A DNA stretch of 64,000 nucleotides from Candidatus Yonathbacteria bacterium RIFCSPLOWO2_01_FULL_43_27 (GTDB lineage: Bacteria; Patescibacteriota; Minisyncoccia; Phycocordibacterales; UBA1550), in assembly GCA_001823545.1 (NCBI GenBank), contig MHUV01000005.1, positions 15,910-79,909 on the forward strand, in the 5' to 3' direction. The notes beneath the pieces were generated by a model. That model had not been told where the DNA came from. It saw only the letters and a list, made by a program, of their open reading frames with translations, and did not search any database. Within the stretch, counting starts at the first letter, position 1. Each line of letters opens with the position of its first letter. This document shows positions 1-64,000 of this stretch, piece after piece. Position numbers and translations under genes: made by a program.

Positions 1-773
1 CCAACGCCATTGAGAACTCTACTCTAACTCTCAAGGAAACCGAGAAAATTCTTTTGGATATGGAAGTCTCACGGGATGTTTCCTTGCGTGAAGTCTACGA
101 GGCCAAAAACTTGGCTCGTGTTATCGGGTACATTCGTAATAAGAGCAAGGAGACGGAAGCGAACAAAGAGACGATTCTACTTTTACACCAGATGCTTATT
201 GGTGGAATTGACGACAAGATTGCTGGCCGTTTTAGAAAGCTTGGTGAGTATGTTCGTGTTGGAACCCACATAGCCCCGGCACCGGAACATGTTGAACGAA
301 TGATTGAGGCGATTATTACTGAGTACACAGGTGATCTATCTAACTACTTTTTAGACAAGATTGCCAAATTCCATTTAGATTTTGAAACCATCCATCCATT
401 TAACGATGGCAACGGCCGTATTGGCCGTGTACTTATTTGCTTCCAACTGCAACGTCTCGGTCTTCCTATAATTATTATCCGTGATCGCGAGAAAAAAGAA
501 TACTACAAATCTTTTGCTGAATACCGTGACAAACATAATGCCAAGACGATGGAGAAAGTTATTGCCTTAGCATTAATGGAATCATTAAATAAACGAAACA
601 CATATCTCAAGGGCCAGAAGGTTATTACTCTGTCTGAATATACAAGAAATAACAACTTGTCTGCCTCAGGAATGACTAATGCTGCTCGTCGTCAAAACAT
701 TCCGGCTTTTCGAGAAAAAGGTGTTTGGAAAATTGGCGAGGATTTTATTTATAACTCTCACAAAGAAAAATAA
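1..773 (+). CDS. fic: Fic/Doc family protein (adenylyltransferase-like), 5'-partial (reading frame open to window start)
   Basis: The canonical Fic motif HPFxDGNGRxxR is present as HPFNDGNGRIGR. The N-terminal region reads ...NAIENSTLTLKETEKIL, and there is no in-frame stop upstream to position 1. Confidence 0.8.
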   Translation, partial: NAIENSTLTLKETEKILLDMEVSRDVSLREVYEAKNLARVIGYIRNKSKETEANKETILLLHQMLIGGIDDKIAGRFRKLGEYVRVGTHIAPAPEHVERMIEAIITEYTGDLSNYFLDKIAKFHLDFETIHPFNDGNGRIGRVLICFQLQRLGLPIIIIRDREKKEYYKSFAEYRDKHNAKTMEKVIALALMESLNKRNTYLKGQKVITLSEYTRNNNLSASGMTNAARRQNIPAFREKGVWKIGEDFIYNSHKEK

Positions 774-957
774 AAGCGGTATTTACCCCGGGGCAAGCCC
801 CGGACAAAATGTTGTTCACTTCGTTGTTATGGGTCTTTTTCCGCTGAAAAAGCCCGCTACCCCACCTCGCGCCGTAGCGCTCTGGTCTTGCGAAACTCCA
901 TGTATTCGCTTCTCACACATTTACCGTCCCAGAGGGGCGGGGTATTATACCCTTGTA

Positions 958-1023
958 TTAGCTCCTCGGCTCGGAAATAAGAAAGATTACTTTCTCACTT
1001 CGCTCGCTCTACGTCGCTAATAA
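958..1023 (-). promoter_or_regulatory. Leader-like conserved element, copy A (homologous to the lysS 5' leader); no downstream gene
   Basis: About 85% identical to 14771..14834. In minus orientation it contains a 12-bp hairpin followed by CCGAGCCGAGGAGCUAAU, but only a 14-codon ORF follows. Confidence 0.4.
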
Positions 1024-1036
1024 ATATAGACGATCA

Positions 1037-1066
1037 AAAAGCGCCCTTTGGGCGCTTTTTTGTTTT
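1037..1066. terminator. Bidirectional rho-independent terminator
   Basis: GCGCCC-TTT-GGGCGC hairpin flanked by A-run and T-run. Confidence 0.6.
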
Positions 1067-1068
1067 TA

Positions 1069-1628
1069 CTATTTTATCACCTCTTCCAGCAACTCAGGAA
1101 ATTTTTCGGTTTTCATATCGTTAAAACAGAAGTGACCGTAGTTTTGAAAATCTCGAACAACGATATTTTTTACTTTGTTTTTTATAATTTCTACACTCTT
1201 TTTCATTTCCTCATCATCGTCAGTAGAATTAAAAATTGTTATACCATTTGTTTTAGACACTACATTCTCGTCTATATTAAATTCAAACATCTGAGTATCC
1301 TCTGTTTTAAATGGGTTGATCCACGGTGCAACTAAAACTACCTACCCAACTTTTACATCATTTTCACTTAGGTAGCGGAGCAAGAAACCAGCCCCGCAAC
1401 TGTGACCAATGAGCTGAGTATCACTGTCAATAACAAACTGTTTAAAGACAGAACACCATTTGGCATAGTCGGGACTATACGGCTCGGGCATTTCTGGAGT
1501 TTGTGCAAGAACACCCTTCAGGATGAGCTGTTTTTGAATCCAAGGGATCCAATGCTTATTGGACGAAGATCAGGATTAAAGTACTCTTCCTTCGGCGGCA
1601 TACCGTGAATTATAATTGCTGTTTTCAT
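1069..1628 (-). pseudogene. YdeN/RBBP9-like alpha/beta serine hydrolase gene, disrupted by a frameshift and an in-frame TAG
   Basis: The minus-strand translation begins MKTAIIIHGMPPKEEYFNPDLRP, then shifts frame into NKHWIPWIQKQL...LIGHSCGAGFLLRYLSENDVKVG. An in-frame TAG at 1342-1344 follows, and the same frame then continues VVLVAPWINPF...MFEFNID.... The HWxPWL and GHSxG motifs are those of the YdeN family. The total span of 560 nt is not a multiple of 3. Confidence 0.6.
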
Positions 1629-1762
1629 ATAGATGATTTTAGCGGGAAATACGCAGTTTTGCTAGTAAGTTAATATTTAATCAAAAGCTCTTGACCCATC
1701 CTTCCGTTCGCGTGTGGATAAAACCCAGCTCGTAAAGACGAGAGGAGTGAGGGCGGGGCTCC

Positions 1763-4531
1763 CTAGTCAATATTCAATTTTTGCATTCGTTTTTTAAGTG
1801 CATCTCCGCCCCCCTCAAGAATACTCACAATATCATCTCTAATCTGTTTATATTCAATTCCACCGTTGTGATATTTGAGATTATTGTTTTCATTTTCCGC
1901 AACTATCACATTCTCAGAGTCGGTTAGTAGTAAAAGATTAGGACTATGGGTCGCCACTATCACTTGACGTCTTTCTTTCTGGTCTAATACAAGCTTTCTT
2001 AGGTCATTTGAAATTCCGGAGACATCGATATCATTTTCTGGCTGATCAATAATTATCGGATATACACTTTTTGACAGATTGAATATGAGATCCAAAAGTG
2101 CCATCGCTTTCTGTCCACCAGTCATATTTTCAAAATCTATCAATTCCTCGCCATTCTTATATTTAACAGATTTTGTGAAATCAATATCATACCTACAGCT
2201 CAACAATGTCAGCAATGCACTCTCCTTATCACCACCTGTGACCTTCAATTTTGCAGTAGATGCATCAATGACAATATCTTTAATAATTTGAACTATTTCA
2301 GATTTATCAAAATCCCTTTTTTCATCAAAAAACTTTTTGAAACGGTCCCCAGATCGTCCATCAATATACACATCAAAAAACCTACTCTTATATTCATCTA
2401 CACTGTAACTCACTGTAAAATGGAATGTTATGAAAGTAAAATTATCAAATGCATCTTTGAGAGTTTGAACTATTCCCTCAATTTTGCTCTTAAAAGATAG
2501 GTACAAATCGGCTACTTCGTCAATTACTACTTCTTCTTTTTGACCAAATTCTTTGACAAATTTATCCAGTTTTTCTATCTCTTTTTTCTCGGCACTAAGC
2601 TTGTTTATTTCCTTTAGTATTTTTTCAATGGTTTTATTTTGCTGTAATTTCTCTGTTATTGGAACTAACTCTTTTTCGACAGTAATTTTTCTATCTTTTT
2701 TATTTTTAGTCTTTGACGCCAAGTCATTTAGCAACTCACTTAAATACTCTTTGATTTCTTGACCAGAAAGTTTTTCAATATGCTTTTCAATTAACTCTAA
2801 GGTTATCTGAGATAATCCAAAGAACACTTCACTGTCAACTGTGATGAAATTTACATCACTACCGCTATTGATGTTCTTTATAATCTGGAAATCTTGCTCC
2901 AATAACTTAATTTCTTTGATAAGTGATTCTATTTCCGAAAAATATTTTGTTTGATTTTCAATATCCGCGTCGGTTATATCAATCTTTCCAATCTTATTAA
3001 TTTCTTCTTGTTTAATTTTTATTGCACTGTCTTTATCTTCAGATTTCCCAAGTGGTTTTAGCTGGCTAGTTGTATCTACAATCTGCCTATGTGTACTTAG
3101 TGCTTCTTTAACTTTTGCATTAATTTTTAGTTCTATCGAATCTACAGCATCAGTCTTGCTTGTATCGGCGTTTTTGAATAAATCATTATTGAACAACCGC
3201 GCCTTGAGCATTTCGTCTCGTTTATCATAGTCTCTACCATCTTCATAAGTGATAGTCGATAGATAGTTTTGTGGTATGAATTCAACAAATTTATTCTCAG
3301 AGGTATCGTCGTACCAATGAATTTTAAAATCTTGTAACTTAAATATCTTTTTAACGTCAGGTTGTTCTTGCTCGCCGAGCACATTAAAAGCAATATGTTT
3401 GAGTAAAACAGATTTTCCGGCACCCCGTTTACCAATAACAGAATTTATATCCTTGTTAAAATAAATTGTGTGAATTTTACTGTTTTGCTTATATTCCACT
3501 CTGTCGATAAAAAGTTCTGGAGATGAATTTTTGTTTTCTGAGGGGTTTCTTTCTTGTATTAAAACTCTGTTTGCATAATCTACAACTACTTGTCTTAGTG
3601 TCTCAAAAGTAGTATCTCCCTTAATCCATGTAAAACAATGCCCTAAATCTTTAGGATTGGTATTAAAAAAATCAAATTTTACAACACCCTCATCTCCTGT
3701 TTGTTTAATAGTATGTGCATCACTGCAATGTAATAAACGACTATTTGCTGATTGAGTGTTTAATGAATCTATATTTTTATTTGTTTGCTTTGCACTTGGT
3801 GAAGCAGAAAAAACAATATGAGCATTGTTGATTATGTCCTTTTTGTCTACAGGAGACCCTGTCCACCTAAAATCTTCCCATTCTGATTTTCCAATAGCTT
3901 TTATATATTTACCTCTTAGATATGTGTTTGGTTCCTTTATCTCACCTAGACATTCTTTGAGTTTATCGAGACTGTAGCTTAAATTATTAAAGCCTATTTC
4001 AAAGTGATTATCGCTCTCTCTTTTATCTTCTGGAGTAGTGTCATATACATGTTTACCAAGATCAATTAAACTTTCTCTTGTAACAACTCCGCCCCAAGTG
4101 GTGCTACCCACATTATTCACATCAAGGTTGCATGATGATCTAAAACAATTTAAAAACTGTGCTTCTATTGTTTCAATATCAAGAATGCTCTGTTCCGCAA
4201 AGATAACATGGTAGTTAATTTTTTTTAATTGCTCATTACCCACAAACTCCTTTAATCTAAATTCTACAACAGGCAAAATTAAATCTATATTTTTCAGTCT
4301 GTTCACATTTTTATATTCTATTACTTTTTTGTAACCATCCAGAAACAGATAATCGTTAATACCTATAACTTTTATATCTTTGGGCAAACTTTCTAATCCA
4401 TTAATGAAATTCTCCCATTTTTTTTCTTCTGTCGCACCGGGATACTCCGATGTATGAGAAAACGGCGTGTGAACATGCAAATCCCACTTTCTCCATTCAG
4501 ACCCTTTGTTGTATTTTTGATCCTCTTCCAT
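1763..4531 (-). CDS. PHP-domain phosphoesterase fused to Rad50/SbcC-like coiled-coil ABC ATPase (candidate defence nuclease-ATPase)
   Basis: The N-terminus carries the PHP motif WDLHVHTPFSHTS. A Walker A (GKRGAGKS) is followed by a long K/E-rich coiled-coil segment of roughly 300 aa. The C-terminus carries an ABC signature (MTGGQKAMALLDL), Walker B (IIIDQPENDID) and H-loop (VATHSP). The start at Met56 of the ORF lies 4 nt after the stop of the upstream gene. Confidence 0.7.
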   Translation of the reverse strand: MEEDQKYNKGSEWRKWDLHVHTPFSHTSEYPGATEEKKWENFINGLESLPKDIKVIGINDYLFLDGYKKVIEYKNVNRLKNIDLILPVVEFRLKEFVGNEQLKKINYHVIFAEQSILDIETIEAQFLNCFRSSCNLDVNNVGSTTWGGVVTRESLIDLGKHVYDTTPEDKRESDNHFEIGFNNLSYSLDKLKECLGEIKEPNTYLRGKYIKAIGKSEWEDFRWTGSPVDKKDIINNAHIVFSASPSAKQTNKNIDSLNTQSANSRLLHCSDAHTIKQTGDEGVVKFDFFNTNPKDLGHCFTWIKGDTTFETLRQVVVDYANRVLIQERNPSENKNSSPELFIDRVEYKQNSKIHTIYFNKDINSVIGKRGAGKSVLLKHIAFNVLGEQEQPDVKKIFKLQDFKIHWYDDTSENKFVEFIPQNYLSTITYEDGRDYDKRDEMLKARLFNNDLFKNADTSKTDAVDSIELKINAKVKEALSTHRQIVDTTSQLKPLGKSEDKDSAIKIKQEEINKIGKIDITDADIENQTKYFSEIESLIKEIKLLEQDFQIIKNINSGSDVNFITVDSEVFFGLSQITLELIEKHIEKLSGQEIKEYLSELLNDLASKTKNKKDRKITVEKELVPITEKLQQNKTIEKILKEINKLSAEKKEIEKLDKFVKEFGQKEEVVIDEVADLYLSFKSKIEGIVQTLKDAFDNFTFITFHFTVSYSVDEYKSRFFDVYIDGRSGDRFKKFFDEKRDFDKSEIVQIIKDIVIDASTAKLKVTGGDKESALLTLLSCRYDIDFTKSVKYKNGEELIDFENMTGGQKAMALLDLIFNLSKSVYPIIIDQPENDIDVSGISNDLRKLVLDQKERRQVIVATHSPNLLLLTDSENVIVAENENNNLKYHNGGIEYKQIRDDIVSILEGGGDALKKRMQKLNID

Positions 4532-4535
4532 AATT

Positions 4536-5618
4536 CTATTTTCCAGACTTAGTTCTGTTGTCTTGCTTGCACAACATTTTGCAGTTTGTCGCGATTGTTT
4601 TCCCTCCCTCATGCCAAGGCTTAATATGATCCGCTTCCATTTCCTCGATCTCAAAGCGCTTTTTACACTTAGAGCAAATGCCTTTCTGTCTCTCATATGC
4701 CTCGCGCTTCATTTTGTCATTAAAGGCGCGGATATTTAACGCTCTTTCACTCCCAGTCAAAACATATTCGTAGATGCCAGACTTTTTAGTTACATCCTCA
4801 TCTTGCATCAGCTTTGTTATTTCTTTTTCCAATTTCTTAGCATCAAATTCTTTACCTTTTACTTTGTTGTATAAAGTTCCAAAAGGCACGCCTTTCATTT
4901 CCTTGCGATAGTTAGGAAAAACCGCCTTGACCCAATTTATTACACTCTGAAAATAAAGCCATAATTCGTTGGCGTTAGGTTTGTGCTGATGGTCTGCCAT
5001 GTATTGTTCAATTTTTCCATCGCTTATCCAATCTATTGTAGTTTCTAGGTAGTCTTGGCGGATTGCTGAACCATTTAAATAATCACTTCCAATGTTATAA
5101 GCGGGACAGCCAGTTTTACTAAAGTGTCTTTTTGCATCAGTTAGCCAAGTGCCAGTATAAATAGCATTTCTCAATTCTTGATCTGTTAATTTTTCCCCAG
5201 CAATGTTTATCGTCTTAAACCAATCCAATTTTTCTTTATCATTTCCTTCGCAGAAGTAAATCATCAGCTTGTAATTAAGAATCTGCTCTTTTTCGGTTTC
5301 TTCAAGATTGTGAAAATATTGGAAATTTAAGGAGAATTTACCCGCTATATATTCGCAAATACTTATAGTTCTTTGCTGTCCATCCATCACTTCATAAGTT
5401 CCATCTTCACTTTCAACCCAATACATTACATTCAAAGGAAAATTCTTTCTGACAGTTTCGATGACGGCATCTCTTTGATGATCCTTATAAACGAATTCTC
5501 TTTGATATTTAGGGCGGATATTTAATTTTCCACCATACCCAACAACACCTTCCTCGTTGTCATTAACATATTTATTTGAAACTTCTTTAATTGTGATTTC
5601 TTTTAGTTTAATTTTCAT
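4536..5618 (-). CDS. DUF262 (ParB/GmrS-like NTPase, DGQQR motif) fused to C-terminal HNH endonuclease
   Basis: The DUF262 signature DGQQR is present as VMDGQQRTISICEY. The C-terminal HNH motif reads EADHIKPWHEGGKTIATNCKMLCKQDNRTK. The probable start MKIKLKEITIK has an AGGA upstream. Confidence 0.75.
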   Translation of the reverse strand: MKIKLKEITIKEVSNKYVNDNEEGVVGYGGKLNIRPKYQREFVYKDHQRDAVIETVRKNFPLNVMYWVESEDGTYEVMDGQQRTISICEYIAGKFSLNFQYFHNLEETEKEQILNYKLMIYFCEGNDKEKLDWFKTINIAGEKLTDQELRNAIYTGTWLTDAKRHFSKTGCPAYNIGSDYLNGSAIRQDYLETTIDWISDGKIEQYMADHQHKPNANELWLYFQSVINWVKAVFPNYRKEMKGVPFGTLYNKVKGKEFDAKKLEKEITKLMQDEDVTKKSGIYEYVLTGSERALNIRAFNDKMKREAYERQKGICSKCKKRFEIEEMEADHIKPWHEGGKTIATNCKMLCKQDNRTKSGK

Positions 5619-5622
5619 AAAT

Positions 5623-6723
5623 TTATATTTTCCTATTTCTAATAATGACTCGAGCATAAATGCTTGAATATAGTTCTCCTGTTTCAGTATCCTTAAACGC
5701 AGGCGTTTTATCTGTTAGTGGATTGTATAAACGATATAATGTGCCTTTTGCGTTAAACGTATATTTTCCAGTAGGTGCCCCACTTTTGTCCAAAATCTCC
5801 ATTTTTTTATTAGAAGCAAAATCAATTGATCCAATTATTCCTAAAGCAACTAATTCAAATTGATCAGGACTGTACTTGTCCAAAAAAGTAATAGGAACAC
5901 CAATAGCACCCTTATAATCCACAGGAATATCTTTTGTTACATCAACATTTATAGCATCATAATTTTTATATTTGGGATATTCATTTTCATGTCCGTGATA
6001 CTCTTTATAAAGTATCAAGTCGTCGTGGCGTTCTTTATAATCCAAATTTGTAAACCAACGAACACCCTTAACTCGAATAAATTTATTTCCATTTTCATCA
6101 ATTCTATTTCCAGCAGAATTCAGAGGGTAAGATTCTGGAACTCTAAATTCCCTATCCCCGCTATGTATGCTTTGACCAAGCCAAATTTTGTTCTCCTTGA
6201 TCAATTTGAAAGTTTCTTTATAAGTTATAGCGTTCAAATTGCCGATAATAATAAATTTCTTTTTGTATTCAAATAATTGAGCTAGATATTCTCTAAATAA
6301 TGAAAAAGGTGGATTCGTAACAACAATGTCCGCTTCTTTTAGAATTTCAACACACTCGGGACTTCTAAAATCACCATCCTGTTTTAGTGGGGTTTTGATT
6401 GTATCTAATTTATTTATTTTTCCATCTTTATTTGTGTCTTTTACAATTTCCAATTTATAAGGCGATTCTTTTGTAAGCAAATTTGCATCTTTGTAATGAG
6501 TAGAGATGAGCTTCTTTAGTCCAAGGAATTCAAAATTTAAAGCAAAGTAATTCCAAAAATTGCTTTCTTCTGGGTCATCGCAATTACAAAATATGACTTT
6601 ATTTTTTAAGTGATCTTTATAATTTTTTAATTCTTTTTCAATATCAGACAACTGTGTATAAAACTCGTCGCTTTTTGCTCGGTTTGCCGTCTTTAAGTTT
6701 GCATTTGAGGATTTCTTTTTCAT
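5623..6723 (-). CDS. N6-adenine DNA methyltransferase (NPPF catalytic motif; EcoRI-methylase-like N-terminal DEFYT motif)
   Basis: The catalytic tetrapeptide NPPF appears as VVTNPPFS, with KSDEFYTQL near the N-terminus. It is the first gene of the minus-strand operon, downstream of an AT-rich promoter region. Confidence 0.65.
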   Translation of the reverse strand: MKKKSSNANLKTANRAKSDEFYTQLSDIEKELKNYKDHLKNKVIFCNCDDPEESNFWNYFALNFEFLGLKKLISTHYKDANLLTKESPYKLEIVKDTNKDGKINKLDTIKTPLKQDGDFRSPECVEILKEADIVVTNPPFSLFREYLAQLFEYKKKFIIIGNLNAITYKETFKLIKENKIWLGQSIHSGDREFRVPESYPLNSAGNRIDENGNKFIRVKGVRWFTNLDYKERHDDLILYKEYHGHENEYPKYKNYDAINVDVTKDIPVDYKGAIGVPITFLDKYSPDQFELVALGIIGSIDFASNKKMEILDKSGAPTGKYTFNAKGTLYRLYNPLTDKTPAFKDTETGELYSSIYARVIIRNRKI

Positions 6724-7008
6724 AAAATTATTTCAAAAGTTCGCTACTGGAAATTCCTAAAGCTCCAGCGTTTTTTCAGCTACTTTTGACGATATATATC
6801 AGAGTAATACTCTTTATTATCCTTATTTTTACAATACTTTATCAAATTTAGTATTCTCATTTATGAGAGAGTTTAACACATTTTGTTACAGAAAACCACT
6901 TCAAAAAAAGGGCATAACCCCTTTCCCTACAATATCGACAATATACTAGAATAACAACAATTATGATCCTATTAAATTAAAAATTATTATAGTATAATTA
7001 AACATATT

Positions 7009-7545
7009 ATGAAAAAATTTCTAAGTGTTTTGGTACGAATATTGGTCACTATCATAATAGCTACTGGTGTTTGCTATCTCATATATTCATATAGTAGTAA
7101 TTGGCGATATCTTGATCAAAAGAATCTTGTTTTTACTGTTGAAGATGCGAAGGGCGGTGAAGCTTTTGATGTTGTTGTTACAAAAGATCAGTTTAGTAAA
7201 TTACCTAATGCAACGACAACGATAAATAAATTAAGAAAAGGCGTTTATTCGAAAAATTGGGGAAATGAGGATACTTTAGTTGTAAAAGCAGTTGACTGGT
7301 ATAACTGTGGAGCTGGTCAAATATGGGGAAGTTATAAAATCGAAGACGATAAAATAACCATATTTAGTGGTAAAAAAAGTTTTGGACTCAAATTAATAAA
7401 CGTAGCAGAGGCTTGTATATATAGCTATGTGATGACCTACGAAATTTCAAATCTTGAATATAAAGATTACCAGATAACATATGTTCGGGCGCCTTACAAG
7501 CGAGGCTTTTTTGATTCCTTCATACCACAACCACGCTCCTTGTAA
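7009..7545 (+). CDS. Hypothetical membrane-anchored protein (N-terminal TM helix)
   Basis: A 178-aa ORF with a hydrophobic N-terminus (LVRILVTIIIATGVCYLIY). It is transcribed divergently from the methyltransferase operon and is AT-rich. Confidence 0.45.
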   Translation: MKKFLSVLVRILVTIIIATGVCYLIYSYSSNWRYLDQKNLVFTVEDAKGGEAFDVVVTKDQFSKLPNATTTINKLRKGVYSKNWGNEDTLVVKAVDWYNCGAGQIWGSYKIEDDKITIFSGKKSFGLKLINVAEACIYSYVMTYEISNLEYKDYQITYVRAPYKRGFFDSFIPQPRSL

Positions 7546-7587
7546 TTAAAGATGGGAGTTGTTCATATTAAAAACGAACAAGGAACA

Positions 7588-7744
7588 TTGACTCGCTTCG
7601 CTCGCCTCACTTTGTGTGGTCACAAATCACTAACCTACGGGGAAGCTCGCGATGTTCGCGGATCGGTCACAGATATTTTTCTGCTGAAAATAAATATATT
7701 GACTCGCTCCGCTCGCCTCACTTTGCGTGGTCACAAATCACTAA
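7588..7744. repeat. Two 46-nt direct repeats (7588..7633 and 7699..7744) plus hairpin motifs of the form TTTTTCnnnnGAAAAA
   Basis: TTGACTCGCTTCGCTCGCCTCACTTTGTGTGGTCACAAATCACTAA is repeated with 2 mismatches. Related short motifs recur at 829-853 and 7805-7825. Confidence 0.6.
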
Positions 7745-7847
7745 GTATAATTTTTCGCTGCGCTCAAATTCTACGTAAGTGTTTGCCGACCCCGGCTCGG
7801 CAATTTTTCTTCTGAAAAATTATGCCTGCGCCTTCACAAAAGCGAAA

Positions 7848-7872
7848 AAGACTGGAGCAGTCCAGTCTTTTT
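7848..7872. terminator. Rho-independent terminator (bidirectional)
   Basis: AAGACTGGA-GCAG-TCCAGTCTT hairpin followed by TTTTT. Confidence 0.6.
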
Positions 7873-7887
7873 ACTCTCACGCTTTTG

Positions 7888-7959
7888 TGACCCTACGGGG
7901 AATCGAACCCCGGTTTAAAGCTTGAAAAGCTTCTGTCCTAACCGTTAGACGATAGGGCC
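7888..7959 (-). tRNA. trnE: tRNA-Glu (anticodon UUC)
   Basis: The cloverleaf has acceptor GGCCCTA/TAGGGTC, anticodon stem GAAGC/GCTTT, loop TTTTCAA, T-arm CGGGG-TTCGATT-CCCCG and discriminator A. CCA is not encoded. Confidence 0.8.
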
Positions 7960-8067
7960 ATCCTTATATAAAACATAACAACAAGCCATTGAACAATATG
8001 ACTGTTTTATGCTCTTAAATAACTTTTGCAGTATACCAATTTTTGCCAAAAATGCAAAAATGATGTC

Positions 8068-9360
8068 CTACGAGCGTGCTTTCCACTCGGGCTCTTGGCG
8101 TACGAGGGTGAGATATGCCTTTTCTGGGTGTTGCATAAGTTCTTCTACAGCGCGCTCCATACGCATCGCCTGTGAACCTTTTACGAGGATTACATCTCCT
8201 TCTTTCAACATCCCCTCGAGGTACTTCCCTGCCTTTTGTGCATCATCAAACTCAAGAATATGCTTTTCGCTCATACCGCCTTCGAGCGCGCCCTCGGCAA
8301 TATACTTTGCCCGTGGGCCAACCGCGAAAAGCATATCTGCATTTTCTCCTACCGCAATGCCAAGCTTTTTATGTTCATCGACAGCAAATTTACCAAGCTC
8401 GAGCATATCACCCAAAACGGCAATCCTACGCGCCTTGGTCTTCACATCGCCAAGCACGAGCACTGCAGCGAGTGCCGCAGAAGGTGACGAGTTGTAAGTA
8501 TCATCAATAATGGTTGTGTTTTTAATACCCTCAATCACGCGCATACGGCCAGGGGGACTTTCATGTGCGGAAAGCGCATTTATACTATCCACAATATTCA
8601 GTTTCAAGTACGTGCCAACCGCAAGCGCTGCGAGTGCCGCATACACCGGCTGGGTACCAAGAACACCACGCACGGTCACGGGGAACGTATTACCGTTATA
8701 CTCAAGCTTAAACGTCGTACCTACGGGACGACTTTTTTCATACACAATGTGCGCATTGGTTGCGCGGAACATTGCCTGCTCGTCAAAACCAAAGGTAATA
8801 ACGCGTGCTTTGGTTTTTTCACGGAGCGCAAGCACGCGTTCGTCGTCGGCATTCAGTACGAGCATGCCCGTCTTTTTTAACCCTTTTACAATTTCTTCTT
8901 TTTCTTCAAAAAGTTCTTTGACTGATTTAAAAAACTCCACGTGTGCCGGCACGTCCCCAAAGTATGTCATCACGACAATATCTGAGTGCATCCATTTTGC
9001 AATACGTGCAATATCCCCTGGTTTTCCCGCAGCAATTTCAAGGACAAGCCACTTTGGATAATGCACGCGCGCCAGAAGCTGTACCAAACCGTGCACAAGG
9101 TTATTGAACCAGAGAACTGGATTTGCCCATGCATTTTCACAGCCGAGCACGGTGAGCGGAACACCGATCTCGCTGTTGAAACTCTTTGCACTTTTACGCG
9201 CAACGAGTGGGCGACCGATCACGGTAAAGATAGCATCCTTAGTAGAAGTCTTCCCTACACTTCCCGTTACAGAAACTATTTTTGGTTTATATTTACGAAG
9301 AACAAGTTTTGCTTCTCCTTCAAGGAGCGTGATAGCAAGAGGGCGTAAAAGTGATTTCAT
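8068..9360 (-). CDS. murF: UDP-N-acetylmuramoyl-tripeptide--D-alanyl-D-alanine ligase
   Basis: Mur ligase motifs VTGSVGKTSTK and DDTYNSSP are present, and the gene sits in the dcw cluster. Confidence 0.85.
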   Translation of the reverse strand: MKSLLRPLAITLLEGEAKLVLRKYKPKIVSVTGSVGKTSTKDAIFTVIGRPLVARKSAKSFNSEIGVPLTVLGCENAWANPVLWFNNLVHGLVQLLARVHYPKWLVLEIAAGKPGDIARIAKWMHSDIVVMTYFGDVPAHVEFFKSVKELFEEKEEIVKGLKKTGMLVLNADDERVLALREKTKARVITFGFDEQAMFRATNAHIVYEKSRPVGTTFKLEYNGNTFPVTVRGVLGTQPVYAALAALAVGTYLKLNIVDSINALSAHESPPGRMRVIEGIKNTTIIDDTYNSSPSAALAAVLVLGDVKTKARRIAVLGDMLELGKFAVDEHKKLGIAVGENADMLFAVGPRAKYIAEGALEGGMSEKHILEFDDAQKAGKYLEGMLKEGDVILVKGSQAMRMERAVEELMQHPEKAYLTLVRQEPEWKARS

Positions 9361-9420
9361 ATTTCAAAAGTAATACTTACAAAAAGTCAGATTGGTAATA
9401 CATACCGGCACATTCATTTC

Positions 9421-11136
9421 TTATCGATCGGGCGGTATCTCATAATAGTTTATCAGAAATTTCGCAATTTGCGTAAACGGTTTTGCGAGCGTATGTGATG
9501 CATACTGTTCTTTCTGAGGATTGCGCACGGCGAGAAAAACGACAAACTTTGGTGCGTACGAAGGAAAATATCCGACAAACGTGTGCAGATAATCCGTTTC
9601 AGAATATTTTCCATTTACCACCTGTTGTGCAGTTCCTGTTTTGGCGGCAATAGAGTAGTGCTCTTGTTTAAGGGAACCGTCGAGAAGTGCCGTGTCGACC
9701 GCCTTGGTCAACATACGAGAAATTTCTTGCGAAGTTTCTTTACTGATGACACGTCGCTCTCCCCCTGGAACAAACTCGCGTACCGACCCAAACCCGTATT
9801 CCACGCGTTTTACGACGTGCGGTGATACAAGCACGCCACCATTTCCCAGCGCGGCAAACGCGCGGATCGTCGCGATCGGGGTAAGTGAAATTCCTTGCCC
9901 AAATGATGCCGTCGCAAACTCGATATCACGATCACTATCAAGGTTCTCGAGGTTCCCTAACCCTTCGTTTGGAAGATCGATTCCTGTTTCCTCTCCAAGC
10001 CCAAATGACTCAAAATAGCTACGAAAACGCTCTTTTCCCAAGCGCTCCATTGCAAACGCTGAGCCAGTATTGAGTGACTGATTCAACACTACCTGCATAT
10101 TCACAACACCGCGCGCCTTGTCATCAAAGTTCGATATTTTTTTTGTATTGAAAATACGAAATCCTTTATCGTCGTACGTCGTCTGCGCGGTGATGACGCG
10201 CGCGTCAAGACCCGCAGCGATCGTAAATGCTTTTATGATTGATCCCATTTCGTACACGCCCTCGACAAGTGGATTTACAAAAACATTTTGATTGCGTTCT
10301 TTTGAAAAATTATTTGGGTCAAAGGAGGGTGTTGATGCCATTGCTACGATAGCTCCTGTTGTAGGATCCATAATAATCCCCATTGCTTGTCCTGCGTGAT
10401 ATTTTTTTAACACGTCTTCTTCAAGCGCGCGTTCGAGCATCCCCTGTACGGTTGGTTCGATGGTCATTACCAACTCCCCTGCACGAGCGCGATCGAGAAT
10501 AATAGCTTCTCCGGCTTTCAAAAAAAGGTTGGCAAAGAACCCTAGTGAACCATCCGCATCTTTACGAAAGAGTGTTCCATTATAATAGCGTTCGAGCCCA
10601 TACTGCCCTTCCACGGGGCCACCGTTCGAACCGATAAAGCCAATGACTTGCGACGCGGTACGTCCGAGCGGATAGAAACGCTTTTTATCTTTTTTTAGGA
10701 CGAACGCCTGTTCACCAAGTGCTTTAATCTGATCTGCCTCTTTCTCTGAAAGATGTTTTTTAATTTCCTTATATCGACTTCCTGTTTGTACTGCCTTTGC
10801 AATAAAATCTGCTCGGTCGAAGGAGTCTATGAATGGCGCGAGTTTATCCGCAAGTGCTTCTACACCACCCGCCTTTATGAGTGAGGGGTCAATCGCGAGC
10901 GTATAGTCAGGCACAACGGTTGCTGCAGAAATAGTACGTCCTGTTTTCTCTTCAAAGAAAATAGAGCCGCGATCAAAAAATCCGCCTTCAGGAAGCGTGT
11001 ATTGACGTTCTGCTTTTACACGATATGTTTCGCCCTGCACAATTTGAATGTAACCCAATTTAGCAACAAGAACAACGGTTAACAAAAGAATTCCCGTATT
11101 AATGAACCAAATGTTTCTCAGTGTGCCATTCTTCAT
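9421..11136 (-). CDS. ftsI: Penicillin-binding protein, transpeptidase (FtsI-like)
   Basis: SxxK (GSIIKAF), SxN (NQSLNTG) and KTG (AKTGTA) motifs are present, with an N-terminal TM helix, in dcw cluster position. Confidence 0.8.
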   Translation of the reverse strand: MKNGTLRNIWFINTGILLLTVVLVAKLGYIQIVQGETYRVKAERQYTLPEGGFFDRGSIFFEEKTGRTISAATVVPDYTLAIDPSLIKAGGVEALADKLAPFIDSFDRADFIAKAVQTGSRYKEIKKHLSEKEADQIKALGEQAFVLKKDKKRFYPLGRTASQVIGFIGSNGGPVEGQYGLERYYNGTLFRKDADGSLGFFANLFLKAGEAIILDRARAGELVMTIEPTVQGMLERALEEDVLKKYHAGQAMGIIMDPTTGAIVAMASTPSFDPNNFSKERNQNVFVNPLVEGVYEMGSIIKAFTIAAGLDARVITAQTTYDDKGFRIFNTKKISNFDDKARGVVNMQVVLNQSLNTGSAFAMERLGKERFRSYFESFGLGEETGIDLPNEGLGNLENLDSDRDIEFATASFGQGISLTPIATIRAFAALGNGGVLVSPHVVKRVEYGFGSVREFVPGGERRVISKETSQEISRMLTKAVDTALLDGSLKQEHYSIAAKTGTAQQVVNGKYSETDYLHTFVGYFPSYAPKFVVFLAVRNPQKEQYASHTLAKPFTQIAKFLINYYEIPPDR

Positions 11137-11438
11137 TATTGCGCTAAAGAAAACTTATCATGCGTAGTATGAGAAAATTTTGCCGTCACCTCCTTGAAAC
11201 CGAGGTCACTTGCGTGCGCAAGTGTAACGCTATTTTGAAGGTGCATGTATTCCTGCTCAAGCATACTTGCCTGTGTGGTCATTTCACGCATCTGAGAAAC
11301 AACACGGTCACGCTCAACACCGGCCACGGTGAGCGAAATGACAAAATAAAAATATAAAAAGAATGACAACCCTAAAAATCCCACAAGGAGCCAGAATAAT
11401 TTTCTTTCGAGATTGTTGACGAGAATTTTTGTGGTCAT
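11136..11438 (-). CDS. ftsL: Cell division protein FtsL-like (small bitopic membrane protein)
   Basis: A 100-aa protein with a single TM helix plus a coiled region, located between rsmH and ftsI. Confidence 0.5.
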   Translation of the reverse strand: MTTKILVNNLERKLFWLLVGFLGLSFFLYFYFVISLTVAGVERDRVVSQMREMTTQASMLEQEYMHLQNSVTLAHASDLGFKEVTAKFSHTTHDKFSLAQ

Positions 11439-11441
11439 ATA

Positions 11442-12347
11442 TTAAGGTGTTGTTGTAGATAGTTTTTCAATGATACGTAACTTTGCACTGCGGGACTTTG
11501 GATTTCGTTCGAGTTCTTCGTCACTCGGGGTAATGGGTCTCTTTACCACAAGGGTACCTTTCCCTTCATCCGCATATGTTCTAAAAAAATTCTTCACCAT
11601 GCGGTCTTCTAAACTATGAAATGAGATGATCGCCATACGCCCTCCTGGTGCTAGGCGCGCGAACCCTTTCGTGATCCCATCGCGGAGCGCACCCAGCTCA
11701 TCATTTACGGCAATGCGAATTGCTTGAAACACTTTGGTTGCGGGGTGAATCTTTCCGAATCGCGCAAATACCGGTACGGCATTTTTTACAATCTCGGCAA
11801 GCTCCCCCGTGGTCTCGATAGGTTTTGCGGTGCGTGCGCTTACAATTGCTTGTGCAATACGCCATGCAAATCGTTCCTCTCCATACCCTGTAAAAATATC
11901 AGTGAGAGTATCTGCACCCCACTCGTTGACGATTTCGCGCGCGGTGAGGTCGTCCTCACGCGGGGTCACACGAAATGTCATACGAAGTGGCTCGTCGCGC
12001 TTGAAAGAAAACCCTCTCCCTGGTTCCTCAAGCTGAAGATTGGAAAGACCGATATCAAAAAGCATCTTATCAACAAAAGGCATGCCTTCTTCGTCGAGCA
12101 CGCGGTCAAGATTTCTAAAATTTTCTAATTTAAAAATCTTCTTGCAAGAATAGGGAGCTAAACGCTCCTCGGCGCGTGCGAGGGCATTTTCGTCCTCGTC
12201 AGTACCAACGTACACTCCCTCGGCGCCAATCTTTTTGCAGATTTCTTCGCTATGCCCACCAAGACCAACGGTCCCTTCAAAGACACGGTCTCCGGTCTGT
12301 AGCACAAGTCCATCAAGTGTTTCTTGTAAAAGAACAGGGATATGCAT
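11442..12347 (-). CDS. rsmH: 16S rRNA (cytosine1402-N4)-methyltransferase
   Basis: Begins MHIPVLLQETLDGL and carries the DGTVGLGGHS motif. Confidence 0.85.
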   Translation of the reverse strand: MHIPVLLQETLDGLVLQTGDRVFEGTVGLGGHSEEICKKIGAEGVYVGTDEDENALARAEERLAPYSCKKIFKLENFRNLDRVLDEEGMPFVDKMLFDIGLSNLQLEEPGRGFSFKRDEPLRMTFRVTPREDDLTAREIVNEWGADTLTDIFTGYGEERFAWRIAQAIVSARTAKPIETTGELAEIVKNAVPVFARFGKIHPATKVFQAIRIAVNDELGALRDGITKGFARLAPGGRMAIISFHSLEDRMVKNFFRTYADEGKGTLVVKRPITPSDEELERNPKSRSAKLRIIEKLSTTTP

Positions 12348-12352
12348 ACGGT

Positions 12353-12787
12353 TTACAATATCCCAACCTCTCCTAATTTCTCGGCCAACGCATCTGCTTG
12401 CTTTTCAATGCGCTCCTTATACGCACCCCATACTTTTTCATCCCACAACTCAACACGATCGTGGACACCAATAACAGCTACTGATGTCTGGAACCCTGCA
12501 AATGTTTTCAAAAAATCGGGGACCAAAATACGACCAATTGAATCTATATCACTTTCAACAGCACCTGCGAGCATAAAGCGCCCAAACCCGCGTGTATCTG
12601 CTTGCCCCATCGGAAGGAGCGCAATTTTCTCACTCACCTTTTGCCATGCCTTGAGTGGATATACAAAAAGACAGTTGTCTAATCCACGCGTAATGACCAC
12701 TTTCTTGCCAAGTTCTTTACGAAACTTGGACGGAAGCGCGAGGCGCTTTTTTGGGTCAAGTGTGTGAATGTATTCTCCGATAAGCAT
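12353..12787 (-). CDS. mraZ: Transcriptional regulator MraZ
   Basis: Duplicated DxxxR motifs (LDPKKRLALP... / DSIGRILVP) in a 144-aa protein; first gene of the dcw cluster. Confidence 0.8.
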   Translation of the reverse strand: MLIGEYIHTLDPKKRLALPSKFRKELGKKVVITRGLDNCLFVYPLKAWQKVSEKIALLPMGQADTRGFGRFMLAGAVESDIDSIGRILVPDFLKTFAGFQTSVAVIGVHDRVELWDEKVWGAYKERIEKQADALAEKLGEVGIL

Positions 12788-13003
12788 GAAGATATTCTTA
12801 GTGAGTGAAGCGAGGAATGACCACCACCACAGCCCTAGTTTTGAATTATCGAAATTTCAATCACTCAAAACTAGAGCTGGATGGAAATTTAAACAGTCGC
12901 TTACGCTCTTTTTAAATTATCCACTTCATCCCACTTATCTACTATTTTATAGCACTTCACCCCACTCTGCAAGAAAAGTTATCCACACATCTACACAAAA
13001 AAA

Positions 13004-13026
13004 GGCCCAAGAAACTGGGCCTTTTT
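13004..13026. terminator. Bidirectional rho-independent terminator
   Basis: AAAAAAA-GGCCCA-agaaac-TGGGCC-TTTTT. Confidence 0.65.
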
Positions 13027-13054
13027 ACAAAAAAATAATAAAACGTAGTTACCG

Positions 13055-13210
13055 TTACTCCTCCTCGCCGACAAGGGCAAAGGGAGTATCATCGAAAAAG
13101 AGCTTGCGAACATCTTTCCTGTTCATGGCATGGGGGCGCTCAGCCAGAGGCTTCGTTTTTTCCCTGTTCAGTTTGTTCAGGTTCATTGTAATCTCTCCTT
13201 TCGTCGCCAT
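13055..13210 (-). CDS. Hypothetical small protein (51 aa) between lysS and the terminator
   Basis: GGAGGAGCGTGCAATG gives an RBS ahead of MATKGEITMNLNKLNREKTKPLAERPHAMNRKDVRKLFFDDTPFALVGEEE, and the terminator follows directly. Confidence 0.3.
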   Translation of the reverse strand: MATKGEITMNLNKLNREKTKPLAERPHAMNRKDVRKLFFDDTPFALVGEEE

Positions 13211-13290
13211 TGCACGCTCCTCCTTTTTTTAGAGTTACTAGTTGAACTGCAAAAATCTGAAAAAAATTATAGCACACTCACAGAAAATTA

Positions 13291-14769
13291 CTATCCTTGT
13301 TTTGGGCGCACAAGGGGGAATGCTTGTGTGTCGCGAAGTGGCTTATCAGAAAGAAAAGCAAACAATCGGTCACCAAAACCAAAGCCACACGTTGGAGGCA
13401 TTCCGTGTTCAAGCATTTCGACAAAATCCCAATCAGCCATCATTGCTTCTTTGTCTCCTTTTGCTAAAAGTTCCTGCTGAACTTCAAAACGCTTTCTCTG
13501 ATCGAGAGGATCATTGAGCTCGCTGTACCCCTTTCCTAACTCACTACCCGCAAGAATAGGTTGAAAGACTTGCGCCGTCGTGCCATCAATATTCTTTTTT
13601 GCAAGCGGTGCAACAAGGAGTGGATGATTTACCAAAAATGCGGGGCCAGCAATATTTTTTCGGCAGTACTTCCACAACGTATCGGTCAAACGTTCACGAT
13701 TATTGCCATCGTATTTTACTTTGAGCTCGGCGAGTTTATTCTTGATGTCATCATCAGATGCCGTAGCAAGATCAATGCCCGTTTGTCGCAATACCTCTTC
13801 TCGGTAATCAACTTTCCGCCATTCATCCGCAAGATCAAATGTATGTCCACGCGTCGTAAATGTTGTAGTGCCAAAAACCTCACGCGCAATCGTGCGATAG
13901 AGCTCTTGTACAAGCTTCATACCATCATCATAGTTTGCGTACGCCATATAAAATTCACAGTTTGTAAATTCTTGCATATGCTCAGGCGAAGAACCTTCAT
14001 TGCGATACACGCGACCAACTTCAAATGTTTTAGGAAACCCAGCGGACATCAATCGCTTTTGCCAAAGTTCACCAACAGAAATACGCATAAATACATCGAG
14101 ATCAAAGTCATTATGATGCGTCATAAACGGACGTGCCTCAGCACCACCGGTGGTAACCTCGAGCGTTGGTGTTTCAACTTCCAAGAAACCTTTCTCAATC
14201 AAAAAGGTTCGAATGGTTTGCCAAAATTTTGCCTTGCGTTCAAACATCTCACGAAGTTCTGGGCTCGTGAGAATATCGAGGTAGCGCAAACGAAGACGGA
14301 GTTCTTCGTCCTGAAGACCATGATATTTATCAGGAAGTGGGAGAAGTGCTTTTGAAAGCATCGATACGTCCCGTCCAAGAATACTTTTTTGTCCTGTTTT
14401 AGTAGCAAAGAGTATACCGCGTACTTCAATAAAATCTCCGATATCAACAAACCGTTCATAAAAATCACGAACAGATTCTGGTGTCTCGGGAAGCTTGATG
14501 ACGACTTGGAGTTTTGCGGTACCATCAAAGAGATCTGCAAAGATGAGTGCGCCTTGTCCACGTGACGCCATCACGCGTCCTGCCACGACTACTTCTTCTT
14601 CACGAGAAGCACGTGCATCAAAATCGTCTAAAATATCACGGATGAAATGAGTTTTTTGAGAAGTTGCTGGATACGCCGAAACACCCTCAGAGATGAGATC
14701 GTTTAATTTCTTCAAGCGCTCAGCGCGAATTTCTTCAAGAGAAGCCATGTGAGAATATACGAAATCCAT
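13291..14769 (-). CDS. lysS: Lysyl-tRNA synthetase (class II)
   Basis: Class II motifs are present, for example FEVGRVYRNEGSSPEHMQEFTNCEFYMAY, along with an anticodon-binding OB N-terminus. Confidence 0.9.
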   Translation of the reverse strand: MDFVYSHMASLEEIRAERLKKLNDLISEGVSAYPATSQKTHFIRDILDDFDARASREEEVVVAGRVMASRGQGALIFADLFDGTAKLQVVIKLPETPESVRDFYERFVDIGDFIEVRGILFATKTGQKSILGRDVSMLSKALLPLPDKYHGLQDEELRLRLRYLDILTSPELREMFERKAKFWQTIRTFLIEKGFLEVETPTLEVTTGGAEARPFMTHHNDFDLDVFMRISVGELWQKRLMSAGFPKTFEVGRVYRNEGSSPEHMQEFTNCEFYMAYANYDDGMKLVQELYRTIAREVFGTTTFTTRGHTFDLADEWRKVDYREEVLRQTGIDLATASDDDIKNKLAELKVKYDGNNRERLTDTLWKYCRKNIAGPAFLVNHPLLVAPLAKKNIDGTTAQVFQPILAGSELGKGYSELNDPLDQRKRFEVQQELLAKGDKEAMMADWDFVEMLEHGMPPTCGFGFGDRLFAFLSDKPLRDTQAFPLVRPKQG

Positions 14770-14770
14770 A

Positions 14771-14834
14771 TTAGCTCCTCGGCTCGGAAATGGAAAGAGT
14801 ACTTTTCATTTCACTCGCTCTACGTCGCTAATAA
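14771..14834 (-). promoter_or_regulatory. lysS 5' leader element, copy B: hairpin plus GGAGG RBS
   Basis: In minus orientation it reads UUAUUAGCGACGUAGAGCGAG-[GAAAUGAAAAG/CUCUUUCCAUUUC hairpin]-CGAGCCGAGGAGCUAAU-AUG(lysS). Confidence 0.5.
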
Positions 14835-14863
14835 TGGGCGCACTGACCCTAAAACGTGATGAA

Positions 14864-15367
14864 TTATTTTACATCCACCACCACACACGAAACCATACCA
14901 TTTGGCGTCTCACAAGATACCTTGTCACCTTTTTCTTTACCAATGAGTGCTGCACCGAGAGGTGACTTATTTGAGATTTTTCCTTCGCGTGTATTTGCCT
15001 CCTCTGAGCCTACAATGCGATACACATGTTCTTTTTTATCGCTACCCTTTTGGATCGTGACGGTCGAACCAATCCCAACAACACCATTCTTGTGTTTACT
15101 GGTAATTTCAACACTTTTAAGGAGCGTTTCAAGCTTCAAAATACGCTCTTCTGTTTCTGCCTGATTTTGGCGTGCCTCGTGATATTCAGCATTTTCTGAA
15201 AGATCACCAAGACCCTTTGCGAACTCGAGCTGTTCTGCAATCTCCTTACGGCGTACGCTTTTTAAGTGATTAAGCTCTTTCTCAAGCTCATTAAATTTTT
15301 CTTGGCTCAAATATTCTTTTTCGTTTGACATAATGACTATAGTATTCGTTTTTGGGTCAAAAGTCAA
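14864..15367 (-). CDS. greA: Transcription elongation factor GreA
   Basis: An N-terminal coiled-coil (YLSQEKFNELEKELNHLK, DLSENAEYHEARQ) is followed by a C-terminal FKBP-like domain. Confidence 0.85.
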   Translation of the reverse strand: MTFDPKTNTIVIMSNEKEYLSQEKFNELEKELNHLKSVRRKEIAEQLEFAKGLGDLSENAEYHEARQNQAETEERILKLETLLKSVEITSKHKNGVVGIGSTVTIQKGSDKKEHVYRIVGSEEANTREGKISNKSPLGAALIGKEKGDKVSCETPNGMVSCVVVDVK

Positions 15368-15385
15368 ACTAAGGGTAAAACAGGA

Positions 15386-16210
15386 TTAGACACCACTAAG
15401 GGCAACAAGATTTCGAAAAATCATCGCCACCGTAAGTGGACCAACCCCTCCTGGTACAGAGGTGAACAAACGCGCGATATCTTCACAGCGAGGATCGGCG
15501 TCTCCCACAATCACCCCTTTAGACTCGCTCGTTCCTGCGTCAATAAGCACTACCCCCTCTTTAAGCATCTCGGGTTTGAGGTATCCTGCCTGCCCCATAC
15601 CAGAAACCACAATGTCCGCTTCGCGAAGGCATGCGTGCATCAAGCTTGCTTCTGTTGTTTTATCAAAAACACTTACGCGTCCACCACACGCACGGAACCA
15701 CACCTCTGCCGGCGCACCAACAAGCCGACCACTCCCAAGGACTGCAACGTTACGCCCTTGTATCTCAACATCATATCGACGACAAATTTCCGCAATCGCT
15801 CCGACCACGGGTGGCAATACATCGAATGCCCCATCTGAAAAAAGTCGATTCGCGTGCGAAGACAGAACATCAACATCTTTTGATGACGCAATAAGGTCGA
15901 GCACCTTTGTCGTATCGAGATGAGGAGAAAGGGGTAACTGTATAATGATGCCTGTTACGGATGGATCAGTATTGAGGTCTTGTATTGTTTTTTCAAGAAG
16001 AGTAAACGAAACATCTGCCGAAAACGTTTTTTCAGAAAACGCTACGCCAATATGTTCTGCAAACCCTCGTTTAATATTTACAAATTTTTGCACAACAGGA
16101 TCGTCCCCCACTGATATCACGACGAGATGATACGACTTCCCACTCTGTGCGAGACCCTCTCGCAGTTCTTGTTTTAGAATATCCCGAATTTCATTTCCGT
16201 TGATACGCAT
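15386..16210 (-). CDS. folD: Methylenetetrahydrofolate dehydrogenase/cyclohydrolase
   Basis: GRNVAVLGSGRLVGAP and SVPGGVGPLTVAMI motifs are present. Confidence 0.85.
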   Translation of the reverse strand: MRINGNEIRDILKQELREGLAQSGKSYHLVVISVGDDPVVQKFVNIKRGFAEHIGVAFSEKTFSADVSFTLLEKTIQDLNTDPSVTGIIIQLPLSPHLDTTKVLDLIASSKDVDVLSSHANRLFSDGAFDVLPPVVGAIAEICRRYDVEIQGRNVAVLGSGRLVGAPAEVWFRACGGRVSVFDKTTEASLMHACLREADIVVSGMGQAGYLKPEMLKEGVVLIDAGTSESKGVIVGDADPRCEDIARLFTSVPGGVGPLTVAMIFRNLVALSGV

Positions 16211-16215
16211 AGGAA

Positions 16216-17994
16216 CTAATTTTTATTCGCTGTTACGTATTCCGGTGCGTTCGCGTGTATCCAATCAAGCAACGTTCGCATTACAAACACGCCTCCAATA
16301 GAATTATCATGGGGACCACGCTCCATTACTACCGCGAATGCATATTTCGGTTTATCATACGGAAAAAAACCAACAACCCATGAGTTAATATATTTTTTCT
16401 GACTGCCGAGCTCAGCAGTACCCGTCTTTCCTGCTACCTCTACATAAGGAACGTTGAGGCCGACAACCGTACCGTCAGTCACGGCATCACGCATACCCGC
16501 ACGTACGACTTCGAAATGCTGTGTGGGGATAGAAATCTGTACTGGAGAAAGTACAGGCGCGGGATCACGAACTAAATGTGGCGTAACAAGCGTTCCATTA
16601 TTTGCGACGCCTGCCACCATACGCACCGCTTGAATAAGTGTCGCCTGAAATCCATACTGACCAATAACGGTATGATAGGTATTCCCCAGGCGCCACGGCT
16701 CGCCATTGAATGTTTTTGCTTTCCACGCAGGGCTAGGAATGGTTCCCTCTTTTTCTCCCGCAATATCAATTCCCGTGGGAGCACCGAGTCCAAATAACCG
16801 CGCGTATTTTTCAATATTTTCAATACCCATACCACGCTGACTCTCATACCCACCACCGATACTGTAAAAATATACGTCAGAAGAAACAGCGAGCGCACGT
16901 CGCATATCAGTCCACCCGTGAACCTTCCAGTCGTTAAAAACGGTCTTCGTTGCTGGATTGTATGGATTGGGAATCGAAATCGAACCCGCACTCAAAATCT
17001 GCTTTTCTGGAGAAATAATGCCTTCATTGAGCGCAGCAATTGCCATCACGGGTTTTATAATAGAACCTGGTGTGTAAAGTCCGGACACGGCACGATCAAG
17101 GAACACCGCACGCTTATCTAATTGATATTCTTGAATTTTTTTCTTATTCGTACCATCAGAAAGAATCGAACTTTCATATTCAGGATAGCTCGTCATCGCA
17201 ATAAGTTCCCCTGTCTCAACATCCATGAGCGCTCCCGAACCCGCCATATACCCATGACTCTCTGCAAGATCTCTGATGGTAGTGTAGAGTTTTTCTTGCA
17301 CTTTTGCATCAACACTTAAGACGAGTGCTCTCCCATCCTTCGGCTCGTCAATAATACTCCCCGGCTGAACAACACCGAGCGCATCACGCTCTACAATCTG
17401 AATACCATTTTCGCCTGCGATAATATCTTGATACTGCTCTTCAAGACCATCTTTACCGAGATACTCTTCTTGATAAAAATTTCCTTTTCTATCCTGTTTT
17501 GGATAGCTTACGTACCCAAGAAGATGCCCAAACCCTGGGGATGAAATATAGCGTCGTTCGGGGAACGGAAGCTGTGTTGTAGTAGTTCCGCTCGGAGAAG
17601 AAAGAACTTCATCGCCAAATGAATTCCATGTAAGGAATGTTTTGTTACGATCAGAAATAATCCCTCGCATAGCAAATAACGGGGAATGATCAAGGCGGTT
17701 GTTTTCACTTTTCGAATAAAACTCTTCACCATGCACCACCTGCAAACTAATAACTTTTGTAAAAAAAATAATTTCAATAAGGAGAAACGCTATCGCAACA
17801 CCGATAGCAGTTCCCGTACCAAGGGGTTGCTCGATACGTCCCTCAAATTGGTCTTTATCAAAGTTGGGAAGATTTTTTGCATCAAGAAAAATCTCGTCGG
17901 GATCAATGTCACGAGAAAGCTGTTTGAGGTATTGAGATGAAAGTGGTCTTCTTTTAAAATTAAACATTTTTATTTCGGGGAACATCACACACAA
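16216..17994 (-). CDS. mrdA: Penicillin-binding protein 2 (elongasome transpeptidase)
   Basis: SxxK (GSIIKPV) and KTG (AGKTGTAE) motifs are present, and the gene follows mreBCD. Confidence 0.8.
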   Translation of the reverse strand: MCVMFPEIKMFNFKRRPLSSQYLKQLSRDIDPDEIFLDAKNLPNFDKDQFEGRIEQPLGTGTAIGVAIAFLLIEIIFFTKVISLQVVHGEEFYSKSENNRLDHSPLFAMRGIISDRNKTFLTWNSFGDEVLSSPSGTTTTQLPFPERRYISSPGFGHLLGYVSYPKQDRKGNFYQEEYLGKDGLEEQYQDIIAGENGIQIVERDALGVVQPGSIIDEPKDGRALVLSVDAKVQEKLYTTIRDLAESHGYMAGSGALMDVETGELIAMTSYPEYESSILSDGTNKKKIQEYQLDKRAVFLDRAVSGLYTPGSIIKPVMAIAALNEGIISPEKQILSAGSISIPNPYNPATKTVFNDWKVHGWTDMRRALAVSSDVYFYSIGGGYESQRGMGIENIEKYARLFGLGAPTGIDIAGEKEGTIPSPAWKAKTFNGEPWRLGNTYHTVIGQYGFQATLIQAVRMVAGVANNGTLVTPHLVRDPAPVLSPVQISIPTQHFEVVRAGMRDAVTDGTVVGLNVPYVEVAGKTGTAELGSQKKYINSWVVGFFPYDKPKYAFAVVMERGPHDNSIGGVFVMRTLLDWIHANAPEYVTANKN

Positions 17995-17997
17995 GCA

Positions 17998-18270
17998 CTA
18001 CCGCAACTCTTTCTTGATTTTTTCAATAATCACAAACAGCACAAACGCGCCTATCACACCCATTATGCCATATCCTGCCATTACTCCACCCCGTGTCCCA
18101 TACAAGAGATCGAACACGATCCCGAGTACGATCATTTCATAATAATTCTTAAAGTAAAAAGTACCTAACGCGATGCCAGTGAGCGCCATCCACCATGGCG
18201 AATATAAAATAAGTGCAACAAAAAATAGAGTAAGGAGTATGCGTGTAGTCATAAGTTCTATTCCAAACAA
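17998..18270 (-). CDS. mreD: MreD-like small polytopic membrane protein
   Basis: A 90-aa hydrophobic protein in the canonical position between mreC and mrdA. Confidence 0.45.
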   Translation of the reverse strand: MFGIELMTTRILLTLFFVALILYSPWWMALTGIALGTFYFKNYYEMIVLGIVFDLLYGTRGGVMAGYGIMGVIGAFVLFVIIEKIKKELR

Positions 18271-18274
18271 TACA

Positions 18275-19078
18275 TTAAATGCCCTTTAACACTTCTACTG
18301 TTTTCATTTCGGTAATATTAAATGGCGTCAAAAAAAGAACACGCACATACGGAAGTGTGTCGTCTCGCACTACGGCACCAATAATTCCTATAATTAAATC
18401 ATCAGGGGTAATAACTTCGTCGCCCTCATGAACCAAACTTTCGCGCGGTACGTGCGCCTCAAAATTCCCCATACCACGACCCTCTGCGATTATCGGCATC
18501 GTTGAGGTACCAAGGAGTACTGATATCTTTTGACCCGGAAACGACAAGAGTTTTACCTTTGAAGAATGTGAATACACTTCCGATACTTCCCCTACCACCC
18601 CCGAACCTGCGTACACAACACGGTCACCAGAAGCAATCAAATGATCATCTCCCACATCAATAATAAGTGTGTCGTATGATGAACGAGGAGGACCCGCGAG
18701 CACATTAGCAACAATACGCTGTTCTCTGTGTTCACGACCGAGTATTTTTTCCAGTGTAACATTTTTTTCTTTCAAAAGATTGCGGTCAAGAACTTCTGCA
18801 CGTAGACGTGAGTTCTCTTCACGTAAAAGTACATTTTCTTCTACCATGGTGCGCTTTGAAGCAAATGCTCCTATAAACGAACTTCCTGCGTTGCCTACGT
18901 TCTCTCCGGTCTCCCACATTTGTGGTCCCGCAATGTGTAGCAATTGCGTAAAAGAATTTCTCAAAGGACTAATCAAAATAACCAATATTCCTACGAACAA
19001 AATACCCGCGCCGATGGCAATCTTTTTACGGATACTACGTCTATCATTATTCTGGAGATACGTCTGTTTCATAACCAA
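18275..19078 (-). CDS. mreC: Rod shape-determining protein MreC
   Basis: An N-terminal TM helix, a coiled-coil (LREENSRLRAEVLDRNLLKEKNVTLEKIL) and beta domains. Confidence 0.75.
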   Translation of the reverse strand: MVMKQTYLQNNDRRSIRKKIAIGAGILFVGILVILISPLRNSFTQLLHIAGPQMWETGENVGNAGSSFIGAFASKRTMVEENVLLREENSRLRAEVLDRNLLKEKNVTLEKILGREHREQRIVANVLAGPPRSSYDTLIIDVGDDHLIASGDRVVYAGSGVVGEVSEVYSHSSKVKLLSFPGQKISVLLGTSTMPIIAEGRGMGNFEAHVPRESLVHEGDEVITPDDLIIGIIGAVVRDDTLPYVRVLFLTPFNITEMKTVEVLKGI

Positions 19079-20096
19079 TTAATACATCTTTATAGATATC
19101 CATGTTCTCAAGGACAATTCCTGCACCCCGCGCAACGGCCGTGAGAGGATCGTTCGCCACATAGATCGGCACGTTGAGCATCTGAATGAGCAAGGTATCA
19201 AGTCCACGGAGAAGTGCGCCACCTCCCACCAGAATAATACCACGACTCATCACATCCGAAAGAACCTCAGGCGGAGTTGTTTCTATCACTTCTTTCACCG
19301 CGTCAACGAGACCCATGATCGAAGGGGCAAGTGCCTCGCGAATATCAGTATCGGTAACAATCACTTCACGAGGAAGTCCCGTAACCAAATCACGACCGCG
19401 AATGACCGCTTCCATTGGCCCCGCACCTTTTGCCGCACTACCAATAGCAATCTTTACACTCTCTGCAGTACGCTCGCCGATGAGGACACGAAACTCATCA
19501 CGCACATAGTTAATAACGTCATTATTCAAGCGATCCCCAGCTATATGCAAATTTTTCGAACGCACAATACCACCAAGAGAGATCACGGCAATGTCCGTCG
19601 TTCCTCCACCGATATCGATGACCATATTTCCTACAGGCTCTTTTACGGGAAGATTGATACCAATTGCTGCCGCCATTGGTTCCTCAATAATATACACCTC
19701 GCGTGCACCTGCATTTTTTGCCGCATCATACACTGCCCGTGTCTCAACGCTCGTAATTCCCGACGGCACGCCAATAACCACACGTGGACGAACACTCTTT
19801 TTTGAAACGGTGTTCGCTTTTCCAATCAAATAAGAAAGCATTTCTTCCGTCACTTCAAAATTTGAGATAACCCCATCCACCAGAGGTCGTATTGCAATCA
19901 CGTGTCCTGGGGTGCGCCCTAACATTTGTTTTGCCTGAGAACCAATAGCAACCACCGAACCAGTTTTTTTATTAAGTGCTACAACCGACGGCTCGTTAAG
20001 GACAATGCCGTGATCACGCACATACACCAACGTATTCGCCGTTCCAAGGTCAATACCGATATCATTAGAAAATAGTTGGTAAAATTTTTCAAACAT
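19047..20096 (-). CDS. mreB: Rod shape-determining protein MreB (actin homologue)
   Basis: Begins DIGIDLGTANTLVY, with actin-fold phosphate loops. Confidence 0.9.
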   Translation of the reverse strand: MFEKFYQLFSNDIGIDLGTANTLVYVRDHGIVLNEPSVVALNKKTGSVVAIGSQAKQMLGRTPGHVIAIRPLVDGVISNFEVTEEMLSYLIGKANTVSKKSVRPRVVIGVPSGITSVETRAVYDAAKNAGAREVYIIEEPMAAAIGINLPVKEPVGNMVIDIGGGTTDIAVISLGGIVRSKNLHIAGDRLNNDVINYVRDEFRVLIGERTAESVKIAIGSAAKGAGPMEAVIRGRDLVTGLPREVIVTDTDIREALAPSIMGLVDAVKEVIETTPPEVLSDVMSRGIILVGGGALLRGLDTLLIQMLNVPIYVANDPLTAVARGAGIVLENMDIYKDVLIGYETDVSPE

Positions 20097-20114
20097 ACAT
20101 TATAAATATTACGA

Positions 20115-21362
20115 TTACACCGCAAACAATTTGAACAATTCATCACGCGTACGCATTGACACTTCACCCGTAATACGCTCTTTCACCTCAACCGTTTCTC
20201 CCGCGAGCGTTTTTTCGGATACTACCACACGAAATGGTATTCCCAAAAGGTCGCTCTCTGCAAATTTTTCTCCTGCGCGCAAATCGCGATCATCCCAAAG
20301 GACCTCCACGCCACGCGCCGTCAATTCGTTATAAAGTTTCTCTGCTTCCGCGCGCACGTTTGCATCTGCGGAAGGTATTTCCACGAGGTGTACCGTAAAT
20401 GGCGCAATCGCGCGTGGCCATACGAGTCCCTTGTCATCGCCATACACTTCAACCACCGTGCCCAGTACGCGACCGAGGCCGATACCGTAGCAACCCATTA
20501 GTACCGTCACGTCTCCCCCACTTTCATCTTTATACGTTAAATTAAATGGTGCGGAGTATTTTGTTTTAAGTTCAAAAATATTACCAACTTCTACAGAAGT
20601 TTCTGTGCGAAGATCTTCATTGCCACAGATTGGACACATATGCTTTTGATCATCAATAATCTCCTTGTTAATTGCTATGTGACACGTATCGCAAATATAG
20701 ATAACGTCCTCCCCTGCTTCCGTAAGTGTCTGAAATTCGTGTGAATATTTCGAGAAACTACCACCACTCGCATACGTAAGGTACGTACGTGCGCCAATTC
20801 CCATACGTTCGAAAATGTGCGCATATGATTTTTTCATTCGTTCATAGTACGCCTTCATATCCTCCTCGGTACGATGGAACGAGTACATATCCTTCATAAT
20901 AAATTCTCTCCCGCGAAGGATGCCTGACTTTGCGCGAAGCTCCATACGAAATTTATTTTGAAATTGATACACTGCAAATGGCAAATCTCGATACGAGGAG
21001 ATAAATTGCTTCACGAGCGGAACGACCACTTCTTCGTGGGTGGCACCAAGTGCATTTTCTCTTCCCGACGCATCTGTTACCTTATAGAGATCGTCCATCG
21101 AATCCCAGCGTCCGGTTGTTTGCCAAAGTTCCTTAGGGTGAAGCGACGGCATCAGTATTTCCTGTCCTTCCTCCTTATTCATTTCTTCACGAATAATCTG
21201 TTCAATCTTTTTTAATACACGAAGACCGAGAGGTAAATACGTGTATACACCTGCTTGAAGTTTATCCACAAACCCTGCGCGCATAAGCAATTTTGCGTTT
21301 TTTGCCACCTCGTCTGCAGGAGCTTCTTTGCGTGTTTTTATGAAGAATTTTGATTGTCGCAT
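20115..21362 (-). CDS. proS: Prolyl-tRNA synthetase (short form lacking the editing insertion)
   Basis: A class II core with a C-terminal anticodon-binding domain; 415 aa. Confidence 0.75.
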   Translation of the reverse strand: MRQSKFFIKTRKEAPADEVAKNAKLLMRAGFVDKLQAGVYTYLPLGLRVLKKIEQIIREEMNKEEGQEILMPSLHPKELWQTTGRWDSMDDLYKVTDASGRENALGATHEEVVVPLVKQFISSYRDLPFAVYQFQNKFRMELRAKSGILRGREFIMKDMYSFHRTEEDMKAYYERMKKSYAHIFERMGIGARTYLTYASGGSFSKYSHEFQTLTEAGEDVIYICDTCHIAINKEIIDDQKHMCPICGNEDLRTETSVEVGNIFELKTKYSAPFNLTYKDESGGDVTVLMGCYGIGLGRVLGTVVEVYGDDKGLVWPRAIAPFTVHLVEIPSADANVRAEAEKLYNELTARGVEVLWDDRDLRAGEKFAESDLLGIPFRVVVSEKTLAGETVEVKERITGEVSMRTRDELFKLFAV

Positions 21363-21404
21363 ATGGGTGTATATTACCTTAAAATAAAGACATCACCAAG
21401 TCTA

Positions 21405-21433
21405 TTGACATTATATCTAATATTTGTTATAAT
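21405..21433 (+). promoter_or_regulatory. Sigma70-type promoter (TTGACA-17-TATAAT)
   Basis: TTGACA at 21405-21410, a 17-nt spacer, TATAAT at 21428-21433, then the RBS AAGGAGGAAG before the ATG at 21472. Confidence 0.6.
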
Positions 21434-21471
21434 GTATTAAGATATAAAAAATACCTCAAGGAGGAAGTTTT

Positions 21472-21864
21472 ATGGAATTCGTACGCATCGAAAAGTTAGA
21501 CCCGCATAAGCTGTACAAGGTCTGCCAAATCACTATCGACGGTAAACCGTTGATATACTTCGTTGAGGATAGCCGTGGTTGCTATCACAAAAACATCCTC
21601 AATGAAGTACTTACCCTTAACGCTCTCCCCCACACCGTTATTAGAAAACTCGGTGATGAAGGCTATACGTTCCACGGAGAAGGCTTCGTGATAGAGGGTA
21701 TGGGTGGCGCAAAGCTGTTGTCTGAGAAGAACATCCTTCTTTTTGGAAACAGCGCCAATTACAATATGAGTATTTCAAAAACTCATGTAGAAAAGTACAT
21801 GAGGAGTAATCCTGAATGGGAGTTCAAAATACCGTCAAACCCCAGGAAAAGTCTCGCGTCGTAG
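21472..21864 (+). CDS. Hypothetical protein (130 aa), orphan plus-strand gene with a strong promoter/RBS
   Basis: Strong RBS and promoter with the terminator immediately downstream; no recognisable motif. Confidence 0.5.
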   Translation: MEFVRIEKLDPHKLYKVCQITIDGKPLIYFVEDSRGCYHKNILNEVLTLNALPHTVIRKLGDEGYTFHGEGFVIEGMGGAKLLSEKNILLFGNSANYNMSISKTHVEKYMRSNPEWEFKIPSNPRKSLAS

Positions 21865-21877
21865 ATCTATGTTTAAC

Positions 21878-21912
21878 AAAGAGGCCGCACATGTGCGGCC
21901 TCTTTTCTTTTT
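21878..21912. terminator. Bidirectional rho-independent terminator
   Basis: AAAGAGGCCGCACATGTGCGGCCTCTTT palindrome plus a T-run. Confidence 0.75.
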
Positions 21913-23007
21913 TTATCCTGTGACAATTTTTACAATATCGCTATAGGTAATCAGAACCATCAAAAGGATGAGGATGATGAACCCGATACCATTAACCGCA
22001 TTCGTGACCACGGGTTTGATAGGTGATCTCTTGATAGTTTCAATAATGATGAAGAAAAGTCGTCCGCCATCAAGAGCAGGAAATGGGAAGAGGTTGATAA
22101 CGGCAAGGTTGATAGAAATAAGCGCAGTGAGTGAAATAAGATGCACTAATCCTAATACCGAAGCATCGCTCACAATGCGCACAATCCCCACAGGACCTGA
22201 AACACTCGAGAAATCAGCATTCCCTACGATCATCTGTTTAAAAAAATCAAGAAGTCCAATAATCGTCTGCTTCGTGAGAGAGAGGGTCGTAGTGAACCCC
22301 ATCACAGCCGCATCATAAACGGGGAGTGTAAGAATTCCCGTTATATCCATAGTAATACCGATCGCACGACGCCCATCCATAAGACCGGCCACGGGGTGCA
22401 CAATGGTAGTCTTTACCTCATCTCCCCGCTCATAGGTAAGAATAATTTCTTCGTGCGCAGAAATAAAATTTTGCACCAACTGCATTTCTTGTGTTTGTAA
22501 TATTTCTTTTCCTGCCGTGAGAGACACAATATGATCACCACTTTTAAGCCCTGACGAAAAAGCTGGGGAATGCTCGGCGACGGAAATAATAGTAAGTTCG
22601 GCATGCTCCACACGTGAACCATAGTATGAATCATCCACTGAATATGGTACTCCGACCATAAAGCCAACCGAGAGAAGCATCCATGCAAACAATATATTAA
22701 AAATAACTCCCGCACTTACCACCGCTGCTTGCTGCCATTTTGGTTTATGTACAAAACTGCGCGCGCTATCGTTGCCCCGTATCGACTCTTCGTCAGGATT
22801 TTCTCCAAAAATTTTAACAAAACCGCCCACCGGAAATGCATTGACCGAATACACGGTCTCACCAACTTTTTTACTCCATAACCGTGGCGGAAACCCAATG
22901 CCAAATTCATCAACACGAATTCCTGCACGTTTAGCAACGAGAAAATGACCAAGTTCATGCACAAAAATAAGAAGTGCGAGAATGACAACAAAAAGTACAA
23001 TAGACAT
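21913..23007 (-). CDS. rseP: RIP metalloprotease RseP (site-2 protease, M50)
   Basis: HELGHFLVAK (HExxH) sits in the first TM helix, with a PDZ-like middle and a C-terminal LDGG motif. Confidence 0.85.
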   Translation of the reverse strand: MSIVLFVVILALLIFVHELGHFLVAKRAGIRVDEFGIGFPPRLWSKKVGETVYSVNAFPVGGFVKIFGENPDEESIRGNDSARSFVHKPKWQQAAVVSAGVIFNILFAWMLLSVGFMVGVPYSVDDSYYGSRVEHAELTIISVAEHSPAFSSGLKSGDHIVSLTAGKEILQTQEMQLVQNFISAHEEIILTYERGDEVKTTIVHPVAGLMDGRRAIGITMDITGILTLPVYDAAVMGFTTTLSLTKQTIIGLLDFFKQMIVGNADFSSVSGPVGIVRIVSDASVLGLVHLISLTALISINLAVINLFPFPALDGGRLFFIIIETIKRSPIKPVVTNAVNGIGFIILILLMVLITYSDIVKIVTG

Positions 23008-23015
23008 ATAAAATG

Positions 23016-23570
23016 TTATTCACCCAATATTTCTTTTTCCTTTTTCTCTCCTGTTAGTTCAAGGGCATTGTTTGCCTCATCAACAAATTTTTGAAGATCC
23101 TCAAGTGCACGAGTCTTTTCATCCTCGCTCAATGAACCCTCGCGCTCTGACGCAATGATGTCATTTTTTGTCTTTTCACGATCCCCTTTAATCTCAATAC
23201 GTGACTCCTCTACTTTTTCACGCACGATTTTAACATAGGCAACGCGACGCTCCGTCGTAAGAGGTGGGAAAAAGATACGTAGTCCTGCGTCATCGATAGA
23301 AACAGAGACACCAAGGTTTGCGGCATTAATAGCCCGTTCAATTTCTTTACTGTTTGTTTTGTCCCACGGCACAATGCGAAGGGTACGAGGGTCTTCGGTT
23401 GCGATCGTTGCAATATGTGAAATAGCAAGACGTGCGCCGTATGATTCGACAAAAACACCATCCAAAAGTGCGATGCTTGCACGTCCCGTATGAATAGACG
23501 AGAGTTCTTTTGCGAGGTGTTCCCCAATTTCTTTTGTGCGTTTTTTAAATGGATTAAAATCGTATGCCAT
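23016..23570 (-). CDS. frr: Ribosome recycling factor
   Basis: The length (184 aa) and sequence are conserved RRF, with the VPWDKTNSK...RRV pattern. Confidence 0.85.
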   Translation of the reverse strand: MAYDFNPFKKRTKEIGEHLAKELSSIHTGRASIALLDGVFVESYGARLAISHIATIATEDPRTLRIVPWDKTNSKEIERAINAANLGVSVSIDDAGLRIFFPPLTTERRVAYVKIVREKVEESRIEIKGDREKTKNDIIASEREGSLSEDEKTRALEDLQKFVDEANNALELTGEKKEKEILGE

Positions 23571-23603
23571 AATTTAGTATTGTATCATAAGAGCCTATAA
23601 AAG

Positions 23604-24332
23604 TTAATTGAATTCTGGAACAACTATCGCAAGGTGCTCAAGAAGCATTTTGGGTGAAGAACCACGATCGGCAAGATAGTTTTTTGCCTGATATATTTCG
23701 TGAAAAATGCTTGTGGTGTCCTTTTTCCCCGCAAGGCGCGTATAGAGAATCCTCTCAAGATGATCAAGAATAATGCGAACCATTTCACGATTTATTGGCA
23801 CGTCTTTTTTAGTTTCCGTGATTTTCTTTATCATTGCAAATCGTTCACTTCGCGTACTTTGCAAGAATTTTTCTGCAATCGCACCTTCTTCTTTTTTTTT
23901 CTCAGAAAAGTCCTGAGCATCAAAGAACACCACGCGCGACTTAAGTGTCGCGAGAATAGTATCCGCACGCGGTACAACAAAAAAGAAATGCGTCCCTACC
24001 GTTGGCTCCTCGAAAGTCTTTAGAAGTGCGGTCTGCGCCTCGCGCGTTATCGAGTCCGTACCCACTATGAAAAACTTTCGCGCAATGTCACTCTCACCCT
24101 TGGATGAACTGAAACTTGCGCGTGTTTGCATCTCTGAAAGATTACGACTTTCATCAATACCAAACGTACGAAGCGACAAAAACGTAACATCGGGATTATT
24201 ATGAGCATGTACGCCCATATGTTTCTCGAGGAGGTGCGTCAGTGCTGGCATTACGTCCTCGTGTGTTCCTTGAATAAGATGCGCGTGATGCAAGTATCCT
24301 GTTCTCTTATAATTTTCAAAAAGAGAATCCAT
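23604..24332 (-). CDS. holB: DNA polymerase III delta'-like subunit
   Basis: EAQTALLKTFEEP and LKSR motifs characteristic of clamp-loader delta/delta'. Confidence 0.55.
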   Translation of the reverse strand: MDSLFENYKRTGYLHHAHLIQGTHEDVMPALTHLLEKHMGVHAHNNPDVTFLSLRTFGIDESRNLSEMQTRASFSSSKGESDIARKFFIVGTDSITREAQTALLKTFEEPTVGTHFFFVVPRADTILATLKSRVVFFDAQDFSEKKKEEGAIAEKFLQSTRSERFAMIKKITETKKDVPINREMVRIILDHLERILYTRLAGKKDTTSIFHEIYQAKNYLADRGSSPKMLLEHLAIVVPEFN

Positions 24333-24337
24333 AAGAA

Positions 24338-24781
24338 TTATAAATTATCGATCTTAGTGTTCCTTTTCTGATGACGTCCCGCACCACTGAATGGTGTCTC
24401 AAGCCATACACGTACAACTTCTCGCGCTTCCTCGTCTTCAATAAAACGTGCTCCCAACGAAAGGATGTTCGCATCATTATGTTCGCGTGAAAGTACCGCA
24501 ATATCCACGGCGCCACCATAGTACACTGCCGCGCGCACATGAGGCACCCTGTTTGCGCATATTGCTTCCCCTTGCCCTGATCCACCCAAAATAATACCTC
24601 GCGCTTCTGTGTCACGCGCGATTGCCTCGGCTACCGGTCGAATGAAATCTGGATAGTCGTCTTGGTCATCATACGTATGCGCGCCGAGATCTTCGACCGT
24701 ATGCCCAAGCTCACGTAAAAAAACCACTAATTTTTCTTTAAGTTCAAACCCTGCGTGATCGGTACCAATATAAATTCGCAT
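24338..24781 (-). CDS. rpiB: Ribose-5-phosphate isomerase B
   Basis: Begins MRIYIGTDHAGFELKEKL, with GGSGQGEAICANRV. Confidence 0.85.
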   Translation of the reverse strand: MRIYIGTDHAGFELKEKLVVFLRELGHTVEDLGAHTYDDQDDYPDFIRPVAEAIARDTEARGIILGGSGQGEAICANRVPHVRAAVYYGGAVDIAVLSREHNDANILSLGARFIEDEEAREVVRVWLETPFSGAGRHQKRNTKIDNL

Positions 24782-24787
24782 AAATAA

Positions 24788-25822
24788 TTACAAAGATTCT
24801 GCTACTTTCACCACGTGTTTTACGAGGGTGCTGGTGTATCCCATCTCGTTGTCGTACCATGCTAATACCTTTACAAGATTACCATCCACAACGCGGGTCA
24901 TTTCGAGGTCTGCAATAGAGCCATACAATTCTCCCACAATATCTGATGAAACAATAGGTTCTTCGCTCACCTTAAAGATGCCTTCCCAACGAGGGTCACG
25001 CGCTGCATCACGCAAAATCTGATTGACCTCTTCCACCGACGTATTTCTTTTTGCAAGAAACGTAACATCTGCAAGAGAACCCGTAATCACCGGTACGCGC
25101 ACGGCAATACCATCAAACTTTCCTTTAAGATCGGGAACAACTTCAGTCACTGAAATCGCTGCACCCGTTGAAGCAGGAATCATATTCTGCGCTCCGGCAC
25201 GTCCACCGCGAAGATCTTTACCTCCCGGACCATCAACGATCTTTTGTGTTCCCGTGTATGCATGCGTAGTATTCAAGAGTGCTTTTTCAATACCAATTTT
25301 TTCATTCAAAATACAAATAACAGGACTTGCGGCGTTCGTGGTACACGAAGCATTTGAAGAGATTTTTGCATGTGCAAGTTCACCATCGTTAATACCCATA
25401 AGTGCGGTGACGCATGCCACATCAGGAAGAGAACCTCCCTTCATAGGCGCCGTAATCACGACACGTTTTGCGCCCTGATCGAGATGAACTTTGGAAGCTT
25501 CTGCACTTGTAAAAAAACCGGTTGATTCAACCACGATATCGATATCATACTTTGCCCAGGGAAGTTTTGTTGCATCTTTTTCTTGCACAAGATGTACCTT
25601 CTGCCCACCAACAATAAAACCAGGTTCATCACCAGCAACTACATCAACATCAAAATCTGCCTTCCCGTATGCGGTGTCGTATTTAAGGAGATACGCCATA
25701 TTGCTCGGATCGCCAAGATCGTTCACTGCAACAACCTCGAGTTCTGGTCGTGTACGTGCTAATTTATAAAAAGCTCTTCCAATTCGTCCAAAACCATTGA
25801 TTGCCACGCGTGTTTTTTTCAT
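24788..25822 (-). CDS. gap: Glyceraldehyde-3-phosphate dehydrogenase
   Basis: INGFGRIGR NAD motif and catalytic SNASCTTN. Confidence 0.9.
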   Translation of the reverse strand: MKKTRVAINGFGRIGRAFYKLARTRPELEVVAVNDLGDPSNMAYLLKYDTAYGKADFDVDVVAGDEPGFIVGGQKVHLVQEKDATKLPWAKYDIDIVVESTGFFTSAEASKVHLDQGAKRVVITAPMKGGSLPDVACVTALMGINDGELAHAKISSNASCTTNAASPVICILNEKIGIEKALLNTTHAYTGTQKIVDGPGGKDLRGGRAGAQNMIPASTGAAISVTEVVPDLKGKFDGIAVRVPVITGSLADVTFLAKRNTSVEEVNQILRDAARDPRWEGIFKVSEEPIVSSDIVGELYGSIADLEMTRVVDGNLVKVLAWYDNEMGYTSTLVKHVVKVAESL

Positions 25823-25933
25823 AAAATATCGTTAGTTAATTTTCTCTAATTACGTCCTGTATTTTACCACGGAAACGCCCAGAGTTACAAAAGCTCTGTT
25901 ATATCGGTTGAATTCCGCGAAACTATGCATCTT

Positions 25934-26593
25934 TTATTTGAGAATAGTCAAAACAAGTGAACGCAATTCTTCACGTGCGGTGCCGGTGAAATTGTGGTCT
26001 GCAGAGAGCAGTACGATGTTCGATGAACCGAACACTTCTTCCGCGGTTTCGTTGGATACCACTTCATCATTACGTGCGATAACTACCGTTGTTTCGTGCG
26101 AAGAAATATATTCTTTATACAGCGCTTGGTAATCGATACGCGCGCGATCCTCCCAATATCGAGCGGGCACAAAAGTTGACGTGCCATCCTTCCTCGCAAA
26201 CCGAGACACTCCGTTTATATCCACCACACTCTCGGGGTTACGCGAAAAATATGCAATGGTCCTTTCGGGGTTATTTTCGATTGGTGGCGCAAGAAAGATT
26301 GTTGTTCGGATAGCAGGAATATGTGCGAGCGTAGCCACCACACAACCTTGAGAGTGGCATACGATGTCAACCATAGAACCGTCACTATGTTCACGTTCAT
26401 ATGTTTCCGTAAGTATGCGTGCTTGCTCTGACAATGAATTCACATAGATATTCCCCTCTTCGTGTTTTTCGTTAAGATCTATGAGTATGGATGTTACTCC
26501 ATGCTCTCGGAAAACATCCGCGAGCTCGGTGAACATTCCGCGTGAATCTTTCATCACGCCAAAACCATGAACAAATAATATTTTTCTCTGCAT
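25934..26593 (-). CDS. Alpha/beta hydrolase fold protein
   Basis: A GxSxG nucleophile elbow (CHSQGC) follows a FVHGFG N-terminal strand. Confidence 0.5.
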   Translation of the reverse strand: MQRKILFVHGFGVMKDSRGMFTELADVFREHGVTSILIDLNEKHEEGNIYVNSLSEQARILTETYEREHSDGSMVDIVCHSQGCVVATLAHIPAIRTTIFLAPPIENNPERTIAYFSRNPESVVDINGVSRFARKDGTSTFVPARYWEDRARIDYQALYKEYISSHETTVVIARNDEVVSNETAEEVFGSSNIVLLSADHNFTGTAREELRSLVLTILK

Positions 26594-26611
26594 ATGATAA
26601 TGCGTTCGTTT

Positions 26612-28027
26612 TTATTTCCCCAAAGCTTCTTCAAAAAGTTTTTTGAGTGCTTCAGGATTTGCACTTCCGCGCGAGAGTTTCATTCCTTGCCCAATAAAAA
26701 ACTGGAACGCCGATGCTTTGCCTCCCTTAAATTCTGCGACCACCGTAGGATTTTCTTCGATAATTTTGGCAACCATTACCTTGAGTGCTCCTTCATCGTT
26801 CTGTTGAATGAACCCTTTCTCTTTTGCAATTACCTCGGGTTCACCGCCTTCTGCATACACCACCGCAAGCGTATCTTTGGCACCACGTGAAGAAAGCTCG
26901 CCCTTCTTGATCATCATCACGATTTTTGCAAGTGCTTCCCCTGTTACCTGCCCCAACGACGCACTACCTTTCATCAAACCCACAAGGTCAGACGTAATAT
27001 AATTCTCAACAAGAGCGATTGAAGATTTGTCATCTTTTACCAACACCACGGTGTCTTCAAAAAGTTTCCCCAGAATAATATCTGTCGTAAATATTTCTGC
27101 ATTTTCTGGTTTAATACCAAAGTCACGTACGAGACGTGCACGCTTTTCCCACGGAAGTTCGGGAAGTTCTTTTGCAAGGTTTTCTTTTGAAAATTCAGGA
27201 ATTTCTGAAAGTTTTAATTTTGGAAGATCGGGATCAGGGAAATAACGATAATCGTGAGCGCTTTCTTTTTTGCGCTGTGAAAATGTCGCTTGTTTGTTTT
27301 CGTCCCATCCGCGCGTTTCCTGCACGATCTCGCCACTACCACCATCCAAAATCTTGGTCATACGCTCCACCTCGAACATAATTGCGCGTTCAACAGAACG
27401 GAATGAATTGAGATTTTTTACTTCAACCTTCGTACCAAATACATCAGTTTTTGAAATAGAAATATTTGCTTCTACACGCATCTCACCTTTTTCCATATTT
27501 GCATCAGAAACGCCAAGCGTACGCAAGAGGAGTTGCAGTTCGCGCGCAAAAGCTCCTGCTTCTTCGGCGCTTTTGATGACTGGTTTGGTCACGAGCTCCA
27601 TAAGGGGTACTCCCGCGCGATTGAAATCAACGAGGCTTCCCTCTCCTCCTTCATGTGAAGAGCTTGCAGTATCTTCCTCGAGATGAATGCGTTCAAGAGC
27701 GACGTCATTCAACAAACCACCTGAAACAAGCGGATGTTTATATTGACTGATCTGATACCCTTTCGGAATATCGGGATAAAAATAATTCTTACGATCAAAC
27801 TCGGTGAAGTCCGCGAGGTTTCCTCCCACGGCAAGCCCCACCTTAAGAACGTGTTTTACCGCCTCTTTGTTAATAACCGGAAGTGTCCCCGGGTGTGCCA
27901 TACACACAGGGCAAATGTGGGTATTCGGCGCAGCTTCGAACGGATCGTTCGCCGAATTACAGAACATTTTTGTTTTAGTTTTTAGTTCAGCGTGAATTTC
28001 CAAGCCGACCGTAAGTTTGTAGCTCAT
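26612..28027 (-). CDS. gatB: Asp-tRNA(Asn)/Glu-tRNA(Gln) amidotransferase subunit B
   Basis: Begins LTVGLEIHAELKTKTKMFC...CPVCMAHPGTLP. Confidence 0.9.
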   Translation of the reverse strand: MSYKLTVGLEIHAELKTKTKMFCNSANDPFEAAPNTHICPVCMAHPGTLPVINKEAVKHVLKVGLAVGGNLADFTEFDRKNYFYPDIPKGYQISQYKHPLVSGGLLNDVALERIHLEEDTASSSHEGGEGSLVDFNRAGVPLMELVTKPVIKSAEEAGAFARELQLLLRTLGVSDANMEKGEMRVEANISISKTDVFGTKVEVKNLNSFRSVERAIMFEVERMTKILDGGSGEIVQETRGWDENKQATFSQRKKESAHDYRYFPDPDLPKLKLSEIPEFSKENLAKELPELPWEKRARLVRDFGIKPENAEIFTTDIILGKLFEDTVVLVKDDKSSIALVENYITSDLVGLMKGSASLGQVTGEALAKIVMMIKKGELSSRGAKDTLAVVYAEGGEPEVIAKEKGFIQQNDEGALKVMVAKIIEENPTVVAEFKGGKASAFQFFIGQGMKLSRGSANPEALKKLFEEALGK

Positions 28028-28054
28028 ACCAGAGAGTATATCACAGAAAATTTC

Positions 28055-29035
28055 TTACTCAGCACTTCTCAAAAGCTTCATGAGCTCGTCACGGAACGTC
28101 TTCATTCTGTCGTCATCAAGGATTGAAATAGTATAAATATCCGAAGAAGGATATGTTTTCTTCATCGCCGTTTCAACTTCTTTTACACGCTCGGGGGTGA
28201 CCATATCAGTCTTGGTAAGAATGATAATCTCGTGTTTCTCTGCCAGCACCTTGTCGTACGCGACGAGTTCTTTGCGTACAGTTTCATACACCGCAAGAGG
28301 ATCCTCATTTTCAAGTGATACTAAATGTGCGAGCATTTTCGTACGACGCACATGACGAAGAAATTTGTGCCCAAGTCCTTTTCCTTCGGACGCACCTTCG
28401 ATGAGCCCTGGAATATCGGCAAGGATAAATCCAAAAAATTCTCCGAGGTTTGGTTCGAGCGTGGTAAAAGGATAGTCTGCAGTCTTTGCGTCCGCGCGAG
28501 AGAGTGTGTTGAGCAAACTCGATTTACCTGCGTTAGGAAGACCAATCAAACCAATATCTGCCACGAGCTGAAGCTCGAGCGTAAAATTACCCTCTATCCC
28601 TTTTTGTCCTGGAATAAACTCCTTGGGAGAACGATTTACCGAACTCTTGAAATGTTCATTACCGTATCCGCCACGGCCACCCTTAAGCAAAATAACTTTA
28701 TCACCCTCAGCAAGAAGTGATACCTCGGCACCAGTATCAATATTTTTAACAACAGAACCAATAGGAATATCGAGAACATAATCTTTTCCATTTGCGCCGT
28801 GAAGACTATTACTCCCGCCATTACCACCACGCTCCGCGATAAATTCTTTTTCGTTACGATACTTGGAAAGAATGTGCACGTCACGTACCGCGCGCACATA
28901 CACGTCCCCACCCTTACCACCGTCACCGCCTGCGGGACCACCAAATTCTTTTCCTTTTTCATGAAGCCAGCGCACCACGCCGTTACCGCCGTCGCCCGCC
29001 TTCATATACATTGTCATTTCATCAATAAAAGCCAT
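28055..29035 (-). CDS. obg: GTPase Obg
   Basis: A glycine-rich Obg fold (GDGGNGVV, GGDGGKGGDV) is followed by the G1 motif GLPNAGKSSL. Confidence 0.9.
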   Translation of the reverse strand: MAFIDEMTMYMKAGDGGNGVVRWLHEKGKEFGGPAGGDGGKGGDVYVRAVRDVHILSKYRNEKEFIAERGGNGGSNSLHGANGKDYVLDIPIGSVVKNIDTGAEVSLLAEGDKVILLKGGRGGYGNEHFKSSVNRSPKEFIPGQKGIEGNFTLELQLVADIGLIGLPNAGKSSLLNTLSRADAKTADYPFTTLEPNLGEFFGFILADIPGLIEGASEGKGLGHKFLRHVRRTKMLAHLVSLENEDPLAVYETVRKELVAYDKVLAEKHEIIILTKTDMVTPERVKEVETAMKKTYPSSDIYTISILDDDRMKTFRDELMKLLRSAE

Positions 29036-29050
29036 AGATTTAAAATTAAA

Positions 29051-29950
29051 TTATTCGTTATGTTCTACCGCACGTCGCGCGAGCAAAAGCGCCCCCTCCT
29101 TTGAACTTGCAACCGCGATAAAGCGTTTATTATGACAAAAGGTTGCATCTGAAACACCAGAGATCTGCGCGAGTTCCCCATCTTTTTTCCCTGCCCACGC
29201 AAGGGGAAGGTTTTTTCTGTTTTTAAATGAATGGGTGTCGTCGCGCACGGCTTCAACTTTCCATTGACCATCGGTCTCTCTGTTTGGCTTAACGACAAAC
29301 AATGGCTCAGGATAATTTTTTAAAACACCGTACCATGAGTAATGACTATCAATAATTATAATGCGCTTGTCTTCTGCGTGCGCATACGCTTCTTCGGTAC
29401 GACGAGTTCCCTCTTCTTCTCCTTGTGCAAGGACGATCTCTCGTTTGAGAATTTGGAGCGCAACAAGAAATGCTTCGTGAAAACCAAGATCGCCCGTACG
29501 CTTTTCATTCCACGCTGGACGGAAGGAACCAATAACATCACTTATCAAGTATGGTGACACATCGCCATGTCGTGTATATGTCTCGACGCCATTATCACCC
29601 GCGTCAATCGGTTGTACGAGACGTTCATCTATAACGCGCGCAGCATACGCCGATCCAGCAACCTTTTCACCAAAATGCTTCCAAATGAGTCCGAATGATG
29701 CATATGGTATGCCATTTTCACGAGCTTCAGAAAAACCTTCTTGATGATGGTCAAAACGGAGTTGTGCTTCGTCATAGACAGACCCAACATCTAAAACGAC
29801 ATCACCTGTTTCCCATACCTTTGGGTCGCGACTTCGCACGATTTCAATCGCGCCGTCAAACAACAAGGAGAGCGTAGCGCACGCAAAAATCTCATCAGCA
29901 TGGAAATTACCGCTGTGGGTAACGATTTTTTTGATACTTACGGCGTTCAT
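29051..29950 (-). CDS. MYG1/UPF0160 family metal-dependent hydrolase
   Basis: N-terminal THSGNFHADE motif. Confidence 0.65.
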   Translation of the reverse strand: MNAVSIKKIVTHSGNFHADEIFACATLSLLFDGAIEIVRSRDPKVWETGDVVLDVGSVYDEAQLRFDHHQEGFSEARENGIPYASFGLIWKHFGEKVAGSAYAARVIDERLVQPIDAGDNGVETYTRHGDVSPYLISDVIGSFRPAWNEKRTGDLGFHEAFLVALQILKREIVLAQGEEEGTRRTEEAYAHAEDKRIIIIDSHYSWYGVLKNYPEPLFVVKPNRETDGQWKVEAVRDDTHSFKNRKNLPLAWAGKKDGELAQISGVSDATFCHNKRFIAVASSKEGALLLARRAVEHNE

Positions 29951-30533
29951 AGAGGTAGACGAGAAACTTTTGCAACAAAATAAATACTACCACAAAAAGG
30001 ATGGTTATCAAAACAAAACGAGAAGCCTTATGGGTAATCTGAATAGCGGCATACCCAAATAAATACCCCACAATGGAGTGAAAACTTACCCATACAACTG
30101 AGGCAAGTGTCTCAGCTTTAACAAAGAGAGGGAAATTAATCCTCATAACTCCCGACATAAACACCACGGCATGATTCACGCCATAAATAAATTTAGAAAA
30201 GAAAATTGAAGTAAAAGGTTTTTCACGAAAATGAGGCAAAAAATAACATATAGCACGTTCTGCGCGCGGAAGGATAACTCTCCCTACAAATTTATTTCTG
30301 CTTGCAATAATACCAATGTAGTACCACACCATATTACCCAAAACAACACCGAGAAGCGCGATGGCTATCACATCTCCGAAATCAAACGCCCCTACGTGCG
30401 AAAGAATAGCGGCAAAAATTAAAACGATTTCGCCCTCGAACATCATCGCCAAAAAAAGAAGCACGTACCCAAGGTATCGGTGCGCTTCTATAAAAGGAAC
30501 GAAATGTTCGATCGTGAGATTTTCCATAATCAA
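29907..30533 (-). CDS. DedA/TVP38-like membrane protein (putative)
   Basis: A polytopic membrane protein with an FEGE motif near TM1. The 44-nt overlap suggests a later start. Confidence 0.4.
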   Translation of the reverse strand: MIMENLTIEHFVPFIEAHRYLGYVLLFLAMMFEGEIVLIFAAILSHVGAFDFGDVIAIALLGVVLGNMVWYYIGIIASRNKFVGRVILPRAERAICYFLPHFREKPFTSIFFSKFIYGVNHAVVFMSGVMRINFPLFVKAETLASVVWVSFHSIVGYLFGYAAIQITHKASRFVLITILFVVVFILLQKFLVYLYERRKYQKNRYPQR

Positions 30534-30536
30534 CTA

Positions 30537-30887
30537 CTATTCTTCACGCTCTTTTACAATAGCGTTTATCAACATTCCAGCACCTGAAAGAATAAGTGCG
30601 CCCAAAAATGCGGGGATAAAACCATCGACTGAAAACCCTTGTATAATATTTCCAATACCCCACAGGAGGAGCGCATTCACTACGAACGTAAAAAGTCCCA
30701 AGGTAATGAGATTGATCGGCAACAACACCAAAAGAACAATCGGGCGAACGAGCGACTGCGCAACACCCCAAAAAAATGCTACAAGAAGCGCCGTACCAAA
30801 GGACGCCGTAATCGTAATACCAGAAATAATCTCGGGAAGTGCGAGGAACAACAGCGCTATGATAATCCATTTTGCAAGTAGACGCAT
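30537..30887 (-). CDS. Small 4-TM membrane protein, YvlD/DUF360 (phage-holin-4_2-like) family
   Basis: 116 aa with 4 predicted TM helices and glycine-zipper-like spacing. Confidence 0.4.
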   Translation of the reverse strand: MRLLAKWIIIALLFLALPEIISGITITASFGTALLVAFFWGVAQSLVRPIVLLVLLPINLITLGLFTFVVNALLLWGIGNIIQGFSVDGFIPAFLGALILSGAGMLINAIVKEREE

Positions 30888-30946
30888 AAAATATAAATGT
30901 AATTATTCAATAAATAACCGCAACGCACACTGCACCTCTCGCACGT

Positions 30947-31954
30947 TTATATTTTTACTATATTTTTTTCCTCACCTCGCGTAAACGCCTGAATGTTGTC
31001 AGTTGCCGTGTCCAAAATACGTTTTATTGCTTCGATTGTATTAAACGCATTATGAGGTGAGATGATCGCGTGCGGATGTTCAATGAGGTAGTGGTTTGCC
31101 AGTGTCGTTTTCAAACTCTCTTCATTAGGGTGCGCACTGAAAAGCAATCTCGTTTCGTCTTCAATAAACCCCTCTTCTTCCAGCACATCAAGACCTACAC
31201 CAGAAAGAATTCCCTCTCGAAGTCCCTTTACTAATGCTGCCGTTTCTACCAGACCCCCACGCGCGGTGTTAATGAGAACACTTCCCTTTTTAATTTTATC
31301 AACATTGTCCACGTTGATAATATGATGCGTTTCCTTCATGTATGGTAAATGCATCGTAATCACGTCTGATTGTGCCAAAAGTTCATCGAATGAAACGTAA
31401 GAAAAACCAAGCTCGCGTGCAAGATCTTCTTTAGGGTGCGCATCAAATGCAATAACATTCATACCAAACCCTTTCGCCATACGGATAACATGTACTCCAA
31501 TACGTCCCGTACCCAAAACACCAATAGTCTTCCCCATGAGATCAAACCCGCGCAACCCTTCTTGAGAAAAAAGTCCCTCTTCGCGTACCTTATTAATACT
31601 TTCGTACAACTTGCGTGACACGGTAAGGAGTAGTCCGAACGTAAATTCAGCAACCGTATTCTCTCCATATCCTGGAACAGAGGAAACAGAAATTCCGCGT
31701 GCTTTTGCTTCTGCACAATCAATATGATCAAACCCTGTTGAGCGCGTAGCGATATGCTTTAATTTTGGAAAACGATCAAGCGTTGCCTTGTCGACAGGAG
31801 AATTTACAAAAACAGAAAGAATCTCCGCCTGATCATCCTTAAGGTCGGCATAATCTGTCGTGCACCCTTTAAGCAACGAAACTTCGTGATTCGAAAGTCG
31901 TTCGCGTGCATACGCTGCCTCCCACTCTTCATTGTAAAAATATAGAATTCTCAT
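30947..31954 (-). CDS. D-isomer-specific 2-hydroxyacid dehydrogenase (D-lactate dehydrogenase-like)
   Basis: NAD-binding motif GVLGTGRIGV, with catalytic domain order typical of the family. Confidence 0.75.
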   Translation of the reverse strand: MRILYFYNEEWEAAYARERLSNHEVSLLKGCTTDYADLKDDQAEILSVFVNSPVDKATLDRFPKLKHIATRSTGFDHIDCAEAKARGISVSSVPGYGENTVAEFTFGLLLTVSRKLYESINKVREEGLFSQEGLRGFDLMGKTIGVLGTGRIGVHVIRMAKGFGMNVIAFDAHPKEDLARELGFSYVSFDELLAQSDVITMHLPYMKETHHIINVDNVDKIKKGSVLINTARGGLVETAALVKGLREGILSGVGLDVLEEEGFIEDETRLLFSAHPNEESLKTTLANHYLIEHPHAIISPHNAFNTIEAIKRILDTATDNIQAFTRGEEKNIVKI

Positions 31955-31983
31955 AGGGTCATCATATCATAAAGATTTTTTAA

Positions 31984-33183
31984 TTACGATGTACGCTCTT
32001 GTTCGATAGCAAGCAAGCGTTCATATTTCACAGCACGCACACGCTGAGATGGCGCACCCGCTTTAAGTCCGTAGGCGCCAACCCCTACCGCAAGATCAGC
32101 AATAAATGAGTCTTCTGTCTCTCCCGAACGATGAGAAACAATGGTCTTCCATCCTGCCGTATGTGCAAGACGTACCGTATCATACACCTCCGTAAGGGTG
32201 CCAATTTGATTAGGCTTCACAATAAGCGCATTCCCTGCGTGCATCGAAATCATTTCCTTGAGAACTTCTGAATTCGTAACCGTGAGGTCGTCCCCGACTA
32301 CAATAAGATCTTTTGGTGAACAAGAAAGAAGATTGGAAAATCCCTCAGTATCGTCTTCCGCAAAAGGATCTTCAATACTTCTCAAACTAAATTTTTCAAT
32401 GAGTGCAAGATAGGTATCCACAAGCTCTGCACGAGTGTATGTCGTTCCTAGCATCTTGTAATTCCCCTGTTCAGAAAATTCTGTCGCTGCAGCATCGATA
32501 GCGAGAAACATTTCATCTTCTCCGTGAATAAGTTCATTTAATATTTCAAATGGACGCTCAAGCATACTGAACTGTGGTGAATATCCACCCTCGTCACCCA
32601 TCGGAACCTCCCCCACTGCCGCACGAATAACATCACCAAGTGTTTTAAAAACTTCTTTTGCACGGTCGTATGCCTCTCTAGGCTTCCCTCCTACCACCAC
32701 AATGTATTCCTGAAATGGAAGTCGGAAATCTGCGTGAGCACCACCATTCATTACATTCATATAGAGTCGAGGGTATGAAGGGGTGAATGTTTCGCTCTCG
32801 GCAATATGTTGCCATAGTGGAACACCTGCCTCTTTCGCAGAAAGTTTTGCAAACGCAATACTTACCGCCAACATACCATTCGCACCTAACCGTGCCTTGT
32901 TTTTCGTACCATCAAGCTCTATGAGAAATGTATCGAGTGCGCGTTGATCTGTGAATTCACGCGACAACAACACCGGAAATATTTCTTCACGAAGGAGACG
33001 ACATACATCGCTCACCCCGCGTCCATCAGCATCACGTTTTTCAAGTGCCTCCTTCGATCCCGTACTTTTCCCTGAGGGCACACTCGCGGTGATGGTGTGC
33101 ACGCGAGTTCCGAGCGTCACCTCTACCGTTGGCATTCCGCGTGAATCTAAAATTTCTTGTACCTCTGCTGTTTCAATGTTCAT
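31984..33183 (-). CDS. eno: Enolase
   Basis: SHRSGETEDSFIADLAV and MNVMNGGAHAD. The start at MNIETAE avoids overlap with the upstream gene. Confidence 0.9.
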   Translation of the reverse strand: MNIETAEVQEILDSRGMPTVEVTLGTRVHTITASVPSGKSTGSKEALEKRDADGRGVSDVCRLLREEIFPVLLSREFTDQRALDTFLIELDGTKNKARLGANGMLAVSIAFAKLSAKEAGVPLWQHIAESETFTPSYPRLYMNVMNGGAHADFRLPFQEYIVVVGGKPREAYDRAKEVFKTLGDVIRAAVGEVPMGDEGGYSPQFSMLERPFEILNELIHGEDEMFLAIDAAATEFSEQGNYKMLGTTYTRAELVDTYLALIEKFSLRSIEDPFAEDDTEGFSNLLSCSPKDLIVVGDDLTVTNSEVLKEMISMHAGNALIVKPNQIGTLTEVYDTVRLAHTAGWKTIVSHRSGETEDSFIADLAVGVGAYGLKAGAPSQRVRAVKYERLLAIEQERTS

Positions 33184-33188
33184 AAAAA

Positions 33189-34475
33189 TTATTGTGTTAA
33201 CGTAATATACCAATCAGATACATTTGCTCCCGTACGCCCCGTATCAATGTGTGAACCAACTTTTTCAAAAAAATCATACGCCTGATTGTTTTCACTTGCG
33301 GTCAAGGGGTCGAGTCCAAGCTCACGTGCACGCTCGAGCGTCACGGGGTCACCGATAGCTCCCGCAAACGGCGTATTGTCCCAACCGTCTGAGGTCGCCG
33401 CGATACAAAGCACGCCATCCTTAATATTCGTAAGTGCGCCAAGCACGGCTTCCTGACATCGACCGCCTCTCCCTTCTTTGTTAACCAACACGGTTGTCTC
33501 ACCACCCCACAAGCGACAGGTTTTTGGTGCAGTCGCTTGACCAACAAGATGTTGCCCTACCGCCCGCGCTTCACCTTGAAGCTCCGCACTCACAATCTCT
33601 GCGTAGTATCCGAGACGTTCGGCTTCACGACGCATTGCCTCCAGAGCTTTTTTTGTCGTGATAAATAAAATATTATTTACGCGCAAAAAGTATTCGGGAT
33701 CTTTGGGTGTTTCCACGAGCTCACACTCAGGAAGTTTACAGAGTTTTTCAATATCATACTTTTCAAGAACCGCGCGCGCATCGGCAATATTCGTCGTATC
33801 GAGCACTGTTGGTCCCGATGCCACCGTTGCAATATCATCGCCTGGTACATCAGAAAAAATAAGGGACACTACGGTTGCGGGGTATGCAAGCTTAGCAAAT
33901 TGCCCACCTTGTATTTTCGACGTATGTTTGCGAAATGTATTAATTTCATCAATCGTCGCTCCTTTACCCATGAGGGTCTTCGTAATGAGTCCAATCGTTT
34001 CGCACGTAAGATCGTACGGCAAACACAACAGCGATGACGCACCACCCGAGATAACCGTTATCAAAAGATCGGTATCTGTTAAACCTTCAAGCAGGTCAGC
34101 AATTGACTGTGATGCCTCTACATTTTGCTCTGAAGGAAATGGGTGTGTACCTATCTTGGAACGAAGTTTTTTTAAGGTCGCGCCACGTACGTCGAGAATA
34201 ATACCGTCCGTAAGCCACGAGCCAAGTTTCTCCTCGAACACTTCTCCCGCATCAAGCGCGCATTTACCAATACCCACAAAAAAGATGCGCTTAAAAACAC
34301 CAAGCGCAATCACGCGTTCACCAATACGCAAATACTGACCATTAACCTCAACCTCGCTCTCTACTACCTCTTTCGTGAGAATTGCCTGATACCCTGCTTC
34401 GAGAATTTCGAGGGCATCACGACGGAGTGGTGTCGTCGCAAGCGCAGAGCTATTTTTAATTACAGAAAAATTCAT
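33189..34475 (-). CDS. Glycerate 2-kinase (MOFRL family)
   Basis: DUF4147-like N-terminus with a MOFRL C-terminus, and ITVISGGASSLL. Confidence 0.6.
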   Translation of the reverse strand: MNFSVIKNSSALATTPLRRDALEILEAGYQAILTKEVVESEVEVNGQYLRIGERVIALGVFKRIFFVGIGKCALDAGEVFEEKLGSWLTDGIILDVRGATLKKLRSKIGTHPFPSEQNVEASQSIADLLEGLTDTDLLITVISGGASSLLCLPYDLTCETIGLITKTLMGKGATIDEINTFRKHTSKIQGGQFAKLAYPATVVSLIFSDVPGDDIATVASGPTVLDTTNIADARAVLEKYDIEKLCKLPECELVETPKDPEYFLRVNNILFITTKKALEAMRREAERLGYYAEIVSAELQGEARAVGQHLVGQATAPKTCRLWGGETTVLVNKEGRGGRCQEAVLGALTNIKDGVLCIAATSDGWDNTPFAGAIGDPVTLERARELGLDPLTASENNQAYDFFEKVGSHIDTGRTGANVSDWYITLTQ

Positions 34476-34617
34476 ACGCTAAATTGTACCACATATTTAA
34501 GAGAACATAATGAGATACTTCTTTCTGTAAGAGGTGTGGCTCTTGGTGGACAATTTGCTGAAAATTTGGCATAGTGAGTTTTAACAAGTAATTTGTTGCA
34601 AAAGCGACAATCCACCT

Positions 34618-35859
34618 ATGGTAGAAGCATTTTTCAGCGGTATTCTTTACGTTTTTCTATTTATTACCCTCTACCTCGAGGTCTTTTTTCTTATTACTTT
34701 TTTTGAGGAACGGCTCGCTCTTCAAGAAAAGCCCCATCGCACGAAACTCCCTCACTACCCTTCAGTGACGATTATTGTCCCATGCTGGAATGAAGAAAAA
34801 ACAGTCACGGGAACTATTCACTCACTTCTCGATCTCAACTATCCAAAAGAGAAACTGAAGATTTTTATCGTCGACGATGGTTCAACAGACAGCACATGGG
34901 AGGTAATACAAAAATTCGCACACGAACCACAGGTTGCACTCATTCATAAAGAAAATGGAGGGAAACACACCGCCGTTAATCTTGGTATAGAAAAAACAAA
35001 TACCGATCTCATCGGCTGTCTGGACGCAGATTCTTTTGTAGAAAAAAATGCGCTCATTGAAATTGCGCACGCGTTTAATGAAGACCCTTCAATGATGGCA
35101 GCAACACCCGTACTCATTGTACACAACCCAAAAACCATTCTGCAAAAAATGCAAAAGACTGAGTACCATACGGGAGCATTTCTTAAACGAATGCTCTCGC
35201 CCCTTGATGCAATCAATGTAACACCAGGGCCTTTTTCTATTTTTCGTAAAGAAGTATTTGAAAAAATCGGCCTCTATAAAAAAGCACACAATACAGAAGA
35301 TATGGAATTTGCGCTTCGTATGCAGGCACACCATCTGCGTATTCGCAACGTACACACAGCCCACGTGCACACCTCAACACCAGGCACACTGTATAAATTG
35401 TATCGCCAGCGTCTTCGTTGGGCATATGGCACGATGAAAAATACGCTCGATTACCGCTTTATGCTTTTCAGACGCGAGTACGGTATCCTCGGAACGATAA
35501 CGCTTCCCCTTTCTTTCTTTGGAGTGTTTATCTTTTTATATAATTTTGGTTTCATCGCCTTTCATGCGATACAAAGCATTATTGAAAAAATAATTGAAAT
35601 AAGCACTGCAGGATTCATTTTTGCTCTTCCTCGTTTTGATATATTTTTCTTCAACACCGACTTTATGGCGATCCTTGCGTACATATTTATTGGGCTTGCG
35701 CTCGTCATTATTTGGAACGGTACCAAGCTTGCTGAAGGACGCTTTCGTCCAAGTTTGAGTATCTTTTACTTCCTTGTTTTCTATGGTATGGTAGCACCAT
35801 TATGGTTCTGTCGTGCGATCATCAACATCATTTTATCGAAAGGTACTAAATGGAGATAA
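34618..35859 (+). CDS. Family 2 glycosyltransferase, processive membrane-integrated type
   Basis: IIVPCWNEE, DDGSTDST, a DAD motif and QRLRWAYG (QxxRW), with TM helices at both ends. Confidence 0.75.
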   Translation: MVEAFFSGILYVFLFITLYLEVFFLITFFEERLALQEKPHRTKLPHYPSVTIIVPCWNEEKTVTGTIHSLLDLNYPKEKLKIFIVDDGSTDSTWEVIQKFAHEPQVALIHKENGGKHTAVNLGIEKTNTDLIGCLDADSFVEKNALIEIAHAFNEDPSMMAATPVLIVHNPKTILQKMQKTEYHTGAFLKRMLSPLDAINVTPGPFSIFRKEVFEKIGLYKKAHNTEDMEFALRMQAHHLRIRNVHTAHVHTSTPGTLYKLYRQRLRWAYGTMKNTLDYRFMLFRREYGILGTITLPLSFFGVFIFLYNFGFIAFHAIQSIIEKIIEISTAGFIFALPRFDIFFFNTDFMAILAYIFIGLALVIIWNGTKLAEGRFRPSLSIFYFLVFYGMVAPLWFCRAIINIILSKGTKWR

Positions 35860-35879
35860 TGTAATAATATTTAAAATTT

Positions 35880-36581
35880 ATGCGCGCAAAAATCGACACA
35901 AAAAAATATATGCTTGCGTTTGTGGTTACTGCACTTGTTTTTTTTGGTGCGCTCCTCATCAGCAACCGCTTTTCACAAAAACGCATTGAAGAGATCAAAT
36001 CAATTGAAAACAATATCGCCCTCGATATTCTTGCGTCAGAGACACAGTTCGCCCTCCTCAAAGAATCGTCATGTAGAACAGTCGACCACCGTACCGCATT
36101 TTCAGAAGAGCTCAACAACCTTGCACAGAAACTTTCCTATACAGAAGAAAATCTTGGTGACAAAAATAAAGAAGTAATTGATCTCAAAAAATATTATTCC
36201 CTCCTCCAAGTGAAGGACTATCTTCTCGTAGGCAAGATCAATGAAAAGTGTGGCATCAAGCCCATCACTATTATGTACTTTTATTCCAACGCAGGTGATT
36301 GCGATGACTGCAAACGCGAAGGCTACGTACTCACCAAGCTCCGTGAAGAGTTCCCTGAGATTCGTATTTATTCATTCGATTACAATCTCGATCTCTCTGT
36401 CGTAAAGACAATGAAGTCTATCTACGGGATTAAGAACACTCTTCCTGCGCTCGTCATTTGGGACGAAGCATACTACGGATTCAAAAGCCCTGAGGATATA
36501 GAAAAAATTATTCCACAACTCAAAAAATTTCGCGCAGCTCAAGAAAAAGAAAAGAACGCCACAAATACCTCGACGCAATAG
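35880..36581 (+). CDS. Hypothetical membrane-anchored protein with a CxxC motif (thioredoxin-like?)
   Basis: An N-terminal TM helix and a GDCDDC motif; no firm family assignment. Confidence 0.4.
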   Translation: MRAKIDTKKYMLAFVVTALVFFGALLISNRFSQKRIEEIKSIENNIALDILASETQFALLKESSCRTVDHRTAFSEELNNLAQKLSYTEENLGDKNKEVIDLKKYYSLLQVKDYLLVGKINEKCGIKPITIMYFYSNAGDCDDCKREGYVLTKLREEFPEIRIYSFDYNLDLSVVKTMKSIYGIKNTLPALVIWDEAYYGFKSPEDIEKIIPQLKKFRAAQEKEKNATNTSTQ

Positions 36582-36620
36582 TATCTGAAAATAACAAAGG
36601 GATGTGGTATACTTTTTCCC

Positions 36621-37334
36621 ATGACACATTATCTTTTTTTTGACACAGAAACAACTGGTAACACCGAGAATGATTTTATCTGCCAGCTCGCCTACAAACA
36701 GGATAGTGAGGAATTTTCAGAGCTCTACAAGCCATCCATTCCTATTCCTCCAGAAGCAAGCGCCGTGCACCATATTACCAACAAAATGATTGCGGATAAA
36801 CTATCCTTCAAAGAGAGTGCTGGCTACGCAACCATAAAATCTCTTTTTCAAAAAAGTGATGTCATTCCCGTGGCGCACAATGCAAAATTTGATATCGCGA
36901 TGCTCAAAAAAGAAGGTATCGAAATTCCTCGCTCCATCTGCACCCTTCGTCTCGCACGCTACCTCGACAGAGAAAATAAAATTCCTCGATACAATCTACA
37001 ATTCTTGCGCTACTATCTCAATATTGATGTTGAAGCACAGGCGCACGACGCACTGGGCGATGTGAGGGTTCTTGAAGCACTCTTTGGACGTCTTAAAAAG
37101 AAGATAACCGATGAAGTTGGTGGTGATGAAGAAAAAGCGCTCGCAGAAATGCTTGCAATCTCTGCGCGTCCATCCATGATTTCAATATTCACGTTTGGTA
37201 AACACAATGAGAAGCTCGTTGCCGATGTTGCAAAAACAGATCGTGGGTACCTCGAATGGCTCCTTGCACAAAAACTTCAAAATGAGACTGATGAGGAAGA
37301 TTGGATTTACACGTTGAAATATTATTTAGGATAA
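36621..37334 (+). CDS. DEDD-family 3'-5' exonuclease (DnaQ-like)
   Basis: Exo I FFDTETTG, Exo II VAHNAKFD and Exo III AHDALGDV. Confidence 0.7.
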   Translation: MTHYLFFDTETTGNTENDFICQLAYKQDSEEFSELYKPSIPIPPEASAVHHITNKMIADKLSFKESAGYATIKSLFQKSDVIPVAHNAKFDIAMLKKEGIEIPRSICTLRLARYLDRENKIPRYNLQFLRYYLNIDVEAQAHDALGDVRVLEALFGRLKKKITDEVGGDEEKALAEMLAISARPSMISIFTFGKHNEKLVADVAKTDRGYLEWLLAQKLQNETDEEDWIYTLKYYLG

Positions 37335-37409
37335 TTGTTCCTTGTTTCATTTTCTCAATACTCAAAAACAAAAACCGCACTAATAAATAGTGCGGCAAAA
37401 AAGTATCTC

Positions 37410-37622
37410 CTACTTATTTTTAAATATTCGCCAGAATGACCAGCCTACAAGGCGCATAATAAAATAAGCAAGAACAGCTGCGATAAACATCCTGAGAATT
37501 TCATTGCTTTTTTCAGGACCGAGGTCAAGACGGAGGACTACTGCAATCACGACGATGACCCACAATCCTGTAAGTGAACAAGCATACGAAAACCACTTTT
37601 TCAACAACGTTCGTATCTCCAT
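37410..37622 (-). CDS. Hypothetical small membrane protein
   Basis: A 70-aa ORF with 2 TM helices; no motif. Confidence 0.3.
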   Translation of the reverse strand: MEIRTLLKKWFSYACSLTGLWVIVVIAVVLRLDLGPEKSNEILRMFIAAVLAYFIMRLVGWSFWRIFKNK

Positions 37623-37749
37623 TTTTATCCTCCCATTTTTTATCTCGCGTGGTACGCGAGGAACTTATCTATGTATATGATAGCATATTATGACCTATTT
37701 GTCAATACACACAAAACAAAAAAAATGTTACATTAAAAGCATATATTTT

Positions 37750-39504
37750 ATGGAAACAAACGAAAAACTTCACAATATTCGCCACTCGTTGGCACATTTA
37801 CTCGCTATGGCAGTTCTTGAAAAAGATCCTGCCGCAAAGTTCGGCATCGGCCCTGTTATCGACAATGGGTTCTATTACGATTTTGAATTTTCGAAAGATT
37901 TCACCCTCTCCCCTGACGTTCTCAAAGACATCCAAAAATCGATAAAGAAAATGACGAACAAAGACATCGTCTTTGAAGGCAAGGAAATTAGCGCGAGTGA
38001 TGCAAAAAAAATGTTTGCAGACCAACCGTACAAACTCGAACTCATCGAGGGACTTGAAAAAGATGGCAAAGATATTACCATCTACACCTCTGGCACGTTC
38101 TCTGATTTGTGCAAAGGTGGACACGTACACTCTGTCAAAGAAATTGACCCCGAAGCATTCGCGATCACCCACACCGCGGGTGCATATTGGAAGGGTGATG
38201 AAAAGAATCCGATGCTTACCCGCATCTATGGTCTTGCATTCAACACCGCAGAGGAACTTGATGCATATCTAAAACAGCAAGAAGAAGCCAAGAAGCGCGA
38301 TCATCGTATTATTGGAGCACAACTCAAACTTTTTACCACTTCCCCACTTATTGGCGCCGGACTTCCCCTTATGCAACCGAAAGGAATGATCATCCGCAAG
38401 GAAATCGAAGACTACCTTTGGGAACTTCATCAACACAAGGGATACTCGCGTGTGTGGACTCCGCACATTGCAAAAGAGGACCTTTATATCACTTCAGGAC
38501 ACGCAGCAAAATTTGGTGACGAACTTTTCCGCGTTCAAGGGAAAGAGGATAAATTTATTATGAAGCCAATGAACTGCCCGCACCATATGCAAATCTTTGC
38601 GGACAATCAGTTTTCGTACCGAAATATGCCGGTGCGCTATTTTGAACCTGCAACCGTATATCGCGATGAAAAATCAGGACAACTAGGCGGTCTTACCCGC
38701 GTACGCGCTATCACCCAAGACGATGGGCATCTTTTCTGTCGACAGGACCAAATTGAAGAAGAGGTTTCAACGATCGTAGGTATCATCAAGGAATTCTATA
38801 CGAACTTCAATCTTATGGATGGATATTGGGTATCGCTTTCAGTACGCGGAGAAGATCGAAGTAAGTATCTTGGCAGTGATGAGGTATGGGATATCGCTGA
38901 AAATTCTCTTGAAAAAGCTGCGCAAGCTAACAAGCTCAATTACAAACGAATTGAAGGTGAAGCGGCATTCTACGGACCAAAACTCGACTTTATGTTCAAA
39001 GACGCTATTGGACGTCCGTGGCAACTTGCAACCATTCAGTGTGACTTCAATCTTCCCGAGCGCTTTGACCTCTCATTTGCAAACAACAAAAACGAGAAAG
39101 AGCGCCCCGTGGTAATTCATCGCGCCATCGCAGGTTCCTTGGAACGCTTTATGGGTATTATGATCGAACACGTGGCAGGCAACTTCCCTCTTTGGCTCTC
39201 ACCCGTACAGGTAAAGATTTTACCGGTAAGTGAAAAGCATAGTGAGTATGCACAAAAAGTATTTGCTGAACTCGCAAAGAATGGTGTTCGTGTAGAACTC
39301 GATGATTCAAACGAAAGTCTTGGAAAACGTATCCGTGTTGCGAAAACTGAAAAAGTTCCCTACCTTCTCGTTCTTGGCGACAAAGAAGTCGAAGCAGGAA
39401 CCGTAACGGCAGAACGTCGCGATGGCGCACACATCGACGCATGTCCTCTCGCCGATTTCATTACACAAACAAAGAAAGAGATTACAACAAAAGAAATTTG
39501 GTAG
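37750..39504 (+). CDS. thrS: Threonyl-tRNA synthetase
   Basis: A class II core with CPHHMQIF zinc site residues and a C-terminal anticodon domain. The probable start is METNEKL. Confidence 0.9.
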   Translation: METNEKLHNIRHSLAHLLAMAVLEKDPAAKFGIGPVIDNGFYYDFEFSKDFTLSPDVLKDIQKSIKKMTNKDIVFEGKEISASDAKKMFADQPYKLELIEGLEKDGKDITIYTSGTFSDLCKGGHVHSVKEIDPEAFAITHTAGAYWKGDEKNPMLTRIYGLAFNTAEELDAYLKQQEEAKKRDHRIIGAQLKLFTTSPLIGAGLPLMQPKGMIIRKEIEDYLWELHQHKGYSRVWTPHIAKEDLYITSGHAAKFGDELFRVQGKEDKFIMKPMNCPHHMQIFADNQFSYRNMPVRYFEPATVYRDEKSGQLGGLTRVRAITQDDGHLFCRQDQIEEEVSTIVGIIKEFYTNFNLMDGYWVSLSVRGEDRSKYLGSDEVWDIAENSLEKAAQANKLNYKRIEGEAAFYGPKLDFMFKDAIGRPWQLATIQCDFNLPERFDLSFANNKNEKERPVVIHRAIAGSLERFMGIMIEHVAGNFPLWLSPVQVKILPVSEKHSEYAQKVFAELAKNGVRVELDDSNESLGKRIRVAKTEKVPYLLVLGDKEVEAGTVTAERRDGAHIDACPLADFITQTKKEITTKEIW

Positions 39505-39531
39505 GATGTTTTTTGATATAGCGTAGACAAC

Positions 39532-39570
39532 AAAAAGACCGACCTTTTCAGAAAAGGTCGGTCTTTTTGT
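39532..39570. terminator. Bidirectional rho-independent terminator
   Basis: AGACCGACCTTTT-cag-AAAAGGTCGGTCT plus TTTTT. Confidence 0.75.
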
Positions 39571-39587
39571 TGTCTGAATATCAGAAA

Positions 39588-39773
39588 TTATTTACATTCC
39601 TCACAACCTTCTTCACATCCTTCACATTTGTTCTCGGTGCTATTTTTCCCTTCACAGCAGGTATCGTCGGTGCACACATGTTTTTCTTCCTGTGTAGTTT
39701 CTTCCACCTTATTTTCCTTGCAACCACAACCACAGGTGTGCTCTTTCTTTTGTTCTTCGTTCATAAATATCAT
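39588..39773 (-). CDS. Cysteine-rich small protein (61 aa, 14 Cys; metallothionein-like or modified-peptide precursor?)
   Basis: The sequence is MIFMNEEQKKEHTCGCGCKENKVEETTQEEKHVCTDDTCCEGKNSTENKCEGCEEGCEECK. It is on the same strand as gyrB and the upstream gene, with the terminator 20 nt downstream. Confidence 0.4.
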   Translation of the reverse strand: MIFMNEEQKKEHTCGCGCKENKVEETTQEEKHVCTDDTCCEGKNSTENKCEGCEEGCEECK

Positions 39774-39813
39774 TATTTAATACCTAGTAATACACCTATT
39801 TTATCACAAAAAC

Positions 39814-40281
39814 CTATTTCACAATAATATTTCCCCCATCACGCTGGTACAGGCGGTTCATATAACGCCATGTCCCTGTACCTGTAAACGTGACACTAAA
39901 GGTACCCCCGCGAACGATTGAGCCTTTTTGATTAAGGAGTGTTACTCCGAATCCACCAATATCAGTCGAAGCAACTGAAAGTTCTCTACTTGAATTGTTA
40001 ACGAATTTAATCGTGCTTCCCAGCTTAACTTCAATAACCCCTGGACTAAATCCTGCGTCAGTATACGAAACCGTATATGCGCCAATCTTTGGTGCTGCAG
40101 GAGTTGAGGTCTTTTTCACGACAGGTTTAGGCGCTGTCGTAGTAGACGATGTTGTGGTTGCTACTTCCAACTTTTTTGCATCTTGCGCATTGGGTGCGAG
40201 TGCACTATCTTTAAACAAAAGGGACGATGCGTACAAAACAACGAGAACTGCAATGACTAAGATGATATATTTTTTATTCAT
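39814..40281 (-). CDS. Secreted/membrane-anchored protein with a cupredoxin-like beta domain (hypothetical)
   Basis: An N-terminal TM helix (MNKKYIILVIAVLVVL), a Thr/Ser-rich linker, and a C-terminal EVKLGSTIKFVNNSS beta-sandwich-like segment. Confidence 0.4.
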   Translation of the reverse strand: MNKKYIILVIAVLVVLYASSLLFKDSALAPNAQDAKKLEVATTTSSTTTAPKPVVKKTSTPAAPKIGAYTVSYTDAGFSPGVIEVKLGSTIKFVNNSSRELSVASTDIGGFGVTLLNQKGSIVRGGTFSVTFTGTGTWRYMNRLYQRDGGNIIVK

Positions 40282-40317
40282 ATGGTGATTGCAATTTCTT
40301 GATGCGTAACCTCTCAT

Positions 40318-42378
40318 CTACACATCAATATTTGCCATTTTTGCATTAGATTGGATAAATGACTTACGTGAAGCAACATCCTCACCCATCAATACGTCAA
40401 AGGCACGATCGGCGTCTACCGCATCGAGGATTGTTACCTGCTTCAACACACGACTACGAGGATCCATCGTCGTTTCCCAGAGCTCTTCTGGGTTCATTTC
40501 TCCAAGACCCTTGTAGCGTTGCAACGAAGTCTTTGCTTCACGCTTCTTTCCTTTTTCCTCTTCTTCCTCTGCTTCTTCTTCAGAAGTTTTTCCTTCTTCT
40601 GCTTGCGTTTCTTCTGCCACCTCAAGCATACTTACATCTTTGCCAAGGAATTTAATTTTTTCCTCCTCGCTGTATACATAGGTGATCTCCTTTCCTCTCT
40701 TAATTTTATACAAAGGTGGTTGCGCGATATAGATAAAACCGCCTTCAATGACTGGCTTAAAGTAACGATAGAAAAGGGTAAGGAGTAACGTGCGAATGTG
40801 CGCGCCGTCGACGTCAGCATCTGTCGCAATGATGATCTTGTGATAGCGAAGTTTAGAAATATCAAAAATGTCCCCAATACCCGTACCCATAGCAACCACG
40901 AGTGAACGGATCTCTACCGACGCAAGCATTTTATCTAGGCGCGCGCGCTCCACGTTCAAAATTTTACCCTTGAGCGGAAGGATTGCCTGCGTGCGTCTAT
41001 CACGTCCTTGTTTTGAGGAACCACCTGCAGAATCTCCCTCTACAATAAAGATTTCAGATTCTTCAGCTTTTGAGGTCTGACAATCAGCAAGCTTTCCAGG
41101 GAGTGTAAGTCCTTCAAGTGCACCCTTACGAAGTACGCTTTCCTTTGCAGCTTTTGCTGCCTTGCGTGCTCGAAGTGCAAGAATAACCTTGTTTACAATA
41201 GCGCGTGCATCTTCAGGGTTTTCTTCAAGAAATTGTCCGAGCGCTTCACCAAAAACTTTTTCGACAGCACCGCGTGCTTCTACGGAACCGAGTTTTCCTT
41301 TCGTCTGACCCTCGAACTGAATTTCATGAAGCTTGACCGAGATAGCTGAAGTCAGACCCTCGCGCACATCGTCAGCCGTAAAATTCTCATCATTTTCCTT
41401 GATAAAATTATTTTTGCGTCCGTATTCATTAAGCTTGCGCGTAAGTGCCGTACGAAAACCGGTCACGTGCGTTCCACCCTCTGCATTGTAGGTATTGTTT
41501 GCAAACGCAAGTTCACGAGATGAGATATCATCGATATACTGGATCGCCACCTCAACCTGCACACCGTCGACTTCTTTTTCTACGTAACAAATATTTTTGT
41601 GTACGGGCTTCTGATGCTGGTTATAAAAACGCACAAGAGAAACGAGGCCTCCGTCAAAATAAAATGACATTGAGGGAACTTCAAATCCCATATCCCTGAG
41701 ATATACTTCGTTATCAAGTTTGAGCTTTCCAGCATATTCTCGTAGGTCAAGAATATCGATATGGAGTGCCTTGATGAGGTACGCCTGTTGGCGAAGATGA
41801 TTGACGATTTGATTCCAATTCCATGCGATCTCTTTGAAGATTAATTCATCTGGCTCGAACGTAACCACCGTACCACGGAATTTTGTCGTACCAACTTTTT
41901 TCACCGGAGCTTTTTTCTTTCCACGCTCATACTCCTGCATATGGACCCCTTTGTCCTGATGGACTTCAACTTTGGTATACACCGAAAGTGCGTTTACTAC
42001 TGAGGCACCTACTCCGTGAAGACCGCCCGACACCTTGTATCCTTTGCCCTCAAATTTACCGCCCGCATGGAGCGTCGTCATAATAGTTTCAAGCGCAGAA
42101 ACTTTTGTTTTAGGATGAATACCCACAGGGATACCGCGACCGTTGTCTACGACACGAACTCGATTCCCTGGAAGAAGGGCGACTTCAATACGGTCAGAAA
42201 AACCACCCATCGCTTCATCACGCGAGTTATCAAAGATCTCCCAAATGAGATGGTGCAACCCCTCGGGGCCCGTAGATCCGATATACATACCCGGGCGCTT
42301 GCGTACCGGTTCAAGACCTTCAAGGACCAGGATGTCCTCTGCTCCATATCCTGTTGTTTTTTCTTCTTTTTTGGCCAT
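40318..42378 (-). CDS. gyrB: DNA gyrase subunit B
   Basis: GHKL ATPase motifs, Toprim EGDSAGGS and PLKGKILNVE. There is an acidic insertion (EEEAEEEEEKGKK) near the C-terminus. Confidence 0.9.
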   Translation of the reverse strand: MAKKEEKTTGYGAEDILVLEGLEPVRKRPGMYIGSTGPEGLHHLIWEIFDNSRDEAMGGFSDRIEVALLPGNRVRVVDNGRGIPVGIHPKTKVSALETIMTTLHAGGKFEGKGYKVSGGLHGVGASVVNALSVYTKVEVHQDKGVHMQEYERGKKKAPVKKVGTTKFRGTVVTFEPDELIFKEIAWNWNQIVNHLRQQAYLIKALHIDILDLREYAGKLKLDNEVYLRDMGFEVPSMSFYFDGGLVSLVRFYNQHQKPVHKNICYVEKEVDGVQVEVAIQYIDDISSRELAFANNTYNAEGGTHVTGFRTALTRKLNEYGRKNNFIKENDENFTADDVREGLTSAISVKLHEIQFEGQTKGKLGSVEARGAVEKVFGEALGQFLEENPEDARAIVNKVILALRARKAAKAAKESVLRKGALEGLTLPGKLADCQTSKAEESEIFIVEGDSAGGSSKQGRDRRTQAILPLKGKILNVERARLDKMLASVEIRSLVVAMGTGIGDIFDISKLRYHKIIIATDADVDGAHIRTLLLTLFYRYFKPVIEGGFIYIAQPPLYKIKRGKEITYVYSEEEKIKFLGKDVSMLEVAEETQAEEGKTSEEEAEEEEEKGKKREAKTSLQRYKGLGEMNPEELWETTMDPRSRVLKQVTILDAVDADRAFDVLMGEDVASRKSFIQSNAKMANIDV

Positions 42379-42483
42379 AAAACTAACAAACCACCTTTAA
42401 AAGGTGACTATTTATATATGTCTATTATAGCACAAAATCCTATTCCATAAAAGGAAAATTGGTGCTTATTTACCAAGGTAAAT

Positions 42484-42520
42484 CTAAAAAACAAACCCCC
42501 TTGAGATAGACTCAGGGGGG
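42484..42520 (-). terminator. Rho-independent terminator downstream of the VanX-like gene
   Basis: On the minus strand: CCCCCTGAG-tctatc-TCAAGGGGG plus TTTGTTTTTT. Confidence 0.6.
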
Positions 42521-42552
42521 TTCAAGAACAAAAGAAGATTGTTGATTTTTCG

Positions 42553-43260
42553 CTATTTTTTTGCTGGACCATATATGGCACATTTTCTTCCTGTATACGC
42601 AGCCCACATTTGGTCGCCAAATGAGTAATGCCACCATTCCCCAGGGTAATACGAAAATCCTACTGACTGCATTATCTTTCTCAGTTGCTTTCTCTGTTTC
42701 TGCTGTTCAGTATTTATTGATTTCGTGTACATGGGCGTAGCATCATTGTGCGCACAATACTCAGAACCGAAATCAAGAAAATTTCCATTCTTATCCACAA
42801 TCAGTACATCCACCGCACCTCCTGTTTGATGAGGCCCGTTGCCGTTTGGTAACGCAGAATACTTGCGAGCCAAGCTCTCAACTTCATCAGGTGTAAAATC
42901 TGGATTCTTTTGCTTTACTTCTACACATACATCATTCCAGAATTTTTTCTGAACGCACACACTTCGATACCCATATCGTATAAAGAGCTTTAAGTCCGGC
43001 GGGAGCATCGAACTAGCAACGACGAGTTTATCAAGAACGCTTTTTCTTACAAGGACCCCTCTCTCTTCAGGACAAGACACAACTATCCTATTTGCACCTA
43101 ATGAAGATATTTTTACCAAAATATCTTCATTCTCACAAACGGGGATATTTCTAATGTACATACTTGGTATCATCGTAATAAAACCAAGTTTGTAACTTGC
43201 CCTATATACGAAACCAATCCATCCTATCTCCTTGAGTATTTTTTTAAGAATTTGCTTCAT
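42553..43260 (-). CDS. D-alanyl-D-alanine dipeptidase (VanX/DdpX, M15D)
   Basis: HQTGGAVDV and GEWWHYS motifs; AT-rich gene. Confidence 0.65.
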   Translation of the reverse strand: MKQILKKILKEIGWIGFVYRASYKLGFITMIPSMYIRNIPVCENEDILVKISSLGANRIVVSCPEERGVLVRKSVLDKLVVASSMLPPDLKLFIRYGYRSVCVQKKFWNDVCVEVKQKNPDFTPDEVESLARKYSALPNGNGPHQTGGAVDVLIVDKNGNFLDFGSEYCAHNDATPMYTKSINTEQQKQRKQLRKIMQSVGFSYYPGEWWHYSFGDQMWAAYTGRKCAIYGPAKK

Positions 43261-43282
43261 AAAATAATTCTCTTATTTATTG

Positions 43283-45151
43283 TTACCGAATTACCATCGT
43301 TTTTCCTATATAGATATCGTGCCAGAGTGCAAGGAGGAGAAGGAGGTAGAGTTTGCGCGCGTTGTCAGCACGACCAGAAATATGATCAGCGATAAGTTGC
43401 TCAATTATAGGAATATTAAAATGCTCAATAATGTACGTATTTTTTACAATACGAGTATAGAGTTCTGTTTGGGATGCATCAAACCATTTTTTTACCGGCG
43501 TAGGAAATCCAAGTTTTTTGCGTCGTGAAATTTCTGTAGTAAGGAGCTTGTCCGCAACTCTTCTCAATAAATATTTCGTCGTATAGTTTTTCCACTTGAG
43601 TGATGGTGGAATATTACGCGCAAAATTTTGTACCTCACGATCAAGAAATGGTACGCGAAGTTCGAGTGAATGCGCCATGGTCATTTTGTCTGCCTTTGCC
43701 AAAATGTCTCCAGGAAGCCATGTATTGATATCGATATACTGCATTTTTTCTGAGTCCTGACGTCCGGCAACTTTATGATAAAGAGGCGCGAGACTGAGGC
43801 GGGGACCCCCCTTCCCCTTCCATAAATCACCAATCTCTTTATGAGAAAAAATTTGTGCGTTACCAATATACCAATCCTCAATATTACTGAAAAAACGAAT
43901 GAGAAAATTCTTTCCACGAAATGAGAGTTTCGAACCTGCAAGCGGTCGCAAGAAATATTCTCGAATGAATTTTGGCACCACCATCAGACGGCGACGCGCG
44001 TACGATTCAAGGTAGATATTATAGCCACCAAAAAGCTCATCAGCACCTTCGCCTGACATTACTACTTTTACTTTTTTACGCGCCTCGCGTGCTACGAAAT
44101 AAAGTGCCGCCGCGGAAGGATCGGCAACAGGTTCATCAAAATGCCATACGATTTTGGGAAGTTCTTTGAAATATTCTTTGCGTGATATGGTAATAGCTTT
44201 GTGGCTCGTGCCGATGCGACGCGCCGTCACCTCTGCCTCGCGCGCTTCGGTCACTTCATCAAAACCAATCGTAAAGGTGGAGAGTTTTCTATTTTTGAGA
44301 TTTTTCTGTGCGAGTGCCGCGATAATACCACTATCAATACCCCCACTCAAAAAAGAGCCGACAGGAACATCACTCACCATATGATGCTTCACAGAATCGT
44401 CCAGCACGGCAATGAGCTCCTGTGTCCATTTTTCTTCGCTTATTTCGGTACCGTTATTTTCTTTTGCGGTAGCTTCAAAGTTAAATTCTGCGTAACGCTT
44501 TTCAATGAACGTGCCCTGCGCGAGATCGATGTCGAGAAAACTTCCTGGCGTAAGTTTGAAAATATTTTTGAAAAATGTTTCTTTCAGAGGATTGTATTGA
44601 AACGAAAGATAGTTCATAACAGCCTCATCGTTCACCACGCGAGGCACACCCGGAATCGTTAGGATGCTTTTTATCTCAGATCCAAACGCCGTAATACGTC
44701 CATCCTCAACATAGTAGTACAATGGCTTGATGCCAAAAAAATCGCGCGCAATAAATAGTTTTTGTTTGCGTTTGTCAAAAATAGCGAACGCAAACATACC
44801 TCGCAGTTTGCCCAAGCACGCAGACCCTTCTTCTTCAAAAAGATGGAGGATAACCTCGGTGTCAGTATGCGTTTTAAATTTGTATCCACGTTTAATCAAC
44901 TGCTCGCGAAGAGCTTTATAGTTGTAAATTTCTCCGTTGAACACAATAACAAAATTTTCGTTCTGTGACGTGATAGGCTGTTTTCCTCCCTCAAGGTCAA
45001 TAATAGAAAGTCGGCGCATACCGAGCGCAAGCGTAGCGTCCACATAATGTCCCTCGTCATCAGGCCCACGATGAAAAATAGCATCCGTCATTACACGAAT
45101 AAGTTCTTTGTTTTGCTCTCCTTTGCCAATGATGCCTGCGATACCACACAT
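43283..45151 (-). CDS. asnB: Asparagine synthetase (glutamine-hydrolysing)
   Basis: An N-terminal MCGIAG nucleophile and the SGGIDS PP-loop. Confidence 0.9.
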   Translation of the reverse strand: MCGIAGIIGKGEQNKELIRVMTDAIFHRGPDDEGHYVDATLALGMRRLSIIDLEGGKQPITSQNENFVIVFNGEIYNYKALREQLIKRGYKFKTHTDTEVILHLFEEEGSACLGKLRGMFAFAIFDKRKQKLFIARDFFGIKPLYYYVEDGRITAFGSEIKSILTIPGVPRVVNDEAVMNYLSFQYNPLKETFFKNIFKLTPGSFLDIDLAQGTFIEKRYAEFNFEATAKENNGTEISEEKWTQELIAVLDDSVKHHMVSDVPVGSFLSGGIDSGIIAALAQKNLKNRKLSTFTIGFDEVTEAREAEVTARRIGTSHKAITISRKEYFKELPKIVWHFDEPVADPSAAALYFVAREARKKVKVVMSGEGADELFGGYNIYLESYARRRLMVVPKFIREYFLRPLAGSKLSFRGKNFLIRFFSNIEDWYIGNAQIFSHKEIGDLWKGKGGPRLSLAPLYHKVAGRQDSEKMQYIDINTWLPGDILAKADKMTMAHSLELRVPFLDREVQNFARNIPPSLKWKNYTTKYLLRRVADKLLTTEISRRKKLGFPTPVKKWFDASQTELYTRIVKNTYIIEHFNIPIIEQLIADHISGRADNARKLYLLLLLALWHDIYIGKTMVIR

Positions 45152-45174
45152 ATGTTAGGATGATTTGAAAAATA

Positions 45175-46263
45175 TTATTTACTAAGCAATGCCAATATTA
45201 CCCCCACCACGACCGATACCATTGCAATAACCCAATAGCGCATTACGACCTTGTACTTTGACCACCCGAGTGCCTCGAAATGATGATGAAGTGGCGCAAC
45301 CAGAAAAACTTTTTTTCCACCACGAAACTTTTTAGAAAGTAATTGCACAATGACCGAAAAAGATGTTGCGACGAGCGGAAGCGCAATGATCGGCAAAATA
45401 AATACCGTATCGGTCATAAATGCAAGCACGGAGAGTACTACGGTGAGCGCTAACATTCCTGTTTCTCCCATATAAAAACGTGCCGGCGGTATGTTGAACC
45501 ACAAAAAGGCGAGCGTGCCTCCGGATACCGCCGAGGTAAACGCAGCAAGGTCATTCTGGTGATTCAGAAACGCAATTGCCGCATACCCCATAAATATCGG
45601 CGCAAGGACACCTGCCGAAAGACCATCAATACCGTCAATCACGCTCGCAGAAAACGTTGCCAACATAACCATAATGAAAAAAAGTATATAGAAAATTCCA
45701 AAATCAAGAGAACCGTAAAAGGGAATATGCACCGCAGTCACGCCAAGCTTAAACACAAACCACCAGCCGATAAAAAGTCCTATAAGAATGATAGTTCCCG
45801 CTTTGATCTTTCGGTATTTACTGTGATCATTTGCATAGTTTCCTTTTCCAAAGATCTGTAGCAAATCATCAGAAAGCCCGATGAGCGCAGCGGCGATAAG
45901 CGCAAAAAGAGGAATGAAGGTTTGGTTACGACTCAAAAAATTTAACTTTTCAGCAAGTGATGTAGGGAAAATCCATGACACGAGTGCAAAAAGAATTATC
46001 ACTAAAAAAACAGAAAGCCAAATAACTATGCCTCCCACGCGTGGAGTAGAAAGCTCCCCTGCCTCGTTATGTATCTGCTTAAATGCCACTGATTTATCAT
46101 CACTCTTGCGAGAGACCTTTTTCCACATCTGATACTTCACAAAATAGTGCATCAAAAGTGGCGTAATAAAAATCCCCACGGCAAAGGTAAGTGCTGCCGG
46201 AATAAATATTTTGAGTAATGTGAGGGTACCTATTTCAGTCATAGTAGTTATCGGACTTCCCAA
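45175..46263 (-). CDS. mraY: Phospho-N-acetylmuramoyl-pentapeptide transferase
   Basis: The APLHHHFE motif in a polytopic membrane topology. Confidence 0.85.
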   Translation of the reverse strand: MGSPITTMTEIGTLTLLKIFIPAALTFAVGIFITPLLMHYFVKYQMWKKVSRKSDDKSVAFKQIHNEAGELSTPRVGGIVIWLSVFLVIILFALVSWIFPTSLAEKLNFLSRNQTFIPLFALIAAALIGLSDDLLQIFGKGNYANDHSKYRKIKAGTIILIGLFIGWWFVFKLGVTAVHIPFYGSLDFGIFYILFFIMVMLATFSASVIDGIDGLSAGVLAPIFMGYAAIAFLNHQNDLAAFTSAVSGGTLAFLWFNIPPARFYMGETGMLALTVVLSVLAFMTDTVFILPIIALPLVATSFSVIVQLLSKKFRGGKKVFLVAPLHHHFEALGWSKYKVVMRYWVIAMVSVVVGVILALLSK

Positions 46264-48167
46264 CCACGTGCACGGAGCGCAATCGTGATGCGGAGCATAC
46301 TGTTATTAATTTCTTCATCCGAGAGTGTCTTTTCGTACGACTGGAAAACAAGATTAAATGCGTATGAGGTTCTTTTACCCTCGGGGAACTCTTTGGTAAA
46401 AACATCAAACAAGCGCTTCGTGCGAAGAAGGTCTCCTCCTTCGTGAACAATTATTGCGAGAACTTCGTCATTTGGTATTCCCTCAGGAACCCAAAGTGCA
46501 ATGTCTCGCAGCATAAATGGATACGCAGAAATTTTCTGATAACGAGTGCCCACCGAAACAAACGGCGCGCCAACCTTTGGCTCAGGCAACGTGTCCAAGA
46601 GAGCACCGAGATCAAGCTCGAAAACATTTGTCGTAAATACTCCTTCGATGGCAACACCAAGCACTTCACCGATAACGGTACGGACTTCTTCAAGCGCCTC
46701 GCGGGTCATCGTATCTTTCTTTTTACCAGCCTTGGTGAGTTCTATACCAACAGCACACAATAATTTTTCTTCCATCACCCCAGGGAACGCTTTCCCTATT
46801 TCAAAAATTCTTATTTCATCCAAACCAAGAAGGGGTGCGTTGCGAACATTGAGCTCAAGCGCCTGTTCAATATTCATTGCCAAATTCTTGCGCAAAAAAG
46901 CCTTGTCTTCTGCAAGCGGATTTAATACGGCAAATTCCCCCTCTTTTTGAAATGAAGAAGTATATACCTCAGAAAAACCGCGCGCTACGAGGGTGTCACG
47001 GATAAGGTTCGCATAATAATATGCCTTGAGTGGACGTGCAGTAAATGCAAAATCAGGAAGTGGTGCATCGGTAATTTTATAAAAACCATACACACGGCCA
47101 ATTTCCTCTGCAATGTCCTCTTTAATCGAAAGGTCGAGGCGCACCAAAGGTGGCGTAATGGTGAACGTCTCACCATCTCTCGTATGTGTAAAACCTAACC
47201 GCACAACGATTCCTTCAACTTCATCAGGAGAAAGGGTACTTCCTAAAATACCATTTATGTCCGAGACCGTAATAACAATTGTTTGCGCCTGTTGTGGCTC
47301 TGGATACACGTCGACTATTTCTCCTACACGCGCTTGCGGATACATCTCGAGGAGGAGTTTGGTTGCAAGGTGTATAGCCTCTTCAGTAAGTGAGGGAGAA
47401 AGACCGTGTTCATAACGTCGTGATGAGTCCGTGCGAATTCCTACGCGTTGTGATGTCTTGCGCGTACTTACGGCGTTAAAGTTTGCTGATTCAAACACGA
47501 TACTCGTCGTTCCAGCTTCTACACCCGCGTCCTTGCCTCCTTTTACGCCAGCAATCGCGAGTGCCTGCTTACTATCCGCAATCACCAGTGTTTCGGGAGT
47601 AAGCGTAATATCTTTATTATCGAGCGTCATCATCTTTTCACCTTCATGCGCTTTGCGAACAAATATTTCTGCTCCCGAAAGCTTGCGCAAATCGAATGCA
47701 TGCATCGGCTGTCCAAGTTCCAACATAACAAAGTTCGTAATATCTACGATGTTGTTAATCGAGCGTTGCCCCACTGACTCAAGGCGCGCACGGAGCCATG
47801 CAGGTGATTCTCCTACGCCCACATTTTCAATAACACGACCCATATATCGTGGACAAAGATGCGCATCTGATACCGAAACCTTGAGAATTGCTTCTGTTTT
47901 TTCAAAAGACTGTTGATACTCTGTCGGTATTTTTTTGAATGGCACACCAGAGAGCACCGACACCTCACGCGCAATTCCGTGATGTGACAAGAGGTCGTGT
48001 CCCCGATCTGGTAAAATTTTGAAATCAAAAATAGTGTCATCATTCCGAACCTCCATCCCCTCTACTTCACACAAGTGTTTCGTAAGGAGTGTGGCAATCT
48101 CGTTAGGCGCAGGAATATCCTTCTCAAAATGTACACGGAGCCAATTGTAGGAAATAGGGATATTCAT
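46248..48167 (-). CDS. pheT: Phenylalanyl-tRNA synthetase beta subunit (short form)
   Basis: B3/B4, B5 and catalytic-like domains; 639 aa; immediately downstream of pheS. Confidence 0.8.
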   Translation of the reverse strand: MNIPISYNWLRVHFEKDIPAPNEIATLLTKHLCEVEGMEVRNDDTIFDFKILPDRGHDLLSHHGIAREVSVLSGVPFKKIPTEYQQSFEKTEAILKVSVSDAHLCPRYMGRVIENVGVGESPAWLRARLESVGQRSINNIVDITNFVMLELGQPMHAFDLRKLSGAEIFVRKAHEGEKMMTLDNKDITLTPETLVIADSKQALAIAGVKGGKDAGVEAGTTSIVFESANFNAVSTRKTSQRVGIRTDSSRRYEHGLSPSLTEEAIHLATKLLLEMYPQARVGEIVDVYPEPQQAQTIVITVSDINGILGSTLSPDEVEGIVVRLGFTHTRDGETFTITPPLVRLDLSIKEDIAEEIGRVYGFYKITDAPLPDFAFTARPLKAYYYANLIRDTLVARGFSEVYTSSFQKEGEFAVLNPLAEDKAFLRKNLAMNIEQALELNVRNAPLLGLDEIRIFEIGKAFPGVMEEKLLCAVGIELTKAGKKKDTMTREALEEVRTVIGEVLGVAIEGVFTTNVFELDLGALLDTLPEPKVGAPFVSVGTRYQKISAYPFMLRDIALWVPEGIPNDEVLAIIVHEGGDLLRTKRLFDVFTKEFPEGKRTSYAFNLVFQSYEKTLSDEEINNSMLRITIALRARGWEVR

Positions 48168-48169
48168 AA

Positions 48170-48967
48170 TTAAAATTGATTAACGAGACGCAAGTCACCC
48201 GAATACAAATAACGAATGTCATCAATACCGTATTTGAGCATAACGAGACGGTCAACACCCATACCAAATGCAAATCCACGATACTTTTGAGGATCAATGC
48301 CTGATGCCGTGAGCACATTAGGGTGTACCATACCTGCACCCATTACTTCGATAAAACCTGTTTGCTTGCACATGCCACATCCTTTACCACTACATTTTAC
48401 ACACGATACGTCAACCTCTACACCCGGTTCTACAAACGGAAAGAACGACGGTCGAAAACGAATAGTCGCTTGCGTGCCGTATAATCGTTTAAAAAATTCA
48501 TTGAGGGTGTACTGTAAATGAGAAAGAGAAATCCCCTCACCTACCACCAGTCCCTCAATCTGATGGAACTGCGCTTCATGTGTTGCGTCGGTTGCTTCAC
48601 AGCGGAATACCTTACCTGGCACAATAATTTTAAATGGAGGCTTTTGCGTTTCCATATAACGCGCCTGCACAGAAGATGTATGAGTACGGAGCACTGTCTG
48701 CGATACCCCTTTTAGCCCTACACCACTCGTAGAGTGGTTGGGCGAACCATCTTCAGATGGTTTTAGCCAAAACGTATCCTGCATATCACGCGAAGGATGA
48801 TCTTTGGGAACGTTGAGTACATCAAAATTATAGTGCTCGCTCTCCACCTCGGGACCATCGGCAACCTCGAACCCCATCGCCACGAACGAGTCAACGATTT
48901 CGCGCACGATCTGTGTGAGAGGGTGCAAATGCCCTTGTGCTCCCTTGTTATTACGAGAATCGGTCAT
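48170..48967 (-). CDS. pheS: Phenylalanyl-tRNA synthetase alpha subunit (short form)
   Basis: Class II motifs [12 protein letters not shown] and [10 protein letters not shown]. Confidence 0.85.
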
Positions 48968-49030
48968 TTACCTATCATACACAAAAAACACATTCTTTCA
49001 AAATCGAGTGTAATACCAATGTTTGTTGAG

Positions 49031-50740
49031 TTATGTAGTACCCAAAACCCTCACTACTGAACAATACTGCTTAATCTTTCCGAGTGCATTTTTCAATTTC
49101 TTGTCGTCTGGTTTTGCCTCAACTTCGACAAAAAAACAGTAGTCCCATCCGTCTGTTTCCGAAATCTTTGAATGAAGTTTTGATAAGTTAAGATTATCAT
49201 CTGCAAAAACACTCAGAATGTCGCGCAGAACACCAGGTCTGTCATACACCGCAAGAAGCAAGAATGTTTTTTGTGCATTAAGCGACGCACTAACCTTTGA
49301 GGCCTCACTTTTAGATACCACATAAAACTGCGTAATGTTATTTTTTTTATCCTCAATATTCTCCGCCAAGATTGTAAGTCCGTATGTTAATGCAGCCTCT
49401 CTGTCTGCGATAAACGCAACTTCTGGGTCAGTCGTCGAAAGAATTGCCTTTACTGAACTTGCTTCGGGTTCAAGCACCGCCTTAGGAACATTTCTTTGTA
49501 GCCAACCTTTTGCTTGCGCAAATGGTTGTGCGTGGGACTTAATAAACTTTATCTTTGAAATGTCATTCGTTCGCGCGAGAAGACATAAATGAATTGGCAG
49601 CTCATATGAACCAACAATATGAAGAGGGTGACGAATCAAATTATCGAGCGTTTCTTGTATAAGACCACCCGTTGAATTTTCAACTGGCACTACTCCTAAA
49701 TCAACTTCTTGCTGTATTATTTTCTCAAAAACACCGCTTATGGTAGTGCTGGGGACCTCAGCATATTTTTGCTCAAAGATATCTCGAACTGCCTTATGAG
49801 AAAAAGTGCCCTCGGGACCAAGAAATGCAATCTTGGTACCTTTTTTCAACGAAGACATCTTGGCTGATTCTTTAAGTGTTACGGTTTGTCGATCAAGGAG
49901 TGCAAAAAGATCGACAGATTTTGTTTGCGCAATAGGAATAAACGCCTTCATAGAAGAAGCAACGGAGTTGAACATTTTAACAAACGAACGTTTATCCTTC
50001 TTTTTAATATACACCGCACACGAAGCAAGAAGGCGCTGATAATCTGCGAGCACATGCTTAAAAAGAGGATTCTCCATAATGAGATTGGCCGAAAGTTCCG
50101 CACTCCCTCCAAGAATTCTCCCCGCTAAAATACTTTGTAGACGAAAAACGGGTGTTGAATACGCCTGGAAAACTTCACCTTTTTGTTTTTGCACTGTATG
50201 AGCAAAAATAATATTAGTAAGATGTGTGAGCGCTTGCACAATTGCCATTTGGCGATCATGCTCTCGTGCTTTTGAAAAGACAACTCGTGCACCTTTATTT
50301 GTAAAAAATTCTTTTAAAAAGGTAGTCCACATATTGTCTCTTCCTGAACAAAAGACAATCGTCTGACCAGCAAGACTAGGCACAAGAGGTCCAAAAAGAG
50401 GGTGAATCCCCGTCACGCCACATCGAGACTTTGTTTTGAGCATCTCCTTGAGTGGTACTTCTTTTACTGAAGTAAGGTCACACAAAAGTGCATCCTTTCG
50501 TACAGAATCACGAACCTCACGAATAACTGATACCGTATCCGCAAGAGACACGCACACAATTACAATATCCGCACGCTGTGCTAATTCTTTTGGCGTAAGT
50601 ATTGTCTTCCTGCTTGCAACCAGCACCTCAAACCCACTAGCCTCAAAGAGGCCTCGAAACCATGAACCAAACCTTCCATTTCCACCAATAATGCCAATTG
50701 TTGGTTTGTTGTTATTATTTACTATTTCCGTTTTTTTCAT
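49031..50740 (-). CDS. tyrA-pheA: Fused prephenate dehydrogenase / prephenate dehydratase / ACT domain protein
   Basis: An N-terminal Rossmann segment (IGIIGGNGRFG) is followed by a PDT domain (KIAFLGPEGTFSH) and a C-terminal ACT domain. Confidence 0.7.
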   Translation of the reverse strand: MKKTEIVNNNNKPTIGIIGGNGRFGSWFRGLFEASGFEVLVASRKTILTPKELAQRADIVIVCVSLADTVSVIREVRDSVRKDALLCDLTSVKEVPLKEMLKTKSRCGVTGIHPLFGPLVPSLAGQTIVFCSGRDNMWTTFLKEFFTNKGARVVFSKAREHDRQMAIVQALTHLTNIIFAHTVQKQKGEVFQAYSTPVFRLQSILAGRILGGSAELSANLIMENPLFKHVLADYQRLLASCAVYIKKKDKRSFVKMFNSVASSMKAFIPIAQTKSVDLFALLDRQTVTLKESAKMSSLKKGTKIAFLGPEGTFSHKAVRDIFEQKYAEVPSTTISGVFEKIIQQEVDLGVVPVENSTGGLIQETLDNLIRHPLHIVGSYELPIHLCLLARTNDISKIKFIKSHAQPFAQAKGWLQRNVPKAVLEPEASSVKAILSTTDPEVAFIADREAALTYGLTILAENIEDKKNNITQFYVVSKSEASKVSASLNAQKTFLLLAVYDRPGVLRDILSVFADDNLNLSKLHSKISETDGWDYCFFVEVEAKPDDKKLKNALGKIKQYCSVVRVLGTT

Positions 50741-51002
50741 AACGATGATTTTTTCGTGTTTCTGCCATTACGAGCTTAAAAATTTTTTCAACAAGCAACG
50801 GATTTATGTTGTATTTTTTCGCAAGAAGTTTTTTATTTTCTAAAATTTCACTCTCTCGTTTTTTATCAAATGAAGGCACATCAAACTGTGCCTTATAAAC
50901 CCCTACCTTGTGTGTTATCTTAAAACGACGTGCAAGAACGGACACGAGCTCACGGTCAACGATATCTATTTCTTTTCGTAGTTCTTTGAGAATATTTGAC
51001 AT
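50715..51002 (-). CDS. aroQ: Chorismate mutase (AroQ class)
   Basis: LRKEIDIVDRELVSVLARR; 95 aa. Confidence 0.8.
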   Translation of the reverse strand: MSNILKELRKEIDIVDRELVSVLARRFKITHKVGVYKAQFDVPSFDKKRESEILENKKLLAKKYNINPLLVEKIFKLVMAETRKNHRYEKNGNSK

Positions 51003-51057
51003 ATATACTAATAACCTATATCATTTTAGACAGAAAATCAAATTTAAGGAGGTAACA

Positions 51058-51222
51058 ATGACGAGAACCATATTCGCTGGACTAAAAGAGGAGCTCTCTA
51101 AAAAACATCCGAACGGCGCAACATATGAAGACATAAATACGTTCTGCGACGAGCACCCGGTCCTTCGCCATCCACAGGCACGAATGGATTTCAATGCGTA
51201 CATCCTATGTGCTGGAGAGTAG
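51058..51222 (+). CDS. Small protein paralogue 1 (54 aa), hypothetical
   Basis: Strong RBS AAGGAGGTAACAATG ahead of MTRTIFAGLKEELSKKHPNGATYEDINTFCDEHPVLRHPQARMDFNAYILCAGE, followed by the terminator CCCCTCTTTTGCAAGAGGGG-T-run. Confidence 0.55.
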   Translation: MTRTIFAGLKEELSKKHPNGATYEDINTFCDEHPVLRHPQARMDFNAYILCAGE

Positions 51223-51337
51223 CACATGCACCCCCATCCCTACCCCTCTTTTGCAAGAGGGGTATTTTTTAATTATGTTGACTTATGACTCGGTAAGGAA
51301 TATTATAATACCAGAAAAAATTTAAAAGGGGGTTGCT

Positions 51338-51499
51338 ATGTCGTCTAAAATTTTTAGTGATTTAGAGCAGGAGTTTTTAAAAAAGTATCCTCAAGGGCCG
51401 ACAGACGAGGATATTAACAAGTTCTGTAATGAATATTCATTTCTCCGTTGCGGCAAGAGAAAAGCTGAATTTATCAAATATATTTTTAGAAAAGACTAA
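51338..51499 (+). CDS. Small protein paralogue 2 (53 aa), hypothetical
   Basis: RBS AAGGGGGTTGCTATG ahead of MSSKIFSDLEQEFLKKYPQGPTDEDINKFCNEYSFLRCGKRKAEFIKYIFRKD, which shares the F..L..E..KK.P.G.T.EDIN.FC.E pattern with paralogue 1. It has its own terminator, GCCCTTCTCGTCGAGAAGGGC-T-run. Confidence 0.55.
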   Translation: MSSKIFSDLEQEFLKKYPQGPTDEDINKFCNEYSFLRCGKRKAEFIKYIFRKD

Positions 51500-51543
51500 A
51501 AATTAATTTTTACCCGCGCCCTTCTCGTCGAGAAGGGCTTTTT

Positions 51544-52434
51544 TTAATACGAGAGCCAGTTTTTATGTCGCGGATATTCTCCAGAGACAAGACGTTGATA
51601 GGTCTCACGAATATTTTTCGTTACCACTCCTTCTTTCCCTATGCCAACGATTTCCCCATCAATATTTCCAATAGCAGTTATTTCCGCCGCTGTGCCAGTA
51701 AAAAAAGCTTCGTTGTATTTCTTGATATCCCGTGGTTTTATGTCTTTTTCAATAACCTCATATCCGAGGTCACGCGCAAGAGCCATTACGGTGTTACGAG
51801 TGATTCCCGAGAGAATTGCATTGGTAGATGGTAAATAAACGGTATTTCCTTTAACGAAAAAAATATTTTCTCCAGGACCTTCCGCTATATTACCTTTATA
51901 ATCCAAAAAAAGTGCTTCATCATATTTTGCTTTTTTTGCCTCAAGTGTCGACAAAATTGAATTGGCGTAATGTCCAGAAATTTTTGCACCCATATCACTA
52001 CTCTCAGGATGAATGCGTATGTATTTTGAAATCTTAACTTTTATTACCTCTTTTGCGAGATATTTCCCCCACGGCCAACATGCAATTGCCACATTCACGT
52101 CTGCCCCTGTTGGGTCAAGTCCCATTTTTGAACCATAGAAAACGATTGGTCTAATATATCCACTCGTTAATTTATTTTTCACGATAAGAGTCAGTACTGC
52201 ATCGCAAAGTTCTTTCTGGGAATACGGGATGTTCATACCCATCACCTTAGCAGAATAAAAAAGACGCTTAATATGATCCTCTAGGCGAAAGACCGCGGGT
52301 CCATTTTTTGTTTCATAAAATCTAATACCTTCAAACACCGCACTTCCGTAGTGTAGGCTGTGTGTTAACAGAGGAACTGATGCCTTTGCCCCGCTGACAA
52401 AACCCCCATTCATCCAAACAAATTTTATATTCAT
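51544..52434 (-). CDS. ilvE: Branched-chain/class IV aminotransferase
   Basis: PLP-fold type IV motifs and an EGxxxNiF-like segment (AEGPGENIFFV). Confidence 0.75.
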   Translation of the reverse strand: MNIKFVWMNGGFVSGAKASVPLLTHSLHYGSAVFEGIRFYETKNGPAVFRLEDHIKRLFYSAKVMGMNIPYSQKELCDAVLTLIVKNKLTSGYIRPIVFYGSKMGLDPTGADVNVAIACWPWGKYLAKEVIKVKISKYIRIHPESSDMGAKISGHYANSILSTLEAKKAKYDEALFLDYKGNIAEGPGENIFFVKGNTVYLPSTNAILSGITRNTVMALARDLGYEVIEKDIKPRDIKKYNEAFFTGTAAEITAIGNIDGEIVGIGKEGVVTKNIRETYQRLVSGEYPRHKNWLSY

Positions 52435-52476
52435 AAAAAGTAGTATACACTGAAAGTGAATGGAGTAAAAATAAGG

Positions 52477-52803
52477 CTAAGATTGTAACGTAAACCTAAT
52501 AATTTTCACGACACTTTCAGGGGCAACTTTATCCCCATAATATTTTCTATATTCTTCGTACATTTTTTCAGTACTTTCAAATTTTTCATGTCCTTCAAAA
52601 TCTGAGTCCTGAAGTTCTTTCAACATTTTCTCTTTTACAGAAACAATGAGTGCGCTACCAAACTGCTCTTTAGTATTCCAATTAAGCAAGAGAACATTAT
52701 CGCCCACCTGAATATCCTTGTCGTCAAAAAGCCGCCACGTACAATCCTTTTCTCCAGATAAAACAAGGGGGACGAGGTACTCTCTAAATTTAATAGTTTT
52801 CAT
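52477..52803 (-). CDS. ASCH domain protein
   Basis: A small beta-barrel pattern (TWRLFDDKDIQVGDNVLLLN) in a 108-aa protein. Confidence 0.55.
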   Translation of the reverse strand: MKTIKFREYLVPLVLSGEKDCTWRLFDDKDIQVGDNVLLLNWNTKEQFGSALIVSVKEKMLKELQDSDFEGHEKFESTEKMYEEYRKYYGDKVAPESVVKIIRFTLQS

Positions 52804-52826
52804 AAAGATACACTCACACGTTTATA

Positions 52827-52902
52827 TGGAGCCACCTCCCAGATTCGAACTGGGGACCTTTGCTTTACAAAAGCATTGCTCTACCAACTGAGCTAAGGTG
52901 GC
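52827..52902 (-). tRNA. trnT: tRNA-Thr (anticodon UGU), CCA encoded
   Basis: Acceptor GCCACCT/AGGTGGC, D-arm GCTC-AGTTGGTA-GAGC, anticodon loop TTTGTAA, T-arm CCCCAGTTCGAATCTGGG, and 3' TCCA. Confidence 0.8.
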
Positions 52903-52990
52903 ATATGAACCTACAACCAACTACTTACAACAAACAATTTATAACATCCTCGCAATACTTTTGTAAAGCATTGGCTATTTGTCTTTCTTG

Positions 52991-53010
52991 CCAACTGAGC
53001 TAAGGTGGCA
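52991..53010. repeat. 20-nt exact duplicate of the tRNA-Thr 5' end, with a degenerate anticodon-arm-like segment upstream
   Basis: CCAACTGAGCTAAGGTGGCA is identical to 52884..52903, and 52953-52969 resembles the tRNA anticodon stem-loop. Confidence 0.6.
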
Positions 53011-53060
53011 ATCAAATTTTCAATTTTTATATCATAGCACATTACCAAAAAACGTACACA

Positions 53061-53459
53061 CTACATAATTTCTGACTTAATTATTTTCTTATGTTCTGCG
53101 ATGTCACGCAAAAAGAAAGAAGCGGAACCCTTGTTTTTTATAACACCCTTCCCTTTTACCATATCGAGCCATGTACTTAAACGTCTTCGTATTTTTTGTC
53201 CTAGAATGAGCGCAACGTGAAGCACTTCGTGCGCAACCACGTAAAATACCATCAGAGCAAATGCCCGTGCTCGTGCCCAATATGTATCACGAAATACACC
53301 CCACCACATATGAGCAATATCGTAGAACTTACCATGAAGCTCACTCTCGATACCTTCAACAAGAGACAGTTTAAGAGAACGAAGTGATACAATCTTCCAC
53401 CCCACCATACCAACAATGATTACCAGAGAAAGATAGAACAATGTAATTATGATGAACAT
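53061..53459 (-). CDS. Hypothetical membrane protein
   Basis: 132 aa with 2-3 TM helices; no motif. Confidence 0.35.
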   Translation of the reverse strand: MFIIITLFYLSLVIIVGMVGWKIVSLRSLKLSLVEGIESELHGKFYDIAHMWWGVFRDTYWARARAFALMVFYVVAHEVLHVALILGQKIRRRLSTWLDMVKGKGVIKNKGSASFFLRDIAEHKKIIKSEIM

Positions 53460-53529
53460 AAGATAAAATTGTTTTTCAAAAGCTTTCGTTACCTGTTAAC
53501 GAAATACTTTATAAAAACGCTACCTCGTA

Positions 53530-54117
53530 CTATGCAAGTGCAAAACGCACAAAACGCGCGACCGCAATTTTTTCACCAAACTTCTGCACACCGCCATCTA
53601 TCAACTGCTTGATCGTAATGTCAGGATTTTTTACAAATGGCTGTGCAAGGAGCGTGCGTTCTGCAAAGTACGAAGCAAGCTTGCCTTCAATCATTTTTGT
53701 TTGGATGTCTGCTGGTTTCCCAGATTCATCAACTTCCTTTTTAAGCGTTGCTTCTACATGTGCACGAACCTCGTCGGTAATAGCAAACTCATCAACAAAT
53801 TCTGGAGCTGAAGCAGCAACGTGCATCGCAATATCGCGTGCAAGCGCTACGAACTCCTCGTTACGGGCAACAAAGTCAGTCTCGCATGAAAGTTCAACGA
53901 GTGCGCCGATTGATTTTGTGTTGTGGATATATGATTCGATAACGCCAGCACCAAGCTCGCGATCACTTTTCTTTGCAGCAATATCACCACTCTTTTTTCG
54001 AAGAATAGCAAGTGCTTTTTCTTTATCTCCCTCTGCCTCTTCGAGAGCTTTTTTACACTGCATTACCGAGATACCTGTCAGATCACGTAATTCCTTGATT
54101 TGTTCGGTAGAAATCAT
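53530..54117 (-). CDS. tsf: Elongation factor Ts (short form)
   Basis: Begins MISTEQIKELRDLTGISVMQCKKALEE, a UBA-like N-terminus, and sits downstream of rpsB. Confidence 0.85.
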   Translation of the reverse strand: MISTEQIKELRDLTGISVMQCKKALEEAEGDKEKALAILRKKSGDIAAKKSDRELGAGVIESYIHNTKSIGALVELSCETDFVARNEEFVALARDIAMHVAASAPEFVDEFAITDEVRAHVEATLKKEVDESGKPADIQTKMIEGKLASYFAERTLLAQPFVKNPDITIKQLIDGGVQKFGEKIAVARFVRFALA

Positions 54118-54164
54118 AATGTTAATTTTTATAGTTACGAACGCGTAACAATCACGAAGGAATG

Positions 54165-54944
54165 CTATTCCTTTGACTCACGACCATCTTTGAACGCCTG
54201 CGTGATTTGTCCAATAAAGAACGAGATACTTGAAACAGAACTGTCATTACCAGGGATAGGGAGTTCAATTTCTCTCAAGTTACAATCTGAGTTTGCAAGA
54301 GCAACTACAGGAATACCGAGGAACTGAGCTTCTTTTACCGCGATGATTTCCTTTTTAGGATCGATCACAAAAAGTGCTGCGGGCATATCCTTCATTGAAA
54401 CGAGACCTGCGAAATTTCTCTCGAGACGCTCGATATCTTTATCGATAAGAAGTCGCTCCTTTTTTGTGTACATTGAAAGCTCACCTTTTTCACGCTTTGC
54501 GCGGAGATCTTCAAGGAGCGCAATGCGTCGCTTGATCTCGGAAAAGTTGGTAAGGATACCACCTACCCATCGCTCTGCAACAAACGGCATATCGACAGAA
54601 AGCGCGCCATCCTCTACCGCTTTTTTCCCTTCGTTTTTTGTACCTACAAAAAGAAGTTGCTTACCACCTTTTGCTAAGGTTTTCACAAAATCCTTTGCAC
54701 GCTCAAGCTCTGCGCTTGTTTTTTCGAGATCAAGGATTTCTACGCCTCCCTTTGCACCAAAGATGAATTGGTTTACCGATGGGTGACGGCGTGAACGCGA
54801 ATAACCAAAATGCGCGCCTGCAGCGAACATATCAGTAATAAGCCCTTCGTTTTTTGATTTGATATCCATAAGTTCCACCAGCTTACCAAAAAGAGGTAAA
54901 AGATGCAAGCGCGGGACTACGCGCGTCGTTTTGATGCTCGCCAC
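54165..54944 (-). CDS. rpsB: 30S ribosomal protein S2
   Basis: S2 signature region; the rpsB-tsf pair is conserved. Confidence 0.9.
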   Translation of the reverse strand: MASIKTTRVVPRLHLLPLFGKLVELMDIKSKNEGLITDMFAAGAHFGYSRSRRHPSVNQFIFGAKGGVEILDLEKTSAELERAKDFVKTLAKGGKQLLFVGTKNEGKKAVEDGALSVDMPFVAERWVGGILTNFSEIKRRIALLEDLRAKREKGELSMYTKKERLLIDKDIERLERNFAGLVSMKDMPAALFVIDPKKEIIAVKEAQFLGIPVVALANSDCNLREIELPIPGNDSSVSSISFFIGQITQAFKDGRESKE

Positions 54945-55594
54945 GCCTCGATCTTCTTATGGTCGCCACCCAAGAGAACCTTGGGGACACGGTATTTTTT
55001 ACCTTTCCATTCGTAGACCTCGGGACGCGTATAACACTCAGGCGACGCCGTCTGGCCAGTTTGAGGACGTTCTTCCTCGAGTGATTCGTATGTACCGAGA
55101 ACTCCCTCGACCTGACGCGCGCATGCATCCACAACAATCATTGCAGGGATTTCCCCACCCGTCAAGACAAACGGCCCTACACTGATGTCTTCTGCTTTAA
55201 AAATTTTTTTCACGCGTGCGTCAACCCCCTCGTACCGTCCCGCAATGAGCACAATATCGGTATATTTTTTCACCAACGCTTTTGCATACACATTGGTAAA
55301 TTGTTTTCCTGAAGGTGAGAAGATAATAATTTTTGTTTTCGTATTTTTACGGCGTGCAATACTCTTTGCCACACTCTCGAGCGATCGCACCAAAGGATCA
55401 ACCATCATTACCATACCTGGACCTCCCGCATACGGACGATCATCTACTTTTCCCCATTTATTTTGTGCATATTCACGTGGATCAACGTACAAAACTTCGA
55501 GAAGATTTTTCTCCTGTGCTCGTCCAAGAATAGACGCCTCGCAATATGCGCGCACCATCTCAGGGAAAATGCTAACAATATGAAAACGAATCAT
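54917..55594 (-). CDS. trmD: tRNA (guanine37-N1)-methyltransferase
   Basis: Begins MIRFHIVSIFPEM, with a SPOUT knot GGPGMV-like motif. Confidence 0.85.
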   Translation of the reverse strand: MIRFHIVSIFPEMVRAYCEASILGRAQEKNLLEVLYVDPREYAQNKWGKVDDRPYAGGPGMVMMVDPLVRSLESVAKSIARRKNTKTKIIIFSPSGKQFTNVYAKALVKKYTDIVLIAGRYEGVDARVKKIFKAEDISVGPFVLTGGEIPAMIVVDACARQVEGVLGTYESLEEERPQTGQTASPECYTRPEVYEWKGKKYRVPKVLLGGDHKKIEAWRASKRRA

Positions 55595-55600
55595 ACGTAC

Positions 55601-55912
55601 CTATATCGCTAAATCGTCGATTGCCTCATCAACAGTCTTTACTGCACTTGAGCGCTTACCACCCTCGGGTTCATTAATCTTCAAATTCACGCGTGCGTTA
55701 TTCTTCATACCTACCGTACGAAGGAGTGTACGGATTGCCTTCGCGGTATTGCCGTCACGACCAATGATTTTACCCATATCACTTGGATTTACCTCAAGCG
55801 TAATAAGGACGCCCATTTCATCGACAATGCGATCTACGTGCACATCACTTGGATTATCTACGAGAGCTTTTACTACATATTCTAAAAATACTACATCTGG
55901 TTCTTGTGTCAT
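55601..55912 (-). CDS. KH-domain RNA-binding protein (YlqC/UPF0109 family)
   Basis: KH motif IIGRDGNTAKAIR. Confidence 0.75.
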   Translation of the reverse strand: MTQEPDVVFLEYVVKALVDNPSDVHVDRIVDEMGVLITLEVNPSDMGKIIGRDGNTAKAIRTLLRTVGMKNNARVNLKINEPEGGKRSSAVKTVDEAIDDLAI

Positions 55913-55957
55913 GGTTTTACAATCTTTAACTGGTAATGTATTTTCAATACGATTGCT

Positions 55958-56146
55958 TAGAGCTTGTTTAGAATCTAATGGCTGACCAAAATAACAAAAT
56001 TTCGAGCGAAAAACGAACTGGAGCTCAAGCCGTATCGAGATACGGTTTGAGCGAAGTGAAGTTTTGCAGCCGAGATTTTGTTGTTTTGGTAGCCAAGTAT
56101 GGTTTCCAAGGTTTATTTCACGATTAGATTCTAAACAGGCTCTTAC
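55958..56146. ncRNA. Candidate structured RNA: ~190-nt long imperfect hairpin with central bubble and terminal stem-loop (6S-RNA-like), or a MITE-like inverted repeat
   Basis: Outer 21-bp inverted repeats AGAGCTTGTTTAGAATCTAAT / ATTAGATTCTAAACAGGCTCT. An inner imperfect stem pairs GGCTGACCAAAATAACAAAAT with ATTTTGTTGTTTTGGTAGCC. Two ~22-nt unpaired arms enclose a terminal hairpin GCTCAAGCCGTATC-GAG-ATACGGTTTGAGC. Confidence 0.35.
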
Positions 56147-56215
56147 ATATTATACTACATATCGCCCCAGAAAACGCAACATATGATTAATCTTACGAGG
56201 TAGTATTCTTCTAAT

Positions 56216-56267
56216 TTCTAGTATCGACGTATAATATACTATAGTATATTATACGTCGATACTAGAA
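56216..56267. repeat. Perfect 52-bp palindrome (26 + 26) with imperfect extension to about 56199..56282
   Basis: TTCTAGTATCGACGTATAATATACTA | TAGTATATTATACGTCGATACTAGAA; the flanks GTAGTATTCTTC / GAAGAAAAAATACTAC extend the symmetry. Confidence 0.9.
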
Positions 56268-56375
56268 GAAAAAATACTACATGAGCTAGTTAAATGTTTA
56301 AATTGATCTGCTCTCTCAGTATGATATACAGATATTCCACAAGGTGGGAATCTGGTTCGCAAAAGTTTTCTTGTG

Positions 56376-57368
56376 CTAGTGTGTCGATGCAGAGGCGATA
56401 CACGCATTGAACGCCTGCACCTCGGCGTTATATTGCGCGATTAAAATTCTCGTTGCCTCGACGAGCGCATTATATATTGGCACGAGCGCATTATACTCCC
56501 CCACAACCACATTATATGAAGGGTTGTAGGGTGGTGTTGATTCAAGGAGTGCCTTCTTTATATCAAGTTCGTTCTTCAAAAAAGCTATTTGACTATTATT
56601 GTTATCAATAGTGGTTTTTGTTGCAGTATTAATTGTCGGGCACGATGATAAAGGTTTACCAAAACTCTGCACGGCGAGCCACGTCTCTCGCCCTTCATAC
56701 ATCCCCTTCCCAACGGCGATACCGATTTCTTGATATTGCGCATTGAGGATATTTGCACGATGTCCAGGACTTGCCATCCACGCATCCACCAACTTAGCGT
56801 TATTTTCAAAATTACCCAGTGCAAGATTTTCACCCACTACTACATACGCATACCCTACCGTTTTAGCAAGATCTGAAGGGCCAACTCCTATCGGCGAAAC
56901 ATGCTCGAAGTATTGTCTGGCAAACATATCTGCAAGTTTCAACTGTGCGCTATGTTCCAATGTCGTATTATAGAGAAGTGCGGGGAGAGCACCATTCTGC
57001 GCGCGCGCACTATTTGTATAAGAAAAAACGCCCTCTTTCGTAAGTGTTTGAGGTGAAGCAACCACACTACCTTCCTGAGTAATACGAAGTGGCCCTGGCG
57101 CCACCACTATTGTTTCTGTTTTTGCAGTAGTAACAGCAAGTGCGCCATTCGTTTTTGTGGGAGTATTAATTTTTGTAACGACCGGCGTTGTCTGTGTAGA
57201 TTTTGCTGATACGCTTTTCTGAGCAACGATAGGTGCCGACGTCGTCGCTGTTTTTTGTACAATACCAGGGGTAGTACTACGAGAATTCTCAAAGTAAGAG
57301 TACGACAAAAAACCTATAGCTAAAAATATTACAATCGATAAAAATGTTTTTATGAAATTAGCAAACAT
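56376..57368 (-). CDS. CAP/SCP/PR-1-like domain protein (YkwD family), membrane-anchored
   Basis: An N-terminal TM helix, a Thr-rich linker, and a C-terminal CAP domain (MASPGHRANILNAQYQEIGIAVG). Confidence 0.65.
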   Translation of the reverse strand: MFANFIKTFLSIVIFLAIGFLSYSYFENSRSTTPGIVQKTATTSAPIVAQKSVSAKSTQTTPVVTKINTPTKTNGALAVTTAKTETIVVAPGPLRITQEGSVVASPQTLTKEGVFSYTNSARAQNGALPALLYNTTLEHSAQLKLADMFARQYFEHVSPIGVGPSDLAKTVGYAYVVVGENLALGNFENNAKLVDAWMASPGHRANILNAQYQEIGIAVGKGMYEGRETWLAVQSFGKPLSSCPTINTATKTTIDNNNSQIAFLKNELDIKKALLESTPPYNPSYNVVVGEYNALVPIYNALVEATRILIAQYNAEVQAFNACIASASTH

Positions 57369-57371
57369 ATG

Positions 57372-58199
57372 TTATACAATTTTCTGTGCTTCCAAAAAGA
57401 GGAAGAGGGGGATTTCCTTTCGTGCGCGATCCTCGGCATTTTTTCGTGGACCTTTTTCGCTCTCTCGATGAGAAAGCCATTCTTCAAGACGCGCCACCGC
57501 AAATCCTGCGTTCGCCAAAATTTTGAAATAATACTGAAGAGGACGATGAAATGAAATCGTCTCGGCGGTTCCCGGTTTGCTTGGGTTCATATCGATGACG
57601 GCCTTACTCTCCGACATATAACGATCGATGCGACGGTATTGTGTCTTTGTTTCTTCGTCGAACCCCCACGCACTCGCTTTTGGAATACGAAATGCGGGAT
57701 GATTGAGCACAAGATAGAGCTTCCCCCCTTGCGTCAACACTCTGTTACACTCTTTGAAAACCTTGTGCGGTGCCTCAATGTTTTGAATAGCAAGCACAAT
57801 TGAAATTTTTTCAAAATAATTATCTTCAAACATGGCGAGGTCGTCCGCAGAACGAACAAAATATTTTATCTCTTTTGGTGATTGCTTTTTTGCACGCGTA
57901 ATGAGATCGCTCGCAATATCTACCCCTTGCACTTGAGTTCCTGCAAGATGAAACGCGCGCGTAAAAAACCCCTGTCCGCACGCAAGGTCAAGCACGCGCT
58001 CCCCTTTCTTGAGGTTCATCGCGCGCACGATATTTGGTAACACTACTTTTGTTTGATAGGTATCATCTCCTTTTTCAAGAAGCGCATCGTACCACCCTGC
58101 CACACCTCCCCACGATGTTGTGTGGGTTGCGCGAATCACCTTTTTTTCATTCTTTTTTCCTTCTGTCATATAGGTATGTATTGTATCATAAATGTTCAC
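57372..58199 (-). CDS. Class I SAM-dependent methyltransferase
   Basis: Motif I VLDLACGQGFF and post-I acidic residue GVDIASDL. Confidence 0.7.
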   Translation of the reverse strand: MNIYDTIHTYMTEGKKNEKKVIRATHTTSWGGVAGWYDALLEKGDDTYQTKVVLPNIVRAMNLKKGERVLDLACGQGFFTRAFHLAGTQVQGVDIASDLITRAKKQSPKEIKYFVRSADDLAMFEDNYFEKISIVLAIQNIEAPHKVFKECNRVLTQGGKLYLVLNHPAFRIPKASAWGFDEETKTQYRRIDRYMSESKAVIDMNPSKPGTAETISFHRPLQYYFKILANAGFAVARLEEWLSHRESEKGPRKNAEDRARKEIPLFLFLEAQKIV

Positions 58200-58253
58200 C
58201 TAGAACCCGTTTTAAAACAACAGAAGACCGCCAATCGCTTGACGGTCTTGGGC

Positions 58254-58712
58254 CTATGGAACAGGAATGACTTTCTTTCGAAAGAAGATTCCGAGTGGCA
58301 TACTAATAAAAGGAGGACGGAAATCTTTTACCCAAGCAGGGGCGATGGGGAGCCCATCCGAGAGCGAAAGAAATGAATTCAACCCCCCTGCCAGAAATTC
58401 TACCGTGCTACAGTCAACAACTATCTCTGCTAGGAGCGTAGGCAGGCCAATGATGTGCCCGCAATAGACATTCCTCTCCTTATTGAAGGACGTTGAGAGG
58501 GTAAACTTCTCATAGTTCTGAAGTTTCTTTGCGAAGCTTACGGCAAGTCCGCACCTCTCAAGAACATCTATGTCGGGATCAGTTCCAATACCTCCTGGAT
58601 ATGCACGAGGTAAAAAATCCTTATCCCGAAAATCAATACGATAGACTATGATATTGTACTCCCTTTTCCCATATTTTGCCTGAATTTTAGAATCCAGTAT
58701 TGAGTCTGCCAT
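58254..58712 (-). CDS. Hypothetical protein
   Basis: 152-aa ORF; no recognisable motif. Confidence 0.35.
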   Translation of the reverse strand: MADSILDSKIQAKYGKREYNIIVYRIDFRDKDFLPRAYPGGIGTDPDIDVLERCGLAVSFAKKLQNYEKFTLSTSFNKERNVYCGHIIGLPTLLAEIVVDCSTVEFLAGGLNSFLSLSDGLPIAPAWVKDFRPPFISMPLGIFFRKKVIPVP

Positions 58713-58787
58713 TTTCCACCTCCTTGTTATTAAACTTACTCTGAATTCAGCATACCACGAAAAATTAGAACTGCAAAGAAAGTGATG

Positions 58788-59177
58788 CTAGGCGATATTT
58801 GTATTCCCTTCTTCTTTTATCTCACGTATTTCTTCCTTGATCTCTTTTAAATCTTCCTTAATATCACGCAACGTTGCGAGCTCTGCTCGCACCTCATCTT
58901 CTGTTTTATCAATAACCTTTTTTTCTTTTTTGAGACCACTCAACACCAACTGATCTCCTACAAAATGAGAAACAAATACGCCGGAGGCAAGGAGAATCAC
59001 GAGCGAAAGGATGATGCTTGTGATACTTCCTACGTTCATTTCATCGAAAAGGATCCAGATCCCGCGGAAAAAAAGTACCGCGCCAATACCGGCAATAAGA
59101 CCGTACAAAATTGGGCGTCGAGAAAGCCACGAACGAATGATGTCCTCAAGGCGATCAAAAAATCTTACAATATTCAT
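58788..59177 (-). CDS. Hypothetical membrane protein with C-terminal coiled-coil
   Basis: 2 TM helices followed by a K/E-rich heptad segment. Confidence 0.4.
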   Translation of the reverse strand: MNIVRFFDRLEDIIRSWLSRRPILYGLIAGIGAVLFFRGIWILFDEMNVGSITSIILSLVILLASGVFVSHFVGDQLVLSGLKKEKKVIDKTEDEVRAELATLRDIKEDLKEIKEEIREIKEEGNTNIA

Positions 59178-59220
59178 AATGTCAGTTTATCATGAAGCCT
59201 CTCGGTAACGCAAAGTGTTG

Positions 59221-59661
59221 CTACAGTCCTTTGCACGTGCTCGACGGCGTATATCCGCGCGCTTCGGCATCCTCTTTTGTAGCAAAATAAATACGGTTTC
59301 CTTCAGCAATACGACTTACTCCCGAACACCACACATAATAATATTTTTTGCCATTCTTCGAGCCGACAAGTTGGCTACTACTCTTTTCAACAAAAGGTAC
59401 AGAACCTCCAGCATCGACAACTATTGCTTTTTGGGTAAATGTTTCTGCAGTTACTTTTGGCGCGTTTTCTATCCGAATAGGTGCCCGCGCTCCTTCGATA
59501 CGAGAAAGACGACCAAACCCAAAAGATCCAAACGCCACAAGGATAATAATAACTCCAAGGAATACCTCATTTGGGAGTGTGGGGAGTGCGCGAGGACGAA
59601 ACTGTAAACGGCGCGTTACCCCCTTGATTTTTTCTATCAAATCCTGTATAGTGCGTTTCAT
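59221..59661 (-). CDS. Hypothetical membrane-anchored protein with a C-terminal Ada-like metal-binding-domain remnant
   Basis: A TM helix and a C-terminal YYYVWCSGVSRIAEGNRIYFATKEDAEARGYTPSSTCKGL, which resembles the Ada Zn-binding fold with only some of the Cys ligands present. Confidence 0.35.
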   Translation of the reverse strand: MKRTIQDLIEKIKGVTRRLQFRPRALPTLPNEVFLGVIIILVAFGSFGFGRLSRIEGARAPIRIENAPKVTAETFTQKAIVVDAGGSVPFVEKSSSQLVGSKNGKKYYYVWCSGVSRIAEGNRIYFATKEDAEARGYTPSSTCKGL

Positions 59662-59697
59662 ATCAGCAAATTATAGCTATATTATCAATATAACACC

Positions 59698-59976
59698 ATG
59701 GCACATAAAAAGGCTGGCGGTTCCGCCAAAAACTTAACTGATTCCAATCCGCAATATCTCGGCGTGAAGCTCTATGCGGGCGAGATCGCTAAAGCGGGTG
59801 CTATTATCGTGCGCCAACGCGGTACAAAGATCCTTGCAGGAGAAAATGTAGGTATTGGTAAAGACCACACGCTTTTTGCTCTCAAAGAAGGAGTAGTGGG
59901 ATTCACCGAAAAGCGAAAGGGTAACTTCAATGGTACGTCAACCAAACGAAAAATGGCACACGTAGCAAAAGCTTAA
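59698..59976 (+). CDS. rpmA: 50S ribosomal protein L27
   Basis: Begins [24 protein letters not shown]. Confidence 0.9.
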
Positions 59977-60001
59977 TGATAAAAGTTAAGTTCATACAAA
60001 T

Positions 60002-60038
60002 AAAATAACGCATTCATTTTGAATGCGTTATTTTATTA
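60002..60038 (+). terminator. Rho-independent terminator
   Basis: AAAATAACGCATTCA-ttt-TGAATGCGTTATTTT plus a T-run. Confidence 0.7.
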
Positions 60039-60138
60039 ATAAACTCAACTTCAATATAAGCAATATCTTGACCTTTTTAACGATATATGTTTATCTATAT
60101 TTAGAACATAAAATATATTGTGCGGAGGAAATAAAAAT

Positions 60139-60969
60139 ATGCAGGGAAAAGGGCAATTGGTGCACTTTCTTGAATCAGTAATTTTACAGGAACATTCCTC
60201 AATTCCTCTTCGTAGTTCGTTTTCTCTAAGGGTACTTTCTCATTCAGAAAAAGAGCGAGACGGAGGAATTATTCTCAAAGAAAATGAAGGAGGAAGGACA
60301 TTGTTGAAGGTAAAGCCAGGCCATCTCAAAAAAAGGACCAACCTCATCCTCTGCGCTCAGCAGATAGTCTTTGGAGAATTCAACATCGTTGCCAGAAAGA
60401 TTGATGGTGTTGTTTCTGAGAGGATCGTCGAGTACGTTGAGCAGTACTACGGTAAATACCGCACCAACTGCGCCACTTTTGTGGAGTACATGAGGACAGG
60501 GTTCTTCACTAAATACGATTCAGGAAGCGATCATCAGATATTTTCTGCGGGAGTAAACTTGTACACCACGCAAAAAATAGAGCCGGGTGATACCCTTTGT
60601 GTTCTGTATTACAGAAAAGAGGTAACGAGACGCCACAAACGCTTGAGAGAGATACGGAAGCATTGCCGGCGGAACAAAAAACTCTCAGACCTGACACACA
60701 TTAACGAGAAGAGCTTATCTCGGACCCTGTCACCAAAAGAGATAACGAACCTTTGTCAGTCTACGATCTACGGAAATTACCATTTCTTGTACTGTATAGG
60801 CACTAACAACGGTGAGCCAATCTTGATTCACCAGATCGGCCTCATCGAACCGGAGGAACAAGAGCAGGAAAAACCTGCCATAGTAATATCGATAGGAACG
60901 ACAAATCTCTACACAAATTTTATCCCCGCCCACATGTTCATAAAGAAGGGCAGACTAAAGAGACCCTGA
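60139..60969 (+). CDS. Hypothetical protein (276 aa), AT-rich; possible Cys/His hydrolase fold (NCATFV...DHQ)
   Basis: GGAGGAAATAAAAATATG gives an RBS, and terminators lie on both sides. No firm family assignment. Confidence 0.45.
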   Translation: MQGKGQLVHFLESVILQEHSSIPLRSSFSLRVLSHSEKERDGGIILKENEGGRTLLKVKPGHLKKRTNLILCAQQIVFGEFNIVARKIDGVVSERIVEYVEQYYGKYRTNCATFVEYMRTGFFTKYDSGSDHQIFSAGVNLYTTQKIEPGDTLCVLYYRKEVTRRHKRLREIRKHCRRNKKLSDLTHINEKSLSRTLSPKEITNLCQSTIYGNYHFLYCIGTNNGEPILIHQIGLIEPEEQEQEKPAIVISIGTTNLYTNFIPAHMFIKKGRLKRP

Positions 60970-61004
60970 TTGCCCGCGAGCAGTCCTCGCATTTTTTAAG
61001 ACCA

Positions 61005-61039
61005 CAGGCGTCATCTTTTAAGATGACGCCTGTTTTTTG
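61005..61039 (+). terminator. Rho-independent terminator
   Basis: CAGGCGTCATCTT-tta-AGATGACGCCTG plus TTTTTT. Confidence 0.7.
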
Positions 61040-61483
61040 TTACTTTTCTGCCATTACGTTTACGGTGAGCACGGCGCGTGACTTACCCACAACCACAGGA
61101 ATCTGAAATTCACCAAGTTCTTTGAGTGGTTTGTCGAGTACAAGATAGTCAGGATGTAACTCGATACGCAGTGCGCGTTTGAGTTCAGCTAACACTTCTT
61201 CTCTGTGGATACTTGCAAAGAGGTGCCCTTTCTCATTTGCTTTACCGTAAAAAGTAATCGAGGCGCCATCGAGGGTGGCAAGGGTTTTCATCAAAAGTTC
61301 TTCATTCATTTTTTTCTGTGACACATCTGCAAGCTTCTTGGTTTCTATGCGCGTAAGCGCTTCTTTTGTTGCAAGTTCTGCAACCTTCTGCATAACCAAA
61401 TGCCTGCCATGTCCATCGGCAACATCTTTTACATCATATTTTTTAGCGATACGAGGCACATCTTTAAGGAATATAATTTTCAT
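61040..61483 (-). CDS. rplI: 50S ribosomal protein L9
   Basis: Begins MKIIFLKDVPRIAKKYDVKDVADGHGRHLV; 147 aa. Confidence 0.85.
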   Translation of the reverse strand: MKIIFLKDVPRIAKKYDVKDVADGHGRHLVMQKVAELATKEALTRIETKKLADVSQKKMNEELLMKTLATLDGASITFYGKANEKGHLFASIHREEVLAELKRALRIELHPDYLVLDKPLKELGEFQIPVVVGKSRAVLTVNVMAEK

Positions 61484-61489
61484 ACGTTA

Positions 61490-62722
61490 TTATGGTAATT
61501 TCTTTACTACGTCGACAGCTTTCTCTAATTGTGTATCATTCTTTTTTTCAACATCTTCTTTTTTCACTGCCACCTCAACATCAGGCTTGATCCCATTTTG
61601 CGAAATGGAATTCCCTAACGGTGTAAGCCAGTGCGCCACCGTCACCTTGAGTGTTGTTTCTGGGGTAATTTCTACCAGCTCTTGCACCGATCCTTTTCCG
61701 TAACTTTTTTCACCAACGATTGTCGCTATCCCTTGCTCCCCGAGCGCGCCCGCAAGAATTTCTGCCGCTGACGCTGAGCCTCCGTTGATAAGGACGACCA
61801 TTTTTAAGTTCTTGTTGAACACATTGTATCCCACACTTTTGTGAACCTTTCGAGGCATTTTCCCTTCACTATCTTCGATCACCACCACCTTCCCTACCGG
61901 AAGGAACCAGCTTGCCATATCGATTGCAGCTTCGAGGTAGCCTCCAGGGTTATTGCGAAGATCTAGCACCAGTTTGTCACTTCCTGAAAGAACAAACTCG
62001 CGAAGCGCCCCGCGAAACAACGAGGGAGAATTTGAGGAAAAATTATAGAGCGAGATAACAAACACGCCATCATCACGCAGCTTCGTATCAACCGTAGGAA
62101 CAACAATAGTATCACGCACAATCTTCACCTCTCGCGTCGTACCATTCTGTCTAATAGTAAGTATTACCGTAGTTCCTTTTGGCCCACGAATAATATCAAC
62201 AGCATCCTCGACGGTCATCCCTGAGGTAAAGGTGTCATCAATTTTAAGGATTAAGTCACCCGCCTTGAGGCCTGCACGTTCTCCGGGTGTCCCCTTCAGT
62301 GGCGCCACCACCGTGAGTACTTTTTCTTTAATACCAATTTCTACGCCGATACCACCAAAATCACCCCTTACATCATCTTCAAATTGCTGTGCCTCTTTAG
62401 GCGGAAAAAAGGTAGTATAAGGGTCGCCATATGATGCAGCGAGCCCCTCTATTGCACCCCATATTTTTTCTTGGTCAGTTGGGATACTTGATGAGGCAGT
62501 TGTTGCAACAAATTTTTCATCAAGCACTTCGAACACTTTCCAAAACGGCGCAAAATCAAGCTTGTCTTCTTGTAAAACAACAGAAGAAGAATTTGCTACT
62601 TCATTTTTTTGTAAATATTCCCCTACGGCAACTCCGCTTCCAAAAATACCTATAGCGCTTACAACAAGAAGTGCGGTGATATGATGCGTACGGAGTGAAT
62701 ACTTTGCAATGAGCCTTTTCAT
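61490..62722 (-). CDS. ctpA: Carboxyl-terminal processing protease (S41, PDZ)
   Basis: PDZ domain GLKAGDLILKIDD and S41 motifs LDLRNNPGG and GGSASAAEILAG. Confidence 0.8.
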   Translation of the reverse strand: MKRLIAKYSLRTHHITALLVVSAIGIFGSGVAVGEYLQKNEVANSSSVVLQEDKLDFAPFWKVFEVLDEKFVATTASSSIPTDQEKIWGAIEGLAASYGDPYTTFFPPKEAQQFEDDVRGDFGGIGVEIGIKEKVLTVVAPLKGTPGERAGLKAGDLILKIDDTFTSGMTVEDAVDIIRGPKGTTVILTIRQNGTTREVKIVRDTIVVPTVDTKLRDDGVFVISLYNFSSNSPSLFRGALREFVLSGSDKLVLDLRNNPGGYLEAAIDMASWFLPVGKVVVIEDSEGKMPRKVHKSVGYNVFNKNLKMVVLINGGSASAAEILAGALGEQGIATIVGEKSYGKGSVQELVEITPETTLKVTVAHWLTPLGNSISQNGIKPDVEVAVKKEDVEKKNDTQLEKAVDVVKKLP

Positions 62723-62816
62723 GTGGACAGTATTACAGAAGAACGAACAGAGGTCAACAACAGAAAAACGGCCTCATTGTTTGAAAGCAATTTCGAATCC
62801 ATGGTATACTTGCCCT

Positions 62817-63731
62817 ATGATTTCTCGCTATACGTACAAGGAACTCGTTTGGGTCGACCTAGAGTCTCCAACCCAAGATGAAGTACGCGGAATTATGGAA
62901 GAGTTTAGCGTGCACCCTCTCGCCGCAGAAGAACTCCTTGCCCCTACCCTTCGCCCTAAAGTAGATCTGTATCCAAACTTTATTTATCTCATCCTCCACT
63001 TCCCTTCAATCTCACATAAACACAACGGCGGATGCGAACAAGAAATAGATTTTATTGTAGGTAAAAATTTCATCATTACCACGCACTACGACCTCATTGA
63101 TTCTCTTCATGAATTTTCAAAAGTATTTGAGGTAAACTCTATTCTTGAAAAATCAAATATCGGTGACCACGCAGGATACATTCTCTTTTATATTTTAAAA
63201 GAGCTTTACAAAACTCTCGGCAACGAACTTAATCATATCGAGCGCGATTTCGCTGAAATTGAGCCAAGTATTTTTGGTGGCAAGGAGCGCGATATGGTTA
63301 CTGCTATTTCACACATCAACAGGGATCTTCTTAATTTCAAACAAATCATACGACCCCACAAGGAAGTACTTGATTCCCTAGAACTCTCTGGCACTAAATT
63401 CTTTGGAGTGGATTTTTCTTACTACCTACGCACGATTACTGGTGAATATTTTAAAGTTTCTTCAATCCTCGATGGTCATCGCGAGACGTTGCTCGAGCTC
63501 CGTAATACCAACGACTCACTCCTCACGACCAAGACGAATGACATTATGAAGACTATTGCGATTATTTCCTTTGTTACATTCCCTCTTTCGTTGGTTGCTA
63601 CTGTTTTCGGCATGAATGCCGACCATATTCCTATCGTGGGACGGACGGGTGACTTCTGGTTTATTATTGGTATTATGGTGGCTATTACACTCACTATTTT
63701 TGCTTACTTCAAACATAAACGATGGATTTAG
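62817..63731 (+). CDS. corA: Magnesium/cobalt transporter CorA
   Basis: The GMN-type motif FGMNADHIP precedes two C-terminal TM helices. Confidence 0.75.
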   Translation: MISRYTYKELVWVDLESPTQDEVRGIMEEFSVHPLAAEELLAPTLRPKVDLYPNFIYLILHFPSISHKHNGGCEQEIDFIVGKNFIITTHYDLIDSLHEFSKVFEVNSILEKSNIGDHAGYILFYILKELYKTLGNELNHIERDFAEIEPSIFGGKERDMVTAISHINRDLLNFKQIIRPHKEVLDSLELSGTKFFGVDFSYYLRTITGEYFKVSSILDGHRETLLELRNTNDSLLTTKTNDIMKTIAIISFVTFPLSLVATVFGMNADHIPIVGRTGDFWFIIGIMVAITLTIFAYFKHKRWI

Positions 63732-64000
63732 AAATTTTTCTCACGAACACGCTCTCAAAAAGGAAAGAGCTCTTCATTCCCATAACTCCCGGAAAGGTCA
63801 AACTCTATCAGTGTGGCCCCACGGTGTACTGGACCCAACATATTGGTAATATGCGCGCAGTCGTTATTACCGATTTGTTAGTGCGTACGTTTTCATACGT
63901 GGAATATGATGTTTCTTTCGCCAGAAACTATACCGATGTCGGGCACCTCACCAGCGACGAAGATTCGGGAGAGGACAAAATGGAGAAAGGAGCAAAACGC
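63722..64000 (+). CDS. cysS: Cysteinyl-tRNA synthetase, 3'-partial (runs off window)
   Basis: Begins MDLEIFLTNTLSKRKELFIPITPGKVKLYQCGPTVYWTQHIGNMR, which carries the class I HIGN motif. It overlaps the corA stop by 10 nt. Confidence 0.8.
   Translation, partial: MDLEIFLTNTLSKRKELFIPITPGKVKLYQCGPTVYWTQHIGNMRAVVITDLLVRTFSYVEYDVSFARNYTDVGHLTSDEDSGEDKMEKGAKR

What the first reader, a model, noticed from the sequence alone, without database searches (positions are those of the whole stretch)
1763..4531. Single-chain SbcCD analogue: PHP nuclease domain fused to a coiled-coil ABC ATPase
The protein has an N-terminal PHP motif (WDLHVHTPFSHTS) and a Walker A (GKRGAGKS). A roughly 300-aa Lys/Glu-rich coiled-coil separates this from the ABC signature-like MTGGQK, the Walker B IIIDQPE and the H-loop ATHSP. 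This is the Rad50/SbcC head-coiled-coil-head layout. In SbcCD and Mre11-Rad50 the nuclease is a separate calcineurin-like subunit; here a PHP phosphoesterase appears to be fused in cis instead. Fusions of this kind are sparsely described and could be DNA-end or hairpin-targeting effectors.
Basis: partly seen in the sequence, partly recalled or inferred. Interest (0 to 1): 0.7.

Follow-up and report, generated by a model that had tools for sequence, protein, structure and literature searches.

The report
Ppl-like defence nuclease riding restriction operons
The gene encodes a real single-chain PHP nuclease fused to a Rad50-like ATPase, but it belongs to an already named and widespread family (TrlF) related to the studied anti-phage protein Ppl; what may be new is that its close relatives always sit at the end of, or inside, restriction-modification operons.

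Summary

The novelty claim does not hold. The protein passes the NCBIfam cut-off for the 'TrlF family AAA-like ATPase'. It aligns end to end with E. coli Ppl (hhalign probability 99.7%). Papers held here report Ppl as a single-gene anti-phage ssDNA 3'-5' exonuclease inhibited by NTPs and triggered by 3'-OH DNA ends. The family has about 6,460 clusters at 50% identity and is routinely annotated on plasmids.

It is not a close SbcCD analogue. It has no zinc hook, and the Walker B catalytic glutamate is a glutamine (DQPE) in almost all members, Ppl included. This suggests nucleotide sensing rather than a hydrolysis-driven cycle.

One lead goes beyond the finding. The gene is the last cistron of a type II restriction-modification operon. 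In 17 of 17 informative loci of close relatives (64-89% identity; the window's own locus is an eighteenth), it is tightly joined to restriction-modification operons of six different kinds. Functional coupling is inferred, not shown.

The parts
1763..4531 (-). TrlF-family gene (922 aa plus stop): PHP domain, ABC head with coiled-coil insert
   Evidence: ORF. NCBIfam TrlF 398.9 bits, full length. AF2 model pLDDT 84.3.
3527..4531 (-). N-terminal PHP-fold nuclease domain (aa 1-335), with a helical insertion at about aa 112-205
4469..4477 (-). H19-x-H21, PHP motif I
   Evidence: Invariant or nearly invariant in 45 sequences. Aligns with DLHSH of E. coli RNase AM and DFHNH of Ppl.
3713..3724 (-). 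S270-D271-A-H273, the last PHP motif (DxH)
   Evidence: Invariant. Also SDAH in Ppl, pNP40 and Klebsiella TrlF.
3194..3508 (-). ABC head N-lobe (aa 342-446), with Walker A (nt 3410-3433) and Q-loop Q421
   Evidence: Pfam SMC_N and ABC_tran, sub-threshold. Invariant G372, K373, Q421.
2459..3184 (-). Antiparallel coiled coil (helices aa 450-555 and 590-691), with a Cys-free apex at aa 556-589
   Evidence: DSSP of the model. No Cys or CxxC.
1766..2434 (-). ABC head C-lobe (aa 700-922): signature TGGQK (nt 2108-2125), Walker B IIIDQPE (nt 2036-2056), H-loop (nt 1940-1954)
   Evidence: Pfam AAA_21 27.3 bits. AriA match over aa 812-867. DQPE invariant.
4536..5657 (-). Restriction endonuclease (GmrSD_N/DUF262 plus HNH). 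Its stop codon is followed by 4 nt and then the TrlF start codon.
   Evidence: Pfam GmrSD_N 76.6 and HNH 41.6 bits. PADLOC REase_II 480 bits, full length.
5623..6723 (-). EcoRI-like N6-adenine DNA methyltransferase, overlapping the REase gene by 35 nt
   Evidence: Pfam EcoRI_methylase 446 bits, positions 1-344 of 345. PADLOC MTase_II 395 bits.
6816..6845 (-). Promoter-like site (TTGATA-18-GATAAT) upstream of the methylase. Candidate operon promoter; consensus match only.
   Evidence: The number of such sites in the region is not above shuffled expectation.
1690..1762 (-). GC-rich 3' flank directly after the TrlF stop codon, containing a weak terminator-like hairpin (1729-1742). It is shared with TrlF genes that sit in other R-M contexts.
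   Evidence: No significant fold (z 0.42).

Best explanation
This is a TrlF-family protein, a distant full-length homologue of the anti-phage protein Ppl. It is encoded as the last cistron of a horizontally acquired type II restriction-modification operon (methylase, DUF262-HNH endonuclease, TrlF) in a Patescibacteria genome.

Most likely mechanism (all steps inferred): the N-terminal PHP domain is a metal-dependent exonuclease. The ABC head with its coiled coil binds ATP/NTP and dimerises, but it has Gln in place of the catalytic Glu and so probably hydrolyses slowly or not at all. At normal nucleotide levels this would hold the nuclease off. When infection drains the NTP pool and DNA with free 3'-OH ends is present, the nuclease would degrade that DNA.

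In this clade the ends are plausibly those made by the co-expressed restriction enzyme. TrlF would then finish off restricted DNA.

What is shown here: the fold, the motifs, family membership, homology to Ppl and the gene linkage.

What is inferred: nuclease activity, nucleotide gating (by homology to Ppl and from the DQPE motif) and coupling to restriction.
For: - Family membership: NCBIfam TrlF 398.9 bits against a cut-off of 350, aa 9-919 on model positions 1-943.
- Homology to E. coli Ppl over 798 columns, probability 99.7%, E 4e-26. Shared motifs are GSxW-x-(W/F)D(L/F)HxHTP, SDAH, Walker A, xGQK, DQPE and the H-loop.
- Rad50/SMC/AriA-like head.
- Ppl is reported as an ssDNA 3'-5' exonuclease that is inhibited by NTPs bound to both its PHP and NTPase domains and activated by 3'-OH ends (PMC12904381; Xu et al. 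2026, cited in PMC13434339 ref 51 and in 10.64898/2026.05.12.722862).
- Gln follows the Walker B Asp in 68 of 74 family loci and in Ppl. The same substitution (E393Q) is the engineered change in deposited AriA structures.
- Operon structure: 35-nt overlap between M and R, 4 nt between R and TrlF.
- Low-GC island, 0.32-0.34 against 0.44.
- 17 of 17 informative loci of close relatives (the window's own locus is an eighteenth) have TrlF joined to an R-M operon. Six R-M kinds are represented, while TrlF stays 64-89% identical.
- More distant relatives lie in defence islands beside Gabija-like, Abi, OLD-like and R-M genes, and on the phage-resistance plasmid pNP40.
Against: - No experiment exists for any TrlF-family member as a defence gene in the papers held here. 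The family's name comes from a Photorhabdus temperature-restriction locus in which trlF itself gave no phenotype (10.1101/2020.06.02.129163).
- Identity to Ppl is only about 21%. The Ppl models do not reach their cut-offs (88.9 against 1000 bits).
- The window protein has no Pfam PHP hit.
- Only about six of the nine canonical PHP metal ligands can be placed from conservation, and the model's geometry could not be inspected.
- The closest PHP structures include an RNase, a lesion-specific endonuclease and a non-nuclease, so the fold does not fix the substrate.
- E832 in DQPE might act as an alternative catalytic base.
- The 17 linked loci are not independent events. They represent about six R-M contexts.
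- Distant relatives have R-M neighbours in only about a fifth to a quarter of loci. Linkage may therefore reflect co-transfer and shared expression rather than shared mechanism.
Confidence: 0.6

Rival explanations
1. TrlF is an autonomous Ppl-like single-gene defence system. It merely hitch-hikes on R-M operons for a promoter and for co-transfer. It senses its own trigger and has no mechanistic link with restriction.
For: - Ppl works as a single gene (PMC11482910, PMC12904381).
- Relatives at 35-54% identity stand alone in varied mobile contexts.
- Most of 69 wider-family loci have no conserved neighbour.
- The variety of R-M partners argues against a specific protein-protein partnership.
Against: - 17 of 17 linkage in the close clade.
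- Gaps of 0-40 nt and a recurring junction in which the upstream stop codon lies 3-5 nt before the ATG, across six R-M kinds.
- Insertion between hsdM and hsdS/hsdR, inside the type I operon.
Confidence: 0.25
2. TrlF is a back-up that guards restriction. The ABC/coiled-coil module would sense anti-restriction proteins or a disabled R-M enzyme and then unleash the PHP nuclease. PrrC in the EcoprrI locus and PARIS AriA sensing Ocr work this way.
For: - The closest solved sequence relative of the head is AriA, and PADLOC gives an AriA hit.
- AriA-Ocr complex structures exist (8v45).
- The gene sits inside type I operons. PrrC has the same position (my own knowledge, not checked here).
Against: - The partners include four unrelated type II systems and type III systems. 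No common anti-restriction trigger is known for these.
- The trigger published for the homologue Ppl is DNA ends plus NTP loss, not a phage protein (PMC12904381).
Confidence: 0.1
3. The protein would be a true single-chain SbcCD/Mre11-Rad50 analogue that uses ATP hydrolysis and coiled-coil bridging to process DNA ends or hairpins, for repair or defence.
For: Rad50, RecN and SMC heads are among the best structural matches. Ppl's N-lobe matches P. furiosus Rad50 by sequence. The layout is head, coiled coil, head.
Against: - No zinc hook or hinge at the apex.
- The arms are only about 100 residues each.
- The catalytic Glu is replaced by Gln family-wide.
- The gene lies in a low-GC mobile island inside an R-M operon, not among repair genes.
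- The family is patchy, plasmid-borne and located in defence islands.
Confidence: 0.04
4. The PHP domain acts on RNA, as an RNase AM-like exoribonuclease, so the system is an abortive-infection RNase.
Against: Ppl is reported as a DNA exonuclease (PMC12904381). EndoQ and the polymerase PHP exonucleases match equally well.
Confidence: 0.04

Closest known systems
TrlF family AAA-like ATPase (NCBIfam NF045780), named after trlF of the Photorhabdus laumondii TRL operon
   Same: Full-length match above the curated cut-off. Same length class and same PHP-plus-ABC layout. PGAP gives the same name to plasmid homologues that align over 99% of the query.
   Different: Only 23-26% identical to the plasmid examples. 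The Photorhabdus partners are absent here: TrlG (AlbA_2 plus HATPase_c_4) and the small regulator TrlR. The neighbours in this window are an R-M pair. No biochemical function is published for the family in the papers held.
Ppl, the single-gene anti-phage system of E. coli (NCBIfam NF042955; PADLOC Ppl)
   Same: Homologous end to end (hhalign 99.7%, 798 columns). Identical motif set, including DQPE. Same domain order, and no zinc hook.
   Different: About 21% identity. The score is far below the Ppl equivalog cut-off (88.9 against 1000 bits). The window protein's PHP domain carries an extra helical insertion. Ppl is stand-alone on plasmids and prophage hotspots, whereas this gene is the last cistron of an R-M operon.
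SbcCD / Mre11-Rad50
   Same: ABC head split by an antiparallel coiled coil and associated with a metal-dependent nuclease. Structural match to Rad50 heads.
   Different: The nuclease has a PHP fold, not a calcineurin-like fold, and it is fused rather than separate. No CxxC zinc hook. The coiled coil is much shorter. The Walker B Glu is replaced by Gln.
PARIS AriA and other OLD/AAA_21-type defence ABC ATPases (Gabija GajA, Septu PtuA, MADS MAD3)
   Same: Best sequence match in the PDB (AriA, E 1.5e-5). Pfam AAA_21 at threshold. PADLOC hits to mad3, AriA and PtuA. Located in defence islands.
   Different: Those systems use TOPRIM or HNH nucleases, either separate or fused at the C-terminus. They have no PHP domain. 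AriA has DEPE in the wild type.
Spaf_1101 family AAA-like ATPase (NCBIfam NF045781)
   Same: The C-terminal half is related (144 bits; hhalign 99.5% over 123 columns). It has the DQPE motif and an N-terminal HxHTP motif.
   Different: Below the cut-off (475). The N-terminal and middle parts do not align.

Membership tests
TrlF family (NCBIfam NF045780) | Whole-protein score at or above the curated cut-off (350 bits), with full-length coverage | tested here: met
   398.9 bits; aa 9-919 on model positions 1-943 of 944
TrlF family (NCBIfam NF045780) | TRL-operon context as in the name-giving locus (trlR-trlF-trlG; TrlG = AlbA_2 plus HATPase_c_4) | tested here: not met
   The window's neighbours are an EcoRI-like methylase, a DUF262-HNH endonuclease and Fic. 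A TrlG-like gene was seen in only 2 of 70 family loci. Context is not part of the NCBIfam definition.
Ppl anti-phage protein (NF042955 / PADLOC Ppl) | Score at or above the equivalog cut-off (1000 bits) | tested here: not met
   88.9 bits, C-terminal half only. PADLOC Ppl 82.5 bits.
Ppl anti-phage protein (NF042955 / PADLOC Ppl) | Same architecture and catalytic motifs (PHP HxH and DxH; Walker A; signature; DQPE; H-loop) | tested here: met
   hhalign end to end, probability 99.7%; motif table
Ppl anti-phage protein (NF042955 / PADLOC Ppl) | ssDNA 3'-5' exonuclease inhibited by NTPs; protects against phage as a single gene | not testable with these tools
   Needs biochemistry and plaque assays. 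Known for Ppl only from PMC12904381, PMC11482910 and the citation of Xu et al. 2026.
PHP superfamily | PHP (beta/alpha)7-barrel fold | tested here: met
PHP superfamily | Pfam PF02811 at the gathering score | tested here: not met
   No hit for the window protein. Relatives with the short N-domain reach 20-21 bits against a cut-off of 26.4.
PHP superfamily | Complete set of metal ligands (HxH, D, H, E, H, H/C, DxH) | tested here: inconclusive
   H19, H21, H108, D271 and H273 are invariant or nearly so. E89 is conserved allowing for a 2-residue alignment shift.
SbcCD / Mre11-Rad50 | Rad50-type ABC head with coiled-coil insertion | tested here: met
SbcCD / Mre11-Rad50 | CxxC zinc hook at the coiled-coil apex | tested here: not met
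   No CxxC in the protein; no Cys between aa 300 and 778
SbcCD / Mre11-Rad50 | Calcineurin-like (Mre11/SbcD) nuclease partner | tested here: not met
   No such gene adjacent. The nuclease here is a fused PHP domain.
SbcCD / Mre11-Rad50 | Catalytic Glu after the Walker B Asp | tested here: not met
   D829-Q830, invariant
PARIS (AriA/AriB) | AAA_21 ABC ATPase paired with a DUF4435/TOPRIM AriB | tested here: not met
   AAA_21 27.3 bits, at threshold. No TOPRIM gene nearby.

The most novel reading that the evidence does not exclude
In Patescibacteria, this TrlF clade is a portable 'restriction finisher'. It would be a cassette that plugs into any R-M operon (type I, II or III) by translational coupling. 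It would use the 3'-OH ends made by the restriction enzyme, together with falling NTP levels, as the signal to destroy cut DNA exonucleolytically. That would supply the post-restriction degradation that RecBCD provides in other bacteria. It would be a general two-step restriction-plus-degradation module that has not been described.
Probability: 0.25. Interest if true: 0.6.

Novelty: new member of a known kind. Interest (0 to 1): 0.35.

Why it matters
As a protein, this is another member of a large, already named family whose relative Ppl has a published mechanism. The architecture itself is therefore not news.

Three points are of some value:

1. The whole Ppl/TrlF/Spaf_1101 group carries Gln at the catalytic Walker B position. 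This gives a simple structural reason why its 'ATPase' would act as a nucleotide sensor rather than a motor.

2. The strict linkage of one clade to six unrelated kinds of restriction-modification operon suggests a testable functional partnership between restriction and a DNA-end-sensing exonuclease. The hosts are Patescibacteria, candidate-phyla-radiation bacteria with small genomes (the genome size is from my own knowledge, not checked here).

3. Closely related proteins have exchanged their PHP domain. This shows modular evolution of the nuclease head.

Tried and rejected
- Pfam on the window protein and on its isolated N-domain gave no PHP hit.
- A profile of 15 N-domains against PDB sequences found nothing meaningful.
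- hhalign of that profile against E. coli RNase AM aligned only the 12-residue HxH motif, probability 2%. The PHP assignment therefore rests on fold searches.
- No Ppl or TrlF structure is in the PDB copy, by sequence or by fold.
- I looked for a zinc hook or hinge and found none.
- I looked for a conserved TrlG/TrlR partner. It was absent here and rare elsewhere.
- I looked for tRNA-derived direct repeats bounding the low-GC island next to tRNA-Glu. I found only unrelated short repeats.
- Rfam found nothing in the region except tRNAs.
- The conserved 3' flank does not fold better than shuffled sequence, z 0.42. I do not claim it as an RNA element.
- Promoter and terminator scans were no better than chance.
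- Two papers were not available to read: Krishnan et al. 2020 (ABC ATPase classification) and Xu et al. 2026 (Ppl mechanism). What I say about Ppl comes from papers that cite Xu et al.
- Lactococcal plasmid papers do not mention the pNP40 TrlF gene.
Full report
**1. What is there**

The finding's coordinates hold a minus-strand ORF. Its longest form runs 1763-4696. The upstream gene's stop codon is at 4536-4538, and the family model begins aligning at residue 9 of the 922-aa form. The start is therefore the ATG at 4531, four bases after the upstream stop codon.

The identical protein is on record from a 94-kb metagenome contig. Homologues at 73-88% identity are labelled Paceibacterota, Patescibacteria or Dojkabacteria.

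**2. Structure**

An AlphaFold2 model built from 45 homologues has a mean pLDDT of 84.3. It has four parts:
- a mixed alpha/beta N-terminal domain (aa 1-335)
- an ABC head N-lobe (aa 342-446)
- a long antiparallel helical hairpin (aa 450-555 out, aa 590-691 back, apex aa 556-589)
- the ABC head C-lobe (aa 700-922)

Foldseek against the PDB returns SMC, RecN, JetC, MukB, Rad50, AriA and LmuB heads at E 9e-9 to 1e-4.

Sequence methods do not see this. Pfam gives no PHP hit for the window protein. A profile search of PDB sequences failed. Only the HxH motif aligns with E. coli RNase AM.

The conserved positions are H19, H21, E89 (allowing for a small alignment shift), H108, D271 and H273. They sit where PHP metal ligands are expected. 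I could not inspect the model's geometry, so a complete metal site is not proven.

The apex has no cysteine, so there is no zinc hook.

**3. Family**

NCBIfam places the protein in the 'TrlF family AAA-like ATPase' at 398.9 bits against a cut-off of 350, over its full length. There are weaker sub-threshold matches to Spaf_1101 and to the anti-phage protein Ppl. PADLOC gives Ppl, mad3 and AriA.

I took a bona fide E. coli ppl gene from a plasmid record and compared it with the family profile. The two align end to end: 798 columns, probability 99.7%, E 4e-26, about 21% identity. The alignment includes the N-terminal GSxWxKxDxHxHTP block, SDAH and the block after it.

TrlF and Ppl are thus distant homologues with one architecture.

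The family is large and widespread:
- 6,462 clusters at 50% identity with E <= 1e-3, and 869 with E <= 1e-30
- at least 578 loci among species-representative genomes across many bacterial phyla, plus one Methanospirillum
- 172 plasmid records with full-length matches, nearly all already named 'TrlF family AAA-like ATPase'

The plasmid records include the Lactococcus phage-resistance plasmid pNP40 and Klebsiella IncFII plasmids. On the latter the gene lies beside an ATP-binding protein/UvrD-helicase gene pair and an Abi gene.

**4. What is known about function**

The name TrlF comes from the Photorhabdus temperature-restriction locus trlR-trlF-trlG. All selected mutations there fell in trlG, and trlF had no separate phenotype (10.1101/2020.06.02.129163).

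Ppl is a single-gene defence system with an ATPase domain and a PHP domain (PMC11482910). A 2026 review summarises it as an ssDNA 3'-5' exonuclease. NTPs bound to both its PHP and NTPase domains inhibit it, infection-driven nucleotide depletion relieves that inhibition, and 3'-OH ends activate it (PMC12904381). The primary paper is Xu et al., Mol Cell 2026, cited in PMC13434339 and 10.64898/2026.05.12.722862. I could not read it.

**5.

The 'Walker B' is D829-Q830-P831-E832. In ABC ATPases the residue after the Asp is the catalytic Glu.

Wild-type AriA has DEPE. Several deposited AriA structures carry the engineered E393Q form, which reads DQPE. In the TrlF family Gln is the natural residue. 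It occurs in 68 of 74 loci, with one Glu, and also in Ppl (LLLDQPE) and Spaf_1101.

Walker A, the Q-loop, the signature Gly and the H-loop are all invariant.

My inference is that the head binds nucleotide and dimerises but turns over slowly. That would fit a sensor kept 'off' by ATP, as reported for Ppl, and would not fit a Rad50-like motor. E832 could still act as a substitute base, so this needs measuring.

**6. Genomic setting**

The gene is the third cistron of a compact minus-strand unit:
- an EcoRI-like adenine methylase at 5623-6723 (Pfam 446 bits)
- a GmrSD_N/DUF262-HNH endonuclease at 4536-5657 (PADLOC REase_II 480 bits), overlapping the methylase gene by 35 nt
- TrlF, starting 4 nt after the endonuclease stop codon

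The block has 32-34% GC against about 44% for the rest of the window. It lies between cell-wall genes plus tRNA-Glu on one side and a Fic gene on the other. This points to horizontal acquisition.

**7. Linkage to restriction-modification**

I collected contexts for close relatives (64-89% identical to the window protein). In every locus with readable upstream sequence, TrlF directly follows or sits inside an R-M operon. That is 17 of 17 loci beyond the window, and the operons are of different kinds:

| R-M context | Loci |
|---|---|
| EcoRI-like methylase plus DUF262-HNH | window, L097, L103, L105, L107 |
| Type I, hsdM-TrlF-hsdS-hsdR | L001, L004, L106, L112, L113, L114 |
| D12 methylase, DpnII, N6_N4 methylase | L002 |
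| N6_N4 methylase, IceA, D12 methylase | L104 |
| RadC-C5 methylase plus HpaII | L111 |
| Type III mod plus res | L098, L099, L101 |
| N6_N4 methylase fragment | L108 |

TrlF proteins at 77-89% identity to the window protein occur in all six contexts. By contrast, the R-M genes of the 'same' context are only 38-67% identical.

The 5' junction repeats a pattern. In most loci the upstream gene's stop codon lies 3-5 nt before the TrlF ATG within an A-rich leader. Several loci where TrlF is the last gene share a GC-rich stretch of about 75 nt after the stop codon.

The linkage weakens with distance. Relatives at 35-54% identity stand alone in variable, often mobile, contexts. Among 69 family loci from reference genomes, R-M domains are the commonest neighbour class, but only in roughly a fifth to a quarter of loci, and most loci have no conserved neighbour.

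The 17 loci are not 17 independent events. About six contexts is the safer count.

**8. Interpretation**

With good confidence, this is a Ppl-like defence nuclease of the TrlF family. Its co-expression with restriction is shown by gene arrangement.

The idea that it acts on restriction-generated 3'-OH ends is an inference. It rests on the linkage and on what is reported for Ppl. The alternatives are autonomous hitch-hiking, a guard of restriction that senses anti-restriction factors (as PARIS and PrrC do), an RNA target, or a true SbcCD-like repair activity. The last is the least likely, given the missing hook, the Gln and the mobile defence context.

**9. Verdict**

- Observation: confirmed.
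- Interpretation: partly supported. The architecture is right, but the 'sparsely described SbcCD analogue' claim is not.
- Novelty: a new member of a known kind.
- Worth following up: the restriction linkage, the family-wide DQPE motif and the exchange of PHP domains between close relatives.

Noticed in passing
window 7587-7633 and 7698-7744; partial copy at 979-1007: Two 47-nt direct repeats, 96% identical and 111 nt apart. They lie between an orphan 178-aa ORF and tRNA-Glu. A shorter related piece lies on the far side of the low-GC island. They may be a small repeat element or a mark of the island's border.
   Followed up: no
window about 1069-1640 (-): Apparent broken gene for an alpha/beta serine hydrolase, possibly YdeN-like (assigned by eye, no search run). 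It reads MKTAIIIHGMPPKEEYF... HSCGAGFLLRYL... and is interrupted by a stop codon. It lies between TrlF and Fic.
   Followed up: no
window 1690-1762 (-); L098 9255-9330, L099 5266-5340, L101 8238-8320, L107 5852-5930: A GC-rich stretch of about 75 nt directly after the TrlF stop codon, with a hairpin of variable sequence and a conserved box CGCGAACGGRAGGRTGGGTCAAG. It is shared by TrlF genes attached to different R-M systems. It has no significant fold in the window (z 0.42). It may mark the 3' end of a mobile cassette.
   Followed up: partly
window 4532-4545 and the equivalent junctions in L097-L113: In most loci, whatever the upstream gene, its stop codon lies 3-5 nt before the TrlF ATG within an A-rich leader (e.g. 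aaaTAGaattATG, aaaTAAaattATG, gaaaTAAaatATG). This suggests translational coupling and a fixed 5' cassette border.
   Followed up: partly
relatives P0052, P0060, P0065, P0067, P0074, P0077, P0078; L113: Close relatives whose C-terminal 70% is 60-86% identical to the window protein carry a different, shorter PHP domain (about 277 aa). In L113 the N-domain is 38% identical and the C-part 84%. The short form lacks the helical insertion and is the only one that Pfam PHP detects, weakly. This looks like exchange of the nuclease module.
   Followed up: partly
window 54-773 (+); L007 6011-6934; L103 8041-8649: A Fic-domain gene (PADLOC PDC-S04/SoFic-like) lies convergent to TrlF in the window. A Fic gene lies directly upstream of a 54%-identical TrlF in L007. 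A weak Fic-like ORF lies downstream in L103.
   Followed up: no
window 7009-7545 (+): A 178-aa ORF with an N-terminal hydrophobic segment and no match in Pfam, NCBIfam or PADLOC. It lies inside the low-GC block between the R-M operon and tRNA-Glu.
   Followed up: no
L111 5251-6912: A single ORF combining a RadC-like JAB domain (with UPF0758_N and HhH) and a C5 cytosine methyltransferase. It is followed by an HpaII endonuclease gene and then TrlF.
   Followed up: no
L092 (pNP40) 4662-5945; two further family loci: A DUF2130 gene sits immediately upstream of TrlF on the lactococcal phage-resistance plasmid pNP40. DUF2130 also appears as a downstream neighbour in two other family loci. It may be an occasional partner.
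   Followed up: no

What the first reader, a model, noticed from the sequence alone, without database searches (positions are those of the whole stretch)
55958..56146. 6S-RNA-like ~190-nt irregular hairpin (or MITE)
Outer 21-bp stems (AGAGCTTGTTTAGAATCTAAT / ATTAGATTCTAAACAGGCTCT) enclose a second imperfect ~20-bp stem. Two ~22-nt unpaired strands then flank a 14-bp terminal hairpin (GCTCAAGCCGTATC-GAG-ATACGGTTTGAGC). A closing stem, central bubble and terminal stem within 180-200 nt is the architecture of 6S RNA (SsrS), which is often unannotated in divergent lineages. It could alternatively be a miniature inverted-repeat element.
Basis: partly seen in the sequence, partly recalled or inferred. 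Interest (0 to 1): 0.55.

Follow-up and report, generated by a model that had tools for sequence, protein, structure and literature searches.

The report
Small hairpin transposon, not 6S RNA
The 190-base hairpin is real, but it is a small non-coding mobile DNA element (MITE-like) that landed at the start of a conserved operon in an uncultured groundwater bacterium; it is not a 6S RNA gene.

Summary
The hairpin is confirmed: RNA fold -92.7 kcal/mol on the + strand (z = -14) and -70.4 on the - strand. The 6S RNA reading is not supported. No Rfam family matches, even at E<=10, in the window or in the homologues.

Close relatives have the same gene order (CAP-domain gene, khpA-like KH gene, trmD, rpsB, tsf). 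Several of them carry an empty site, TATAAT-N3-TAA-GCAATCG. The window has TAA-[183 bp]-TAA at exactly that point.

The insert (55960-56142) has 20-bp terminal inverted repeats starting GAG. It is flanked by a 3-bp target duplication (TTA on the + strand). Homologues sit in two other places in other Parcubacteria, flanked by TTA or TAA. One is in the opposite orientation about 50 bp away at the same promoter. The other is directly in front of a DUF2914 gene.

In this strain the element lies between the -10 box and the conserved leader. It is therefore probably transcribed as a 5' hairpin of the operon mRNA.

Open points:
- Only one copy per genome was seen.
- No cognate transposase was found.
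- Shared copies are far less diverged than synonymous sites.

Overall it is an ordinary kind of object: a new MITE family in a candidate-phyla-radiation lineage.

The parts
55960..56142 (.). The 183-bp non-coding mobile element (MITE-like), an almost full-length imperfect palindrome
   Evidence: Its boundaries are defined by the filled-versus-empty comparison with L101-L106. Filled relatives are L107-L110.
55957..55959 (.). Left copy of the 3-bp target-site duplication (TTA on +, TAA on the KH-sense strand)
   Evidence: Empty sites carry a single TAA or a near variant (TAAGCAATCG). The window has TAA on both sides of the insert. L007 has TTA on both sides.
55960..55979 (.). Left terminal inverted repeat, GAGCTTGTTTAGAATCTAAT
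   Evidence: (I4). It differs from the right repeat at one position (T.G).
55985..56014 (.). 5' arm of the inner stem. It ends in the block GCGAAAA, which is conserved in L007.
   Evidence: (I2) and the alignment.
56023..56052 (.). Apical hairpin: 13-14 bp with loop CGAG. TATCGAGATA is conserved in L007. In L108-L110 a 25-nt insertion splits it.
   Evidence: (I5).
56061..56090 (.). 3' arm of the inner stem. It holds the 24-nt block GCAGCCGAGATTTTGTTGTTTTGG, whose 21 specified positions are identical in window, L007 and L100.
56095..56122 (.). One-sided unpaired T-rich segment. It gives the element a polarity, and the same side is unpaired in L007 and L100.
56123..56142 (.). Right terminal inverted repeat, ATTAGATTCTAAACAGGCTC
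56143..56145 (.). Right copy of the 3-bp target-site duplication (TTA)
56149..56179 (-). Conserved promoter-like box of the KH operon: TTGCGT (56179..56174), 19 nt, TATAAT (56154..56149). The element starts 6 nt downstream of the -10 hexamer.
   Evidence: The box is nearly invariant in all relatives with or without the element. L007 has the homologous TTGCAC-18-TACAAT. Promoter function is inferred, not shown, and the scan did not list it because of the 19-nt spacer.
55913..55956 (-). Conserved 44-nt leader between the insertion point and the KH start codon
   Evidence: It is identical or nearly so in all strains compared. It folds separately from the hairpin, and the start region stays open.
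55601..55912 (-). The KH-domain (KhpA-type) gene, first gene of the KH-trmD-rpsB-tsf cluster downstream of the insertion
   Evidence: ORF list and Pfam labels PF13083, PF01746, PF00318 and PF00889.

Best explanation
Window 55960-56142 is a 183-bp non-autonomous DNA transposon of the MITE type. It has 20-bp terminal inverted repeats beginning GAG and no conserved reading frame, and it is almost entirely self-complementary.

Shown: it inserted into a TAA (TTA on the + strand), and that triplet was duplicated. Inferred: the insertion was made by a transposase supplied in trans that makes a 3-bp staggered cut. The target size, the T-W-A target and the GAG ends point to an IS5 / PIF-Harbinger-like DDE enzyme. 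That assignment rests on my memory of the ISfinder family table.

In this Candidatus Yonathbacteria strain the element sits 6 nt downstream of the -10 box of the KH-trmD-rpsB-tsf cluster, at about the transcription start. Inferred: the operon mRNA begins with the element as a large 5' stem-loop (about -70 kcal/mol in that sense). The conserved leader and the start region are left unpaired.

Whether the hairpin now changes mRNA stability or processing is not known. Such effects are documented for Correia and ERIC elements.
For: 1. Filled versus empty sites. L101-L103, L104 and L105/L106 have the same CAP-KH-trmD-rpsB order. They read ...GTAGTATAAT-N3-TAAGCAATCG... (CAAG in L104). The window reads ...GTAGTATAATATG-TAA-[GAGCC...183 bp...AAGCTC]-TAA-GCAATCG.... 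L107 and L108-L110 are filled at the same triplet.
2. The terminal inverted repeats differ by 1 mismatch in 20.
3. There are independent insertions elsewhere. In L007 (Parcubacteria GW2011_GWA1_47_8) a 74%-identical copy lies between rpsP and KH. It is flanked by TTA on both sides, sits about 5 nt upstream of the -35, and is in the opposite orientation relative to KH. In L100/L113 the right repeat is followed by TAA-TG, the start of a DUF2914 gene, and the 83%-identical relative L112 has no element there.
4. It is not coding. The 49-aa ORF stops early in L007 and is frame-shifted by the 25-nt insertion in L108-L110. Among 1.84 billion representative proteins the only real hit is the ORF itself.
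5. No RNA family matches.
6. Substitutions among copies at the shared site hit paired and unpaired columns equally (13/142 versus 4/47), and none is compensated. This is what a passenger sequence would show.
7. A published review states that MITEs can be present at 1 to 22 copies per genome, so low copy number does not exclude the class (PMC10969869, read).
Against: Only one copy per genome was seen. There is no second copy in the 64-kb window or in 579 kb of held sequence. The one metagenome scan, with a 21-specified-base block, returned three contigs from two organisms. No transposase gene or longer element with matching ends was found, so mobilisation in trans is inferred.

Copies shared at the same site are much less diverged than third codon positions of the adjacent genes: 1.8% versus 13%, and 4-6% versus 39-40% (Fisher p from 1.5e-3 to 3e-22). 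A decaying passenger would not be expected to show this.

Pairing along the whole rod, not only in the terminal repeats, is kept between distant lineages. Fourteen pairs changed on both sides, and 0 of 500 shuffles reached that number. This suggests that the hairpin itself matters.
Confidence: 0.8

Rival explanations
1. The element is an exapted MITE. It arrived by transposition, but it is now a selected cis-acting RNA structure at the 5' end of the KH-trmD-rpsB-tsf mRNA. It could be an RNase III processing site or a 5' stabiliser. On this view it has been kept by purifying selection since before the strains diverged and was lost precisely a few times.
For: It is 3-10 times less diverged than third codon positions in every pair that shares it. 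It lies inside an otherwise ultra-conserved promoter-leader region. The rod shape is kept with double-sided changes between lineages. It folds as an independent 5' domain. Correia elements are cleaved by RNase III, and ERIC elements alter mRNA decay (PMC10969869; PMC2649163, listed).
Against: Substitutions among the copies at the shared site are not depleted in paired columns, and none is compensated. L108 carries three uncompensated changes in the apical stem. L108-L110 carry a 25-nt insertion at the apex. The element is absent from L105/L106, which are nested next to window and L107 by third-position distance. In L007 it lies upstream of the promoter in the other orientation, so it cannot serve as the same leader there.
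Confidence: 0.25
2. It is a 6S RNA (SsrS) or another housekeeping small RNA gene, transcribed from the + strand.
For: The length is about 185 nt and the shape is rod-like. In the window copy all five wobble pairs are G-U on the + strand. A weak promoter-like site, TTTACA-17-TATTTT, lies at 55916-55944 on the + strand just upstream.
Against: No 6S or other Rfam hit at E<=10 on the region, or at E<=1 on three homologues. There is no conserved two-sided central bubble. The strand asymmetry is not shared by L108-L110 or L007, which fold about equally well on both strands. The locus is missing from close relatives, with a target-site duplication at the junction. Orientation and position differ between genomes.
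Confidence: 0.03
3. It is a hairpin-dependent single-strand-DNA transposon remnant (IS200/IS605-type palindrome-associated element) or a REP/BIME-like repeat moved by a tyrosine HUH enzyme.
For: It has very strong hairpin potential as single-stranded DNA. Pairing is conserved along the whole length.
Against: By my recollection of established knowledge, those elements have no terminal inverted repeats and make no target duplication. They insert next to a fixed 4-5-nt sequence. Here both ends are inverted repeats, and a 3-bp duplication is present at two full copies. REP units are 20-40 bp (abstract of PMC3733652, listed).
Confidence: 0.04
4. It is not mobile. On this view it is a locally generated palindrome, from replication slippage or inverted duplication, that was later deleted in some strains.
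For: Only one copy per genome was observed.
Against: Homologous copies (74% identity, nhmmer E = 1.7e-6 for the single query and 9.5e-47 for the profile) occur at different sites, in different orientations and in different gene contexts in other genomes. Each ends at T-W-A.
Confidence: 0.02

Closest known systems
Bacterial MITEs in general (for example MITEAba12, BrickBuilt, Nezha)
   Same: It is short and non-coding. It has terminal inverted repeats, a short target-site duplication and filled/empty polymorphism between strains. It is intergenic and sits next to promoters. The definitions were read in PMC4596501 and PMC10969869.
   Different: Only one copy per genome was seen. No parent insertion sequence was identified. 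Almost the whole element, not only the ends, is self-complementary.
ERIC (enterobacterial repetitive intergenic consensus) and Correia (CREE/NEMIS) elements
   Same: Both are 100-190-bp imperfect palindromes that are co-transcribed with neighbouring genes and fold into long RNA hairpins. Correia hairpins are cut by RNase III, and ERIC insertions change mRNA decay (PMC10969869). The window copy sits in a 5' untranslated position of an operon.
   Different: There is no sequence similarity. The host phylum is different (Parcubacteria / candidate phyla radiation). The duplication here is 3 bp (T-W-A), whereas from memory those families duplicate TA. No effect on expression has been shown here.
IS5 family (IS1031-type group) and eukaryotic PIF/Harbinger 'Tourist' MITEs
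   Same: They share a 3-bp T-N-A / T-W-A target duplication and ends beginning GAG. This is from my memory of the ISfinder table. As partial support, IS5-family ends such as GAGACCTTTGCAAAA are quoted in PMC4596501.
   Different: No transposase was found, so the assignment is only a lead. The L007 ends begin GAA.
6S RNA (Rfam RF00013 and related models)
   Same: The overall length and the rod-like fold are similar.
   Different: There is no covariance-model match and no conserved two-sided bubble. It is not conserved among close relatives. It is bounded by inverted repeats and a target duplication.

Membership tests
[quoted passage not shown] | Short (50-1000 bp) with no transposase or conserved ORF | tested here: met
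   The element is 183 bp. The 49-aa ORF is not conserved: it stops early in L007 and is frame-shifted in L108-L110. It has no real protein relatives.
[quoted passage not shown] | Terminal inverted repeats | tested here: met
   The repeats are 20 bp with 1 mismatch in the window and 20 bp with 1 mismatch in L007.
[quoted passage not shown] | Target-site duplication, present once at empty sites | tested here: met
   The pattern is TAA/[element]/TAA against a single TAA in L101-L103 and L105/L106. L007 has TTA on both sides. L100 has TAA at its only available end.
[quoted passage not shown] | Insertion polymorphism, with copies at non-orthologous sites | tested here: met
   Three different sites were found in three lineages, in two orientations relative to KH.
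[quoted passage not shown] | Several copies within one genome | tested here: inconclusive
   There is one copy in the 64-kb window and none elsewhere in 579 kb held. Published MITEs range down to 1 copy per genome (PMC10969869).
[quoted passage not shown] | A cognate autonomous insertion sequence with matching ends | not testable with these tools
   No further match to the repeats was found in held sequence or viral contigs. No further scan of genome or metagenome collections was available.
IS5-family-derived (IS1031-type) element | 3-bp T-N-A duplication and GAG ends (criteria recalled from memory of ISfinder) | tested here: met
   The duplications are TTA/TAA. The ends are GAGC in window and L100 and GAAC in L007. 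The criteria themselves were not verified in a paper here.
IS5-family-derived (IS1031-type) element | Mobilised by an IS5-type DDE transposase | not tested
   No transposase was identified.
6S RNA | Match to the 6S covariance models | tested here: not met
   No 6S hit at E<=10 on 55850-56400, at the gathering threshold on the window, or at E<=1 on L007, L109 and L100.
6S RNA | Large two-sided central bubble between the closing stem and the terminal stem, conserved among homologues | tested here: not met
   The region is partly paired in the window. In L007 it carries an extra 57-nt hairpin. The largest unpaired stretch is one-sided and lies near the end.
6S RNA | Housekeeping gene kept in close relatives | tested here: not met
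   It is absent at this locus from L101-L106. Presence elsewhere in those genomes could not be checked.
6S RNA | Binds the sigma-70 holoenzyme and templates product RNA | not testable with these tools
   This needs an experiment.
IS200/IS605-type palindrome-associated element | No terminal inverted repeats, no target duplication, insertion 3' of a fixed tetra- or pentanucleotide (from memory) | tested here: not met
   Inverted repeats and a 3-bp duplication are present.

The most novel reading that the evidence does not exclude
The element is more than a passenger. It could be a mobile hairpin module whose rod shape and internal 24-nt block are kept by selection across distant Parcubacteria. 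In the Yonathbacteria clade it would then have been domesticated as the 5' stem-loop of the khpA-trmD-rpsB-tsf mRNA. That would explain why copies at the shared site are 3-10 times less diverged than synonymous positions, and why two independent insertions flank the same promoter.
Probability: 0.25. Interest if true: 0.5.

Novelty: new member of a known kind. Interest (0 to 1): 0.25.

Why it matters
Mobile elements are thought to be scarce in the very small genomes of candidate-phyla-radiation bacteria. I found no description of MITEs in this group: a large 2024 MITE survey does not mention Patescibacteria, and one full-text search returned nothing relevant. A clean filled/empty example shows that transposition is active or was recently active there. 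It also gives a natural comparison: the same conserved operon promoter with and without a 183-nt 5' hairpin. For the genome scan the practical point is that long, nearly perfect hairpins of this size should first be tested as mobile elements before being called small RNA genes.

Tried and rejected
- **Rfam.** I ran the gathering threshold on the whole window, E<=10 on the region and E<=1 on three homologues. The only hits were microRNA-like noise on the neighbouring perfect palindrome.
- **Homologues near KH genes.** I searched 80 species-representative genomes; only L007 had the element. The TATCGAGATA hit in L038 lies in a coding region and is chance.
- **Metagenome scan.** A conserved 24-nt block returned only L098 and L099 (both identical to L007) and L100.
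- **Other collections.** Two viral-contig scans, plasmid blastn and phage blastn found nothing.
- **The internal 49-aa ORF as a handle for other copies.** The representative search found only the ORF itself plus a spurious repeat protein, and the exact-protein look-up returned the same locus only.
- **Strand preference from G-U pairs.** It holds in the window copy only, not in the other variants, so I dropped it as evidence for a + strand RNA.
- **Confirming the IS1031-group features in the paper library.** The relevant reviews are not held, so that assignment stays a recollection.
- **A first attempt to fold all upstream regions** timed out.
- **A covariance model.** I considered building one and did not. 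The profile search had already covered all held sequence, and a long-hairpin model would mostly pick up unrelated palindromes.

Full report
**1. The observation**

The sequence at 55958-56146 is a nested set of inverted repeats, as described.
- Outer arms: 55959-55979 / 56123-56143, 21 nt, 95% complementary.
- Inner arms: 55985-56014 / 56061-56090, 30 nt, 80%.
- Apical arms: 56023-56036 / 56039-56052, 14 nt, 93%.

| Fold | Energy (kcal/mol) | z against shuffles |
|---|---|---|
| + strand RNA | -92.7 | -14.1 |
| - strand RNA | -70.4 | -10.5 |
| single-stranded DNA | -50.4 | -11 |

The outer arm occurs only in these two places in the window. No comparable nested structure exists elsewhere in the 64 kb.

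The region called a central bubble is partly paired. The only long unpaired stretch is one-sided: 56095-56122, next to the right outer arm.

**2. Context**

The window comes from a Candidatus Yonathbacteria genome (Parcubacteria, candidate phyla radiation) known from aquifer metagenomes.

On the minus strand the order is:
- a CAP-domain gene (57368..56376);
- a 463-nt spacer;
- a KH-domain KhpA-type gene (55912..55601);
- trmD, rpsB and tsf.

The spacer holds a 78-bp palindrome (56203-56280), a promoter-like box, the hairpin and a 44-nt leader. Five contigs from other samples are 100% identical across the spacer.

**3. It matches no known RNA family**

Rfam gave only two tRNAs in the window at the gathering threshold. 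On 55850-56400 at E<=10 there was no 6S hit. The only hits were microRNA-like, on the neighbouring perfect palindrome, plus very weak ones on the hairpin. Three homologous loci gave nothing at E<=1.

**4. The decisive comparison**

I collected KH homologues and fetched the contigs that encode them.

Six contigs have the same CAP-KH-trmD-rpsB order: L101-L103, L104 and L105/L106. In the KH-sense orientation they read ...TTGCGTTTTC...ATATGTAGTATAAT-N3-TAAGCAATCGTATTG... (CAAG in L104).

The window reads ...ATATGTAGTATAATATG-TAA-[GAGCCTGTTTAG ... CTAAACAAGCTC]-TAA-GCAATCGTATTG....

The hairpin is therefore a discrete insertion of 186 bp: a 183-bp element (55960-56142) plus one extra copy of the triplet TAA (TTA on the + strand, at 55957-55959 and 56143-56145). 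Its ends are 20-bp inverted repeats that begin GAG.

L107 and L108-L110 carry the element at the same triplet. L108-L110 have an additional 25-nt insertion at the apex.

L104 has the neighbouring palindrome but not the hairpin. L107-L110 have the hairpin but not the palindrome. The two are separate events.

**5. Copies elsewhere**

Among 80 loci around KH genes of species-representative genomes, only L007 has a homologue. L007 is Parcubacteria GW2011_GWA1_47_8, with KH 75% identical.
- The copy is 74% identical and has a 57-nt extra side hairpin.
- It is flanked by TTA on both sides and lies between rpsP and KH.
- It sits about 5 nt upstream of the homologous promoter box (TTGCAC-18-TACAAT).
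- Judged by the apical loop CGAG and the one-sided unpaired segment, it is in the opposite orientation relative to KH.

The single metagenome scan, with the most conserved internal block, found three contigs. L098 and L099 are identical to L007. L100 is new. L100 begins inside the element, and its right repeat is followed by TAA-TG, the start of a DUF2914 membrane-protein gene. An 83%-identical relative of that gene, L112, has no element in front of it.

The result is three insertion sites, two orientations and three T-W-A flanks.

**6. Not coding**

The 49-aa ORF inside the element stops at codon 27 in L007. In L108-L110 it is frame-shifted by the 25-nt insertion. In 1.84 billion representative proteins it has no real relative apart from itself.

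**7. Most likely mechanism**

These features define a non-autonomous terminal-inverted-repeat transposon of the MITE type. It would be mobilised in trans by a DDE transposase that makes a 3-bp staggered cut at T-W-A.

From memory of the ISfinder table, a 3-bp T-N-A duplication with GAG ends fits the IS1031-type group of the IS5 family, which is related to PIF/Harbinger. I could not verify this in the held papers. PMC4596501 does quote IS5-family ends of the type GAGACC....

The transposase itself was not found, so this step is inferred.

**8. Consequence for the host locus**

The element starts 6 nt after the conserved TATAAT (56154..56149, minus strand), at about the expected transcription start.

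The operon mRNA in this strain is therefore expected to begin with the element in the weaker sense (about -70 kcal/mol). It would fold as an independent 5' domain and leave the conserved leader and the start region open.

Promoter function and transcription are inferred from conservation of the box in all relatives. They are not shown.

The closest functional analogues are the Correia and ERIC elements. Their co-transcribed hairpins are cut by RNase III or alter mRNA decay (PMC10969869; PMC2649163).

**9. What does not fit a simple passenger**

Third codon positions of KH plus trmD were compared with the element.

| Pair | Third positions | Element |
|---|---|---|
| window vs L107 | 13% | 3 of 168 (1.8%) |
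| window vs L108-L110 | 39-40% | 8-11 of 189 (4-6%) |

Fisher p values range from 1.5e-3 to 3e-22.

Presence is also patchy. By third-position distance L105/L106 group with window and L107, but they lack the element. L108-L110 are closer to the empty L101-L103 clade.

Against selection on structure, variable columns among the copies at the shared site are equally frequent in paired positions (13/142) and unpaired positions (4/47). None is compensated.

Between distant lineages, however, pairing is kept along the whole rod. In total 92.7% of cells are paired, and 14 pairs changed on both sides, 8 of them outside the terminal repeats. None of 500 shuffles reached that number.

Possible explanations are an old insertion under constraint with precise losses, repeated insertion at a hot spot, or short-tract recombination. 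I cannot decide among them with the data available.

The apparent + strand preference (five G-U pairs) is peculiar to the window copy. The other variants fold equally well on both strands.

**10. Copy number**

No second copy was found in the window, in 579 kb of held sequence, in viral contigs, in plasmids or in phages. Whole genomes could not be scanned. Published MITEs range down to one copy per genome (PMC10969869). This criterion remains open rather than failed.

**11. Verdict**

It is a new family of a known kind of element, in a lineage where such elements are little documented. Interest is modest. The one point worth following is the unusually low divergence of the copies that sit at the start of a conserved operon.

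Noticed in passing
window 56203-56280: This is a 78-bp palindrome whose inner 26+26 bp are perfect with no spacer (TTCTAGTATCGACGTATAATATACTA|TAGTATATTATACGTCGATACTAGAA). It carries promoter-like hexamers on both strands. It is present in the window and L104 but absent from L107-L110, L101-L103 and L105/L106. L006 and L086 have a different perfect palindrome with the same centre (GTACTATAGTAC) at the equivalent place upstream of the KH promoter.
   Followed up: partly
window 55913-55956 and 56149-56179 (minus strand): The promoter-like box and the 44-nt leader of the KH operon are almost invariant among strains whose third codon positions differ by up to 40%. This suggests a strongly constrained regulatory leader.
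   Followed up: partly
window 55601-57368; L006, L007, L086, L090: In most relatives rpsP (ribosomal protein S16) lies directly upstream of the KH gene. In the window clade a CAP-domain gene is there instead, so the usual rpsP-KH linkage was broken at this spacer.
   Followed up: no
L108 1080-1293, L109 295-508, L110 157-370: The copies of the element in this clade carry a 25-nt insertion exactly at the apical loop. L108 also has three uncompensated changes in the apical stem.
   Followed up: partly
L086 2930-3447: A BrnT-toxin / CopG-antitoxin-like gene pair is inserted between KH and trmD in this relative.
   Followed up: no
L090 about 2290-2370: Two direct copies of a 37-nt G+C-rich unit (CTGCGGAATCGTGTCGCGCAAGTCCGTTGGGCGCGAC) lie between rpsP and KH.
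   Followed up: no
window 52861-52879 and 52952-52970: A 19-nt stretch inside tRNA-Thr (52827-52902) is repeated in inverted orientation 72 nt away, 95% complementary.
   Followed up: no
L100 98-122 and L112 440-490: In L100 the element's right end abuts the ATG of a DUF2914 gene. The original upstream region is therefore displaced, and the only purine-rich stretch before the start codon (AGG) lies inside the terminal repeat.
   Followed up: partly
window 39525-39575: This is a perfect 25-bp hairpin with a 1-nt loop (AGACAACAAAAAGACCGACCTTTTC / GAAAAGGTCGGTCTTTTTGTTGTCT). It may be a bidirectional terminator.
   Followed up: no

What the first reader, a model, noticed from the sequence alone, without database searches (positions are those of the whole stretch)
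56199..56282. Perfect 52-bp palindrome, AT-rich core
TTCTAGTATCGACGTATAATATACTA|TAGTATATTATACGTCGATACTAGAA is an exact 26+26 inverted repeat, and the symmetry extends imperfectly to about 84 nt. Perfect palindromes of this length are rare and unstable in bacterial chromosomes. Candidates include a cruciform-forming site for a dimeric DNA-binding protein, a replication or recombination site (dif/ori-like), or a hairpin-forming element of a mobile or phage-derived origin. It sits 70 nt from the 6S-like element.
Basis: seen in the sequence. Interest (0 to 1): 0.6.

Follow-up and report, generated by a model that had tools for sequence, protein, structure and literature searches.

The report
Copy of dispersed perfect-palindrome repeat
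The 52-bp perfect palindrome is real, but it is not a unique origin- or dif-like site: it is one copy of a family of about 50-bp perfectly symmetric repeats scattered through the intergenic DNA of Yonathbacteria-like (CPR) groundwater bacteria. The family resembles REP elements, I found no description of it, and its copies bracket the gene of a small PaaX-like DNA-binding protein.

Summary
Window 56216-56267 is an exact 26+26 palindrome with no spacer, a weaker extension reaches 56203-56280, and five independent assemblies give the identical sequence.

GC skew shows no ori/ter switch. Their outer arms are locus-specific yet perfectly complementary (median arm 24 bp, abrupt edges, no G·T pairs). 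Variant and hybrid copies show that the repeat unit is the half: [outer]-CTATRY-(A/C)CGTAT-NNN-ATACTA.

Copies lie in tandem, convergent and divergent gaps at background proportions, next to unrelated housekeeping genes. The window copy is polymorphic: present in a 95% relative, absent in 99%, 96% and 92% relatives.

Best reading: a REP/REPIN-like head-to-head repeat kept symmetric at DNA level. RAYT-like transposases exist in related genomes but are flanked by other REPs. Window-type palindromes instead flank a 181-aa PaaX-like (winged-helix + Cas2-like) gene in six genomes; a seventh, a paralogue, has a palindrome of a different type.

The neighbouring "6S-like" element is a MITE-like insertion.

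The parts
56216..56267 (.). Perfect 26+26 palindrome with no spacer; the repeat element itself.
   Evidence: Identical in five independent assemblies.
56227..56256 (.). Conserved 30-bp core ACGTATAATATACTATAGTATATTATACGT, with the dyad between 56241 and 56242 and centre CTATAG.
   Evidence: The exact core is found at 79 places, 61 unique contexts, in metagenome contigs.
56229..56239 (.). Mini inverted repeat GTAT-AAT-ATAC inside the left half-unit. Across core variants the stem letters are kept and the middle three letters are free.
   Evidence: Comparison of the variant half-cores AAT, CCT, CCA, TTG, CTC, TTT; read directly from the sequence.
56244..56254 (.). Mirror copy of the mini inverted repeat (GTAT-ATT-ATAC) in the right half-unit.
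   Evidence: read directly from the sequence.
56216..56226 (.). Locus-specific outer arm (TTCTAGTATCG), perfectly complementary to 56257-56267. In other copies this part differs in sequence but stays paired.
56257..56267 (.). Locus-specific outer arm, the partner of 56216-56226.
56203..56215 (.). Imperfect outer extension of the symmetry, containing GTAGTATT with a 3-nt offset relative to the other side.
56268..56280 (.). Imperfect outer extension, the partner side (AATACTAC).

Best explanation
The palindrome is one copy of a dispersed, non-coding family of perfect palindromic repeats in Candidatus Yonathbacteria and related Parcubacteria.

Each element is best described as a head-to-head, zero-spacer dimer of a half-unit of about 24-26 nt: [0-13 nt locus-specific]-CTATRY-(A/C)CGTAT-NNN-ATACTA. 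In this it resembles a REP dimer (REPIN).

Shown: the family exists, is multi-copy and is strictly intergenic. It is indifferent to the orientation of the neighbouring genes. It varies in presence between near-identical strains. Its two arms stay exactly complementary even where their sequence differs from copy to copy.

Inferred: the symmetry is kept at DNA level. This could happen through a single-stranded hairpin or cruciform intermediate, or through intrastrand template switching that copies one arm (and some flank) onto the other. It does not appear to come from selection on an RNA hairpin.

Inferred: the conserved core is recognised by a protein. The best candidate is the 181-aa PaaX-like winged-helix + Cas2-like protein, whose gene these palindromes flank.

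Inferred: at this locus the copy sits between the CAP-domain gene and the KH(KhpA)-trmD promoter, with its centre about 100 bp upstream of the inferred start. It is dispensable, because close relatives keep the same promoter without it.
For: Repeat family. 92 of 116 matches have the 8-nt gap, and 79 carry the exact 30-bp core in 61 unique contexts. Single contigs carry several copies: at least 4 on a 279-kb contig and 2 on a 59-kb contig. Several contigs begin or end inside the core (L053, L058, L067, L084, L132, L164), as expected for a repeat.

Symmetry without sequence conservation. In 54 unique copies, positions 16-21 from the dyad were not forced by the search and vary in sequence, yet 94-100% are paired. 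Pairing falls to random (0.24) between positions 21 and 29. Arms are 17-35 bp with a median of 24. There is no extension through G·T pairs.

Orthologous copies L009 and L010 differ by a compensated T:A to C:G change.

Other cores and hybrid dimers occur on the same contigs.

Context. Of 45 copies with both neighbours called, 33 are tandem, 6 convergent and 6 divergent, roughly what I would expect for randomly placed intergenic sites. The neighbouring genes are unrelated housekeeping genes.

Polymorphism at this locus. The palindrome is present in the window and in L164 (KH protein 95% identical). It is absent in L161 (99%), L162 and L163 (96%) and L007 (92%). The downstream promoter is conserved in all of them.

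REP-like setting. Y1/RAYT-like genes are common in Parcubacteria and are flanked by perfect REPs. In L121 a RAYT-like gene is preceded by a 24+24 zero-spacer palindrome of the same architecture, and a window-type copy lies about 340 nt after its stop.

PaaX-like link. The gene is flanked within 7-35 nt by these palindromes in L062, L088, L089, L099, L102 and L131. A 47%-identical paralogue in L091 is followed by a different 27+27 palindrome. The protein matches Pfam PaaX_M at 72 bits, and its best structural match is E. coli PaaX.

The core is 100% identical upstream of this gene in four genomes whose coding DNA is only 62-76% identical.
Against: No transposase has been tied to this particular core. 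All seven RAYT-like loci inspected are flanked by other REP sequences.

The GTAG tag that defines classical REPs is absent.

No target-site duplication or clean empty site was found. At the window locus the whole stretch between the CAP stop codon and the -35 box differs between filled and empty alleles.

Exact conservation of 30 bp across species whose genes are 62-84% identical argues for purifying selection, that is a host function, at least as much as for selfish spread.

Copy number per genome was not measured. This window holds one copy in 64 kb.

The PaaX-like gene is not in the window, and I could not check the rest of the source genome.
Confidence: 0.55

Rival explanations
1. Host cis-regulatory site. 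The palindromes are operators bound as double-stranded DNA by the PaaX-like winged-helix protein, one dimer on each GTAT-N3-ATAC mini inverted repeat. The protein autoregulates its own gene and acts as a global regulator or boundary factor in front of many promoters, including the KH-trmD promoter here.
For: The gene of the PaaX-like protein has a palindrome ending 7-19 nt before its ATG in six genomes. The protein has a winged-helix + Cas2-like fold and its best structural match is PaaX.

The core is strongly conserved across species.

Many copies lie after a canonical terminator and before an extended -10 promoter, as in L009 and L010 and in the window.

The 4-3-4 mini inverted repeats have a freely varying spacer.
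Against: A double-stranded operator does not explain why non-conserved outer arms and the NNN triplets are exactly complementary between the two halves.

The distance to the downstream start codon varies from about 14 to more than 300 nt without phasing.

Six copies lie between convergent genes.

The neighbouring genes share no function.

The site can be absent in near-identical strains with the same promoter.

Several different cores coexist on one contig, although two paralogues per genome are known.
Confidence: 0.25
2. Transcription-level element. One version is a symmetric promoter cassette, with TATAAT in each arm facing the dyad and TATAGT-like hexamers facing outward. The other is an RNA hairpin acting as a terminator, an RNase III site or an mRNA stabiliser.
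For: There is a perfect TATAAT in each arm, and a TCGACG-17-TATTAT match (9 of 12) on both strands.

In L088 and L089 the outer TATAGT lies 7-8 nt before the ATG of the PaaX-like gene, the spacing seen at leaderless genes in these genomes.

The RNA would form a 26-bp helix.
Against: The usual promoter in these genomes is TGnTAnAAT; the palindrome lacks the TG and a -35 box.

The -10-like hexamers are not kept in variant cores.

The scan found no terminator signature. T runs lie 5' and A runs 3' of the hairpin, the reverse of an intrinsic terminator, and canonical terminators often already sit next to it.

Among about 480 variable pairs there are no G·U-type pairs, which is unlike RNA-selected helices.

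Orientation classes are at background level.
Confidence: 0.12
3. A unique chromosomal site for replication or recombination: dif/Xer, an origin or terminus, or a telomere-resolvase target.
For: A perfect palindrome with an AT-rich centre superficially resembles protelomerase or recombinase targets (from my own knowledge of N15 telRL and loxP; not tested).
Against: The sequence is multi-copy. GC skew does not switch. It is absent from close relatives with the same gene order. The core has no match in viral contigs. The two flanks are unrelated, so this is not a resolved hairpin end.
Confidence: 0.03
4. Assembly or library artefact (fold-back or chimeric read).
For: Palindromes do break assemblies: several contigs end inside the core, and L024 has NN at the dyad.
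Against: Five independent assemblies give the identical sequence. The family is seen in many projects and with different assemblers. The flanks are unique sequence on both sides.
Confidence: 0.01

Closest known systems
REP / BIME / REPIN elements with RAYT (TnpA-REP) transposases, especially group 3 'perfectly palindromic' REPs (PMC8266576, PMC3116915, PMC2817692)
   Same: Both are short intergenic palindromic repeats present in many copies, with subfamilies and head-to-head dimers that can fold into a long hairpin. Both are variably present between strains, persist at orthologous sites, and include homo- and heterodimers. RAYT-like genes flanked by perfect REPs do exist in Parcubacteria.
   Different: There is no GTAG tag. 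The dimer has zero spacer and is an exact palindrome of about 50 bp. The outermost arms are locus-specific but still perfectly paired. The core is AT-rich. No RAYT gene was found flanked by this core. The flanked gene is instead a PaaX-like winged-helix/Cas2-like protein.
CGTC-tagged REPs, which lack a dedicated transposase (Di Nocera et al. 2013, PMC3733652)
   Same: Both are palindromic repeats, mostly head-to-head dimers, with no associated transposase gene. About half of the copies here, including the window copy, read GACGT...ACGTC at the edge of the core.
   Different: In CGTC REPs the tag is terminal, the stems are 8-9 bp and the loops 4-5 nt. Here CGTC is internal and optional, and the element is a 40-58-bp perfect palindrome.
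MITEs such as Correia/NEMIS, RUP, and the 191-nt hairpin next door
   Same: Small non-autonomous intergenic elements made largely of inverted repeats.
   Different: MITEs have conserved outer terminal inverted repeats and a direct target-site duplication. Here the inner part is conserved, the outer part varies, and no direct duplication is seen.
PaaX repressor and its operators
   Same: The protein whose gene is flanked by the palindromes shares the winged-helix + Cas2-like two-domain fold of PaaX.
   Different: The protein is 181 aa, lacks the PaaX C-terminal domain and has a hydrophobic N-terminal helix. No phenylacetate genes are nearby. Binding has not been shown.
Quasi-palindrome correction by intrastrand template switching (known from E. 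coli mutagenesis; from my own knowledge, not tested here)
   Same: It would explain perfect arms, compensated changes at orthologous copies, and palindromes that extend by variable lengths into unique flanks with abrupt edges.
   Different: It is a mutational mechanism, not an element family, and here it is only inferred.

Membership tests
REP/REPIN-RAYT system | Short palindromic unit repeated many times in intergenic DNA | tested here: met
   The exact core occurs in 61 unique contexts, with several copies per contig, and all are intergenic. The count per genome was not measured.
REP/REPIN-RAYT system | Conserved GTAG (or CGTC) tetranucleotide at one end of the unit | tested here: not met
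   G makes up only 5-15% of the 5' flanks and outer arms, and there is no conserved GTAG. CGTC is present in about 48% of copies, but internally. The window copy has GTAG 13-16 nt outside each edge, which other copies lack.
REP/REPIN-RAYT system | Units paired head-to-head into a larger hairpin (REPIN/BIME) | tested here: met
   There are perfect homodimers, and also heterodimers of two different half-cores upstream of the PaaX-like gene in L088 and L102.
REP/REPIN-RAYT system | A single-copy RAYT gene flanked by the same repeats (REPtron) | tested here: not met
   Seven RAYT-like loci (L121, L169, L173, L176, L177, L178, L179) are each flanked by other, genome-specific REPs. In L121 a window-type copy lies about 340 nt downstream, but it is not the immediate flank.
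REP/REPIN-RAYT system | A RAYT is encoded in the genome that carries the repeats | tested here: inconclusive
   One contig (L121) carries both. There is none in the 64-kb window.
MITE | Conserved terminal inverted repeats plus a direct target-site duplication | tested here: not met
   The outer ends are the variable part. The flanks show no direct repeat, and pairing beyond the edge is random.
dif / Xer site or replication origin/terminus | A single site per replicon at a GC-skew switch, conserved in relatives | tested here: not met
   GC skew is uniformly negative. The sequence is multi-copy. It is absent in close relatives.
Intrinsic (rho-independent) terminator | A G+C-rich stem followed by a T run, located after a gene's 3' end | tested here: not met
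   The scan does not call it. The stem is AT-rich, with a T run 5' and an A run 3'. Six copies lie between divergent genes.
Sigma-70-type promoter of this lineage | TGnTAnAAT extended -10, 6-8 nt before a leaderless ATG, or a -35/-10 pair | tested here: inconclusive
   TATAAT is present but without the TG or a good -35 box. The hexamers are not conserved in variant cores. An outward TATAGT fits in L088 and L089 only.
Operator of a PaaX-like regulator | The site is bound by the protein, and lies at the protein's own promoter and at regulon promoters | not testable with these tools
   Adjacency to the gene is seen in six genomes, and a seventh (a paralogue) carries a palindrome of a different type. 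Binding and regulation cannot be tested here.
6S RNA (the neighbouring element, not the palindrome) | A match to the Rfam 6S model and a stable single-copy gene in relatives | tested here: not met
   There is no 6S hit at the gathering threshold or at E<=10. The element is absent from L162, L163, L164 and L007 at the same site, with TA/TAAG duplicated in the filled alleles.

The most novel reading that the evidence does not exclude
These palindromes and the 181-aa PaaX-like (winged-helix + Cas2-like) protein form a previously unrecognised repeat-protein system in CPR bacteria. It would be laid out like a REPtron, but built around a non-transposase DNA-binding protein.

In this reading the protein recognises cruciform or hairpin DNA through the GTAT-N3-ATAC motifs. 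An associated DNA-level process keeps each copy an exact palindrome and lets it grow into its flanks.
Probability: 0.25. Interest if true: 0.8.

Novelty: new variant of a known kind. Interest (0 to 1): 0.55.

Why it matters
Long perfect palindromes are normally unstable in bacteria, yet here a whole family of them is kept exact in very small CPR genomes. The 30-bp core is identical across species whose genes have diverged by 16-38% in DNA sequence.

That implies either a dedicated recognition protein or a symmetrising mechanism, or both. It also gives a concrete candidate protein to test.

There are practical consequences. The repeats fragment CPR assemblies, since contigs end inside them. They mark strain-level insertion and deletion differences. 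They also sit next to promoters of core genes such as KH-trmD, yqgF, dut, prfB and glyA.

For this window specifically, the result removes an ori/dif reading and a 6S reading that would otherwise mislead annotation.

Tried and rejected
- **Rfam.** Both at gathering and at E<=10, the only matches are spurious miRNA-hairpin hits on the palindrome, with no 6S.
- **Promoter and terminator scan.** Only weak symmetric 9-of-12 promoter matches, and no terminator.
- **TAGTATAAT as a lineage promoter motif.** Not enriched in the window: 19 matches against 14.6 expected.
- **Viral contigs.** No copy of the core, and no copy of the end of the neighbouring hairpin.
- **RNA-level selection.** No G·U-compatible extension and no wobble pairs inside the arms.
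- **Target-site duplication or an insertion motif at the edges.** None found. The only signal is strong G depletion 5' of the element on both strands, which remains unexplained.
- **Homology of the 197-nt filled allele beyond the palindrome.** None.
- **A regulon.** The neighbouring genes are functionally unrelated.
- **Fixed spacing to promoters.** None.
- **A RAYT flanked by the window-type core.** Seven loci were inspected and none has it.
- **Rfam scan of the conserved roughly 100-nt sequence next to some copies.** Nothing found.
- **Literature searches** for the sequence, for CPR palindromes, and for PaaX/Cas2-like proteins with palindromes found nothing relevant.
- **Sequence search of the PaaX-like protein against PDB.** No hit. 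Only the fold search matched PaaX.

Full report
**1. Observation.**

Window 56216-56267 reads TTCTAGTATCGACGTATAATATACTA|TAGTATATTATACGTCGATACTAGAA, an exact 26+26 inverted repeat with no spacer. The 26-mer occurs only there, once per strand, against 0 expected in shuffles. Among all zero-spacer palindromes in the 64 kb the next longest arms are 14 and 8.

A weaker symmetry extends to 56203-56280 (39+39, 85% complementary). Folded as single-stranded DNA, the 86-nt stretch gives -27.1 kcal/mol with z = -11.

The whole 463-nt intergenic region is 100% identical in five independently assembled contigs from different ENA and JGI samples. The flanks are unique sequence. An assembly artefact is therefore excluded.

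**2. Setting.**

All local genes are on the minus strand. In the direction of transcription the order is:
- a CAP-domain protein (56376-57368);
- 108 nt of spacer;
- the palindrome;
- 36 nt of spacer;
- a promoter-like TTGCGT ... TAGTATAAT (56174-56179 and 56149-56157);
- a 191-nt long hairpin (55956-56146);
- KH/KhpA (55601-55912), then trmD, rpsB and tsf.

The organism is a Candidatus Yonathbacteria (Parcubacteria, CPR) from groundwater. GC skew is negative in every 2-kb bin and shows no switch.

**3. The palindrome is a member of a repeat family.**

Related trmD loci from GTDB genomes hold other perfect zero-spacer palindromes of 46-56 bp, also centred on CTATAG but with different arms. These are in L009, L010, L021 and L024. 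L009 and L010 carry theirs at the same place as the window, about 100 nt upstream of the KH start codon and just after rpsP and its canonical terminator.

I scanned the metagenome collection for the letters shared by the window and L024, ACGTATAAT AT-N(0-12)-ATATTATACGT written without the space.
- 92 of 116 matches have exactly the window's 8-nt centre.
- 79 carry the full 30-bp core ACGTATAATATACTATAGTATATTATACGT, in 61 distinct contexts.
- Several lie on one contig: at least 4 on a 279-kb contig, 2 on a 59-kb contig, and 2 within 640 bp in L062.
- Several contigs start or stop inside the core, the usual signature of a repeat in assembly graphs.

The loci that carry the core have 40-51% G+C, like the window at 42%. 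IMG/VR viral contigs hold no copy.

**4. Anatomy of the family.**

In 54 unique copies with enough flank, the positions outside the searched letters behave as follows.
- Positions 16-21 from the dyad vary in sequence. Position 16 is C 41%, G 48%, T 11%, and the common forms are CTATAC, CTATGT, CTATAG and xxAAAG. They are complementary in 94-100% of copies.
- Pairing then falls to the random level (0.24) between positions 21 and 29.
- Arms are 17-35 bp with a median of 24.
- The 12 nt beyond the first mismatch pair at 0.236, so the edge is abrupt.

The outermost 0-13 paired letters are different at almost every locus. There are no G·T pairs inside the arms, and allowing wobble pairs on either strand gives no extension. 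The symmetry is therefore a property of the DNA, or of both strands, and not of one RNA.

A formal count on 59 aligned copies gives 25 of 30 pairs with changes on both sides and a covariation score of 0.44, against 0.13 in shuffles and 0.09-0.11 for slid partners. That alignment was selected for arms of 20 or more, so only its outer columns are unbiased. The unbiased evidence is.

On both strands the 5' flank and outer arm are strongly depleted in G, at 5-15% against 22% overall. I cannot explain this.

**5. The repeat unit is the half.**

The same contigs carry perfect palindromes with other half-cores:
- CCGTATCCTATACTA
- ACGCATTTGATACTA
- ATGTATCCAATACTA
- TGTATACGGTACTA
- a more distant ..CACGCTA type

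There are also hybrids, whose left and right halves are of different types: L088 has ACGTATCTCATACTA | CCGTATAATATACTA, and L102 has ACGCATTTGATACTA | ACGTATAATATACTA.

Across types the letters (A/C)CGTAT and ATACTA are kept, while the three letters between them are free (AAT, CCT, CCA, TTG, CTC, TTT). So each half contains a mini inverted repeat, GTAT-NNN-ATAC. This is what one expects either of a small hairpin with a free loop or of a 4-3-4 binding site for a dimer.

**6. Where copies sit.**

I called genes with a codon-usage model trained on the loci themselves. Of the 45 copies with both neighbours called, 33 lie between tandem genes, 6 between convergent and 6 between divergent genes. That is roughly the mix I would expect for random intergenic sites; the expected mix was not measured here.

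Distances to gene ends and starts vary widely. A frequent layout is gene, canonical terminator, palindrome, then an extended -10 (TGnTAnAAT) 6-8 nt before a leaderless ATG.

Judged from their N-terminal sequences and without a domain search, the neighbouring genes look unrelated: ileS, grpE, yqgF, dut, prfB, glyA, scpB, recJ, tig, hpf, murJ, corA, uvrD and others. This argues against a specific regulon, a pure promoter or a pure terminator.

**7. Presence and absence at this very locus.**

I recovered close relatives through KH-protein homologues and aligned them.
- The palindrome is present in the window and in L164 (KH 95% identical; the contig begins inside the palindrome, and the right arm is identical).
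- It is absent in L161 (99%), L162 and L163 (96%) and L007 (92%).
- All of them keep the downstream promoter TTGCGTTTTCT...ATGTAGTATAAT.
- In the empty alleles the 20-30 nt between the CAP stop codon and the -35 box hold a short hairpin, GTACA(T/G)AGGGTACCC... It resembles the REP that flanks a RAYT-like gene in L169.

The filled allele differs over about 197 nt, and only the palindrome itself has relatives elsewhere. So there is no clean empty-site junction and no target duplication. The copy is thus polymorphic and dispensable.

Orthologous copies in L009 and L010 differ at the outer arm by a compensated T:A to C:G change. This shows that symmetric change happens in place.

**8. Link to transposases.**

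A tblastn with remembered IS200 and RAYT sequences led to a 223-aa ORF in L121.
- It passes the Pfam Y1_Tnp cut-off (28.1 bits against 23).
- Its best NCBIfam match is REP-associated tyrosine transposase (E = 2e-10, below that model's cut-off).
- It is preceded by a 24+24 zero-spacer perfect palindrome with a pyrimidine-rich outer arm, CTTCTCCTAAGGTCGGACCTATGT|..., and followed by GGACCTATGT repeats.
- A window-type copy lies about 340 nt after its stop codon.

This protein family is large in Parcubacteria: 1572 proteins at E<=1e-5. Six further loci show each gene flanked, and in some cases internally marked, by genome-specific short perfect REPs. None of them carries the window-type core.

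So REP/RAYT systems exist in this lineage, and zero-spacer perfect dimers occur in them. A transposase for this particular family was not found.

**9. Link to a PaaX-like protein.**

One gene recurs next to the palindromes. It encodes a 181-aa protein with these properties:
- Pfam PaaX_M, the Cas2-like domain, at 72 bits.
- An NCBIfam PaaX alignment over residues 48-153.
- An AlphaFold model with mean pLDDT 82, whose best PDB match is E. coli PaaX (probability 1.0, E = 9e-4), followed by Rv0674, Cas2 proteins and winged-helix repressors.

Its gene is flanked as follows.

| Locus | Upstream | Downstream |
|---|---|---|
| L062 | standard core | standard core |
| L099 | standard core | variant core |
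| L089 | standard core | degenerate copy |
| L088 | hybrid | perfect variant |
| L102 | hybrid | perfect variant |
| L131 | standard core | none |

The upstream element ends 7-19 nt before the ATG. A 47%-identical paralogue in L091 is followed, 24 nt after its stop codon, by a different 27+27 palindrome.

Four of the roughly 14 palindromes that were not selected by my search lie next to this one gene family. By my rough estimate that is far beyond chance, of the order of 1e-6 given about 8 such genes among roughly 1300.

The coding DNA of these genes is 62-84% identical between genomes, yet the 30-bp core upstream is identical in four of them. Homologues are annotated in Yonathbacteria MAGs, sometimes two per genome. 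Many sit on contigs of only 0.9-2 kb, as expected if repeats bracket the gene.

The window itself does not encode this protein.

**10. Interpretation.**

*Shown:* this is a real, exact palindrome that belongs to a dispersed, intergenic, orientation-neutral, strain-variable family. The arms of each copy are kept exactly complementary at DNA level, and the core is conserved across species.

*Inferred as most likely (0.55):* a REP/REPIN-like head-to-head repeat.
- It would be maintained and extended through a single-stranded hairpin or cruciform state, or through intrastrand template switching.
- Its core would be recognised by a protein, with the PaaX-like protein as the best candidate.
- The window copy would have no essential local role.

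*Main rival (0.25):* the elements are primarily double-stranded operators or boundary sites of that protein. This explains the conservation and the adjacency to the gene. It does not explain the perfect pairing of non-conserved letters, the convergent sites, or the loss in near-identical strains.

*Lesser rivals:* promoter, terminator or RNA readings have little support. The dif/ori/telomere and artefact readings are contradicted.

**11. Comparison with known systems and novelty.**

The nearest described systems are REP/BIME/REPIN-RAYT, particularly group 3 with perfect REPs (PMC8266576), and the CGTC-tagged REPs that lack a transposase (PMC3733652).

The defining GTAG tag and the RAYT flanked by the same repeat were both tested here and not met. 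I therefore do not file the family as a member of that system, only as something that works like it.

Full-text searches found no description of the sequence, of CPR palindromic repeats, or of a PaaX/Cas2-like protein bracketed by palindromes. I rate it a new variant of a known kind, of moderate interest (0.55). The interest would be higher if the protein-repeat partnership or a symmetrising mechanism were confirmed.

Noticed in passing
window 55956-56146 (minus strand): The '6S-like' 191-nt long hairpin is an insertion between the KH-trmD promoter and the KH gene. It has 21-nt terminal inverted repeats and TA/TAAG duplicated at both ends. It is present in the window and L161 and absent from the same site in L162, L163, L164 and L007. 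A 72%-identical copy lies at another locus (L156 10543-10664). There is no Rfam 6S match. It looks like a MITE.
   Followed up: partly
window 56149-56179 (minus strand): A promoter-like TTGCGT (56174-56179) and TAGTATAAT (56149-56157) upstream of KH-trmD is conserved in all close relatives, whether or not they carry the palindrome or the hairpin insertion.
   Followed up: partly
window 1763-6723, with a tRNA at 7888-7959: A low-GC stretch (0.32-0.34 against about 0.43) encodes a 977-aa ATPase-like protein, a 373-aa protein with an HNH-like C-terminus, and a 366-aa NPPF-motif DNA methyltransferase-like protein. This looks like a defence or restriction island beside a tRNA gene. It was not scanned against domain libraries.
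   Followed up: no
window 39525-39575, 21878-21905, 59999-60037: Other perfect inverted repeats (25+1+25, 14+14, 18+3+18). The first and third have an A-rich 5' end and a T-rich 3' end, like bidirectional intrinsic terminators; the second was not examined. They are a different class from the finding.
   Followed up: partly
L161 2215-2245, L162 and L163 at the same site: Strains that lack the palindrome carry at that spot a short hairpin, GTACA(T/G)AGGGTACCC.., resembling the REP (TGTACGAGGGTACCCCTCGTACA) that flanks a RAYT-like gene in L169. This intergenic gap seems to be a landing place for different repeat families.
   Followed up: partly
L095 2150-2265 and 3837-3920; L105 1100-1219; L121 3700-3807; L127: A conserved non-coding sequence of about 70-100 nt (..GGRAAWTCATGCAARAAYTT..CCACTGGCAARAAAYTCTTA..) abuts window-type palindromes in several genomes. 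In L095 two inverted copies bracket a toxin-antitoxin module. No Rfam match.
   Followed up: partly
L173 1655-1679, L176 1656-1678, L177 10212-10236: RAYT-like genes of Parcubacteria contain a copy of their own flanking REP inside the coding region, at a conserved position. In L173 that stretch reads ..IQRLPLDK..
   Followed up: no
many loci, e.g. L079 1480-1520, L137, L128, L091: Genes in these genomes often have an extended -10 (TGnTAnAAT) only 6-8 nt before the ATG. This suggests widespread leaderless mRNAs in this CPR lineage.
   Followed up: no
flanks of all window-type copies (12 nt or more on each side): There is strong strand-symmetric G depletion 5' of the element on both strands: G is 5-15% against 22% background. 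It extends beyond the paired region and is unexplained.
   Followed up: partly
L024 223-270: The GTDB copy of a standard palindrome has NN at its centre and lacks the central ACTATAGT, whereas the same locus in a metagenome contig (L079) has the full core. This is probably an assembly or masking effect at the dyad.
   Followed up: partly
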